Positions 1 to 40,301 of a stretch of 40,301 nucleotides of DNA are shown one piece after another (within the stretch, counting starts at the first letter, position 1; every line of letters starts with the position of its first letter). The notes under the pieces are model-generated. The model did not search any database and was not told where the DNA came from. It saw nothing but the letters and a program-made list of their open reading frames with translations. Made by a program: the position numbers and the translations under genes. This DNA is from a virus (taxonomy: Duplodnaviria > Caudoviricetes): positions 1 to 40,301 of IMG/VR virus record IMGVR_UViG_3300027711_000006. One strand, 5' to 3'.

Positions 1-59
1 ACTGGGAATTTCCCCTGACAGGTTTTTCGGAACTGATCCCTGGGCGGGAGGTGACCCCC

Positions 60-545
60 TTGGGTAAGCGTGGCCCGAAGGGCAAACCCACCAGCCTGCG
101 TGTCCTTGAAGGTGATCGTGAGGACCGCATCAACCGCAACGAACCGGTGCCCGGTCAGGGTGAGGTGGTTCCGCCGGCGTGGCTGGTCGAGCTCGATGAA
201 GACGCCAGCGGCGGTGGTGAGACCGCACTTGGGGTGTGGGAGCGGCTCGCCCCGGACCTGGTGCGCAAGGGTGTGCTCACCGCGTGGGATGTGGATCAGT
301 TCGCGGTTTTCTGTGATGCGGTGGTGCGCCACCGGGAGGCCACCCGCGTCGTTGACCGCGAGGGCACCCTCGTGGAGGGGCAGAAGGGCAACTTGGTCCG
401 TAACCCCGCGATCCAGATCGCCCGGGACTACGCCGACCTGATGGTCAAGGTCGGCTCCAGGTTCGGGCTCACCCCGGGGGACCGTGCGGACCTGACGATC
501 GAGCGGGAGGCGTCCCATGGCGGCGCGGACCGGCTCCTCTCCTAA
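60..545 (+). CDS. terS: Terminase small subunit (P27 family)
   Basis: GKRGPKGKPT N-terminus, NPAIQI...FGLTPGDR C-terminal motif; TTG at 60 follows GGAGGTG RBS (the ORF track starts at 51); overlaps terL. Confidence 0.9.
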   Translation: MGKRGPKGKPTSLRVLEGDREDRINRNEPVPGQGEVVPPAWLVELDEDASGGGETALGVWERLAPDLVRKGVLTAWDVDQFAVFCDAVVRHREATRVVDREGTLVEGQKGNLVRNPAIQIARDYADLMVKVGSRFGLTPGDRADLTIEREASHGGADRLLS

Positions 546-2229
546 ACGCCCGGTGTGCGGGTGGACGTTCGACGGCGTGTCCTGCCGTAAGCGGGGGGAT
601 CACCACTGCAAGCAGCGCGCCGACCACGTTGTTGCGTTCTTCTCTGAGGTGTTGGTGCACACCAAGGGCCGATACGCCCGTAAGGCGTTCGTGCCCACGG
701 TGTGGCAGGAGAAGGAGATCCTTCGGCCGTTGTTCGGTGAGGTGGTCTGGTCCGTCGAGCAGGGCGAGTATGTGCGCCGTTACTTGGTGGCGTGGATCGA
801 GCTGGGGAGAAAAAACGGGAAAAGTGAGCTGCAGGCCGGGATCATGCTGTACCTGCTTGTGGCTGACAACGAAGAGAGTGCGGAGATCTTCGGGTGTGCC
901 CGTAACCGCGAACAGGCGTCTTTGGTGTTCGATGTGGCGTCGCGGATGGTGCAGCTCAGCCCTGTGTTGTCGCGCCGGTTGCAGGTACGCGCGCACGTGA
1001 AGCGGATCATCGACCCGAAGACCAACAGCTTCTACGTGGCGATCCCCGCGGACGCTCAGTCCGCGCTCGGCTCGAACCCTTCGGGTGTGGCCGCTGACGA
1101 GATCCTGGCGTGGCCCAAGCGGGACCTGTGGGACTCGATGCGTACCGGCATGGGTTCGGGCGCGCGCCGCCAACCGCTCATGGTCGCAGCGACGACCGCG
1201 GGCAACGACCCGCAGAGCTTCGCGGCGGGGATGCACAACGAGATGCAGCGCATCGCTGATGACCCGGCCCGGAACCCGCGCACGTTCGTGTACCTGCGTA
1301 ACACTCCCGACGACGCGGACCCGTGGGATGAGAAGAACTGGCACCACGCCAACCCCGCGTTGGGTGATTTCCTGTCGTTGGAGGCGCTGCGTCAGGAAGC
1401 GTTGGAGGCGCAGAACGACCCCGCGTCGGAGAACAGCTTCCGCCAGTTCAGGTTGAACCAGTGGGTGCGGCAGACGACCCGGTGGATGCCGATGCACCTG
1501 TACAAGGCGTCCGCGGGTGAGCTGTGGTTGGACCCTGAGTGGGGTCGTGAGCAGTTGGCGGGTCGGGTGGCTTGGGGCGGTATGGACCTGTCGGCCAAGT
1601 TCGACCTCACCGCCTGGTGCGTCCTGCTCGAACCTGAGCACGCGGGCGGTCCTTTGGATGTGTTGTGGCGGTTCTGGCTCCCCGAGGATGCGCTGCCGCG
1701 CCTGGACGACGAGAACGACGGCAAGTTCAGCCGGTGGGCGCGGGACGGCTGGTTGACGGTAACCGAAGGCAACATCCAGGACTACGACCGCATCGTGTCG
1801 GACATCGAGGCCGACGGTGAGCATTTCGAGTTCGCCGGGTTCGACTGTGATGAGTGGTCGATGTGGCCGATGATCAACCGCGTCGCTGACGCCCTCGGGC
1901 TGGACGCCGAGTCTGGTGAGGTCATGGCGTACAAGAACACCTACGACCGGATGACGCCCGGCATGGACGAGGTCATGGCGTTGGTGATGAACAACAGGTT
2001 CCGTCACCACGGAAACCCCGTCGCAGAGTTCTGCTTCGACACGGTCGAGGCGCGGGTGGCCCCGTACAACCCGGATTTGAAACGCCCGGACAAACCGGAA
2101 CGGGACAAGTCGGGGAAGCGGATCGACGCGGTGCCGGTGGCGGCGATGGCCGCGGCGGCGTGGCTGCTGCGCGGTGATGAGGACCAGTACGAGTCGGCGT
2201 ATGAGAAGCGCGGCGTGACCGTCGCCTGA
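517..2229 (+). CDS. terL: Terminase large subunit
   Basis: Walker A GRKNGKS, Walker B VAADE, motif III TTAG, RNase H-like GGMDLS and KRIDAVPVA. Confidence 0.97.
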   Translation: MAARTGSSPKRPVCGWTFDGVSCRKRGDHHCKQRADHVVAFFSEVLVHTKGRYARKAFVPTVWQEKEILRPLFGEVVWSVEQGEYVRRYLVAWIELGRKNGKSELQAGIMLYLLVADNEESAEIFGCARNREQASLVFDVASRMVQLSPVLSRRLQVRAHVKRIIDPKTNSFYVAIPADAQSALGSNPSGVAADEILAWPKRDLWDSMRTGMGSGARRQPLMVAATTAGNDPQSFAAGMHNEMQRIADDPARNPRTFVYLRNTPDDADPWDEKNWHHANPALGDFLSLEALRQEALEAQNDPASENSFRQFRLNQWVRQTTRWMPMHLYKASAGELWLDPEWGREQLAGRVAWGGMDLSAKFDLTAWCVLLEPEHAGGPLDVLWRFWLPEDALPRLDDENDGKFSRWARDGWLTVTEGNIQDYDRIVSDIEADGEHFEFAGFDCDEWSMWPMINRVADALGLDAESGEVMAYKNTYDRMTPGMDEVMALVMNNRFRHHGNPVAEFCFDTVEARVAPYNPDLKRPDKPERDKSGKRIDAVPVAAMAAAAWLLRGDEDQYESAYEKRGVTVA

Positions 2230-2251
2230 CCCATAGAGGGGTGGTGGCGTC

Positions 2252-2464
2252 ATGCGGTGGTTTCTGCTGCGCCGAAAGCAGGTCCTGATCAATCTGAAGG
2301 ACGGGTCTGCGTTCCGTGGGGTGCTGTACCGGCGGTGGTGGGGCGGCACGGTGGAGCTGCGGGACGCGGTCCGTTTGGAGTTGGGGCGTGAGCCGGTGGC
2401 CGCGGACGGGGCGATTCTGATCGAGCGCCCCGAAATTCTCTATTGGCAGGTGGTGTCCCCGTGA
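2252..2464 (+). CDS. Small hypothetical protein (Sm/LSm-like beta fold possible)
   Basis: 70 aa between terL and portal; VLINLKDGSAFRGVL pattern; GTGA overlap with portal. Confidence 0.65.
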   Translation: MRWFLLRRKQVLINLKDGSAFRGVLYRRWWGGTVELRDAVRLELGREPVAADGAILIERPEILYWQVVSP

Positions 2465-4440
2465 GCTTCACCCTGTCGTCGGGGAAACTCGATGTGGGTG
2501 CCGGTCCGCTCGGGTACAGCCTGCCCAGTTTGCAGCTCGGCAGTGAGCGGTTCGAAGCAGCGGAGATCTTCCGCCGCCAACCGCAGGTGCGCACCGTGGT
2601 CGGGTTTCTCGCCCGTAACGTCGCCCAGTTGGGGTTGCACGCGTTCCGCCGTGTCAGTGACACCGACCGGGAGCGGGTCACCGATCATCCGCTTTCGGAC
2701 CTGCTGGAACGGCCCCTGCCGGGCAAACGGTTGACCCCGTACCAGCTGAAGTATCGGATCGTCGCGGACCTGGCGATCTACGACACCTGCTTCATCCTCA
2801 AGGTCAAACCCGACGGTGACGGACCCATGGGCCTGCTCCCGGTGCCGGTGCCGTTGGTGACCCCGGCGGAGGAGTCGTGGATCCAGGCGCCGTTCTACAA
2901 ACTCGCGGTGGGCGGGCAGACGGTCGAGGTGCCCGCTGAGGACATGATCCACATCCACGGGTACTCCCCGGACGACCTGACGGTGGGCGAGTCCCCGTTG
3001 ATGGCGTTGCGGGATGTGCTGCTGGAGGAGTACGAGGCGACCAAGCACCGCCAAGGCATGTGGAAGAACGGCGCCCGCGTCTCAGGGGTGATCGAGCGTC
3101 CGCAGCCGAAGGGGTCGCGGGATTGGTCGGATGAGGCGCGCACGCGGTTCATCCGGGAGTTCCGGGACTTGTATTCGGGGTCGGGTGCGCAGGCGGGCGG
3201 TGTGCCGATCCTTGAGGACGGGATGACGTACAAGCAGGCCGGGTTGGATCCCAGGGCTGCGCAGTACATCGAGGCCCGCAAGTTGACGCGTGAAGAGGTC
3301 GCGTCGGCGTACTACATCCCACCCCCGCTGGTCGGCATTTTGGACCACGCGACGTTCTCCAACATCCGGGAGCAGCACAAGCAGCTGTACCAGGACACGT
3401 TGGGTCCGTGGTTGACGCAGATCGACGAGGCCCTGGAAGCGCAGCTCCTCCCCGAGTTCGGGGAGGACAACCTGTACCTGGAGTTCAACCTCCAGGAGAA
3501 GATGCGCGGGTCCTTTGAGGAGCAGGCGGCGGCTGCGTCGACGGCAGCGGGTGCGCCGTGGATGACGGTGAACGAGATCCGCGCCCGCAACAACCTGCCC
3601 AGCATTGAGGGTGGGGATGATCTGGTCACCCCGCTGAACGTGTCGGTGGGTGGGCAGGCGTCGCCGCGTGACAGCGCCCCGGACTCGGCGGATGTGGCTG
3701 AGGAGGCCCCGGAGGCGCTCGGCACTTCTTCTGGGGTGGTGCGGTTCAAGGCCGGCGCCCCGGAGATCAGCGTGGAGGCCGCGGGAGAGTCCCTGTCGCA
3801 GTACTTCGCGCGGATGGGCCGGTCCCTGTCCTCCCAGCTCGGCGCCACGGTGAAAACGCTCGGGTCGAAGGCGTTGGAGGAGGTCGACTGGGCTCGGTGG
3901 GAGCGTGAGCTCGTTCCGGTGCTGCTCGGGGTCAACGGTCCCACAGCTGAACGTGCGGGCAGGGACGCCCTGGCGCAGATGGGGTTGGACCCCACCCTGT
4001 ACGACCCCCATGATCTTGCCGAGTGGCTGGCGGACAACGCTGCTGCGCAGGCGTCGGCGACGACGGACACCTCCCGGTTGCACGTGGAAGAGGCGTTGGC
4101 CAAGGACGACCCCTCAACAGCCTTGCGGGCACTGTTTGCGTGGTGGGCGGGGGATCGGGCCGCGTCCATCGGGCGCCGGCAGGCCACGCACGTGTCCGGT
4201 CAGGCCACGGTGGTGCAGGCCCGTAAACACCTGTCCCGCCCACAGAAGGTGTGGGTGGTCACCTCCGGTAATCCCCGTGACACACACGCCGCTCTGAACG
4301 GGGTGGCGGTGGACGTGGACGGGGTGTTTCCCAACGGCGCCCGCTGGCCGGGCGACAGTGTGCTCCCGGCGGAAGAAGCGGCGCAGTGCCGCTGTGAGAT
4401 CACGATCACCGGCGGCGAGCCGGGAGGAGGAGGCAACTGA
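2461..4440 (+). CDS. HK97-type portal protein with C-terminal MuF-like minor head domain
   Basis: Portal motifs (IHIHGYSP, GESPL, REEVASAYYIPP, WMTVNEIRARNNLP); C-terminal KVW...RDTHAALNG...WPGD...CRC; GTG start coupled to upstream stop. Confidence 0.92.
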   Translation: MSFTLSSGKLDVGAGPLGYSLPSLQLGSERFEAAEIFRRQPQVRTVVGFLARNVAQLGLHAFRRVSDTDRERVTDHPLSDLLERPLPGKRLTPYQLKYRIVADLAIYDTCFILKVKPDGDGPMGLLPVPVPLVTPAEESWIQAPFYKLAVGGQTVEVPAEDMIHIHGYSPDDLTVGESPLMALRDVLLEEYEATKHRQGMWKNGARVSGVIERPQPKGSRDWSDEARTRFIREFRDLYSGSGAQAGGVPILEDGMTYKQAGLDPRAAQYIEARKLTREEVASAYYIPPPLVGILDHATFSNIREQHKQLYQDTLGPWLTQIDEALEAQLLPEFGEDNLYLEFNLQEKMRGSFEEQAAAASTAAGAPWMTVNEIRARNNLPSIEGGDDLVTPLNVSVGGQASPRDSAPDSADVAEEAPEALGTSSGVVRFKAGAPEISVEAAGESLSQYFARMGRSLSSQLGATVKTLGSKALEEVDWARWERELVPVLLGVNGPTAERAGRDALAQMGLDPTLYDPHDLAEWLADNAAAQASATTDTSRLHVEEALAKDDPSTALRALFAWWAGDRAASIGRRQATHVSGQATVVQARKHLSRPQKVWVVTSGNPRDTHAALNGVAVDVDGVFPNGARWPGDSVLPAEEAAQCRCEITITGGEPGGGGN

Positions 4441-4441
4441 C

Positions 4442-5281
4442 ATGTTGCGCACCAAAAGCGCGCCGCTGACGATCAAGGCGGCCGGTACACATGAGGGCAC
4501 CGACGACGGTGTGGTGGAGGCGATCGTCGCCGCCTACAACGTCGACTCGGTGGGGGACAAGATCGTCCCTGGGGCGTTCGAGGCCACTCTCGCTGAGTGG
4601 CGTGGGAAGGGCGATCCGATCCCGTTCGTGTGGTCGCACGATTGGGGTAACCCCGATGCGCACATCGGTGTGGTGGAGGACGCCAAGGAGACCGACGAGG
4701 GGCTGTGGATCAAGGCCCGCCTGGACTTGGATGAGCCGTTCGCCGCGAAGGTGTACCGGCTCCTCAAGGGCCGGAGGGTCACCCAGTTCTCGTTTGGTTA
4801 CGAAGTCGAGGAAGGAGCTTTCGTCGACGCCAAGTCCGACGACGGTGAGCCCGGCGAAAGCTACTACGAGCTGCGCAAACTCAGACTTTTCGAGTGCGGC
4901 CCTTGCCTTGTGGGCGCCAACCAGAGCACGTCCCTGGAAGCGGTCAAGACCGCCCCTGGGGTGAGTGAGGAGCGGGTACGCGAGTTGATCGCCCAAGCCC
5001 GCACCAAGGACGCGGACACCACCGACGCGGGTGAGGAACCCGACCAGGTGGAGCCGCTGACCAACGCTGAGATCGCGGCCGTGCGAAAGATACTCGCAGA
5101 CCGCACCACTGACAACGACAACGATTCGCAGGACGAGAAGGCCACGCCTTCCCAGCCCGCTGCCGACGAAGAGCCCCCTGCGGGGGCCAAGTCGACCCAG
5201 CCAGCTGATGGGGGAACCGCTTCGCTCGCTGCTGCCCAGCTCCGACTCATGGAGCTGTCCATCACCGAGGAGACGGTATGA
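4442..5281 (+). CDS. HK97-family prohead protease
   Basis: NVDSVGDKIVPGAF, WSHDW, FSFGY, GANQ motifs; GGAGG RBS before ATG 4442. Confidence 0.92.
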   Translation: MLRTKSAPLTIKAAGTHEGTDDGVVEAIVAAYNVDSVGDKIVPGAFEATLAEWRGKGDPIPFVWSHDWGNPDAHIGVVEDAKETDEGLWIKARLDLDEPFAAKVYRLLKGRRVTQFSFGYEVEEGAFVDAKSDDGEPGESYYELRKLRLFECGPCLVGANQSTSLEAVKTAPGVSEERVRELIAQARTKDADTTDAGEEPDQVEPLTNAEIAAVRKILADRTTDNDNDSQDEKATPSQPAADEEPPAGAKSTQPADGGTASLAAAQLRLMELSITEETV

Positions 5282-6558
5282 CCACCAAGACCCAGGACCT
5301 GGCCGGCGAGCTGAAGAATGTGCTCGCTGAAGCCCGCAAGATCACCGACACCGCTGAAGCGGAGGGTCGTGGCCTGACCAGTGAGGATCAGGCCGCGATC
5401 AAGGGCTACTTCGAGAAGGCCACCGACCTCAAGGGCCGCATCGAGAAGGCCAAGGAGACCGACCAGATGACTGCCGCTCTGGCGGAGCTGGAGGGTGTGG
5501 AGTACGTGCCCTCCCAGGCCCGGCAGGCACCCCAGGGGCACCGTGACACCCAGGGCAAGTCCTTGGGTGAGGTGTTCACCTCCTCGCCTGAGTTCCAGGA
5601 TCTGCTGGCGCAGCGTGCTGCGGGGGAGAACTTCGGGCAGAAGCAGCGTGTCACCTCTCGCCCGGTGGGGTTCAAGGAGCTGCTGTTCACCGGTACGGAC
5701 CGCGAGTCGGCCGGTGGGCTGATCCAGAACGACTACCGCGGTCTGCAGCTGGGATTCACCCCGTTCGAGCGTCCGCTCACCCTGCGACAGCTGGTGTCGT
5801 CGGCGACCACTGCGTCGGACACGATCGAGTACGCCTACGTGGCGGGTGTGGATCAGAACGCGGCGTTCACCCCGGAGGCCACCCAGACCACGGGCACCTC
5901 GGGTACCAAGCCCCAGTCAGGGTTCACGTTCGAACGCCAGACCACCACGGTCAAGACCATCGCGAACTGGGCTGCGATCACCAAGCGTGCCCTGGCCGAC
6001 GTGGGCCAGGTGCGGGCGATGATCGACCAGTTCCTGCGGTATGGCATTGAGGAGGAGATCGACCGGCAGATCGTCGCGGGCGACGGTACCGGCGAGAACC
6101 TGCTGGGTCTGGACAACATCTCCGGAACCCAGTCGCTGACCGCGACCGGGGATGACCTGCAGCTGATCCGCCGCGCCAAGACCCGTGTGCGCCTGGGTGC
6201 GCGCACGAACGCGAACGCTGTGTTGATCCACCCCGAGGACCGGGAAGAGATCGACCTGATGCAGGACGGCAACATGCACTACTACATGGGCGGCCCGGTG
6301 GCCGCGGGTGGTAACACCACCATGTGGGGGCTGCCTGTTGTGGAGTCGGAGGTGCTGGAGCGCGGTACGGCGTGGGTGGGTGACTTCACCAAGGCCGTTC
6401 TGTACGACCGCCAGCAGGCCAGCATCGCCGTGACCGACAGCCACGACAACTTCTTCATCCGTAACCTCGTCGCGATCCTGGCGGAGACGCGGGTGGCGCT
6501 GGCGTTCCTGCAGCCGGCCGCTTTCGTGCGGGTGGAACTGGCCGGGTCTGGTAGCTGA
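5278..6558 (+). CDS. HK97-fold major capsid protein
   Basis: N-terminal coiled-coil delta domain, GDGTGENLLG, WGLPVVES, GDF, FIRNLVAILAETR. Confidence 0.95.
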   Translation: MTTKTQDLAGELKNVLAEARKITDTAEAEGRGLTSEDQAAIKGYFEKATDLKGRIEKAKETDQMTAALAELEGVEYVPSQARQAPQGHRDTQGKSLGEVFTSSPEFQDLLAQRAAGENFGQKQRVTSRPVGFKELLFTGTDRESAGGLIQNDYRGLQLGFTPFERPLTLRQLVSSATTASDTIEYAYVAGVDQNAAFTPEATQTTGTSGTKPQSGFTFERQTTTVKTIANWAAITKRALADVGQVRAMIDQFLRYGIEEEIDRQIVAGDGTGENLLGLDNISGTQSLTATGDDLQLIRRAKTRVRLGARTNANAVLIHPEDREEIDLMQDGNMHYYMGGPVAAGGNTTMWGLPVVESEVLERGTAWVGDFTKAVLYDRQQASIAVTDSHDNFFIRNLVAILAETRVALAFLQPAAFVRVELAGSGS

Positions 6559-6560
6559 CC

Positions 6561-6875
6561 GTGTACCAACGGCAGGTGCGGGGGCGGTGTCCGATCTGCG
6601 GTGCGGAGCATGCCGCGTGTGGGCCGGCCGCCCCCGTGAACCCGATCACGTCGGGGGAGGAGGTGGTGTATGTGCAGGGCGGACCACTGTCTGAGTACGA
6701 CGTCGAAGTGAACGGGGTCAAGCTCCGGTTGCGGCTGTCGGAGGCAGAGGCGCGTAAGCGCGGCCTGATCACTGATGAGCCCGCGGCTACAACGAAGGCG
6801 AAGCCGAAGTCGAAGGCTCGGCGGGTCAAGAACAAGAAGGTCGACATCGAGGACACCGCGTCCGGGGGTGAGTGA
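6561..6875 (+). CDS. Hypothetical head-region protein (CxxC-x3-H-x2-C motif, Lys-rich C-terminus)
   Basis: Fills the capsid-adaptor gap with overlaps; CPICGAEHAAC. Confidence 0.65.
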   Translation: MYQRQVRGRCPICGAEHAACGPAAPVNPITSGEEVVYVQGGPLSEYDVEVNGVKLRLRLSEAEARKRGLITDEPAATTKAKPKSKARRVKNKKVDIEDTASGGE

Positions 6876-7396
6876 TGACCTCCTTGGCGACGGTGGAGGA
6901 CTGGCCGGTGTACGCCGCCGGCCCGGTCCCGCAGGACGCGCAGGCGTTGTTGGACGCCGCCTCGCAGAACATCGTGGACTATTGCGGGTGGCCTATCGGC
7001 CCGCACGCGGTGGAGGGCGAGGAGTACGACGGTGAAGGCCAACGCGTGCTGTCGTTGCGGGCGTTGGCCGTGACCTCTGTGGAGGAGGTGCGCGTCGACG
7101 GTACCCCGGTGTCGGGGTGGCGCCTGTCGCGCCGGTACGGGCAGTTGGAACGTACCGGCGGGGTGTGGCCTGAAGGGTTCGGGCGTATCGAGGTGGACTA
7201 CTTGGCGGGGTTCGACCCGGTCCCACCCAACCTCGTCAAGTTGTGCGTTGAACTGGCGGCCAAGGCGGCTGCGGTGCCACTGGATGTGTCCAGCGAGACG
7301 ATGGACCGGCGCACGATCCGCTACCGCGAAGCCGCCGTGGTGGGTGGGTTGGACGCCGCGGCGCTGGAACGGTACCGGCTCGGAGCCAGACCATGA
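6875..7396 (+). CDS. Head-to-tail adaptor
   Basis: LLDAASQNIVDYCGW, IEVDYLAGF, LERYRL patterns; synteny; alternative GTG start at 6872. Confidence 0.8.
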   Translation: MTSLATVEDWPVYAAGPVPQDAQALLDAASQNIVDYCGWPIGPHAVEGEEYDGEGQRVLSLRALAVTSVEEVRVDGTPVSGWRLSRRYGQLERTGGVWPEGFGRIEVDYLAGFDPVPPNLVKLCVELAAKAAAVPLDVSSETMDRRTIRYREAAVVGGLDAAALERYRLGARP

Positions 7397-7746
7397 CCGG
7401 GCGGGGTATCTGGGGTGACACCGTCACCCTCATCCGGCGGGACGTGGTCGGCCAGGACGTGTACGGCAACGACGTCGAAGGGGAGACCCGCGAAACCCTG
7501 ACCGGTGTGGCCTGGCAGCCGGTGGACTCCACCGAGACCCAAACCCAGCAGCGCGACCAGATGCTCGCCCACTACCGCCTGTACGTGCGCGGGTTCGTGG
7601 ACGTGGACGGGGTGGACGCTGTCGAGTATGTGTGCCCGGCTCATGGGTTGATCCGTGCTGAGGTGCACGGACGCCCGGAGGTGTTCAGGTCCGCGACCGG
7701 CAGGTTGGACCACACCGCGGTGTCCCTACGTGAAGTGCGGGGGTGA
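7393..7746 (+). CDS. Head-to-tail stopper/closure protein
   Basis: DTVTLIR...DVYGND...WQP, EVHGRP motifs; synteny. Confidence 0.75.
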   Translation: MTGRGIWGDTVTLIRRDVVGQDVYGNDVEGETRETLTGVAWQPVDSTETQTQQRDQMLAHYRLYVRGFVDVDGVDAVEYVCPAHGLIRAEVHGRPEVFRSATGRLDHTAVSLREVRG

Positions 7747-7751
7747 CGTGC

Positions 7752-8021
7752 ATGGCACAGGTGCGGTTCGAGGCGTACTTCGACGGGATCGGGCAGGTGA
7801 TGCGCTCTGATGAGGTCACCGGGCCCATGCGCACCGAAGCCGAGACCATCGCGTCTAAGGCCAACAACGCCGCGGTCGCGCACGGCTTGGCGTTGGGCGC
7901 GAAGGTGGTGGAGTCCGAGCGGGAAAAGGACCGGCGCCCTGAAGCGCAGGTCCGCGCTGAGGTGGACGAGGAAGACGCCTGGCAGGCGTTGACCGTGCTG
8001 CGGAAGGCCGCGGACGTATGA
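7752..8021 (+). CDS. Neck protein (HK97 gp10-like)
   Basis: GIGQVMRS pattern; position between stopper and terminator. Confidence 0.6.
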   Translation: MAQVRFEAYFDGIGQVMRSDEVTGPMRTEAETIASKANNAAVAHGLALGAKVVESEREKDRRPEAQVRAEVDEEDAWQALTVLRKAADV

Positions 8022-8428
8022 GTGACCAACCTGATCTGGTGGCCGCTGTGCGGTCGTGGTTGGCTGAGCAGCTCCCTGATGCGCGGGTGGTGACCAGCCT
8101 GCCGAAGGGCCAACGCATGGAGGACGCCATCACCGCTGGCCCGGTGGTGCGGCTGACCCGCGGTATCGGCGGTGGCGCCGTCAAGGGCGAGCGTCGGGTG
8201 TTGTTCGACGTGGATGTGTTCACCTCCTCTGAAGAGGTCTTGTGGGCGACCACTGACCGGGCGTGGAAAGCCTGCGAAGCGCTCACCGCGACCTTCTATC
8301 AGGGGGTCCTAGTGGACGAGGTTCGGGTGCACAACGGCGCTGGGCAGGCCGGTCCCGGCCAGGTGGGGCATGAGAACCCGGGCGTGTACCGCACGTTCGC
8401 GACGTACCGGCTGACAACGCGCTCCTAG
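8018..8428 (+). CDS. Tail terminator protein
   Basis: VVRLTRGIGGG, FDVDVF, ATYRL motifs; precedes major tail gene. Confidence 0.75.
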   Translation: MSDQPDLVAAVRSWLAEQLPDARVVTSLPKGQRMEDAITAGPVVRLTRGIGGGAVKGERRVLFDVDVFTSSEEVLWATTDRAWKACEALTATFYQGVLVDEVRVHNGAGQAGPGQVGHENPGVYRTFATYRLTTRS

Positions 8429-8454
8429 CGGCGCAACAACCCAAGAACTCAACG

Positions 8455-8478
8455 ACCCTCGCCGTTGGCGGGGGTTTT
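8455..8478 (+). terminator. Hairpin with short U-tract upstream of major tail gene
   Basis: ACCCTCGCC-GTT-GGCGGGGGT followed by TTT. Confidence 0.45.
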
Positions 8479-8497
8479 CGCATGTCAGGAGCAAACG

Positions 8498-9136
8498 ATG
8501 ACGGAAGTCGCGGACTTCTACACCACACGCAACGAACTGGTTTTCAAGGCCCTGTATGGGGCGGTTTTCGTCGCTGACTACGACGTGGACCTGCCCGAGG
8601 ACCTGTTCGACGAGACCACCGGTGAGCTGCTGCCGCTCCCTGAGGGGTGGTACCCGGCCGGGTACTTCTCTGAGGACGGCATCACCCACGGCCGTGAGCA
8701 GGAGACCTCCGAGGTGCTGTCGGCGCAGGATGTGGAGCCGATCCGGGAGGACGTCACCTCCGACTCCACCACGGCGCAGTTCGTGATGCGGGAAACCTCG
8801 CCGGTGTCCATTGCTCTGTATGAGGGGATGCGGTTCTCCGACTTCGACGCGGTCGGGGAGCCGTTGCGGTGGACCAAGCCCAACAACCCGGTCCGCCTCG
8901 ACCGCCGGTTTCTGTTCATCGCTGAGGACAAGTCCAAGGCCACCGGCGAAGCCAAGTACTTCGTGCGCCTGTTCCCGCGGGGGACGGTGTCGGAGGTCGG
9001 TGAGGCGGTCGCCAACCGTGAGGACGCCCTGAACTGGGACGTGACCGTGCGGGCGCAGCGTGATGCTGAGGCGGGCACGTCGGTCCTGTCGTGGGTGGAT
9101 GGCCCCGGGTGGCGTGAGCTCGCCTCCGGGTCCTGA
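8498..9136 (+). CDS. Major tail (tube) protein
   Basis: LPEGWYPAGYFSEDG, EPIREDVTS motifs; AGGAG RBS before ATG 8498. Confidence 0.88.
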   Translation: MTEVADFYTTRNELVFKALYGAVFVADYDVDLPEDLFDETTGELLPLPEGWYPAGYFSEDGITHGREQETSEVLSAQDVEPIREDVTSDSTTAQFVMRETSPVSIALYEGMRFSDFDAVGEPLRWTKPNNPVRLDRRFLFIAEDKSKATGEAKYFVRLFPRGTVSEVGEAVANREDALNWDVTVRAQRDAEAGTSVLSWVDGPGWRELASGS

Positions 9137-9151
9137 GCCGCCCTCTTATGC

Positions 9152-9201
9152 GGGCGTCGGCCGGCTGGTCTGGGTGTGCCCACCCGGCCGGCGTCCTTTT
9201 T
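9152..9201 (+). terminator. Intrinsic terminator/attenuator after major tail gene
   Basis: GGGCGTCGGCCGG...CCGGCCGGCGTCC stem followed by TTTTT. Confidence 0.55.
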
Positions 9202-9238
9202 CAGCACACCCGAGCACACCCACAGGAAGGTTTGACCC

Positions 9239-9604
9239 ATGGCTGAGAACAAGAAGCCCAACCGTAAGACCCGCCGGTCCATTGCCGCGACTCGACGCAA
9301 GTACGTTGAGGCGTTGGGGCTGGAGTCTGCGGAGAACCCCACCGTGGAATTCGACGGACTCGACGGCAAGGTGTACAGCTTTGTGCACCCGCTGTTCATG
9401 GACGATGAGCAGCAGCAGGCAGTGGACTCCGAGGACACCCAGCAGGGCAAAGCTGCCGCACTCCTCGGCGAGGATCAGTGGGCCACGTTCGTCGAGCACC
9501 CTGCCCACCGGTCCGCAGACGTCATGCTGCTGTTCCAGGACCTGGCGCGGGAGACCCAGGACGTCATGGGTGATGGGACCCCTACACAGCCCTCGACCTC
9601 CTAG
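9239..9604 (+). CDS. Tail assembly chaperone (G)
   Basis: HPLFMDDE, AALLGEDQWATF; position between tail tube and tape measure genes. Confidence 0.85.
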   Translation: MAENKKPNRKTRRSIAATRRKYVEALGLESAENPTVEFDGLDGKVYSFVHPLFMDDEQQQAVDSEDTQQGKAAALLGEDQWATFVEHPAHRSADVMLLFQDLARETQDVMGDGTPTQPSTS

Positions 9605-10002
9605 GCGATGAACCCGAAGCGGTCGAGGCGGCCCTGTTGCAGACCTACCCGGGCCGTGACCCGTTAGGGGAGTACTGGCGGGGTGAGATCACACTCCGCC
9701 AACTACGGGTGATGTGCGAGCACCTGCCGCCCGACAGTGCGGTGCATCGGGCGGCGCGGGGGCACGCGTGGTTGGAGCAGGAGTATCTGCTGGCGGAGGT
9801 CGCTGATGCGGTGCGCACGTTGGCGGCGATCACCGTCGCGGTCAACTCCAAACGCCCCAAGTCGGTGAAGATGCCCCAACCATTGCCGCGGCCGGTGGAT
9901 GAGCTGGAAGAGGCACAAAAACGGGAGCGGGAGCAGGCCGCTGAGACGGCGTACTCCGACCTGTTGGGTGCTTTGACGCCGCAGTACGCAGAGACCACAT
10001 GA
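9574..10002 (+). CDS. Tail assembly chaperone T segment, probably made as a G-T fusion by -1 frameshift
   Basis: -1 frame open from 9574 (after TGA 9571) with AVEAAL...WRGEITLRQL...LPPDSA; no strong RBS of its own. Confidence 0.75.
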   Translation, partial: WDPYTALDLLGDEPEAVEAALLQTYPGRDPLGEYWRGEITLRQLRVMCEHLPPDSAVHRAARGHAWLEQEYLLAEVADAVRTLAAITVAVNSKRPKSVKMPQPLPRPVDELEEAQKREREQAAETAYSDLLGALTPQYAETT

Positions 10003-10023
10003 GCTAGAGGGGGGTGACCCCCT

Positions 10024-13000
10024 TTGGCGACTGTGGGCGCGGTATGGATCAACGTCCTCCCCTCCATGCAGGGGTTCGCATCAAACCTGCAGAAGCAGGC
10101 CACCAGTGCGGCGAAGGTCGCCGCTGTGGGCGCAGGCACGTCCATGGGCAACGCCATGGGCGACGCCACGGTGGGCGCCCTGGCCAAGAAGATGACCGCG
10201 AACTCCAAGCGGATGCAGGCCACCTTCACCGGGTCGACGAACGTGATGACCCGGTCCCTGGCCAACTTCCGGGCAGGGTTCGCTGACGTGGATGCTGCTG
10301 CGTCCCGATTCACGGGCCGCATGGGGTCCTTGGGTGGGGCCACCGCCCGAGGGCTCCGCCCTGGTGTGCAGGCCATTGGTGGGTTCGCGTCCGGGTTCTC
10401 CGACGCCCATGCCGCCGCCTCCGCATTCTCGGGGGTGGCGGGCACCCTGGGCGGAGTGGCCCGACGCGGGTTGAACCCTGCGGTGGTGGCGGCGCAGAAC
10501 CTGCACGCCGGATTCACCGACTCCGCTGCAGCCGCCAGCGCGTTCACCGGGTTCATGGGGTCGTTGGGTGGGGTGGCGCGCACCGCGCTGCAGCCCGGCA
10601 TTACCGCCGTGCACACCATCGGCACGGGCCTGTCCACGGCCGGCGCCACGGCTGTGTCCGCTTTTTCGACCATGCGGTCGGGGGTGGCGTCCGCTTTCGC
10701 GGGTGTGGGGTCAGCTGTGTCCTCGGTGTCCGACGCCGGGGCCACGGCCGCCTCTCAGATCACCGGATTCTTCACCAACGCCGCGACCACCGCCGCGGAC
10801 TCCATCCGCAACGTCTTGGGTGGGGCGATCGGCCAGGTCGCTGGTCTGCTCGGTGTGATCGGTCTGGGGTCGCTCGGGTCGCAGGTGGCATCCGTCGCCA
10901 GCGGTGCGGCCACCACCCAAGCCCAGATCGAAGCGCTGTACGGGGCTGCTGGTGGTGGGGCCGCTGAGGTCACCGCCCTCATGGACGGGATGGCGGAGCG
11001 TTTCCGCGGCCTGGACATGAACGTCATGCGCCAAGGCGCGGTGTCCTTGGCGTACATGGGCCTCCAAGGCGAAGAAGCCGTGGGCGTGCTGGAAAGGTTG
11101 GAGAAAGCCACCACGGCCACGGGTTCCGGCGCTGTGGGTATGGAACGTGCGATGTCCGCCCTGACCAAGGGCGTGAACGCCGGCAAGTTCCAAATGGTGG
11201 AACTCAACCAGATCAGTGATGCTGGTATCCCCATCTACGACGCCCTGTCCGATGTGCTCGGGGTGGACATCCCCACCGCGCAGAAGATGGCGACCGACGG
11301 CGCGATCGGCCTGGAAGAGGTCCTGCAGGCCCTCAGCGGTGACCACGGCACCTGGTTCCCCGCCCTGCTGGAGGGCGCCGACAACGTGTCGGCCACGTTC
11401 GCCGGCGCCTGGTCCACCATCCAATCGACCATCGTCAACGGGTTCGCCTCCGAGCTGATGCCGCTGTTCGACCGGGCGACCCCGCTCATGCTCGACCTGG
11501 CGGAGAAGGTCGACCAGGGTTTCCAGGCGTTGCCGGGGATCATCGACCGGGTCCGTCAGGCGTTCTCGGAGCTGATGGAACGCACCGGGTTGGACAAACT
11601 GCCCGGGATCCTCACCGGGTCGGTGATACCGGCTGCCCGTGACCTGTGGACCACCGTTCAGCCGCTCGCCGTCATCGTGGGCGGCGCCCTGGTGGTCGGG
11701 GTGCGGGCGTTCATGGAGGGCCTGCAGCGGCTGGGGCCGGTGCTGACGTCGGTGACGGGGTGGCTGGCGGAGAACCGCAAGTGGGTCACCCTCGTCGGCG
11801 TGGCGATCTTGGGTGGTGTGGCCGCCTACTACGCACTCGGAGTGGCGTCTGCGGTGATCCGCACGATCACCTCGGTGACGAAGATCTGGACCATTGCGCA
11901 GGCCGCGTTCAACGCGGTCATGGCGATGAACCCGATCATGCTCGTCGTCATCGCGATCGGCGCGCTGGTCGCCGGAATCATCTACGCCTACAAGAACTTC
12001 GAAGGATTCCGCAAGGTCGTCGACACGGTGTGGCAGGCCATCAAAACCGCCGCCATGTGGATCTGGGACAAGGGCCTCAAACCCGCCTTCGACGGGATCA
12101 TGGTCGGGATCCGGTGGGTGGGGGACGCCGCCCTGTGGTTGTGGAACTCCGCGATCAAACCCGCGTGGGATGCGATCGTGGGCGCGTTCCAAGCCACCAA
12201 GTCTGGGGCCGGAAATGCTCTGGGGTGGTTGTCGGATGCCCTGACCGCGGTCGGTGAGACCGTCATGGGAATCTGGACCGACTACGTCCGGCCTGCTTTC
12301 GCGTTCATCTGGCGGTGGATCAAGAACATCGTCACCGGGATCATCGTGGTGGCTCTCATCCCGCTGATCCTGTGGTTTAAGGCCGTGTCCACGATCGTCA
12401 CGTGGGTGTGGTCTTCTGTGATCAAACCGGTGTTCGCCTGGATCGGTCAGGCCGCGGTGTGGTTGTGGGAGAACGCACTTAAGCCCGCGTGGAACTGGAT
12501 CGTCGACGGTTTGAAAACCGTGGGCGGCTGGTTCGTGTGGTTGTGGGACAACGCGATCAAACCAGCGATCGACTGGATCGCCGCTGGGGCCCTGTGGTTG
12601 TGGGACAACGCCATCAAACCCGCCTGGGACTGGATCGTGGGCGGCATCAAGCGGCTGGGAGGCTGGTTCACGAGGCTGTGGACCACCTACATCAAACCCG
12701 CGATCGACTGGATCGCTGACGGTTTCACCTGGCTGTGGAATCAGATCAAGTACGCGTTCAACTGGATCGTGGCGCACATCACCCGCTGGTGGACGCTGAC
12801 GAAGTTCCGGTTCAACCTGGCGATCGCTTTCATCCGCGGGGCGTTGGCTGGCGCTTTCAACTGGTTCAAGGACCGGGTCATCAAACCGGTGTGGAACTGG
12901 ATCAGCGGGCACATCACCCGCATCTGGGAGAACGGCATCAAACCCGCCTTCGAGAAGGTGATGGAGGGGGTGGACTGGCTCAAGGACGCCTTCAACACGG

Positions 13001-14364
13001 GTAAGGAAGCGATCAAGGACGCCTGGAACGGCATCCGCGACTCGGCGAAGAAACCGATCAACTTCCTGATCGACACCGTGTACAACGAGGGCATCCGCCC
13101 CTTGTGGAACAAGGTCGCCGGTGTGGTGGGCGCGGACAAGCTCGACAAGGTCAAGGCGTTCGCCACCGGTGGTGCGGTGTACGGGGCTGGTACCGCCACC
13201 TCCGATTCCATTCCGGCTCTGTTGTCCAACAACGAGCACGTGTGGACCGCACGCGAGGTGTCCGCTGCTGGTGGGCATGGTGCGGTGGAGGCGATCCGCC
13301 AGACCGCTCTGGCCGGGGGGTTCACCTACGCCCGTGGTGGCAGGGTCGGGTTCCCCAACCCGCCGCGCATCCCGTCTGCGCGGACCCTGCTGGAAGCCGT
13401 CAAGGGGTTCCTGTCGCCGTCGGGTCTGTTCTCCTTGGGTGGGGACATCATCACCGGCGACTACGAAAGCGCTGTGGACAAGGTCCTCAAACCCGCGAGG
13501 ACCATCACCAAGGAGATCGGCACCGAAGGGTTCCCCGGCACCCCGTACCAGCTGGTGAAGACCGGCGGCGACAAGATGAAAGCCAAGATCCGGGAGTTGG
13601 TGGAGGCGTGGAACTCCTCCATGGCCGGTGGCGGGGGTGCGGACGACTGGGTGGGGTTGGGTTCGGCGTCGGAGCGGCTGCAAAGGGCTGCGACGTGGGC
13701 CCGTACCCAGCACGGCAAGCCGTACCAGTGGGGTGGTAACGGAAACCCGTCCTGGGACTGCTCCGGGTTCGTGTCCGCGATCGAGTCGGTGATTCGTGGG
13801 CAGCGCCCGCACCGGAGGTGGTCCACGCACGCCTTCCAGGGCAACCGGGCCCCGGCGGGGTGGGTGCGGAACCTGGCCAGCCCGTACATGATCGGTGTCT
13901 CCCACTCCGGTGTCGGGCACACCGCGGGCACCTTGATGGGTGTCAACGTCGAATCCGCTGGCGGCGGTAAGGGTGTGCTGGTGGGCTCCCGAGCCCGCGG
14001 CGCCCGGTCGTCGATGTTCCCGTACCGGTACGGGTTCGCTCCGGTGGCGGGAGACCGCACACCCATAGCGGCCCCGGACGGCCCGGCGCAGCTGTACGAC
14101 CGGGGCGGGTACGTCCAGCCCGGCATGACGCTGGTCGCCAACCGGTCCGGCAAACCGGAGCCGGTGCTCACCTCGGCACAGTGGCGGGACATGCACGCCC
14201 TAGCCCAGTCGGTGGGCGCTGAGGGCGGCGGTCAGTTGATGCGGGACGCCCACATCCACCTGGAGAACAGTGAGGCGACGGTGGAGCAGGCGTTTCGCCG
14301 TTTGGACACCGAGCTGCGTAAGCGCCGCCGTGGCGGTGTGCACGCCGGAAGGGTGGGCGGCTAG
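10024..14364 (+). CDS. Tape measure protein with C-terminal NlpC/P60 domain
   Basis: 1446 aa Ala/Gly-rich; ELNQISDAGIP tape-measure motif; Trp-periodic repeats; GKPYQWGG...DCSG...GHT. Confidence 0.95.
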   Translation: MATVGAVWINVLPSMQGFASNLQKQATSAAKVAAVGAGTSMGNAMGDATVGALAKKMTANSKRMQATFTGSTNVMTRSLANFRAGFADVDAAASRFTGRMGSLGGATARGLRPGVQAIGGFASGFSDAHAAASAFSGVAGTLGGVARRGLNPAVVAAQNLHAGFTDSAAAASAFTGFMGSLGGVARTALQPGITAVHTIGTGLSTAGATAVSAFSTMRSGVASAFAGVGSAVSSVSDAGATAASQITGFFTNAATTAADSIRNVLGGAIGQVAGLLGVIGLGSLGSQVASVASGAATTQAQIEALYGAAGGGAAEVTALMDGMAERFRGLDMNVMRQGAVSLAYMGLQGEEAVGVLERLEKATTATGSGAVGMERAMSALTKGVNAGKFQMVELNQISDAGIPIYDALSDVLGVDIPTAQKMATDGAIGLEEVLQALSGDHGTWFPALLEGADNVSATFAGAWSTIQSTIVNGFASELMPLFDRATPLMLDLAEKVDQGFQALPGIIDRVRQAFSELMERTGLDKLPGILTGSVIPAARDLWTTVQPLAVIVGGALVVGVRAFMEGLQRLGPVLTSVTGWLAENRKWVTLVGVAILGGVAAYYALGVASAVIRTITSVTKIWTIAQAAFNAVMAMNPIMLVVIAIGALVAGIIYAYKNFEGFRKVVDTVWQAIKTAAMWIWDKGLKPAFDGIMVGIRWVGDAALWLWNSAIKPAWDAIVGAFQATKSGAGNALGWLSDALTAVGETVMGIWTDYVRPAFAFIWRWIKNIVTGIIVVALIPLILWFKAVSTIVTWVWSSVIKPVFAWIGQAAVWLWENALKPAWNWIVDGLKTVGGWFVWLWDNAIKPAIDWIAAGALWLWDNAIKPAWDWIVGGIKRLGGWFTRLWTTYIKPAIDWIADGFTWLWNQIKYAFNWIVAHITRWWTLTKFRFNLAIAFIRGALAGAFNWFKDRVIKPVWNWISGHITRIWENGIKPAFEKVMEGVDWLKDAFNTGKEAIKDAWNGIRDSAKKPINFLIDTVYNEGIRPLWNKVAGVVGADKLDKVKAFATGGAVYGAGTATSDSIPALLSNNEHVWTAREVSAAGGHGAVEAIRQTALAGGFTYARGGRVGFPNPPRIPSARTLLEAVKGFLSPSGLFSLGGDIITGDYESAVDKVLKPARTITKEIGTEGFPGTPYQLVKTGGDKMKAKIRELVEAWNSSMAGGGGADDWVGLGSASERLQRAATWARTQHGKPYQWGGNGNPSWDCSGFVSAIESVIRGQRPHRRWSTHAFQGNRAPAGWVRNLASPYMIGVSHSGVGHTAGTLMGVNVESAGGGKGVLVGSRARGARSSMFPYRYGFAPVAGDRTPIAAPDGPAQLYDRGGYVQPGMTLVANRSGKPEPVLTSAQWRDMHALAQSVGAEGGGQLMRDAHIHLENSEATVEQAFRRLDTELRKRRRGGVHAGRVGG
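10273..10600 (+). repeat. Three tandem 117-bp (39-aa) repeats in tape measure N-terminus
   Basis: GFxDxxAAASxFxGxxGxLGG units start at 10273, 10390, 10507. Confidence 0.85.
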
Positions 14365-15264
14365 GTGCTCCAAGAGTCACAGTTCGAGATCGGCGGGTAC
14401 CGGTTCGGCCGGGACCTTCCTGTCGAGGTGACGGTGTTCGACGTCGCCGGCGCTGAGACACAGGTCGGTGACCTCGACCTGCCCGGTCAGGACGGGACGG
14501 TGTTCGGCCGCGACACCAAAACCGGCAGCGAGCTGACCTTCGAGTTGTCGGTGAACACCCGCACCCCGGATGACGCCAAACACGAGTGGGGGGAGCTGTC
14601 CACCCGGTGGGACGCCGCGACCGTGAGGTCGCGGCCCCGCCAGGTGGTCCCTTTGCGGATCCGCACCCCCGGGCAGCGGAGCGTGGTCGTCTACGGGCGG
14701 CCACGCTCGTTGGAACGCACCTCCTCGTTGGCGTTGATGAAGGTGGGTCGGATCGACGCGGTGGCGACGTTCCAGTGCGCGGACGCCTACTTCTACGCCG
14801 ACACCGGTGTTGATGGTGAGGGTGGGGCCCGGTCGATCACCCTCACTCTTGTCACCAGCGCCGGCAGCGGTGGGATCGTGTGGCCGGTCACGTGGCCACT
14901 GGTGTGGGGCACCCAGGGAATGCGTCAGGACACGGTGGTCAACTCCGGGGACTCCCCGTCGTGGCCGGTGATCACCTTCCGCGGGCCCGTCGCCCAGCCC
15001 AGCATTGAGCTGGTCGGCACGGGCCGGCGGTTGTCGCTGGACACCACGCTCGCCTATGACCGGTCGATCACGATCGACACCCGGCCGTGGGCGCGCACGA
15101 TCCTGCGTGATGACGGCGCCTCGTTCGCGGGTGTGGCCCGCGGCGCGTCCCTCGCGGAGTTCCAGCTTCCTGTCGGACAGACCGTGCTCGCGTACCGCGG
15201 CACCGACCTGTCCGGCCAATCCCGCTGCGTCATCACGTGGCGGGACGCTTACACCACGCCTTAG
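14365..15264 (+). CDS. Distal tail protein (Dit-like)
   Basis: Follows TMP; FGRD, YGRPR, NSGDSPSWPVITFRGP, WRDAY. Confidence 0.85.
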   Translation: MLQESQFEIGGYRFGRDLPVEVTVFDVAGAETQVGDLDLPGQDGTVFGRDTKTGSELTFELSVNTRTPDDAKHEWGELSTRWDAATVRSRPRQVVPLRIRTPGQRSVVVYGRPRSLERTSSLALMKVGRIDAVATFQCADAYFYADTGVDGEGGARSITLTLVTSAGSGGIVWPVTWPLVWGTQGMRQDTVVNSGDSPSWPVITFRGPVAQPSIELVGTGRRLSLDTTLAYDRSITIDTRPWARTILRDDGASFAGVARGASLAEFQLPVGQTVLAYRGTDLSGQSRCVITWRDAYTTP

Positions 15265-15272
15265 GAGGACAT

Positions 15273-16289
15273 ATGGCTTTGGAGATGGACTCCTGGGCGG
15301 TCACAGGCGCCCAGTCGTCCGCGCGTATCGCGAGGTTGATGCACCAGTCCGGCACCGCGTCCGGGAACGGTGTCGTCGACGTCGGGCACCTGCAGGTTCT
15401 TCCACTGGAGGTTCCGGGCGGGGGTGTGCGCATCACTGCTGGTGGCGCGACGATCCTCGGCCGGGAGCAGGAATTTCAGGGCTCCTATTTCGCGTACAAC
15501 GTCGGTGACGCGACGGTCGACATCACCCCTACAGGGTCCGGCGGTGGTCGGTCTGACCTGATCGTGCTACGGGTCGAGGACCCCAACATCGACGGAACGC
15601 CCTGGTCTCATGACGTGACCAGCGATCCCGTCTACTACTTCCGGGTCATCGAGGGCGTGTCCTCCACCGCGACGGAACCACCCGTGGGCATGTCGGCGGT
15701 CGCGCTGGCGCGGATCGACCTTCCTGCTTCGACCGGCACGGTCACGGCAGGGATGGTCCAGGACGTCCGCCAGTCCGCGAACCCCAAATCGCAGCGAATC
15801 TTGCGGGTGCAGCGCGGCGGCACCATGTCCGACGGGGAGACCTGGGACGAAGCGGGAAACATCCAAAACCCCGATTTCGAGCGGTGGCCGCAGCACGACT
15901 GGTCGGTGACCATCCCGAAATACGCCACCCAGGTGCAGATCCTCGCGGACTGGACGAACGTGTTCCTGAAGCCGTTGACGCCAAGTGGTGCGAATGATGC
16001 GATCGGGCAGCTGTTCGTGGGCCTGGTCGGCGGGCCGGATGGCCCGCTGTATACGACCCCGTCGGCGTACAACTTCAACCAGTTCTCCGACACCAACGGA
16101 TACCGGTGCTCTGCGTCCAACAAGGACCAGATCAGTATCCCGCCCGAGTGGCGTGGTCTGACTGTGCAGGTACGCATGTACGTGATGGGCAGTGCTGGCC
16201 AGAATGGGCGTCTGGTGGCGGACAGCTGGGCGAATTTCTCGGTGGACATGGAGTTCCTCGAAATACCCGCGCCTGAGGCTGAGCTGTAG
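15273..16289 (+). CDS. Minor tail/baseplate protein
   Basis: GGGRSDLIVLRVEDP and LARIDLPAST motifs typical of actinophage minor tail proteins; AGGAGG RBS. Confidence 0.8.
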   Translation: MALEMDSWAVTGAQSSARIARLMHQSGTASGNGVVDVGHLQVLPLEVPGGGVRITAGGATILGREQEFQGSYFAYNVGDATVDITPTGSGGGRSDLIVLRVEDPNIDGTPWSHDVTSDPVYYFRVIEGVSSTATEPPVGMSAVALARIDLPASTGTVTAGMVQDVRQSANPKSQRILRVQRGGTMSDGETWDEAGNIQNPDFERWPQHDWSVTIPKYATQVQILADWTNVFLKPLTPSGANDAIGQLFVGLVGGPDGPLYTTPSAYNFNQFSDTNGYRCSASNKDQISIPPEWRGLTVQVRMYVMGSAGQNGRLVADSWANFSVDMEFLEIPAPEAEL

Positions 16290-16292
16290 GGG

Positions 16293-17582
16293 GTGAGCAT
16301 GCCTGACTGGCAGCAACTTCCTGAACGGCGTCCTTTGCCACCGGCTCCGTTGTGGCGGTTCTACGCGATGCGGTGGACTGGGGTGTGGGTGCACCGTGAG
16401 CTCCCTTTGCGGGACGTCAGCATCACGCACACCTTGTCGGGGCCGGGGGATCTGACCGCGTCCATTGAGCCTACGTATGCGGACTTGGTGGCTGATGATG
16501 GGCAGCTGGTGTTGCGGGAGTGGGACACCATCATCCTCGCTGAGGCGTCCGGGCAAATCCGTGGCGGGGGGATCCTGGTGTCCACCGAGGTGGTGGGGGA
16601 CGACCTGTCGTTGGATTGTGTGGGGTTTTCGGGGTACGCAGCGGGGATGCCGCTCACCTCCACCCTGTCGTGGGGCGGTAGCAGCGCGGGCACCACGGGG
16701 ACCGGTGTGGACCCAGCGGTTGTGGTGCGCGCCCTGTGGGGGCACCTGCAGTCTCAGCCTGATGGTGGCCTCGGCGTGGTCGTTGACAACCTCAGCACGC
16801 CGTACCGGTTGGGTGCGTGGCACAACGCGAGGAAGCTTCCCACAGAGGATGAGCCCAAACCCCCGGCCTCTGAGGTGGAGGACCCGCCGATCCCCATCGA
16901 CCGGGTGTGGACCGCTCAGGACCGTAAACCCCCGGCGGCGACAGGCAAAACCGTGTACTGGCAGTACAGGCTGGACTGGTTCGAGGATGTCGAGGTCGGC
17001 GCCAAGATCGACGAGATCTGCACACAAGCCAGCATCGACTACCGCGAAGTATGGGGGTGGGGGCCCGACCGCGAGTCGGTGGTGATGCGCCTGGAACTGG
17101 GCTACCCACGCCTGGGCAGACGCGCCTCCACCCTGCGGTTCGTGGAGGGCGAGAACATCAGCGAACTGGTCACTCTCCAACGCTCGGGGGAGGACTTTGC
17201 GAACGTGGTGGCGGCCTACGGCACCGGCGAGGGCTCCAAGCAGAAACGGGCCACCGCCTCCCAACGGGACGGACGGTTGCGCCGGGTGCAGATTGTGGAC
17301 GCCACCGACGTCGACAACGCTGCGGCGTTGCAGGCGATCGCCCGGGACAAGCTGGCGCGCACCCGCCAGTTCACCGACATCACCGGTTTCGTGGTGCGCG
17401 AGCACCCCAACGCACCCCTCGGGTCGTTCGGGGTGGGTGATGACGTGCTGGTGGAAACCACTTTGGGGTGGCAACCAACCCGCATGTGGGTGCGCATCCT
17501 GTCGTACAGCTTCTCTCCGGGCGGCGACACCGTGTCCATCACGTGTGCCCGGTCGGATTCCTTCGATTACACCGGGAGGTGA
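16293..17582 (+). CDS. Minor tail protein (baseplate hub-like)
   Basis: LSGPGDLTASI, IRGGGI, LGYPRLG, FVEGENI, GDDV motifs; alternative ATG 16299. Confidence 0.8.
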   Translation: MSMPDWQQLPERRPLPPAPLWRFYAMRWTGVWVHRELPLRDVSITHTLSGPGDLTASIEPTYADLVADDGQLVLREWDTIILAEASGQIRGGGILVSTEVVGDDLSLDCVGFSGYAAGMPLTSTLSWGGSSAGTTGTGVDPAVVVRALWGHLQSQPDGGLGVVVDNLSTPYRLGAWHNARKLPTEDEPKPPASEVEDPPIPIDRVWTAQDRKPPAATGKTVYWQYRLDWFEDVEVGAKIDEICTQASIDYREVWGWGPDRESVVMRLELGYPRLGRRASTLRFVEGENISELVTLQRSGEDFANVVAAYGTGEGSKQKRATASQRDGRLRRVQIVDATDVDNAAALQAIARDKLARTRQFTDITGFVVREHPNAPLGSFGVGDDVLVETTLGWQPTRMWVRILSYSFSPGGDTVSITCARSDSFDYTGR

Positions 17583-17584
17583 CC

Positions 17585-19627
17585 GTGTCTGAGGCTGCGC
17601 TGCGGCGTCAGGTAGAGCGGATCGCTGCTGAGTTGGCGCGCACACAGGCGGAGGTGCAGACCCTTCGGCGTGCGGCCCGACGCCCTCAGCTGGGCGACTC
17701 CAGTATCGACTCGGGGGCGTTGGAGGTACGCGACCCCGAGGGTGCGACCCGGTTGCGCCTGGGCTATCAGCCCGATGGCACGGTCGGTGTCATTTCCGAG
17801 GGTGGTGATCCTCCCCCGGTCCCGGCGGGTCTGGTGGTGGAGGGCATCCCCGCAGGGTTGTCGGTGACGTGGAACGCCACGCTGTCGGGTGATGGTGACC
17901 TTCCTGGGGACTTCGATCACGTCAACGTCCACGTGTCCGAGCAGGACGGGTTCACCCCGGACGAGGGCACGTTCGTCGGCACGATCACCCGCGCCGGCGG
18001 CAGTCTGCCGGTCGCTCCGCTGGAGGTCGGCACCACCTACTATGTGCGGCTGGTCGGCGTCACCACCTCCGGTGTGCAAGGGGAGCCGTCCGCACAGGCC
18101 AGTGGGGTGCCCGAAGCCGTCGGCGGTGTGCCCGGGCCCGGGTCCATCACGGAAACGGAAATCGCCGACGACGCAATCTCCACACCCAAGCTGCAGGCCG
18201 AAGCGGTGACCGCGCTGAAGATCGCCGCGAACGCCATCGAAGCCGGACACATCCTCGCCGGCGCCGTCACCGCCGCCAAGCTCGAATCCGACCTGGTGCT
18301 GGGCACAAGGATCATCGCGGGCAGCCCCGGCGGTGCCCGCGTGGAACTCGATGACACTGGGATCCGCGGCTACACCGACGCCGACGAGCTCGCATTTGTC
18401 ATCGACGACACCGGCGACGCGATCTTCTCCGGTGACATCGTCGGCTCCGAAATCAGCGGGTCGCGCTTCCTCATGGGTAGCGCACCAGGCCCGCACGGCA
18501 CTATCGAGCAGACCCCCAACGGGGTGCAGGTCAGTGTCCAATCTGACACCATGCAGGCCGCCCTGGCCGCCTTCACGACTCAGGCGCTTTTCGGCGCGGT
18601 CTCGGACGCCGGGAATCCGTCGAGCCCCCAAACCGCTTTCGCAGCACTCAGCGACCAGGTGGTCTTCGCTGTGAATTCGTCAGCTTCCCAGGAGGACTGG
18701 AAGCCGTCTGTCGCGGGCAGCGCTTTCCCCCACCTCGCCCAGCTCGTGGTCTGGTCCCGGCGGAACGACCTCGGGGCTCCCCGCGCGTCTTTGGTGGCGA
18801 CCGAGACCAGGGCCGAAGGGGCGTGGACGAGTGGTAGTGGCGCCACGGTGCAGGTCATCGCTCGGGCCGATTGGACGGGCATCAGCGTCACCCCGGAGAA
18901 CTCCACGGTGGGGCAGCCCCCCGCGGCCCCCGGGTTTGTTTACGGGTTCCGGCGGGGCAGCACGGACGCCCCCACCCTGTCCCTGCAGTCACCGATGTCA
19001 GAGTCAGGGCCGGGCGCTGAGCGGCGGTCCATCATCCACGTGGAGGGGGCGAACACCACCCGTCCGCACACTGTGATCAATCATGCCGCGCGCCACCACT
19101 ACCTGCAGGGTGAGCTGGTGTCGGGATCCACGGACACCACCACGGACGGCGTGGTGGAGCTCGCGCCCACGCACAGCCTGTCCGCACCCCGACATGCTCC
19201 GGTCCGCACGGACATGGCTGCGCAGCCCACCGCGTCCGGCGACGGGAACTTCCACGACTTCACCACCGGGCAGATGCCCGCGGTCGCTTTCAAAACGGGC
19301 TGGTCGGGTCGGGCCCGGGTCACCATCACGATGTGCGGCATCAACAACAACACCAACGCGTCCACCATTGCCCTGGGTTTCCGTCTGTCCGGCGCCGGAA
19401 CTGTCCCCGCGTCATTGCAGCGCGCCGCGATGGTCCGCTCCATGGGGTCAGGGTCAGCGACCACCGCGGGCCGCCAGCAGAGCGTCACCGTGTACCTGGA
19501 CCTGGCGGGCAACGCCGGCTACACGCTCACCCCGATGTGGCGGATCAGCGGCTCCACACCATGGAGCTCGCACCAGTTGTTTGACCTCAACTACCAAAAC
19601 AGCATTGTCGTCGAGCCACTCCTGTGA
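17585..19627 (+). CDS. Tail fiber/receptor-binding protein with FN3-like domain
   Basis: N-terminal coiled coil, FN3-like TTYYVRLVGV, AVTALKIAANAIEAGHI repeats; GGAGG RBS. Confidence 0.8.
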   Translation: MSEAALRRQVERIAAELARTQAEVQTLRRAARRPQLGDSSIDSGALEVRDPEGATRLRLGYQPDGTVGVISEGGDPPPVPAGLVVEGIPAGLSVTWNATLSGDGDLPGDFDHVNVHVSEQDGFTPDEGTFVGTITRAGGSLPVAPLEVGTTYYVRLVGVTTSGVQGEPSAQASGVPEAVGGVPGPGSITETEIADDAISTPKLQAEAVTALKIAANAIEAGHILAGAVTAAKLESDLVLGTRIIAGSPGGARVELDDTGIRGYTDADELAFVIDDTGDAIFSGDIVGSEISGSRFLMGSAPGPHGTIEQTPNGVQVSVQSDTMQAALAAFTTQALFGAVSDAGNPSSPQTAFAALSDQVVFAVNSSASQEDWKPSVAGSAFPHLAQLVVWSRRNDLGAPRASLVATETRAEGAWTSGSGATVQVIARADWTGISVTPENSTVGQPPAAPGFVYGFRRGSTDAPTLSLQSPMSESGPGAERRSIIHVEGANTTRPHTVINHAARHHYLQGELVSGSTDTTTDGVVELAPTHSLSAPRHAPVRTDMAAQPTASGDGNFHDFTTGQMPAVAFKTGWSGRARVTITMCGINNNTNASTIALGFRLSGAGTVPASLQRAAMVRSMGSGSATTAGRQQSVTVYLDLAGNAGYTLTPMWRISGSTPWSSHQLFDLNYQNSIVVEPLL

Positions 19628-19637
19628 GGAGCACACC

Positions 19638-19802
19638 ATGACCGAACCCGAAACACCGGGCGACCCGCTGGAGATCGATCCGCCCATCGACCCGGGCATC
19701 CCTGCCCCCCACGACCCCCCGCAGGACCCGGACCCGCCGGAGCTGTCCCCGCCCGGCTCCGGTCGTGAGTACCCGCCCGACCCGCCGATGCCTGAGGAGT
19801 GA
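19638..19802 (+). CDS. Small Pro/acidic-rich protein
   Basis: GAGGAG RBS, ATG 19638, MTEPETPGDP...; GTGA overlap with next gene. Confidence 0.65.
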   Translation: MTEPETPGDPLEIDPPIDPGIPAPHDPPQDPDPPELSPPGSGREYPPDPPMPEE

Positions 19803-20101
19803 GCTTGGATGCCTTGTCCCTCCTAGTGCCGGTCCTGCCCTACGGGGCAGGGGGAGTCCTCGCCTTCGGGATCATGCTGATCCTCACTGGACGGCTCGTC
19901 CCCGCCGGGACCGTCGACAAGCTCCTCGCGGGCCGCGATGAGCGCATAGAGGAGCTCAAGGCGACGATCGCCTCCGAGCGTGACCGGAACTGCCGCCAGG
20001 CTCAGCAGATCACCGACCTGCTGGAATCAGGAAGGACCACGGTGCATGTCTTGGAGGAGATCCGCAAAGTCGCTCAGCACGGGCCGGGGGAGGGCATGTG
20101 A
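19799..20101 (+). CDS. Membrane protein of lysis cassette (TM plus coiled coil)
   Basis: Hydrophobic N-terminus, LILTGRLVP motif. Confidence 0.75.
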   Translation: MSLDALSLLVPVLPYGAGGVLAFGIMLILTGRLVPAGTVDKLLAGRDERIEELKATIASERDRNCRQAQQITDLLESGRTTVHVLEEIRKVAQHGPGEGM

Positions 20102-20322
20102 CCTGGTTCTCCCGCCTGAAGCGGCGGTTCGCTTCCCCTCCGGTCACCGACGAGGAGCTCTCCCAGTTGCGTGACCGATCCGAGCAGGACGGGGCGAAAG
20201 CCCGCGCCCGCGAGAAGGAGGTGCATGACGTGGCTTCTCGTCTCCACTGGCAGCGCCACCAGAACCATTTCGGCCCACTGATCTGGCACGCCCTGCGGGG
20301 TGAGGGAGGGGCTGATGTATGA
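20098..20322 (+). CDS. Hypothetical lysis-cassette protein
   Basis: QNHFGPLI motif; coupled overlaps on both sides. Confidence 0.7.
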   Translation: MTWFSRLKRRFASPPVTDEELSQLRDRSEQDGAKARAREKEVHDVASRLHWQRHQNHFGPLIWHALRGEGGADV

Positions 20323-20608
20323 GGCAGGCACTGTGCTAGCGACGTTGGCAGCCCTGATGATGTGGGGGTTCGCCGTGGACTATTCCCGGGTGACGTGGTG
20401 GGACAACCCTGGCGGTCGCCTGGTGATGAGTGTGCTGGTGTCGCTCGCGCTGGTGCTCAGCCTGGTGGCGCTCCGGAATTGGTTCGGTCCGTTTCCGGGG
20501 CATGAGCTGGTGCGGGTGTTGGTGTTCGGTGCGGCGCTGGGCGCGATCGCGTGGGCGTGGGTGTTGCACCGGCAGGCTCGCAAGGGAAAGCACCGCGCGA
20601 ATCGCTAA
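20315..20608 (+). CDS. Putative holin-like 3-TM protein
   Basis: Three hydrophobic segments, WWDNPGGR, basic C-terminus. Confidence 0.7.
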   Translation: MYEAGTVLATLAALMMWGFAVDYSRVTWWDNPGGRLVMSVLVSLALVLSLVALRNWFGPFPGHELVRVLVFGAALGAIAWAWVLHRQARKGKHRANR

Positions 20609-20627
20609 GACCGATTTGTTCGTATTC

Positions 20628-20648
20628 GCCCCTTTGTGGGGCTTTTTT
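20628..20648 (+). terminator. Intrinsic terminator
   Basis: GCCCC-TTTGT-GGGGC followed by TTTTTT. Confidence 0.65.
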
Positions 20649-20667
20649 CATGCCCTGGGAGATCCCC

Positions 20668-20832
20668 GTGACCAAGCAGGACCCCGCCGCTTATCTGTTC
20701 GACCCCGAAGCCGACCCGGGGCCTCCGGACGCCGGCCGTGACGCGGTCGGCGCCACCGAGAACCCCGACCCCACCGAACCCGAAGACGCCGGGTGCGGGT
20801 GCGCAGGAGAAGAAGGGAGGCAGGACGCATGA
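20668..20832 (+). CDS. Small acidic protein
   Basis: GGGAG RBS, GTG start, ATGA overlap with endolysin. Confidence 0.55.
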   Translation: MTKQDPAAYLFDPEADPGPPDAGRDAVGATENPDPTEPEDAGCGCAGEEGRQDA

Positions 20833-21668
20833 AGCTCATCACCCGCGCGGGGTGGGGCGCCCGGTCCCGCACCACCTCCACCAACATCACCCCCTCACGT
20901 GGCGGTGTGACCATCCACTACGTGGGCGCCAGCTCCATCAATGACTCCCACTCCCAGTGCGCGGCCCGGGTGCGGGGTATCCAGAACCACCACATCAACG
21001 GCAACGGCTGGTCCGACATCGCCTATTCGCTGCTGGTGTGCCGCCACGGCTACGTGTACGTGGGCCGCGGTATCAACCGGCGCACCGCCGCGAACGGCAC
21101 CAACGCCGGCAACCAGAACTGGTACGCGGTGTGCGCCCTCCTCGGGGGATCGCAGAAGCCCACCGACGAGATGGTGCAGGGCATCAAGGACGCCGTCGCC
21201 TACCTGCGTAAGTCCGGTGGGGCTGGGCCTCGGGTCAACGGCCACCGCGACCACCTGGCCACGTCGTGCCCTGGCGGTCCGCTGTACCAGATGGTCCGCG
21301 ACGGCGTTTTCGGGTCCGGCGGATCAGCTGCCCCGTCTCCCGGCTCCGGGGGCGGGACCACTACCAACTCGGGAGATGAAGAGATGCTCGGACTGAAGGA
21401 AGGCGACAAGGGCGAAGCCGTCAAGGCGCTCCAGACGTCACTCAGACACGCCGGGTTCGGTCACCTGCTCGGCAACTACGGGCCCAACAAGGACGGCGTC
21501 GACGGGGTCTACGGCAAGGGCGTGTCCAAGGCTGTGCTGGCGTGCCGCAAGTGGGTCGGCTCCTCCGCCACGTCCGGCACGTCGGTGACCGGTTCTGCGG
21601 CTGCGCAGATCCGCCGCGCCGTGGCCCGCAGGGAGGCCGAAGACGCAGTGAAGGACCTGAAGAAGTGA
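20829..21668 (+). CDS. Endolysin: Amidase_2/PGRP-like N-acetylmuramoyl-L-alanine amidase plus peptidoglycan-binding domain
   Basis: ITRAGWGA, IHY, GWSDIAY, GHRD...TSCPG; LKEGDKGEAVKALQ...DGVYG. Confidence 0.93.
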   Translation: MKLITRAGWGARSRTTSTNITPSRGGVTIHYVGASSINDSHSQCAARVRGIQNHHINGNGWSDIAYSLLVCRHGYVYVGRGINRRTAANGTNAGNQNWYAVCALLGGSQKPTDEMVQGIKDAVAYLRKSGGAGPRVNGHRDHLATSCPGGPLYQMVRDGVFGSGGSAAPSPGSGGGTTTNSGDEEMLGLKEGDKGEAVKALQTSLRHAGFGHLLGNYGPNKDGVDGVYGKGVSKAVLACRKWVGSSATSGTSVTGSAAAQIRRAVARREAEDAVKDLKK

Positions 21669-21697
21669 CCCCGAAACACAGAAGAGAAGAGGACCAC

Positions 21698-21937
21698 ATG
21701 TCTCAGAAGGTCGAAACGAAGGTCACCATCGCCACGTTCGCCAGCCTCGCCGCTGGTGTGCTGCTGGCAGTGCTGACCGCTGTCCAGTCCGACCCGACGG
21801 TGATCGGCGGGCTGCCGGACACGGTGCAGTTCCTGATCATCGCCGCCCTGCCTCCGGTACTGACGTTCCTGGGCGGGTACACGGCCCCCCACACCCCCCG
21901 ACCTGGAGCGGCGGCCAAGAGTGACCGTCACCTCTGA
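21698..21937 (+). CDS. Holin (actinomycete 2-TM type)
   Basis: VETKVT...two TM segments...FLGGYTAPHTPR; follows endolysin. Confidence 0.8.
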   Translation: MSQKVETKVTIATFASLAAGVLLAVLTAVQSDPTVIGGLPDTVQFLIIAALPPVLTFLGGYTAPHTPRPGAAAKSDRHL

Positions 21938-22460
21938 CCCGGGGTGGGACCTGATCCCGTACCCGGAGCCGGTGCTGGAGTTTGAGCCAGACCGGGTGAT
22001 CAAACGCTACCCGCCGCTGATCCGGCACCGGTTGGACGTGGAGGTGGCCGCCTACCGTGCATGCGCGTGGGCGGCCCCCCGCCTGCTGTGGGTCACCCCG
22101 CAGGCGATCTGTGTGGAGCGGTGCACCCCGCTGTTGGACGCACCCCGAAACCCTGACCACGCGGTGCAGCTACACGCCCTGTTGGTGAAGTTGCACGCCA
22201 CGGGGTGGGCGCACCGGGACGTGTCCGCACCCAACATCGTCCTCCACCCGACCAGGGGGGTGCTGTTGATCGATTGGGAGACCGCCGGGCGGTGTGACCC
22301 CACCCGGCCGTCGTATGACCTGCATGGTGCTGCTGCCGCCGGGTTCCCTGCCGAGTTGTTGCCGCTGCACCAGCGGCCTGACGGGGTGTGGTGGGGCGGC
22401 CCCGGTTATGACGCCCCCGCGAAATATTGGGGAGGTGCCGGTGCCGACCTCGGACGGTGA
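21921..22460 (+). CDS. Minimal protein-kinase-like phosphotransferase (APH/RIO/Kdo-like)
   Basis: VIK lysine, helix-C Glu, HRDVSAPN catalytic loop, LLIDWE Mg-binding motif. Confidence 0.8.
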   Translation: MTVTSDPGWDLIPYPEPVLEFEPDRVIKRYPPLIRHRLDVEVAAYRACAWAAPRLLWVTPQAICVERCTPLLDAPRNPDHAVQLHALLVKLHATGWAHRDVSAPNIVLHPTRGVLLIDWETAGRCDPTRPSYDLHGAAAAGFPAELLPLHQRPDGVWWGGPGYDAPAKYWGGAGADLGR

Positions 22461-22983
22461 GGGCAAGGAGTGGGCGCGGGACGTCATCAAGCGTCTCGAT
22501 CCTGGCGTGGTGGTCGACGTCGGGCCCGGCGAGGGCACCTACGTCCACCTGGCCCGCGATGTGACTCCGGGGTGCCGGTGGATCGGGGTGGAGGCGTGGG
22601 CCCCCTACATCCCCCAATTCCAGCTGTGGGACATCTACGACTGGGTGATCGTGTCCGACATCCGCCACCTGGACCCGTACACGCTGGTCAGGGATCCGGA
22701 CCTGGTGATCCTCGCTGACGTGCTGGAGCACATGGACCAGCTGGAAGCGCGGGGTGTACTGGCCCGCATGAAGGACTGGGCGCACAACATCCTCGTGTCA
22801 GTGCCGCTCGCCCACCATGACCAGGGTGACGTCAACGGCAACTGGTTCGAGATCCACCGGGAGCACTGGACAGCGCAGCAGATGCGCAAAGAGCTCGGGG
22901 CCGGGCTGGTCGAGGCACGTGAGGGCACGGTGTTGGGCTACTACCTGTGGTCCGCGGCGAAAGCGGCGGGGGGTGGGCGTTGA
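22441..22983 (+). CDS. Class I SAM-dependent methyltransferase
   Basis: VVDVGPGEG motif I, IGVE, DLVILADVLEH; GGAGG RBS. Confidence 0.88.
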   Translation: MPTSDGEGKEWARDVIKRLDPGVVVDVGPGEGTYVHLARDVTPGCRWIGVEAWAPYIPQFQLWDIYDWVIVSDIRHLDPYTLVRDPDLVILADVLEHMDQLEARGVLARMKDWAHNILVSVPLAHHDQGDVNGNWFEIHREHWTAQQMRKELGAGLVEAREGTVLGYYLWSAAKAAGGGR

Positions 22984-24572
22984 CCAAGGTCACGGTGTGC
23001 GTGCCGTTTCGGGCGGGTGCGTTGGATCGGGAGATCCACGCTGATTACGTGGCCGCCCGGTTGCGGGAGATGCTGCCTCGGGCGCGTCACATGGTGGTGG
23101 ACGTCGAGGGCCAGTTTTCCCGCGCCAAGGTCAGGAACGAAGCCGTCAGGAGAGCCGGGGGTGGGGTGGTGGTGTTGTGCGACGCCGACACCCTCCCCGA
23201 GAAACAACCCCTGCTCGACGCGATCGCCGGCGCCGCTGACGATGGTCGGCTGCACCTGCCCTACACCCGCTACCGGGCCCTGTCCCCGGAAGGCACTTTG
23301 GCGGTGTACGCCCGCGGGGTGGATCCTCGGGACGCCCCGGTGGAGGACGAGTCACGCCGCCCCATCGGCGGGGTGTGGGTCATCCACCATGATGCGTGGT
23401 GGGCCGCCGGCGGGATGGACGAACAGTTCCGGGGCTGGGGGTTTGAGGACGACGCTTTCCACACCGCCGCCAACATCCTGCTCGGGCAGACGGTACGGCA
23501 TGAGGGAACCATCACCCACCTGCACCACCAGTCAGCGGCGAATCTCCAGTCCCCGGAGTACCGCAAAAACAAGGCCCGCTACCAGCAGTACATGCGGGTG
23601 CGTCGCAACCCCGAGCAGATGCGCAAACTCGTCGGCGCACTCGATCCCACCAAGAAACGCATCACGGTGTTGGCGCACTACTACCTGCCCGCACATCGGG
23701 CCGGCGCGGAGATCATGCTGCATGAGCTCCTGAAACCGTTGGTGGCGCGCGGCCACCACGTAACGGTGTGGGCGACTGATGAGGTCGAGGATGCCGAGGT
23801 GGACGGGGTTACCGTCCGCGCCGGGACCCCCGAGACTGTGGCTGCGGATGTGGTGGTGTCGCATCTGAAGAGCGTGCCGACCGCCAGGAAGCTCGCCAAG
23901 AAGGCGGGGGCTCGGCTGGTTCAGGTGGTGCATTCAGCGGCGCCGTGGGTGGTCAAGGATGTGCGTGCCGGCGCTGATCTGGTGGTGGCCAACTCCGAGC
24001 ATGTGGCCCGCGATCTACGTTGGCGCGGCGACATGTTGGTGGTGCATCCGCCCGTGTATGCGGATCGGCACCGCACCCGCCCGGGTAGGCGGGTGACGCT
24101 GGTCAACCCCATCCCCGCCAAGGGCGCCGGCGTGTTCTACGAGCTGGCGCGGCGGATGCCCCGTACCCCGTTCTTAGCGGTGGAGGGCGGCTACCAGCAA
24201 ACCGAACAGGTGCGTGAACGGTTGCCGAACGTGCGGTGGCAACCCCACACCGCGGACATGCGCCGCCGGGTGTGGGCTCACACCCGTGTGCTGCTCATGC
24301 CCTCGCAGGAGGAGTCCTACGGGATGGCTGCCGTGGAGGCTGCCGCGTCTGGGATCCCCACGATCGCCCACCCCACCCCCGGGCTCCAAGAGGCGTTGGG
24401 GGACGCGGGGGTGTTCGTGGACCGCGACGACATCGACGGCTGGGAGACAGCGCTGAAGGAACTGCTGGGTGCCGGGTGGGCGCTGGCGTCGAAGAAGGCG
24501 TTGGCGCGTTCCGCTGAGATCAATCCCCGCCAGGAGGTGGACACGTGGGTGCGAGCGGTCGAGTGTCTGTGA
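22980..24572 (+). CDS. Bifunctional glycosyltransferase (GT-A GT2/GT7-like plus GT-B GT4-like)
   Basis: DAD motif and GGMDEQFRGWGFED in N-terminal half; HRAGAEIM and ESYGMAAVEAAASGIP (EX7E) in C-terminal half. Confidence 0.9.
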   Translation: MTKVTVCVPFRAGALDREIHADYVAARLREMLPRARHMVVDVEGQFSRAKVRNEAVRRAGGGVVVLCDADTLPEKQPLLDAIAGAADDGRLHLPYTRYRALSPEGTLAVYARGVDPRDAPVEDESRRPIGGVWVIHHDAWWAAGGMDEQFRGWGFEDDAFHTAANILLGQTVRHEGTITHLHHQSAANLQSPEYRKNKARYQQYMRVRRNPEQMRKLVGALDPTKKRITVLAHYYLPAHRAGAEIMLHELLKPLVARGHHVTVWATDEVEDAEVDGVTVRAGTPETVAADVVVSHLKSVPTARKLAKKAGARLVQVVHSAAPWVVKDVRAGADLVVANSEHVARDLRWRGDMLVVHPPVYADRHRTRPGRRVTLVNPIPAKGAGVFYELARRMPRTPFLAVEGGYQQTEQVRERLPNVRWQPHTADMRRRVWAHTRVLLMPSQEESYGMAAVEAAASGIPTIAHPTPGLQEALGDAGVFVDRDDIDGWETALKELLGAGWALASKKALARSAEINPRQEVDTWVRAVECL

Positions 24573-25228
24573 TCATCCCGTGGGCACCGGGCGTGGGGTG
24601 TCGGCACCGTGAAGCGGCTTTGGCGTGGACCGCGTCCAAGTGGGTCGGGACCGGCCATGAGGTGGTGGTGGGGGAGAACACGGGCCCGTGGTGCAAGGCC
24701 GCCGCGGTGGCGGATGGGCTCGCTCGGGCGACCGGTGATGTGCTGGTGGTGGCGGACGCGGACGTGTGGACCCCAGGGTGGGAAGGCGCTGTCGGCCGAG
24801 TGGTGTCGGGGGTGCCGTGGGCGATGCCGCACGGCAAGGTCCACCGCCTCACCCACGCCGCCACGCAGCAGGTGCTTGACGGGCACGAGCCCGCCCGGGA
24901 GATGGATCTGACGCAGTCCCCGTATCAGGGGTGGCCGGGTGGCGGCATGGTGGTGGTGCGCCGTGACGTGTACGAACGGGCCCCGTTGGACCCGAGGTTC
25001 GTGGGGTGGTCCGGTGAGGATGAGTCGTGGGCGCACGCGCTCCGGGCCCTGGCCGGCCCTGGGTGGCGCGGTACGGCGCCGTTGTGGCATCTGTGGCATC
25101 CACCCCAGGAACGCATGTCCCGACGGTGGGGGTCCCATGCGGCGCGCGCTCTGGCGACCCGGTACGCGCGGGCGCGTACTCGTGAGCGGATGCGCGCGCT
25201 CTTAGACGAAGCACATCAGCCAGTGTGA
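24545..25228 (+). CDS. GT-A glycosyltransferase (GT2/GT7-like)
   Basis: VSVIIPW, VVADADV, LDPRFVGWSGED, WHLWH. Confidence 0.88.
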   Translation: MGASGRVSVIIPWAPGVGCRHREAALAWTASKWVGTGHEVVVGENTGPWCKAAAVADGLARATGDVLVVADADVWTPGWEGAVGRVVSGVPWAMPHGKVHRLTHAATQQVLDGHEPAREMDLTQSPYQGWPGGGMVVVRRDVYERAPLDPRFVGWSGEDESWAHALRALAGPGWRGTAPLWHLWHPPQERMSRRWGSHAARALATRYARARTRERMRALLDEAHQPV

Positions 25229-25229
25229 A

Positions 25230-25265
25230 GCCCCACCCTGCCAGTTGGCGGGGTGGGGTTGCTTT
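25230..25265 (+). terminator. Terminator ending the late operon
   Basis: GCCCCACCCTGCCA-GT-TGGCGGGGTGGGGT then TGCTTT. Confidence 0.7.
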
Positions 25266-25324
25266 GTTGTGTCCGGGTCCGGCCACCGGCTCTGCTCGTC
25301 CGTGCCCGGTGCGATGATCACTCC

Positions 25325-25546
25325 ATGGGCGATGAGATCACGGTGGAGCTGGTGGGCGGGCCGCTGGACGGCCAGAGGCTGACGTACACCCTCCAGGATC
25401 TGGGGGAGGACTGGACGCAGTGGGGCGCGCACATGATCGTGCCGGGGGAGCGGGCACACCCCGTGGATCCGAGCGCGCGAGCGGTGTACGAACCCATCCC
25501 GATGCGGCCCTGCACGCAGTGGGTGTTCGACGGGTGGGTGGCATGA
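25325..25546 (+). CDS. Small protein with VELVGGPLDG motif
   Basis: ATG 25325; motif shared with 36313-36528. Confidence 0.7.
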   Translation: MGDEITVELVGGPLDGQRLTYTLQDLGEDWTQWGAHMIVPGERAHPVDPSARAVYEPIPMRPCTQWVFDGWVA

Positions 25547-25548
25547 GG

Positions 25549-25573
25549 AAGCCCCCACCCAAGGTGGGGGCTT
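25549..25573. terminator. Bidirectional terminator hairpin abutting CRISPR repeat
   Basis: AAGCCCCCACC-CAA-GGTGGGGGCTT perfect 11-bp stem between convergent units. Confidence 0.7.
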
Positions 25574-25646
25574 ATCCCCGCGTGCGCGGGGAGCAGGTTG
25601 GTGTCTTCGCGATTGAGTGGACCACCCCCGCATGCGCAGGGAGCAC
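25569..25646 (-). CRISPR. Type I-E-like CRISPR mini-array (2 repeats, one 21-22 nt spacer), no cas genes
   Basis: Minus strand: GTGCTCCCTGCGCATGCGGGGGTGGTCC - ACTCAATCGCGAAGACACCAAC - CTGCTCCCCGCGCACGCGGGGATAAGCC; same architecture as E. coli GTGTTCCCCGCGCCAGCGGGGATAAACCG. Confidence 0.85.
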
Positions 25647-25648
25647 GT

Positions 25649-25840
25649 TCACCGGCAGTCGCACCGGCCGGTGAGCCCACACGTCTCACACGGGGCACTT
25701 GGCTGCGGCGGGTCAGTGTGCCCATCTCCTCGCCAGTCGCCGGGGAGTCTACCGTTCCGTCGTGCGGCGGCCCGGCGTTTCGACGCTTTCGACCAGCCCC
25801 GCGGCGTCTTTGGCTGTTGGTCTTTGGGTGTTTCGCCCAT
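25649..25840 (-). CDS. 63-aa basic protein with C-terminal CxxC-x5-CxC
   Basis: MGETPKDQ...CETCGLTGRCDCR; AAGGA or TGC-AAGGAT element upstream; stops 2 nt before the repeat. Confidence 0.55.
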   Translation of the reverse strand: MGETPKDQQPKTPRGWSKASKRRAAARRNGRLPGDWRGDGHTDPPQPSAPCETCGLTGRCDCR

Positions 25841-26148
25841 GGGTTCATCCTTGCATCTGGTGGTGTCTATTGGGGGTGGTGGCCGGTTCCGGCCACGTCT
25901 CACGGCGAAGGGGCCACCCCTCTTGGGATGACCCCCGGGCCCGCTTCCCCTTCGGGCCTGCCGCTCCCCACCCCCGCGGGGAACGGCCGCTTGTGCGCGG
26001 CCGGAACGCCAGGCTTCATGTCTGTCTTGCGTCCCGGCCGCCCGACACCGTGGTGCCGGTGCCGCCCGGATCCCCTCGTGCACGCCGGGACGGCGTTTTG
26101 GCCCGCACACCGGATGGGAAGGGCTGGGATACCGGCGTGCGGAAGTCT

Positions 26149-26301
26149 CTACCTACGAGGCCACGGGTCGCCACCCGGGCTCAGAGCGTTGCCGCACGAA
26201 CTGCAGTAGTCCGCATTGTCAGGGTTGCTTGTGCTGCACGACGGGCACCGTTTCGCGCACACAATGAGCTGCGAAAACACCATTTCTGAAAGGCTGCCCA
26301 T
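26149..26301 (-). CDS. 50-aa zinc-ribbon protein
   Basis: MGSLSEMVFSQLIVCAKRCPSCSTSNPDNADYCSSCGNALSPGGDPWPRR; GAGG RBS; below ORF-track cutoff. Confidence 0.7.
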   Translation of the reverse strand: MGSLSEMVFSQLIVCAKRCPSCSTSNPDNADYCSSCGNALSPGGDPWPRR

Positions 26302-26330
26302 TCCCTTTTCCTCTCTGCTACCGTCCGATC

Positions 26331-26633
26331 ATGAGGTCTGAAATCAACCCCCCGACCCCCACCGAGGTCATTGCCAGCTGGATCCCACACGACGCCCGCT
26401 GGCACCGCCAAGCCCGCACCGCTGCGGTCGTGGGGGAGAGCGCTCTGCGCCGGTACGTGTCCGGCCTGGTCGACCACTACCGCGACGGCGAGACCCCGTT
26501 GACCACCGACTACGACCTGCGGTCCATCGCCGCGGTGCGTGAGGACTTGGGTCCGTACCTGCTCGCGCCGGTTGACTGGCGCCGCGTGCAGGACGCCTTG
26601 TTGCTGCCGTTGCGGATCTCGGGGCGCGTGTAG
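26331..26633 (+). CDS. Hypothetical protein (probably leaderless)
   Basis: TGC-TACCGT -10 element 6 nt before ATG; natural composition. Confidence 0.7.
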   Translation: MRSEINPPTPTEVIASWIPHDARWHRQARTAAVVGESALRRYVSGLVDHYRDGETPLTTDYDLRSIAAVREDLGPYLLAPVDWRRVQDALLLPLRISGRV

Positions 26634-26642
26634 GCGCGTGGG

Positions 26643-26768
26643 CTACTTGCCCTCCTTCTTCTGTGCTTCCCTCTCCTTCCTCTCGCGTTCCTCCTGCTCC
26701 TCGTTGCGCTTGGCGACGTTCTTCAGGGACTCATCGATCTCGTCCTGGTTGCCCATGATCCACGCCAT
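26643..26768 (-). CDS. 41-aa charged coiled-coil peptide
   Basis: GAGGAGG RBS; MAWIMGNQDEIDESLKNVAKRNEEQEERERKEREAQKKEGK. Confidence 0.6.
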   Translation of the reverse strand: MAWIMGNQDEIDESLKNVAKRNEEQEERERKEREAQKKEGK

Positions 26769-26800
26769 CAGGGCCTCCTCTCTGTTCTCGGGAGGTTTTG

Positions 26801-27022
26801 TCAGCCCAGTTCCCACCCGATGGCGGGCAGGACCATGGTGGGCTCGACGGTCTGTCGGCGGCGGGCGAACAGCTCGTCCTGCGCCCGAACAAGTGCCTGC
26901 TCCAACGGAGTAAGGGGCGCGTCCGGGTCATCGTCCGGGGATTCGGCTTCGACGTAGGCGACGACGGCGAGCGTGTACTCCACACCCGTCAACGGCCGGG
27001 CGGGGAGGTTCGGGGAGGTCAT
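26801..27022 (-). CDS. Hypothetical protein
   Basis: AGGAG RBS before ATG 27022 (alternative GTG 27130). Confidence 0.6.
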   Translation of the reverse strand: MTSPNLPARPLTGVEYTLAVVAYVEAESPDDDPDAPLTPLEQALVRAQDELFARRRQTVEPTMVLPAIGWELG

Positions 27023-27126
27023 GGTTCGTGCTCCTGGGGTGGTCAGGTAGGTGCGCACAGCCCGGGTGAGATCAGACAGATCCGGCGGGGTGGTGGACTC
27101 GCACCGCCACAGCTGCGCCGGGGGCC

Positions 27127-27513
27127 TCACTGCGGCCTCCGCGAGTACGGAACCTGCCCCCACGAACCGGGGGAGCGCATCGCCGCTTCCAGCTCGTAGC
27201 TGGTGTCCTTGATGAGGGTCGGCTCCGTACCGTCATCGGCCCGGCGGGTGGCGATCCACAGGGTGGGGGTGCGCCGTATCTCGTACCGCCCCCCGTACTC
27301 CTCCTGAAGTCGGGCGAGTTCCTGTGCTTCCAGCCGGACCAACAGACCCGCGGGGGAGGGCGCGGTCATCCGCACACCACACCGGGTGGCCGCCCACACC
27401 GCGCGCTGCCCAGGGGACGGGTCTCGACTGATCGTCCACTCGGGGTAGTCCGCCGCTATGCGCTCGAAAGCGGACGACAGCCGCATGGGCGTGTGCGTGC
27501 GCTGATCTGCCAT
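27127..27513 (-). CDS. Hypothetical protein with duplicated YxxWxIxR...WxATR module
   Basis: Internal repeat; GAGGTG RBS. Confidence 0.7.
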   Translation of the reverse strand: MADQRTHTPMRLSSAFERIAADYPEWTISRDPSPGQRAVWAATRCGVRMTAPSPAGLLVRLEAQELARLQEEYGGRYEIRRTPTLWIATRRADDGTEPTLIKDTSYELEAAMRSPGSWGQVPYSRRPQ

Positions 27514-27597
27514 CGTGTCTCACCTCAAGATCGTGTGGTGAGACGACCGTAAAAGCGAACCGACCCCGGGGAGGGCACACTTTGTACCCCCACACTG

Positions 27598-28839
27598 TCA
27601 GGCGGTGAGCAACCCCATCCGGTCGGCCAGTTGAGAGGCCCGCCGCTGTCGCCGTCCGTCCCTTTCGTCCAGCTCCTCCAGGAGGATCCGACGCGCGTAC
27701 CCGCTGTACCGGATCGTCTCAGGGGCCGCTTCGTGTGCGGCCTCCAGTACCTCCAGGGCGGCATCGGGTTGGGCGTCGAGGTAGTAGGCGCGGGCCTGCT
27801 CGATCTGGTGGCGTGCGCGCCGGGGCCGGGAGGGGATCGCCGCATCAGGGGCGTGCTGGGCTTGGCGGACGGACTCCCCGCCGGCCCGTAGCTCCACGGC
27901 GATGGTGACGGCGTGCGCGCCCATGATCGATTGGGAGAACGAGGTGACGGGGTGGTAGTAGTCGCGGGGGAGTCGTGCGGCCACATCGTTCGCTGCGTCC
28001 CACTGGCCCCACGCCGCTCCGATCTCTCCGCGGCGGGCGGCGGTGTACCCGCCCTCGAACAGGGTGGCGCCGTGGATCGCGGCGACGTCGGTGTTGGCAA
28101 CATCGGTGTACCTGTTGAGGAGGGTGAGGGTTTGGGAGGTGACGACATCGGCGGCGTCCCAGTCGCCGGCGTCCCGGTGGGCTTGGGCCATGAGCCAGGA
28201 GGCGACACCGATGGCGTGCAGGTCTCCGCTGTCTTGGGCGGCGACCATGCCGCGCTCGGCGACACGCCACAGCAGGTCTTGGGCGGGCTGGTAGGCGACG
28301 AAGAACTGGGTGAGTGCGTACACCTCGGCAAGGACGGCTTGGGCGGCGCGGCGGGTGGTGCGGTCCTCGGCCTGGTGGGCGGCGAGCTGGGCGTCGGCGA
28401 TCAGGTCAGGTAGCAGTCTGCCGAGCACTTCACGGTGGTGGGGTGAGGAGTGGCGCGCTGTCCAGGCTTGGCCCAGTCGGGCACGTAGGTGCTCCACGGG
28501 GGGTGCTTGGCGGTCGGTGAGGGCGGGCATCGCGTTGATCGCGGCTCGCACTTCAGGTAGCCGGGTGTGCCCGGGGCCGGTGAACAAGCTGATCGGCATG
28601 GACTGGTCTCCGGTGAGCTGGGCGAGGTCCCGCACCCTGAGGGCTTCGGCGAGCCGGAGCAGCATGGCGAGTTTGGGGGTTTGAAGGCGCCCGACCTCTA
28701 CTGCTTTGACCCAGGACCCGGATTTGCCGACGAGACCGGCGAGGACTTCGCGGGTCATACCGCGGCGTGTGCGTTGGATTTTCAGGCGTTGTCCGAAGGT
28801 GAGTTCCGTGTCTTCGGGTGTAGGGGTATCGTGGGACAT
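27598..28839 (-). CDS. XRE-family HTH transcriptional regulator with large helical C-terminal domain
   Basis: FGQRLKIQRTRRGMTREVLAGLVGKSGSWVKAVEVGRL; AAPETIRY C-terminus typical of actinomycete XREs. Confidence 0.9.
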   Translation of the reverse strand: MSHDTPTPEDTELTFGQRLKIQRTRRGMTREVLAGLVGKSGSWVKAVEVGRLQTPKLAMLLRLAEALRVRDLAQLTGDQSMPISLFTGPGHTRLPEVRAAINAMPALTDRQAPPVEHLRARLGQAWTARHSSPHHREVLGRLLPDLIADAQLAAHQAEDRTTRRAAQAVLAEVYALTQFFVAYQPAQDLLWRVAERGMVAAQDSGDLHAIGVASWLMAQAHRDAGDWDAADVVTSQTLTLLNRYTDVANTDVAAIHGATLFEGGYTAARRGEIGAAWGQWDAANDVAARLPRDYYHPVTSFSQSIMGAHAVTIAVELRAGGESVRQAQHAPDAAIPSRPRRARHQIEQARAYYLDAQPDAALEVLEAAHEAAPETIRYSGYARRILLEELDERDGRRQRRASQLADRMGLLTA

Positions 28840-29057
28840 ATCAAGCCCCGCCTTCCTGGTTGTGAGCACTTCCAGGGTACGGCGGGGCTTTCGTCGTGTC
28901 AGGCGCACGGCCGGGCCGGGGCCGACCTTCTGGTCGTGGCCGCATCCGGCCATGGCCGTTGAGCAGGGCCCGACCGCGGGCACACCCCAAAGAGGAGCGG
29001 CACGCCTGTGCCGTGAAAACCCCTACGCACGCCCCCCTGCCAGAGGACAATGCCCTC

Positions 29058-29303
29058 ATGTACAGGATTGCGCTCAGCCACCAGGACACTGCCCGCCGTA
29101 AGATCACGCCCCGGCACAGGGACACCGCGTGCACGCTGGACGCCGCCTTGGCCAAAGTCCGCTCGTATTTGCCGGGGGTGGACCTGTCCAGCTTGTCTGA
29201 GGAGCGGGTGAATGCGTCGATCCGGCGCGTGAACGACTTCCGGTGCGATGTGCCTGGGGGGTCGGGGGTGGCGTGGCGTGTGGTGATCGCCCCGATGATG
29301 TGA
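29058..29303 (+). CDS. Hypothetical protein divergent from XRE
   Basis: GAGGA RBS, ATG 29058. Confidence 0.65.
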   Translation: MYRIALSHQDTARRKITPRHRDTACTLDAALAKVRSYLPGVDLSSLSEERVNASIRRVNDFRCDVPGGSGVAWRVVIAPMM

Positions 29304-29313
29304 GGAGCCCCCA

Positions 29314-29388
29314 ATGTGCAGGACATGTGACAGGCCGAAGAGCGGTGCGATCTGCAAGTTCTGCGGAGACTCACAGCCGCGGAAGTGA
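29314..29388 (+). CDS. 24-aa CxxC-x8-CxxC microprotein
   Basis: GAGGAG RBS; MCRTCDRPKSGAICKFCGDSQPRK. Confidence 0.55.
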   Translation: MCRTCDRPKSGAICKFCGDSQPRK

Positions 29389-29403
29389 ACCCGCGCATGC
29401 GAA

Positions 29404-29427
29404 GGGCCCTGCCGCACGGCAGGGCCC
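29404..29427. terminator. Hairpin between convergent operons
   Basis: GGGCCCTGCCG-CA-CGGCAGGGCCC perfect inverted repeat. Confidence 0.7.
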
Positions 29428-29441
29428 AAAGGGTGCGGGGG

Positions 29442-29738
29442 TCAGGTCCGGTCGGGTTCGTAGTACTCGACGGGCACACCCACCTGTTCGGCGTAGTCGG
29501 CTTCGGCCCGAACGGATTCCCCGATCGACCCGTCCGGCTTGCGGATGACCACGACGAGGTCGGAGCGGCGGATCTTCGCGCGATGCACCTCGGGCAGCAT
29601 GATGTTGCGCTGCTCGTCGGTGAGCGGGCCGACCATGGGTTCGGGGGCGAACACCAGGTGCCCATCGAGGGTGTACCAGCGGGCGGCTTCACGGATCAGG
29701 TCGGGGTGGGAAACGGACCCGCACAGGGTGACGATCAC
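29442..29738 (-). CDS. Nucleoside 2-deoxyribosyltransferase-like (NDT/DUF4406-like) protein
   Basis: VTLCGS, HRAKIRRSDLVVV, IGESVRAEADYA motifs. Confidence 0.75.
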   Translation of the reverse strand: MIVTLCGSVSHPDLIREAARWYTLDGHLVFAPEPMVGPLTDEQRNIMLPEVHRAKIRRSDLVVVIRKPDGSIGESVRAEADYAEQVGVPVEYYEPDRT

Positions 29739-30112
29739 TGCTCCTCCTTGCTGATCTCTCCGACGCGGGACAGCACGATGTCGCGTGCCCGCTGGAGTCC
29801 GGCGAGCTTCCCGGCCAGGTGTGGGTTGGTGGGGTCAGCGCTGATCGCTTCCTGGCACTTCTGCTCGTCGGCGACGATCTGCTCGACGAGTTCGGCGTCG
29901 GCGGCTTCTTTCTCCTCCCGCATACGGCGCTCCCACACCCGAGCTTCGGCTTCACGCGCCCATTCCATGCGGCGCTCGGTGTAGGCACGCCGGCCGTCCA
30001 GGTGAGAGGTGACCACGCCCATCACGTCGGTGGCGATGGTGTCCGTGTCGGCGTGCTCGTACCGGCCGCTGGCTGCGTCGATCACGGCCGCGATTTCCTC
30101 GTGCAAGCCCAT
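29735..30112 (-). CDS. Hypothetical protein
   Basis: Coupled stop/start overlaps; GAAGGAGG RBS. Confidence 0.7.
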   Translation of the reverse strand: MGLHEEIAAVIDAASGRYEHADTDTIATDVMGVVTSHLDGRRAYTERRMEWAREAEARVWERRMREEKEAADAELVEQIVADEQKCQEAISADPTNPHLAGKLAGLQRARDIVLSRVGEISKEEQ

Positions 30113-30543
30113 CACTTTCCTCCTTCGCTGAGCTGACGGGCGCGCTCCAGGGCTCGAATGGTCGGGCAGGGGTAGGGCGCGTCGTCGCCGTCGTACCGGG
30201 GGTGACATTCTCGGCAGACGGGCATTCCGGGGACGATGTCGTAGGGCGCGTGGACACGCCTCACGGCGCTGTGGATGCGCCGGCTCTCCTCCTCCAGTTC
30301 CCGCACCCGGGCCACCAGCGCGGGCACGTCCGTGCGGGCGTGAGCAGAGAAAGCGACGTCCGCTTCAGTGCCACGGTCCGCCGTGAGAATCACCAGTCCG
30401 ACGCCCGCCGTGGGGTGGTCCCGGTAGACGATGGGGAAAGGCTCGTTCCGGTAGGCGAAAGGGCCGCTATTTGGCCTCGGGTGGTGCTTCCACGGCCCTT
30501 CAGTGGCGGCGTTGGCGCGCGCTTCAATCGCGTCCAGGTCCAT
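30112..30543 (-). CDS. Ead/Ea22-like phage protein
   Basis: DLDAIEARANAATEGPW...ARTDVPALVARVRELE; C-terminal CxxC...YPCPT. Confidence 0.75.
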   Translation of the reverse strand: MDLDAIEARANAATEGPWKHHPRPNSGPFAYRNEPFPIVYRDHPTAGVGLVILTADRGTEADVAFSAHARTDVPALVARVRELEEESRRIHSAVRRVHAPYDIVPGMPVCRECHPRYDGDDAPYPCPTIRALERARQLSEGGK

Positions 30544-30737
30544 CACTGCTCTCCTCGTATGTCCTTGATGGCGCGCAGGTACCCGTAGTCCCACGGGTCT
30601 CCGCTGTAGTCCTGCTGGGCGGTTGCTTCAAGCTCGGAGAGGCGGGCTTCAACCACGCCCATCACGGCGTTGATGATGTCGTCGGCGCGGGGGTGGTCGT
30701 ACACGGCGTCGGTGATCTTGGCTCGCAGGTCGGTCAC
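30543..30737 (-). CDS. Hypothetical protein (partial paralog of 29735-30112)
   Basis: AVMGVV/DVMGVV shared motif; coupled overlaps. Confidence 0.65.
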   Translation of the reverse strand: MTDLRAKITDAVYDHPRADDIINAVMGVVEARLSELEATAQQDYSGDPWDYGYLRAIKDIRGEQ

Positions 30738-30913
30738 TGCTCCTCCTTGCTGGTGGTGCTGGTGGTGGTGTACACGTCCGCGCCGGGCGCGACTTTCTGC
30801 ACGGCGAGAGCGATCGCTTGGGCCATGTCGTCGGGGTCGCGGTTGCCGGCGGGCGCGGACACCACCACACACACGCGGGGCTCGGGGGTGGCGGGCTCCT
30901 CGTGTGGGCTCAT
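30734..30913 (-). CDS. Hypothetical protein
   Basis: GGAGG RBS; ATGA overlap. Confidence 0.6.
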   Translation of the reverse strand: MSPHEEPATPEPRVCVVVSAPAGNRDPDDMAQAIALAVQKVAPGADVYTTTSTTSKEEQ

Positions 30914-31098
30914 CGCTTTTCCTCCTTGACGGTGTGCGCGCCGGGGAACGCGACGGCGAGGTCCATGACTCCCGCCAGGAGCCGAACCCGCGGGTCCGCG
31001 CTGGGGTGTTCCTTCAGGGCTTCGGAGAGGTGGGCGAGCTCGTCTTTGGTGAGGTCGATGCGGTAGCCGCCGGTGAGGCGACGCTTTTTGATCTGCAT
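30910..31098 (-). CDS. Hypothetical protein
   Basis: GAGGAG RBS; in operon. Confidence 0.65.
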   Translation of the reverse strand: MQIKKRRLTGGYRIDLTKDELAHLSEALKEHPSADPRVRLLAGVMDLAVAFPGAHTVKEEKR

Positions 31099-31127
31099 GG
31101 GGTGGTCTCCTCGGTATCGTGTGTGCG

Positions 31128-31156
31128 GGCCGCCCCTGATAAGCGCAGGGGCGGCC
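31128..31156. terminator. Intergenic hairpin
   Basis: GGCCGCCCCTG-N7-CAGGGGCGGCC. Confidence 0.5.
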
Positions 31157-31170
31157 TTTCTCGTGGCCGG

Positions 31171-31506
31171 TCACGTGGTGGGCAGCAGGCTCTCGATGTA
31201 TCCGGCGCGCTTCACCAGCACGGCCAGGCGGTCGCGCAGTTCGGCGGCGGGTCCGCCTTCCAGGGGTTCGTGTTCGTCGTGGTGGGTGGCGAGCGCGTCA
31301 GCGATGGTGGTCAGCTCAGCGGCGGTGAAGCTGGAGCGGACCAGCGGCCCCCACGATTCGTTGACCTCGGCGTAGGTGTGCAGGTCGGGGTTGCCGGCAG
31401 CGACCAGTCGGGGCTGGTAGTTGTCGTTGAGGATGGCGTGCCAGGTGGTGCCGCGGGTGTCGGTGTAGGTGGTGCCTCGGGCGGTGTCAGCGAAAGTCAA
31501 GCTCAT
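31171..31506 (-). CDS. Hypothetical protein
   Basis: AAGGAG RBS; YTDTRGTTW...ESWGPLV pattern. Confidence 0.7.
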   Translation of the reverse strand: MSLTFADTARGTTYTDTRGTTWHAILNDNYQPRLVAAGNPDLHTYAEVNESWGPLVRSSFTAAELTTIADALATHHDEHEPLEGGPAAELRDRLAVLVKRAGYIESLLPTT

Positions 31507-31539
31507 CGGGGTTCTCCTTGTGTGTGTGCTGGTGTGCGG

Positions 31540-31671
31540 TTAGTTGGTGGTTTCTGCGAGTCCGCGTTCGTAGGCGGCGCGGGCTTCCTCGGTGAGGGCG
31601 TCGGGGTAGAGGGATTCGCCGCCGTTCTCTCCGTCGGCGCGGCCGATCTCGTAGGCGTCCTGCGGGTCCAC
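31540..31671 (-). CDS. 43-aa acidic protein
   Basis: GAAGGAG RBS before GTG; AYEIG...AYERG repeat. Confidence 0.6.
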   Translation of the reverse strand: MDPQDAYEIGRADGENGGESLYPDALTEEARAAYERGLAETTN

Positions 31672-31691
31672 GGGGTCTCCTTCGGGAGTGG

Positions 31692-32024
31692 TCAAGCGGC
31701 TTCGGTGTGGGTGTCGAGCAGCTCCAAGGTCCGCCACTGCTCGGTGTGCGCGTCGGCGTCCTGGTAGGTGATCCACTCTTCGCGGTCGGTGTGGCGGATG
31801 TGCAGGGTCGACCCGTCGCGGGACCAGCCGCCCTCGGGTGGGGTGTTGCGGAGTCGCTGGATGCGGGAGGCGATGGCTTCCTCAGGGGTGAGGGAGGTGC
31901 CCCGGGTGGTGTGTTCGGTGCGCACGCCGTGGCGGTGATCGTGGGTGATGTTGTGTACCCAGTGGGTGGTGGGGCGGTTGGCGAGGTTGGCGAGGTAAGC
32001 GGCGAGGCGTTCAGCGTCGGTCAT
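31692..32024 (-). CDS. Hypothetical protein
   Basis: GAAGGAGG RBS before ATG 32024. Confidence 0.7.
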   Translation of the reverse strand: MTDAERLAAYLANLANRPTTHWVHNITHDHRHGVRTEHTTRGTSLTPEEAIASRIQRLRNTPPEGGWSRDGSTLHIRHTDREEWITYQDADAHTEQWRTLELLDTHTEAA

Positions 32025-32058
32025 CAGGGCCTCCTTCGTAGCGGTCAGGCGGTGTGAG

Positions 32059-32469
32059 TTAGTGGATGTCCAGGTCGGTGCAGTCGGGGCAGCCTCCGCC
32101 CTCGCAGGTCGAGCACGGCCCCCACGGGATGGTGGCCTCGGTCCGGTGGAGGGGTAGGCGGCGCTCGCAGGCGCCGGGGTGGGCGCCGTAGGCGGTGGCG
32201 TTGATGTCGCCGTTGAGCACGGGCGTCTGCGCAGCACGGACGGCAGCGTCCACGAGCATCTCCACGACGAACTGCTGGTGCTTCGACGTGCACCCCATCT
32301 CCTTGGCCATGCGCATGCCCAGAACGGCCCACACGGTCGTCGGGTCCTCTCCGTTGGCTAGCTTCGTGCGGGCCTCTTCCACCAGGTGGCTGAACGTCTG
32401 CCAGGCGAGGGTTCGCTGCTGGTCGGCGGCGGCGATGGCCTTGGTGATCTGTTCATCTCGGTCGTTCAT
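32059..32469 (-). CDS. Hypothetical protein with C-terminal CxxC-GGG-CxxC
   Basis: First gene of leftward operon; GAAGGAG RBS. Confidence 0.7.
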   Translation of the reverse strand: MNDRDEQITKAIAAADQQRTLAWQTFSHLVEEARTKLANGEDPTTVWAVLGMRMAKEMGCTSKHQQFVVEMLVDAAVRAAQTPVLNGDINATAYGAHPGACERRLPLHRTEATIPWGPCSTCEGGGCPDCTDLDIH

Positions 32470-32490
32470 GGGGTGGCTCCTTCGCAGTCT

Positions 32491-32560
32491 TGTCTATGGC
32501 TTATAGACATCGTACTCAACACCCCACCCCTTTGTCCAACGTTCCTAGACAAGCTACGAT
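32491..32560. promoter_or_regulatory. Divergent promoters with two 19-bp operators TGTCYA-N7-TAGACA
   Basis: TGTCTATGGCTTATAGACA (32491-32509) and TGTCCAACGTTCCTAGACA (32533-32551); rightward TTGTCC-N17-TACGAT, leftward TGGACA-N18-TACGAT. Confidence 0.75.
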
Positions 32561-32566
32561 CGAAGC

Positions 32567-32776
32567 ATGACCGAACCCAAGATCCCCGGATACCTGTCAG
32601 CAACCGACATCGCCAAACAGCTCGGTGTGCGCGTCGAAACCATCCACCGCTACCGACACCGCAAGGAACTCCCACCTGAAGACGCGAAGTTCGGAAGGTC
32701 GCCTGCGTGGAAGGAGGAGACGATCGAGAAGTGGCGGAAGGAACGCGCGTCGGCGTCGTGGAACCGGAAGAAGTAG
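32567..32776 (+). CDS. Small HTH DNA-binding protein (AlpA/Xis-like), leaderless
   Basis: LSATDIAKQLGVRVETIHRYR...LPPED...GRSPAW. Confidence 0.88.
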   Translation: MTEPKIPGYLSATDIAKQLGVRVETIHRYRHRKELPPEDAKFGRSPAWKEETIEKWRKERASASWNRKK

Positions 32777-32781
32777 CGCCC

Positions 32782-32810
32782 TCGGCCCCCGCACGCGCGG
32801 GGGTTTCCGC
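32782..32810 (+). repeat. Solitary type I-E-like CRISPR repeat (or terminator hairpin)
   Basis: TCGGC-CCCCGC-ACGC-GCGGGG-GTTTCCGC fits the 5+6+4+6+8 I-E repeat layout. Confidence 0.45.
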
Positions 32811-32854
32811 TCACTCGTGCACGTGCAGAAGGGGTAAACTGGACCCCACAACCA

Positions 32855-32898
32855 AATAAAGCGAGCCCGTCCGGTGCTACCAACACCGAAACGGGCTC
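32855..32898 (-). terminator. Minus-strand terminator of candidate antisense RNA in rep leader
   Basis: GAGCCCGT..CGGTG/CACCG..ACGGGCTC stem followed on the minus strand by GCTTTATTT. Confidence 0.5.
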
Positions 32899-32938
32899 TG
32901 ACCACCCAACCTGACTACACCAGGAAAGGCGGCTAGGC

Positions 32939-33031
32939 ATGAAGCTTAGCTCTAGGGTAGCCCGTGCTCACGCATGGGGGGCTACCTTCTCCGACACACT
33001 CACGTTCCACCTCTCAGAGGTGACGCCGTGA
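32939..33031 (+). CDS. 30-aa leader peptide coupled to rep
   Basis: GGAAAGG RBS; TGA overlaps the rep GTG (GTGA). Confidence 0.45.
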   Translation: MKLSSRVARAHAWGATFSDTLTFHLSEVTP

Positions 33032-34134
33032 GCACTGACACCGACGAGGTCATCGAGTTCACCGGCCCCGCCAACGGCCGCTGGTTCTTCACCCAGATCC
33101 CCGACTGGATCGCACTCTGCCCTGACCTCAAAGACGGCGCATACCGCCTCTACGCCATCCTGCGCTCCCTCGTCCACGAGAAGCAGGACGACAGCATCCG
33201 AGTGCTCACACACGACCAGATCGCGTCCCTCATGGTCGGCAAGAACGGCAAGCCGTCCACCGTGTCCACGGTCAAGGCCCTCCTGCGCAACCTCGAAGAC
33301 GTCGGCCTCATCGAGCACCCCGACGGCTCCCGCATGGCATCCCCGACCGGGCGCGGCAACCCCAACGCGCAACTCCGCTACCGGCTCAACGATTGGCCGG
33401 ACAAGCAGCGGTACGCCGGATGGCGCAACGCCTACGACAAGCTCAAGTGGTACTCGAAGGACTGGGCAGAAACCCGAACCGACGTGGCCGGGGATGACTA
33501 CGCTGCGTGGCTGGCAGGCGAAGGAAAAACTTCGCCTACCCGTGACAACGAAGAGGGAGGCGAACAAAAAACCTCGCCTCAGGCGAAGAAAAAGACTCGC
33601 CACAGGCGAAGCTTTTCCTCTCAGGATTCGCCCACGACCAGCGGAAACGCTCCCTCTAATAAGTCTTCAGAACAAGCCTCTGTAACAACCTCTTCTTCTT
33701 CGGTGACCGCAGCCGACACCACCCCCACCGCAGGGGCGCAGGAGAAGAAGACGAAGACGACCACTCCAGAACAGATCATCATCAACAAGCTCAACGCCCC
33801 CGACGCCCAACCCCAAGGCGGGCCACCCACCCCCGACGAAGCCGCGACCATCAAACGACGAGTGATCTCCCAAGCCGCCGCTGACGGTGTACGCATCCGC
33901 TCGATCGAGGGGTACCTGTCCGGGCGGGATGTGGTTCTCCTGGAGCAGGACCTAGCGGCTGTGCGCGGCACCCAAACGACCGTTGACGGGTCGGCGGGTG
34001 GTTGGTCGTGGGAAGACCAGCTTCGCGCTGAAAGGCGCGCCAGGAACGGCGTGAAGGGCGGGGCGCGTGCTCCTGTCCCTGACCACACCTACTGGCAGAG
34101 CGTCACTGACGAGGACCTGAAGAACCTGCTCTAG
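33028..34134 (+). CDS. Replication initiator (N-terminal winged HTH)
   Basis: FTQIPDWI...AYRLYAIL...STVKALLRNLEDVGLI; low-complexity linker containing iterons. Confidence 0.8.
   Translation: MSTDTDEVIEFTGPANGRWFFTQIPDWIALCPDLKDGAYRLYAILRSLVHEKQDDSIRVLTHDQIASLMVGKNGKPSTVSTVKALLRNLEDVGLIEHPDGSRMASPTGRGNPNAQLRYRLNDWPDKQRYAGWRNAYDKLKWYSKDWAETRTDVAGDDYAAWLAGEGKTSPTRDNEEGGEQKTSPQAKKKTRHRRSFSSQDSPTTSGNAPSNKSSEQASVTTSSSSVTAADTTPTAGAQEKKTKTTTPEQIIINKLNAPDAQPQGGPPTPDEAATIKRRVISQAAADGVRIRSIEGYLSGRDVVLLEQDLAAVRGTQTTVDGSAGGWSWEDQLRAERRARNGVKGGARAPVPDHTYWQSVTDEDLKNLL
33516..33611. repeat. Origin iterons AGGCGAA-N8-YTCGCC
   Basis: 22-bp quasi-palindromes at 33516, 33558, 33581 and a half site at 33604, with A-tract centres. 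Confidence 0.8.
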
Positions 34135-34207
34135 CCCGAGGGGCGCCCGGTGAACCACCACCGGGCGTCCCTGACCTCCAACCTGAACCACCAGAAAGAA
34201 GCTCGAC

Positions 34208-34942
34208 ATGAACACCAAGCACGACCCCCTCGCCCTCTGGCGCAAGCTCGTCCGAAACGAAGACCCCACCCCTTCCAGCGCTGAAGTCGCCATGGCCTTC
34301 GCTGACCAAGCCACCGGCAAGCGAACCCCCCGGGAGTCCCTCCGGGCAGCAACCGGACTCAGCCTCACCACCATCAAGACATCCATCGACGGCCTGATGG
34401 GCGTGCACCTCATCGCGAATAACCCCGAACGAGAACGAAACCCGAAGGCTTCTCCGTTCGTGGCTTCTTTTCCCTCCGAGAAGGCGCCACCTCGCTCCCT
34501 CCCCAACCATGAGCATCTCCGCCCGATCCCGGTAGGAGGCGGGCGCACTGACATGTACTTCGACCACGCTGGCTACCTTGCCCAAGCGGGCTGGGAAGAG
34601 CAGAAACCGGGCGGCTCCAAGAGAACAGACGAAACGCTCCTGTACCACTACTACGACGCGCAGGACGTCCTGCTGTACATCGGGATCACGAACTCTCTCC
34701 CGAGGCGCCAGGCGTCGCATGAGGGCCGTTCCACGTGGATGGACTTCGCGGCCCGGTCCACCATGAAGCGCTTCCCTACCAGGGTGAGCGCGGAGGCTGT
34801 TGAGATGGCGTCGATCCGCCACCGCCGTCCTCTGTTCAACATCGAGCACAACGACTACCCGGACCGTGTCGCCCGCCTGGTGGACTACCTGATTGAGCGG
34901 GACCGGCGGGATCTGCTCGTGCCGCTGATCTCGCGCGGGTGA
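34208..34942 (+). CDS. HTH plus GIY-YIG nuclease-like protein
   Basis: N-terminal LRAATGLSLTTIKTSIDGL; LYHYYDAQDVLLYIGIT...RRQASH...E...PLFN. Confidence 0.78.
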   Translation: MNTKHDPLALWRKLVRNEDPTPSSAEVAMAFADQATGKRTPRESLRAATGLSLTTIKTSIDGLMGVHLIANNPERERNPKASPFVASFPSEKAPPRSLPNHEHLRPIPVGGGRTDMYFDHAGYLAQAGWEEQKPGGSKRTDETLLYHYYDAQDVLLYIGITNSLPRRQASHEGRSTWMDFAARSTMKRFPTRVSAEAVEMASIRHRRPLFNIEHNDYPDRVARLVDYLIERDRRDLLVPLISRG

Positions 34943-35011
34943 CCAACCCCCGGGGCGCTCCTGTCATGGGAGCGCCCCCACCCACCCCACAATCAGACCA
35001 GGAGGCACACC

Positions 35012-35380
35012 ATGGACCAGCCCACCCCGATCCTCGACAGCGGACACGGCGAACTCCCGCCCGCCCTGCTCGCCGCCGCCCCCGTGCACGCACACGTCAC
35101 CGCAGAGCAGGCGCACGACCTCGTCGGCCCCGTCAACGCCGCGCTCGCCCTACACGCACCCATCGTGTGCTTCGAGGACGCCGACAACGTCGGCGGCAGC
35201 CCCGACGACTGCGGGCACTGCGGGAACCCGACCAGCGAAGGCCACTACCGCGACGGGTGGTACGGCAACCTGCTGTGCCCCAAGAGCCCGACCCTGTGGT
35301 GCAGCCACTGCTTGGACGGGCAGGGCGGATACGCCGTCTGGCCGTGCGCGACCGTGAAGGCTCTCACCGCGGCCGCCTGA
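35012..35380 (+). CDS. Hypothetical Cys-rich protein
   Basis: LHAP...CGHC...CSHC...WPCAT; GGAGG RBS. Confidence 0.7.
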   Translation: MDQPTPILDSGHGELPPALLAAAPVHAHVTAEQAHDLVGPVNAALALHAPIVCFEDADNVGGSPDDCGHCGNPTSEGHYRDGWYGNLLCPKSPTLWCSHCLDGQGGYAVWPCATVKALTAAA

Positions 35381-35435
35381 CCCTCGGGGCGTCCGACACC
35401 AGGACGCCCCAACCATCAACCCCCATGGAGAGAAC

Positions 35436-35966
35436 GTGAAATCCCCCCGAACCGCCGCCCTCATTCTCGTAGCCGCCCTTGCCGCCTGCGCACCCACCAC
35501 CGAAACCGAAGACGACCGCTGGACACCACCAGAGCCAGACCGCCCGCCCATCGACCGCCCAGTCGACCTCACCCCACCCAGCCCCTCCGACGAGCCCCAA
35601 ACCACCTTCACGGTCCGAGATGAACTCCTCGGAGACCTCGAAGTCGAGGTCCAAGGACACACGGTCGAAGGAAACGAAGTGATCGTGGAGTGCCAGCTAC
35701 GAGTAGTCGAAGGCGCATCAAGCAACTTCATGTACTCGTCCCTACACGTCGTTGACACGAACGACGGCACCTACGAGCCCGTCAGCGTCAAGGCTCCGGA
35801 GAGAGCGATCGTGCATAGCGTTTACGGAAGCACGATGGTCCGAACCCGGATGGACGAGGTCAACAATGTGGAGTTGACCTACACCATGGACGAGGGCGCG
35901 GAGATCTCGCACCTGGTGTACGACGACTTCGTCCACGGCGCGGAGTACGTCGTAGAGCTGGGCTAG
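35436..35966 (+). CDS. Lipoprotein
   Basis: Signal peptide with LAAC lipobox, Pro-rich linker, beta-rich domain. Confidence 0.8.
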   Translation: MKSPRTAALILVAALAACAPTTETEDDRWTPPEPDRPPIDRPVDLTPPSPSDEPQTTFTVRDELLGDLEVEVQGHTVEGNEVIVECQLRVVEGASSNFMYSSLHVVDTNDGTYEPVSVKAPERAIVHSVYGSTMVRTRMDEVNNVELTYTMDEGAEISHLVYDDFVHGAEYVVELG

Positions 35967-36054
35967 GTGCGACAAAGCGCCCGACCCGCACGGGCGCCCC
36001 CCTTGGCCGCTTCCGGCCACCACCCTCACCCCCGACCGGGGTACACCCACCCTC

Positions 36055-36255
36055 ATGAACAACCACACCACCGGCGCCTGCGACTGCGCCGAAACAGGAT
36101 TCCGTACCTCCTCCCACAGCGGCGCGGCCGGCGAGTGCGTCGAAGTCGCTAACACCCCACGTGGGGCGTGCGTGCGCGACTCCAAACACCCCCACCTCGC
36201 ACACCTGCCAATCAACGCCCGGGAGTGGGAGGCGTTCCTACTCGCCTGCTCCTGA
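36055..36255 (+). CDS. DUF397 family protein
   Basis: FRTSSHSG..GECVEVA...VRDSK.P...WEAFL. Confidence 0.9.
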   Translation: MNNHTTGACDCAETGFRTSSHSGAAGECVEVANTPRGACVRDSKHPHLAHLPINAREWEAFLLACS

Positions 36256-36261
36256 CACACA

Positions 36262-36291
36262 AAGAGGCCCCTCCCGAAGGAGGGGCCTCTT
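36262..36291. terminator. Bidirectional terminator
   Basis: AAGAGGCCCCTCC-CGAA-GGAGGGGCCTCTT between convergent genes. Confidence 0.8.
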
Positions 36292-36312
36292 CGTAGGGAG
36301 GGCACCGCGGAC

Positions 36313-36528
36313 CTACCCGCCCTTGTACGTGTACACCCGCATACCGGTGTCCTTGCCCTCGGCGTCCACGCCCATCTCCAGCTCGTACCGCGCCGGGTCC
36401 TCCAGCGGGGCGTAGGCCACCATCTGCACAGGAGGCAGCCGCCCATCATCCAGCACGGCGATCGGTAGGGTCTGCCCATCGAGCGGGCCTCCGACGAACT
36501 CCACGTGCTTCTCTTCCTTCTCTTCCAC
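36313..36528 (-). CDS. Small protein with VEFVGGPLDG motif
   Basis: AGGAGG RBS; paralog of 25325-25546. Confidence 0.7.
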   Translation of the reverse strand: MEEKEEKHVEFVGGPLDGQTLPIAVLDDGRLPPVQMVAYAPLEDPARYELEMGVDAEGKDTGMRVYTYKGG

Positions 36529-36537
36529 AAGATCCTC

Positions 36538-37008
36538 CTAAGGGGTTGCCGCGCCAGCGGCGATGATCAGCGCGGCCACCAGCAGCCACGCCACATGCCA
36601 GGACTGGTCAAGGGCATAAGCTCCGGTGCCCAGGTGCGGGGCGTCGTCCCGGCCCGGCCGCGGGGACCCGAGCCGGTGAAACTCACCCTTGCCCACCAGG
36701 GAAGCCAAACGGGCCAACGTGGTGCGCCGGTCCGCCCAATAATGAGAGACAGCGTCCACACCCAACCCCACCACAACCGCCACCGGATGCACCACCACCC
36801 CAGCCAACAGCACGACGGGCGCGAGGAACACGACCTTGGTGGCGGTCAACGAACACACATGCCTGACGCACGCCCACCGGCCCACCCACCCCGGGACGCC
36901 CTTACCCGCGGCCTGGCACGAGGACTGCACCCAATGATCCCCCACCTGGTGGCCGACGAACAGGGCCGCGAACACGCCAGCGAACACACCAGGGTCGAGG
37001 ACGCTCAC
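36538..37008 (-). CDS. DUF3307-like membrane protein
   Basis: HQVGDHWVQ, SHYWADRR, ALDQSWH motifs. Confidence 0.8.
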   Translation of the reverse strand: MSVLDPGVFAGVFAALFVGHQVGDHWVQSSCQAAGKGVPGWVGRWACVRHVCSLTATKVVFLAPVVLLAGVVVHPVAVVVGLGVDAVSHYWADRRTTLARLASLVGKGEFHRLGSPRPGRDDAPHLGTGAYALDQSWHVAWLLVAALIIAAGAATP

Positions 37009-37163
37009 CGGTTGTCCCCCTGCCCGAACCGGACCCCACCGGAGATGGTGCCAGCCTGGACGGTGCACGACCCGGACCGGATCTCGCCGGTGCCGTCCTC
37101 GTAAGTGATGGTGGTGACTCCGTCGACGGTTTCGATGGACTGGATGGGCTTGTCGTCGGCCAT
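37005..37163 (-). CDS. 52-aa protein
   Basis: GAAGGAG RBS; MADDKPIQ...VQAGTISGGV; GTGA overlap with DUF3307 gene. Confidence 0.65.
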   Translation of the reverse strand: MADDKPIQSIETVDGVTTITYEDGTGEIRSGSCTVQAGTISGGVRFGQGDNR

Positions 37164-37266
37164 GGGGGCTCCTTCTGATCGGTTGGTTTCATGGTCTCCG
37201 CCGACGACGGTGGGGAGTGTTCACTTTTGAACGTTGCTGGCGTGACCTAGGGCACTTCCCCCAAAC

Positions 37267-37295
37267 GAAGAAAGCCCCTCCCAAAAGGGAGGGGC
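37267..37295 (-). terminator. Intrinsic terminator
   Basis: GCCCCTCCC-N4-GGGAGGGGC followed on the minus strand by TTTCTTC. Confidence 0.7.
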
Positions 37296-37310
37296 CTCAC
37301 ACGTTCGTGC

Positions 37311-37619
37311 TCACACATGGAACTCCGGCAGCGGCTCAGGCCCCACGTACTGCTGGCACCGGCAGTCCCGCGGCGACTCGCCCTCCACGGTGACCTCAGC
37401 CGAGCACGCACCACCACCGGCCTCAGTACGGGAGTGGAACGCCAACCCGTGCCCGCACTGGCACACCGCCGGCGGATTGAGACGGTCGCGCTTAGCCTGC
37501 TCCAGCGCGGCCTTACGGTCCATTCGAGAAGTGTGAAAGTCGCGGATCTGATCCCAATTGAGAAGGACCACCAGGGCTAGCAGCCCGATGATCCCCGTGA
37601 CGGCGCTAAGGGGGTCCAT
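37311..37619 (-). CDS. Membrane-anchored protein with CxCGH...C...CxC motif, leaderless
   Basis: N-terminal TM; TACCAT-N6-ATG. Confidence 0.75.
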   Translation of the reverse strand: MDPLSAVTGIIGLLALVVLLNWDQIRDFHTSRMDRKAALEQAKRDRLNPPAVCQCGHGLAFHSRTEAGGGACSAEVTVEGESPRDCRCQQYVGPEPLPEFHV

Positions 37620-37659
37620 GCATCAATGGTAAACGGCACCTGCGTCTTTCACACGGTTC

Positions 37660-38412
37660 TCACGCCAGCGAGGACGCGGAAAGGTGCGCCGCCATCACCA
37701 CCACGGACCCGACCGCCGACGTCCACTTGATGCCCGTCTCCACCGGGCTCTTGCCGGTGTGGAACGCGACCGGACTGCGGAACATCCACCACCTTTTCCC
37801 GCGGTGCACCACCGGCCACGCGAGGGGTACACCCGACCGGGTCAACCAGTCTCCGAGGATGTGCGTCAACGACCCCACCGCCACCGTGACCCCGATCAGC
37901 CACGGAGCACCACCATCGGCGGTCACCGCACCCAACGCCGCCAACCCAGCCGCGACCAACGCCCCGAGTTTCCGGTGACGCAGCGGCCCCAGCACCTTCA
38001 ACGACCGGGCCACCGCCCCCACCCCGAGCGCGGACATCGCGAACACCACCAGGCCCACACCCAACGGTGCGACCGCTGACAGCCCCCACGCCACCAACCC
38101 GAACACCACCACCGCGGGCAGGGTGTGGGTGAGGTGCCGGTGCCCGCCGTCCTTCCCGGCACGCAACTCGTACTCGGTACCCGTCGCCGCGTAGACGGTG
38201 CTGGACGCCCCCCTCAGGAGCCGCGACACACCCTCCGTCGCCACCCCAAGAGACCGGCCAACCGTGGACCCCGGCTCGTCCAAATCGGGCAGGAGCGCGG
38301 CGCCCGCACCCACCGCGGCGCAGATGAGCGGATCAGCGACATGCGACCCGAGCAACACACCAACCGCCGCCCCGGCCAACAACCCGGTCGCGGCATGCGA
38401 AGAACCCATCAT
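37660..38412 (-). CDS. YdjM-like (DUF457) metal-dependent membrane hydrolase
   Basis: MGSSH, LPDLD, HRHLTH, THILGD, GVPLAWP. Confidence 0.85.
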   Translation of the reverse strand: MMGSSHAATGLLAGAAVGVLLGSHVADPLICAAVGAGAALLPDLDEPGSTVGRSLGVATEGVSRLLRGASSTVYAATGTEYELRAGKDGGHRHLTHTLPAVVVFGLVAWGLSAVAPLGVGLVVFAMSALGVGAVARSLKVLGPLRHRKLGALVAAGLAALGAVTADGGAPWLIGVTVAVGSLTHILGDWLTRSGVPLAWPVVHRGKRWWMFRSPVAFHTGKSPVETGIKWTSAVGSVVVMAAHLSASSLA

Positions 38413-38552
38413 CAGAAACTCCAAGGGGGGAGGGAAAGGGGGAGAGGACCACCAGGACCTCTCGGACAACAAGAGCGCCCCCACAGGGGAGGCACCAGAG
38501 GGGGCGGGAAGGGGGCACCCGCAGGTCAACACGGGTGCCCCCTGGGGCGCTG

Positions 38553-39995
38553 CTACTTCTTGCTGTTACCGATCGGCAGGTCGTAGCCGAGTTCAGCGAG
38601 CTTGTCCTTCCAGTGGCGGATCGTCCGCGCATCGCGCTCGAACTCGCGGGCCGCGCCGCGGACCGTGGGCTCCTTCGCCGTGTGCACGTACTTCACCAGC
38701 GCCTGGTGGTGCGCAGGCAGGTCCTCGAAGGGCACCGACGCGCCCTCGGGCGTCAGCGCCTTCACATCCAACGGGCGCGTGAAACCAAACCCCACACCAC
38801 CAAAATCAGCCTTCGGCCCCGCAACCGACGCGGTCACCTCAGCCACGAACTCGCCCTCCGAACCCGACTCCACAGCCAGGAACGACGGCATGTCCCCACG
38901 CATCGCCTGAAGCTTGTGGTTCAACCGGATCTGCTGAGCCCACACCTTCGCGGCCTCCTCGTCCTCAGCGCGCTTCTGCTCACCGATACGCTCGATCTCC
39001 GCCAGCGCCTCCAGGTGCTCCGCCTGGGACTTGGCCAGCTTCTTCTTCAACCTGGCCGCAGCAATCCGCTCCTCATACAGGGCGTCACGCTCCAACTGGG
39101 CGATCTCCGCCAGGCGCTCGTGCTCCAGGTCGGTGGACAGCTCCGCGGCCCTGCGAGCCTCCTCCGCCTCACGCTCAGCGCGCGCCTCCTCGTCTGCCTC
39201 CGCCTTGCGTCGGGCCTCCTCCTCATCCGCCTCCCTCTTGCGGCGCTCCGCCTCCTTGCGGGAGGCGACCAGGGCGGCCTGCTGGCGGCGGATGGTGACC
39301 AGCAGCCCCCACAACGCCTTAGAGATCAACGGCGTCGCGGCGAACACCAGCGCACCCGACAGGCCGACGTGCACCGTGATCGCCACCGCCGCCGCCGTCG
39401 ACGCCACCCACCCCAGCACGGACGCCTGCCGGGACACCGACGGCACCAACAACGCGACCAGCACAGCGCCGACCATCGCCACGTCGAACAGAACGCCCAA
39501 CGGCAACGCCACTGCCAGGGGAACGGGCAGGAGATGCGCGACCGACCAAGCGGCCCACGGCAAAGCGAGAAGGGTCGGCACCGCGGCGATACCGATGAGC
39601 GCCTTCGTGACCCAGGCGGGCGCCTCCTCCATGGGGGCGTCAGGGAGGGCCGGGGCCTCCGGGGCGGGAGGCGTGGGCGCCTCCCGTGTGGGGGCGGGCT
39701 CCTCCACGGCCTCCGGGGCGGTCGCCTCCTCCCGCTGCGGTTCCGCCTCCACGGGCGCCTCGTTCGCCTCCGCAGGGGGAGGCGTGGGGGAGGCGGTGGT
39801 GCGCTTCATGAGGAGGCGGCGGACGTGACCAGCAACAACGCCGATGTGCCCGTCACGGTGTAGCCAGCGAATACCCCACATGACGGCCACGGCGACAACC
39901 GCCACAGCAGCACCCCGCAAGAACCAGGGGTAAAGGGATACGACGACGCCCCAAGCGGCGCCGATGAAGTCTCGGTCTAGGAAGTCTGCGAACAT
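38553..39995 (-). CDS. Spd/DUF2637-like membrane protein with coiled coil and C-terminal HTH
   Basis: TM cluster with FD motif, charged coiled coil, TVRGAAREFERDARTIRHW; GAAGGG RBS. Confidence 0.6.
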   Translation of the reverse strand: MFADFLDRDFIGAAWGVVVSLYPWFLRGAAVAVVAVAVMWGIRWLHRDGHIGVVAGHVRRLLMKRTTASPTPPPAEANEAPVEAEPQREEATAPEAVEEPAPTREAPTPPAPEAPALPDAPMEEAPAWVTKALIGIAAVPTLLALPWAAWSVAHLLPVPLAVALPLGVLFDVAMVGAVLVALLVPSVSRQASVLGWVASTAAAVAITVHVGLSGALVFAATPLISKALWGLLVTIRRQQAALVASRKEAERRKREADEEEARRKAEADEEARAEREAEEARRAAELSTDLEHERLAEIAQLERDALYEERIAAARLKKKLAKSQAEHLEALAEIERIGEQKRAEDEEAAKVWAQQIRLNHKLQAMRGDMPSFLAVESGSEGEFVAEVTASVAGPKADFGGVGFGFTRPLDVKALTPEGASVPFEDLPAHHQALVKYVHTAKEPTVRGAAREFERDARTIRHWKDKLAELGYDLPIGNSKK

Positions 39996-40062
39996 GGTGT
40001 TGCCCTTCTGGGGTGGGTGGTCCGCCTCGGTTCCGCCAAGATCCTTGGGGCGGGCCACTCTT

Positions 40063-40245
40063 CTACTTCTCGGAGTTGTCTAGAGCCTTCTGCGCCCGGT
40101 CGAACCATTCGACCGACACGAGCACCGCGATGGGCTTTTGGTACCTGTGGATTGCTGTGTTGACTCCCCTGTGGGCGTCGTCGAGCAGGTCGCGGAAGTG
40201 CTCTCGGGCCCATCCGCTCTGCACGACTCGTGGGTTTTCTGCCAT
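40063..40245 (-). CDS. Phd/YefM-family antitoxin-like protein, leaderless
   Basis: AREHFRDLLDDA...TAIHRYQKPIAVLVSVE; TGC-TAGACT-N6-ATG. Confidence 0.82.
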   Translation of the reverse strand: MAENPRVVQSGWAREHFRDLLDDAHRGVNTAIHRYQKPIAVLVSVEWFDRAQKALDNSEK

Positions 40246-40267
40246 GGTCGAAGTCTAGCAAATTGTT

Positions 40268-40289
40268 GTACATCTTGGCCATGATGTAC
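40268..40289. promoter_or_regulatory. Palindromic operator upstream of Phd-like gene
   Basis: GTACATCTTGGCCATGATGTAC, palindrome with one mismatched pair. Confidence 0.65.
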
Positions 40290-40301
40290 GTAAAGTGAAA
40301 G

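Follow-up and report, generated by a model that had tools for sequence, protein, structure and literature searches.

The elements closest to the one analysed here are the Cracrs of Liu et al. (bioRxiv 10.1101/2024.10.29.618823). According to the main text of that report, CracrIE1 and CracrIE2 of a Salmonella prophage are likewise phage-borne and cas-less with degenerate I-E repeats, and their spacers of 21 and 24 nt compare with 21 nt in the present array. They share with the present guide a PAM-proximal match to the host cas locus, Cracr hosts include Actinomycetota, and some Cracrs are linked to anti-CRISPR proteins; the present cassette carries a protein gene, ORF A. However, the Cracrs described there mimic host CreR/CreA and target cas or creT promoters, whereas the present guide targets coding sequence. 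The viral mini-arrays of Shmakov et al. (PMC10120712) likewise have truncated spacers against cas loci, often mismatched at position 6. The target search outlined in that paper kept intergenic, host mini-array and CRISPR array matches, and coding targets would therefore go unscored. Engineered Cascade CRISPRi, as presented in two papers (PMC4288158, PMC4288209), also employs ORF-bound Cascade as a roadblock, but with full-length guides in cas3-deleted cells, and the two papers disagree on the effective strand.

The window, i.e. the whole stretch of DNA that was analysed, is the complete 40.3 kb record IMGVR_UViG_3300027711_000006 (GC 67%). A PHROGs scan of 70 window ORFs identified siphovirus head, tail and lysis genes. 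No cas gene was found among these ORFs, in agreement with the original prediction of a cas-less phage, and no integrase, although a repressor-like gene is located at 27598-28983. The nearest named relatives of the repressor are from Nocardiopsis (83-88%). A kinase and two glycosyltransferase genes, at 21921-25228, come after the endolysin gene and possibly serve DNA or surface modification; the block also occurs near a related cassette, L234, with 75% DNA identity. Contig loose ends at 25297 and 25910 mark module borders in related phages.

The cas8e gene is present in 38/51 Nocardiopsis genomes. The set of 40 cas loci used for comparison comprises 37 of the cas8e places (at least 50), two family loci and contig G008:C21 once more (two loci). 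The phage repeats fit one Nocardiopsis lineage, named clade A here, and a spacer of the clade-A I-E array of genome G046 (locus L229) matches the phage terminase gene at 33/33 positions. Judged by these sequence matches, the host lineage is thus Nocardiopsis with a clade-A type I-E system. In L229 that spacer is longer than normal by one base and follows a repeat whose final base is A, which is read as an AAC PAM. The remaining 26 rows of host spacer matches to the phage are weak (26-29 matches). The triplets upstream of the matches are most commonly AAC (6/27 rows), followed by GAC (5), and AAC is reported as a tested PAM in Streptomyces mobaraensis (PMC13572051). CreR-like solitary repeat-like units were observed in several host cas loci (L308, upstream of cas3 in genome G048; L176:10646; L184:10439; L180:4632). 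Their spacers are unlike the phage guides, and the G048 unit lies ~35 nt before the target of guide L235-1 described below. The host array at L193:2276-2380 has two 9-nt AC-repeat spacers with a 38-nt period and is possibly an assembly artefact.

The phage array consists of two 29-nt I-E repeats (28 nt in the original prediction) that start exactly 50 nt apart, as had been noted, and the spacer is thus 21 nt long (Table 1). The proposed comparison with host arrays yielded 26/29 identity to a Nocardiopsis clade-A repeat. The minus-strand orientation put forward for the RNA also holds, as the stem of the upstream repeat, folded as minus-strand RNA, has a U-G wobble and the matching host repeats have the same orientation. 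The usual I-E crRNA is 61 nt long, and by the same processing rules an RNA of 8 + 21 + 21 = 50 nt is predicted here, in line with the I-E guide of roughly 50 nt, about two Cas7 units short, that had been envisaged. A perfect terminator hairpin had been read at the end of the second repeat; a perfect 11-bp hairpin does overlap the repeat, but it lacks a U-tract and was not called by the terminator scan. A similar hairpin closes the L236 cassette. The convergent ORF B gave no family match.

Table 1 Features of the phage cassette and of the protospacer, in window coordinates.
Feature	Coordinates	Strand	Remarks
First I-E repeat, 29 nt	25618..25646	-	Last 8 nt (25618-25625) are the predicted 5' handle
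Spacer, 21 nt	25597..25617	-	Matches host cas7 coding strand after AAC/AAT PAM
Second I-E repeat, 29 nt	25568..25596	-	Nearly identical to host repeat over its first 21 nt; 3' end fused with hairpin
Predicted mature 50-nt crRNA-like RNA (8 + 21 + 21 nt)	25576..25625	-	Extent predicted from I-E processing rules
Perfect 11-bp hairpin between array and convergent ORF B	25549..25573		Likely terminator, no U-tract
ORF B, 73 aa, convergent	25325..25546	+	Similar convergent ORF after L234 cassette
ORF A, 63 aa	25649..25840	-	Copy of host Cas2 C-terminal tail at N-terminus; C-terminal CxxC-x4/5-CxC motif
Cas2-tail motif GWSKASKRR, ORF A residues 15-23	25772..25798	-	In 21/21 clade-A Cas2, 0/6 other Cas2
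Protospacer in terminase gene	1206..1238	+	33/33 match to spacer of Nocardiopsis clade-A I-E array (L229, G046)

The CRISPR-like element is confirmed as real by its 26/29 identity to the host repeat, its conservation among further phages and its match to a target. The loose 16-nt repeat core taken alone occurs at chance level (12 matches versus 13.7 expected). The element had no match in Rfam or, by blastn, among annotated phages, and its best self-target within the phage reaches 15/21 and lacks a seed. No sigma-70-type promoter was called upstream of the cassette, and no cassette was seen in 81 loci inspected near relatives of two adjacent proteins. A third repeat-like core at 32787 was rejected as a lone hairpin.

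Read in frame, the spacer encodes LNREDTN. In 24/30 cas8e-centred loci its best match is an N-terminal Cas7 motif, typically SNLNRDDT; the identity of the cas7 gene was confirmed by NCBIfam for locus L214. The matching sequence is the cas7 coding strand from codon 19, ~55 nt into the gene, where the Asn codon of the motif N-LNRDDT supplies the AAC PAM and the unpaired guide positions 6, 12 and 18 coincide with codon wobble bases. Guide positions 1-18 except 6 and 12 match after AAC or AAT in 9/40 cas loci. Masking each sixth base yields a full match of positions 1-18 in 9/40 loci, and 22/40 show no more than one mismatch. By comparison, 19 of 80,566 phage 18-mers match the 40 loci (7 repeats, 1 the spacer itself and 11 by chance), as do 2 of 20,000 shuffled spacers. 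The mismatches fall at positions 6 and 12 and, in clade A, additionally at 19-20/21; two clade-B loci do agree with the last 2-3 bases of the guide, where clade A does not, and have their mismatch at position 3 instead. When position 9 is left free, 18 sites are found in 17/51 Nocardiopsis genomes, 18/18 of them in the cas7 motif, against none for the reversed control. With position 9 exact, the window guide matches only 7/51 genomes, and G046, whose array targets the phage, differs from it at that position. Family-wide, 9/301 genomes match, with 9/9 sites in the cas7 motif and none in the control.

Taken together, these sequence matches make it almost certain that the guide is directed at the coding sequence of host cas7. 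The spacer search against host genomes for a seed match beside an I-E PAM, suggested at the outset, succeeded, and the notion of a guide that hijacks host Cascade gains a PAM-flanked match in the cas locus. The part of that notion that placed the target in a promoter is not borne out, as the match begins at cas7 codon 19. An anti-competitor mini-array or a decayed host array would hold a spacer of ~32 nt against another mobile element; the present spacer has 21 nt, against 32 nt in 955/1003 host spacers of the 40 cas loci, and the element is neither. Five exact 18-nt matches in viral contigs of 42-47% GC, none with a PAM, were rejected as chance.

Every sixth base of a crRNA is flipped out and unpaired. 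This has been documented for the I-F1 subtype, as related in PMC10120712. Guide mismatches concentrate at each sixth base. At positions 6 and 12 the window guide agrees with 0/18 host alleles, and the change at position 12 (guide = A) is non-synonymous at an Asp common to all 18 alleles. Guide position 9 falls on an Arg codon's wobble base, here a paired one, at which the host alleles have C (8), G (5) or T (5). All three alleles recur among the phage guides, with C in the window, G in phage L234 and T in 4/4 sequencing runs compared (from 4 studies, of at least 24 runs). In three of the four T runs all differences of the spanning contigs were accounted for, and position 9 is the only spacer change; the four runs may represent one lineage. 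Among wobble positions, mismatches occur at only 7/12 flipped ones, against 2/12 paired ones. A Fisher test of flipped versus all other positions gives p 2e-5, a value inflated by the codon structure.

The family is small, with five distinct cassettes with DNA context; L203, a near-identical copy of the window region, was excluded from the counts. Three related cassettes (L234, L235 and L236) carry four further guides, and a fourth, L233, has ORF A and a single repeat with no spacer. The 20-nt guide of L234 is directed at the same cas7 site. L236 is a prophage in genome G050, and its 26-nt guide matches the cas8e motif N-LGGVYVEG at 6 sites in 5/51 genomes, all inside cas8e and the host G050 included (control 0); against the cas8e of G050 the mismatches are at 6, 18, 22 and 26. 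L235 combines a coding guide and a promoter-region guide within one array. The former, 26 nt, matches cas3 at N-AYLDRALSW. In G048 the latter, the 20-nt L235-1, has its match behind AAC, 69-78 nt upstream of cas3, and deviates from it solely at 6 and 18; this is 1 exact site in 51 genomes, and allowing one mismatch gives 3 matches versus 7 in the control. Thus, 5/5 guides of ORF-A cassettes match the clade-A cas locus, at four different sites, and four of the five are in-frame matches to the coding strand within coding sequence.

I-E arrays of short period are frequent among phages, and 37 other viral loci were matched. Among their 89 spacers, those under 30 nt peak at 20 nt (28 spacers) and 21 nt (11). 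One of the 89, in L012, has a recognisable Cas peptide match, a weak test because the hosts of these phages differ from the loci compared. The L012 spacer (1050-1120, 21 nt, in a 49% GC phage) reads ALSAGE and resembles the Cas1 motif K-ALSAGN at the peptide level; it is possible that it is a further coding-sequence guide or chance. The phage arrays L008, L011, L026, L032 and L033 have 3-5 or more I-E repeats and mostly 20-21-nt spacers, some mixed with 32-nt ones, and L032 repeats one spacer; none of these spacers had a target in the Nocardiopsis cas loci examined. A nucleotide pattern scan returned no new viral cassettes (8/11 matches were chance).

In E. coli, Cascade with a 20-nt spacer (12 nt short) is described as smaller and as giving no interference with phage or transformation, while priming and some loss of plasmid persist with such spacers (PMC5159557). 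From these data, binding with no efficient cutting is the most likely outcome for a guide of such length on the host's chromosome. The element probably loads host Cascade onto cas7, hinders transcription of the cas operon and competes with the real crRNAs. The cassette would be co-transcribed with ORF A, and host Cas6e would cut the transcript to the ~50-nt guide. The R-loop formed by the resulting Cascade, ~two Cas7 units short, would span 18-21 bp, not enough for Cas3 to cut efficiently. Sitting at cas7 codon 19, this Cascade would act as an RNA polymerase roadblock and lower cas7, cas5, cas6, cas1 and cas2, which follow one another in this order in the loci, and the short guide RNA would additionally use up Cascade. 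Since the Asn-initial motif supplies the PAM and the unpaired positions fall on wobble bases, one guide would cover many host strains. One RNA run has contigs over the cassette, and its depth is much higher over a hairpin-rich segment upstream of ORF A (25900-26060), although contigs cannot show transcription.

The weak point of the roadblock model is that all four coding guides pair with the template strand. Rath et al. report about 5-fold silencing when Cascade was aimed at the ORF template strand (PMC4288158), whereas Luo et al. state that inside ORFs only targeting of the non-template strand works (PMC4288209). In the results given in both papers, ORF targeting is weaker than promoter targeting, and the coding strand is favoured by the field, as cited in PMC4946936.

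The RNA could instead be only a decoy for Cascade or Cas6, with the cas match a relic of acquisition or a harmless parking site. A Racr is a solitary repeat unit, presumably a crRNA mimic that competes for Cas proteins, and among the cassettes the anatomy of L233 alone, behind ORF A, fits this description; the window unit differs from a Racr in its two repeats and PAM-flanked host-targeting spacer and is not classed as one. Silencing of ORFs from the template strand may be weak (PMC4288209), and the main text of the Cracr paper (bioRxiv 10.1101/2024.10.29.618823) gives a fall in cas mRNA of only ~30%. However, all five guides match the cas locus, at different sites, and their changes pile up at unpaired positions while position 9 varies among host alleles, whereas in relics decay should be spread evenly. 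The pure Cascade decoy, one of the options originally offered, is unlikely, since the spacer has a host target flanked by a PAM.

A slow attack on the cas locus, in which the short Cascade weakly recruits Cas3 or primes uptake of self-spacers, so that the cas operon is damaged or deleted by the host itself, is quite improbable. In the E. coli work cited above (PMC5159557), priming and some plasmid loss occur even with spacers 12 nt short; two sister guides have 26 nt, and coding targets fit DNA damage as well as silencing. Against this, G050 retains an eight-gene cas operon, all eight genes giving family matches, and arrays beside the cas8e-matching prophage, and DNA outside the arrays in the 40 cas loci is matched by 0/1003 host spacers; for these two reasons the damage model is disfavoured. 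In addition, cutting of the chromosome would endanger the lysogen, and the sister guide in the same L235 array aims upstream of cas3. Three G050 spacers resemble its own prophage and lack an AAC PAM, so the prophage may persist by escape alone and its persistence is not proof of anti-CRISPR activity. An internal promoter or regulatory sequence overlapping the cas7 site, which would make the phage element an ordinary promoter-silencing Cracr, would suit the site's position only ~55 nt into cas7 and the sister guide upstream of cas3, but is very improbable given that the other coding targets are deep (~210 codons into cas8e, ~480-520 into cas3) and that no host solitary repeat or CreR with the window spacer was seen in the 40 cas loci, which come from strains other than the phage's true host.

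The stop codon of ORF A, a gene absent from the original prediction, lies 2 nt before the first repeat. Homologues of ORF A are few; each of the four distinct examples that have DNA context (L233, L234, L235 and L236) precedes I-E repeats. Cas2 was recovered by pattern in 27/40 loci (21 clade-A, 6 other) and in none of the other 13/40. The Ser codon of the shared motif is TCG in 5/5 phage copies and AGY in 21/21 hosts, which points to conservation at the protein level and not to a recent DNA copy. The host Cas2 tail aligns with GFSTAAK and GYSNAAK of Cas2-DEDDh/DnaQ extensions (PDB 8FY9, 8HI1); in the accounts of PMC10284694 and PMC10470216 this linker is called flexible and the motif is given no partner. 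For the idea of a captured segment from the end of cas2 to the array, the spacing is similar (128-150 versus 144-165 nt), the Ser codon differs and the leader similarity is weak and uneven. ORF A had no family match, an Atlas search returned only unnamed viral clusters, under 0.9, and an ORF A profile run over 401 family genomes found nothing, with ~15 candidates scored per genome. AlphaFold models were uninformative (pLDDT 44 for Cas2, 60 for ORF A). A Nocardiopsis tropica protein, P0126, has the same Cas2-tail start and a different C-terminus. Several degenerate I-E repeats surround a homologue of the P0126 C-terminal domain at L256:970-2260 (G011), and had no target in the 40 cas loci.

ORF A may compete with the Cas2 tail and so block spacer acquisition and self-priming by the short chromosomal guide, a tentative reading that is rather less probable than its negation; the risk of priming would be a speculative reason for pairing the guide with a Cas2-tail mimic. 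The full two-part anti-CRISPR is more doubtful still: code-exploiting guides, with an Asn-codon PAM and wobble flip-out, would park Cascade on conserved Cas motifs across strains, while the Cas2-tail mimic would block acquisition and shield the chromosome from self-priming.

If Cascade is indeed parked on cas7, phage RNA anti-CRISPRs extend from variable promoters to constrained coding motifs, and host escape is limited to a few paired wobble bases. The gain in breadth is seen in the cas7 site (17/51 Nocardiopsis genomes with position 9 free) versus 1/51 for the sister promoter-region guide. Cas coding sequences are a place to seek targets of orphan short spacers, since published screens covered promoters or CreR copies. 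The coding guides would let the contested strand rule for Cascade roadblocks be tested on a natural case, and the ORF A mimic offers a handle on the conserved Cas2 tail motif, for which no partner was found in the literature searched. That literature, largely without subscription papers and without the supplements of Liu et al. and Shmakov et al., held no coding-sequence target, no Cas2-tail mimic protein and no free-standing phage copy of the motif; the main text of Liu et al. has 0 matches for 'coding', 'cas7', 'Cas2' and 'Nocardiopsis'.

Set against the features that define a Cracr, the window element sits on a mobile element outside a CRISPR-Cas locus (siphovirus genes, no cas gene among 70 ORFs scanned), has a repeat like that of the host (26/29, clade-A Nocardiopsis), and, next to its cognate PAM, matches the host cas locus over at least 9 PAM-proximal bases (1-18 except 6 and 12; 9/40 loci). 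A target in a cas or creT promoter is found only for the sister guide L235-1, the window guide lying in cas7 coding sequence, and for this reason the element is filed as a Cracr variant and not as a member. By analogy, it most likely works as Cracrs do, dampening cas expression. The general mechanism is already in print as Cracr; what is distinctive here is the choice of target and the ORF A protein.
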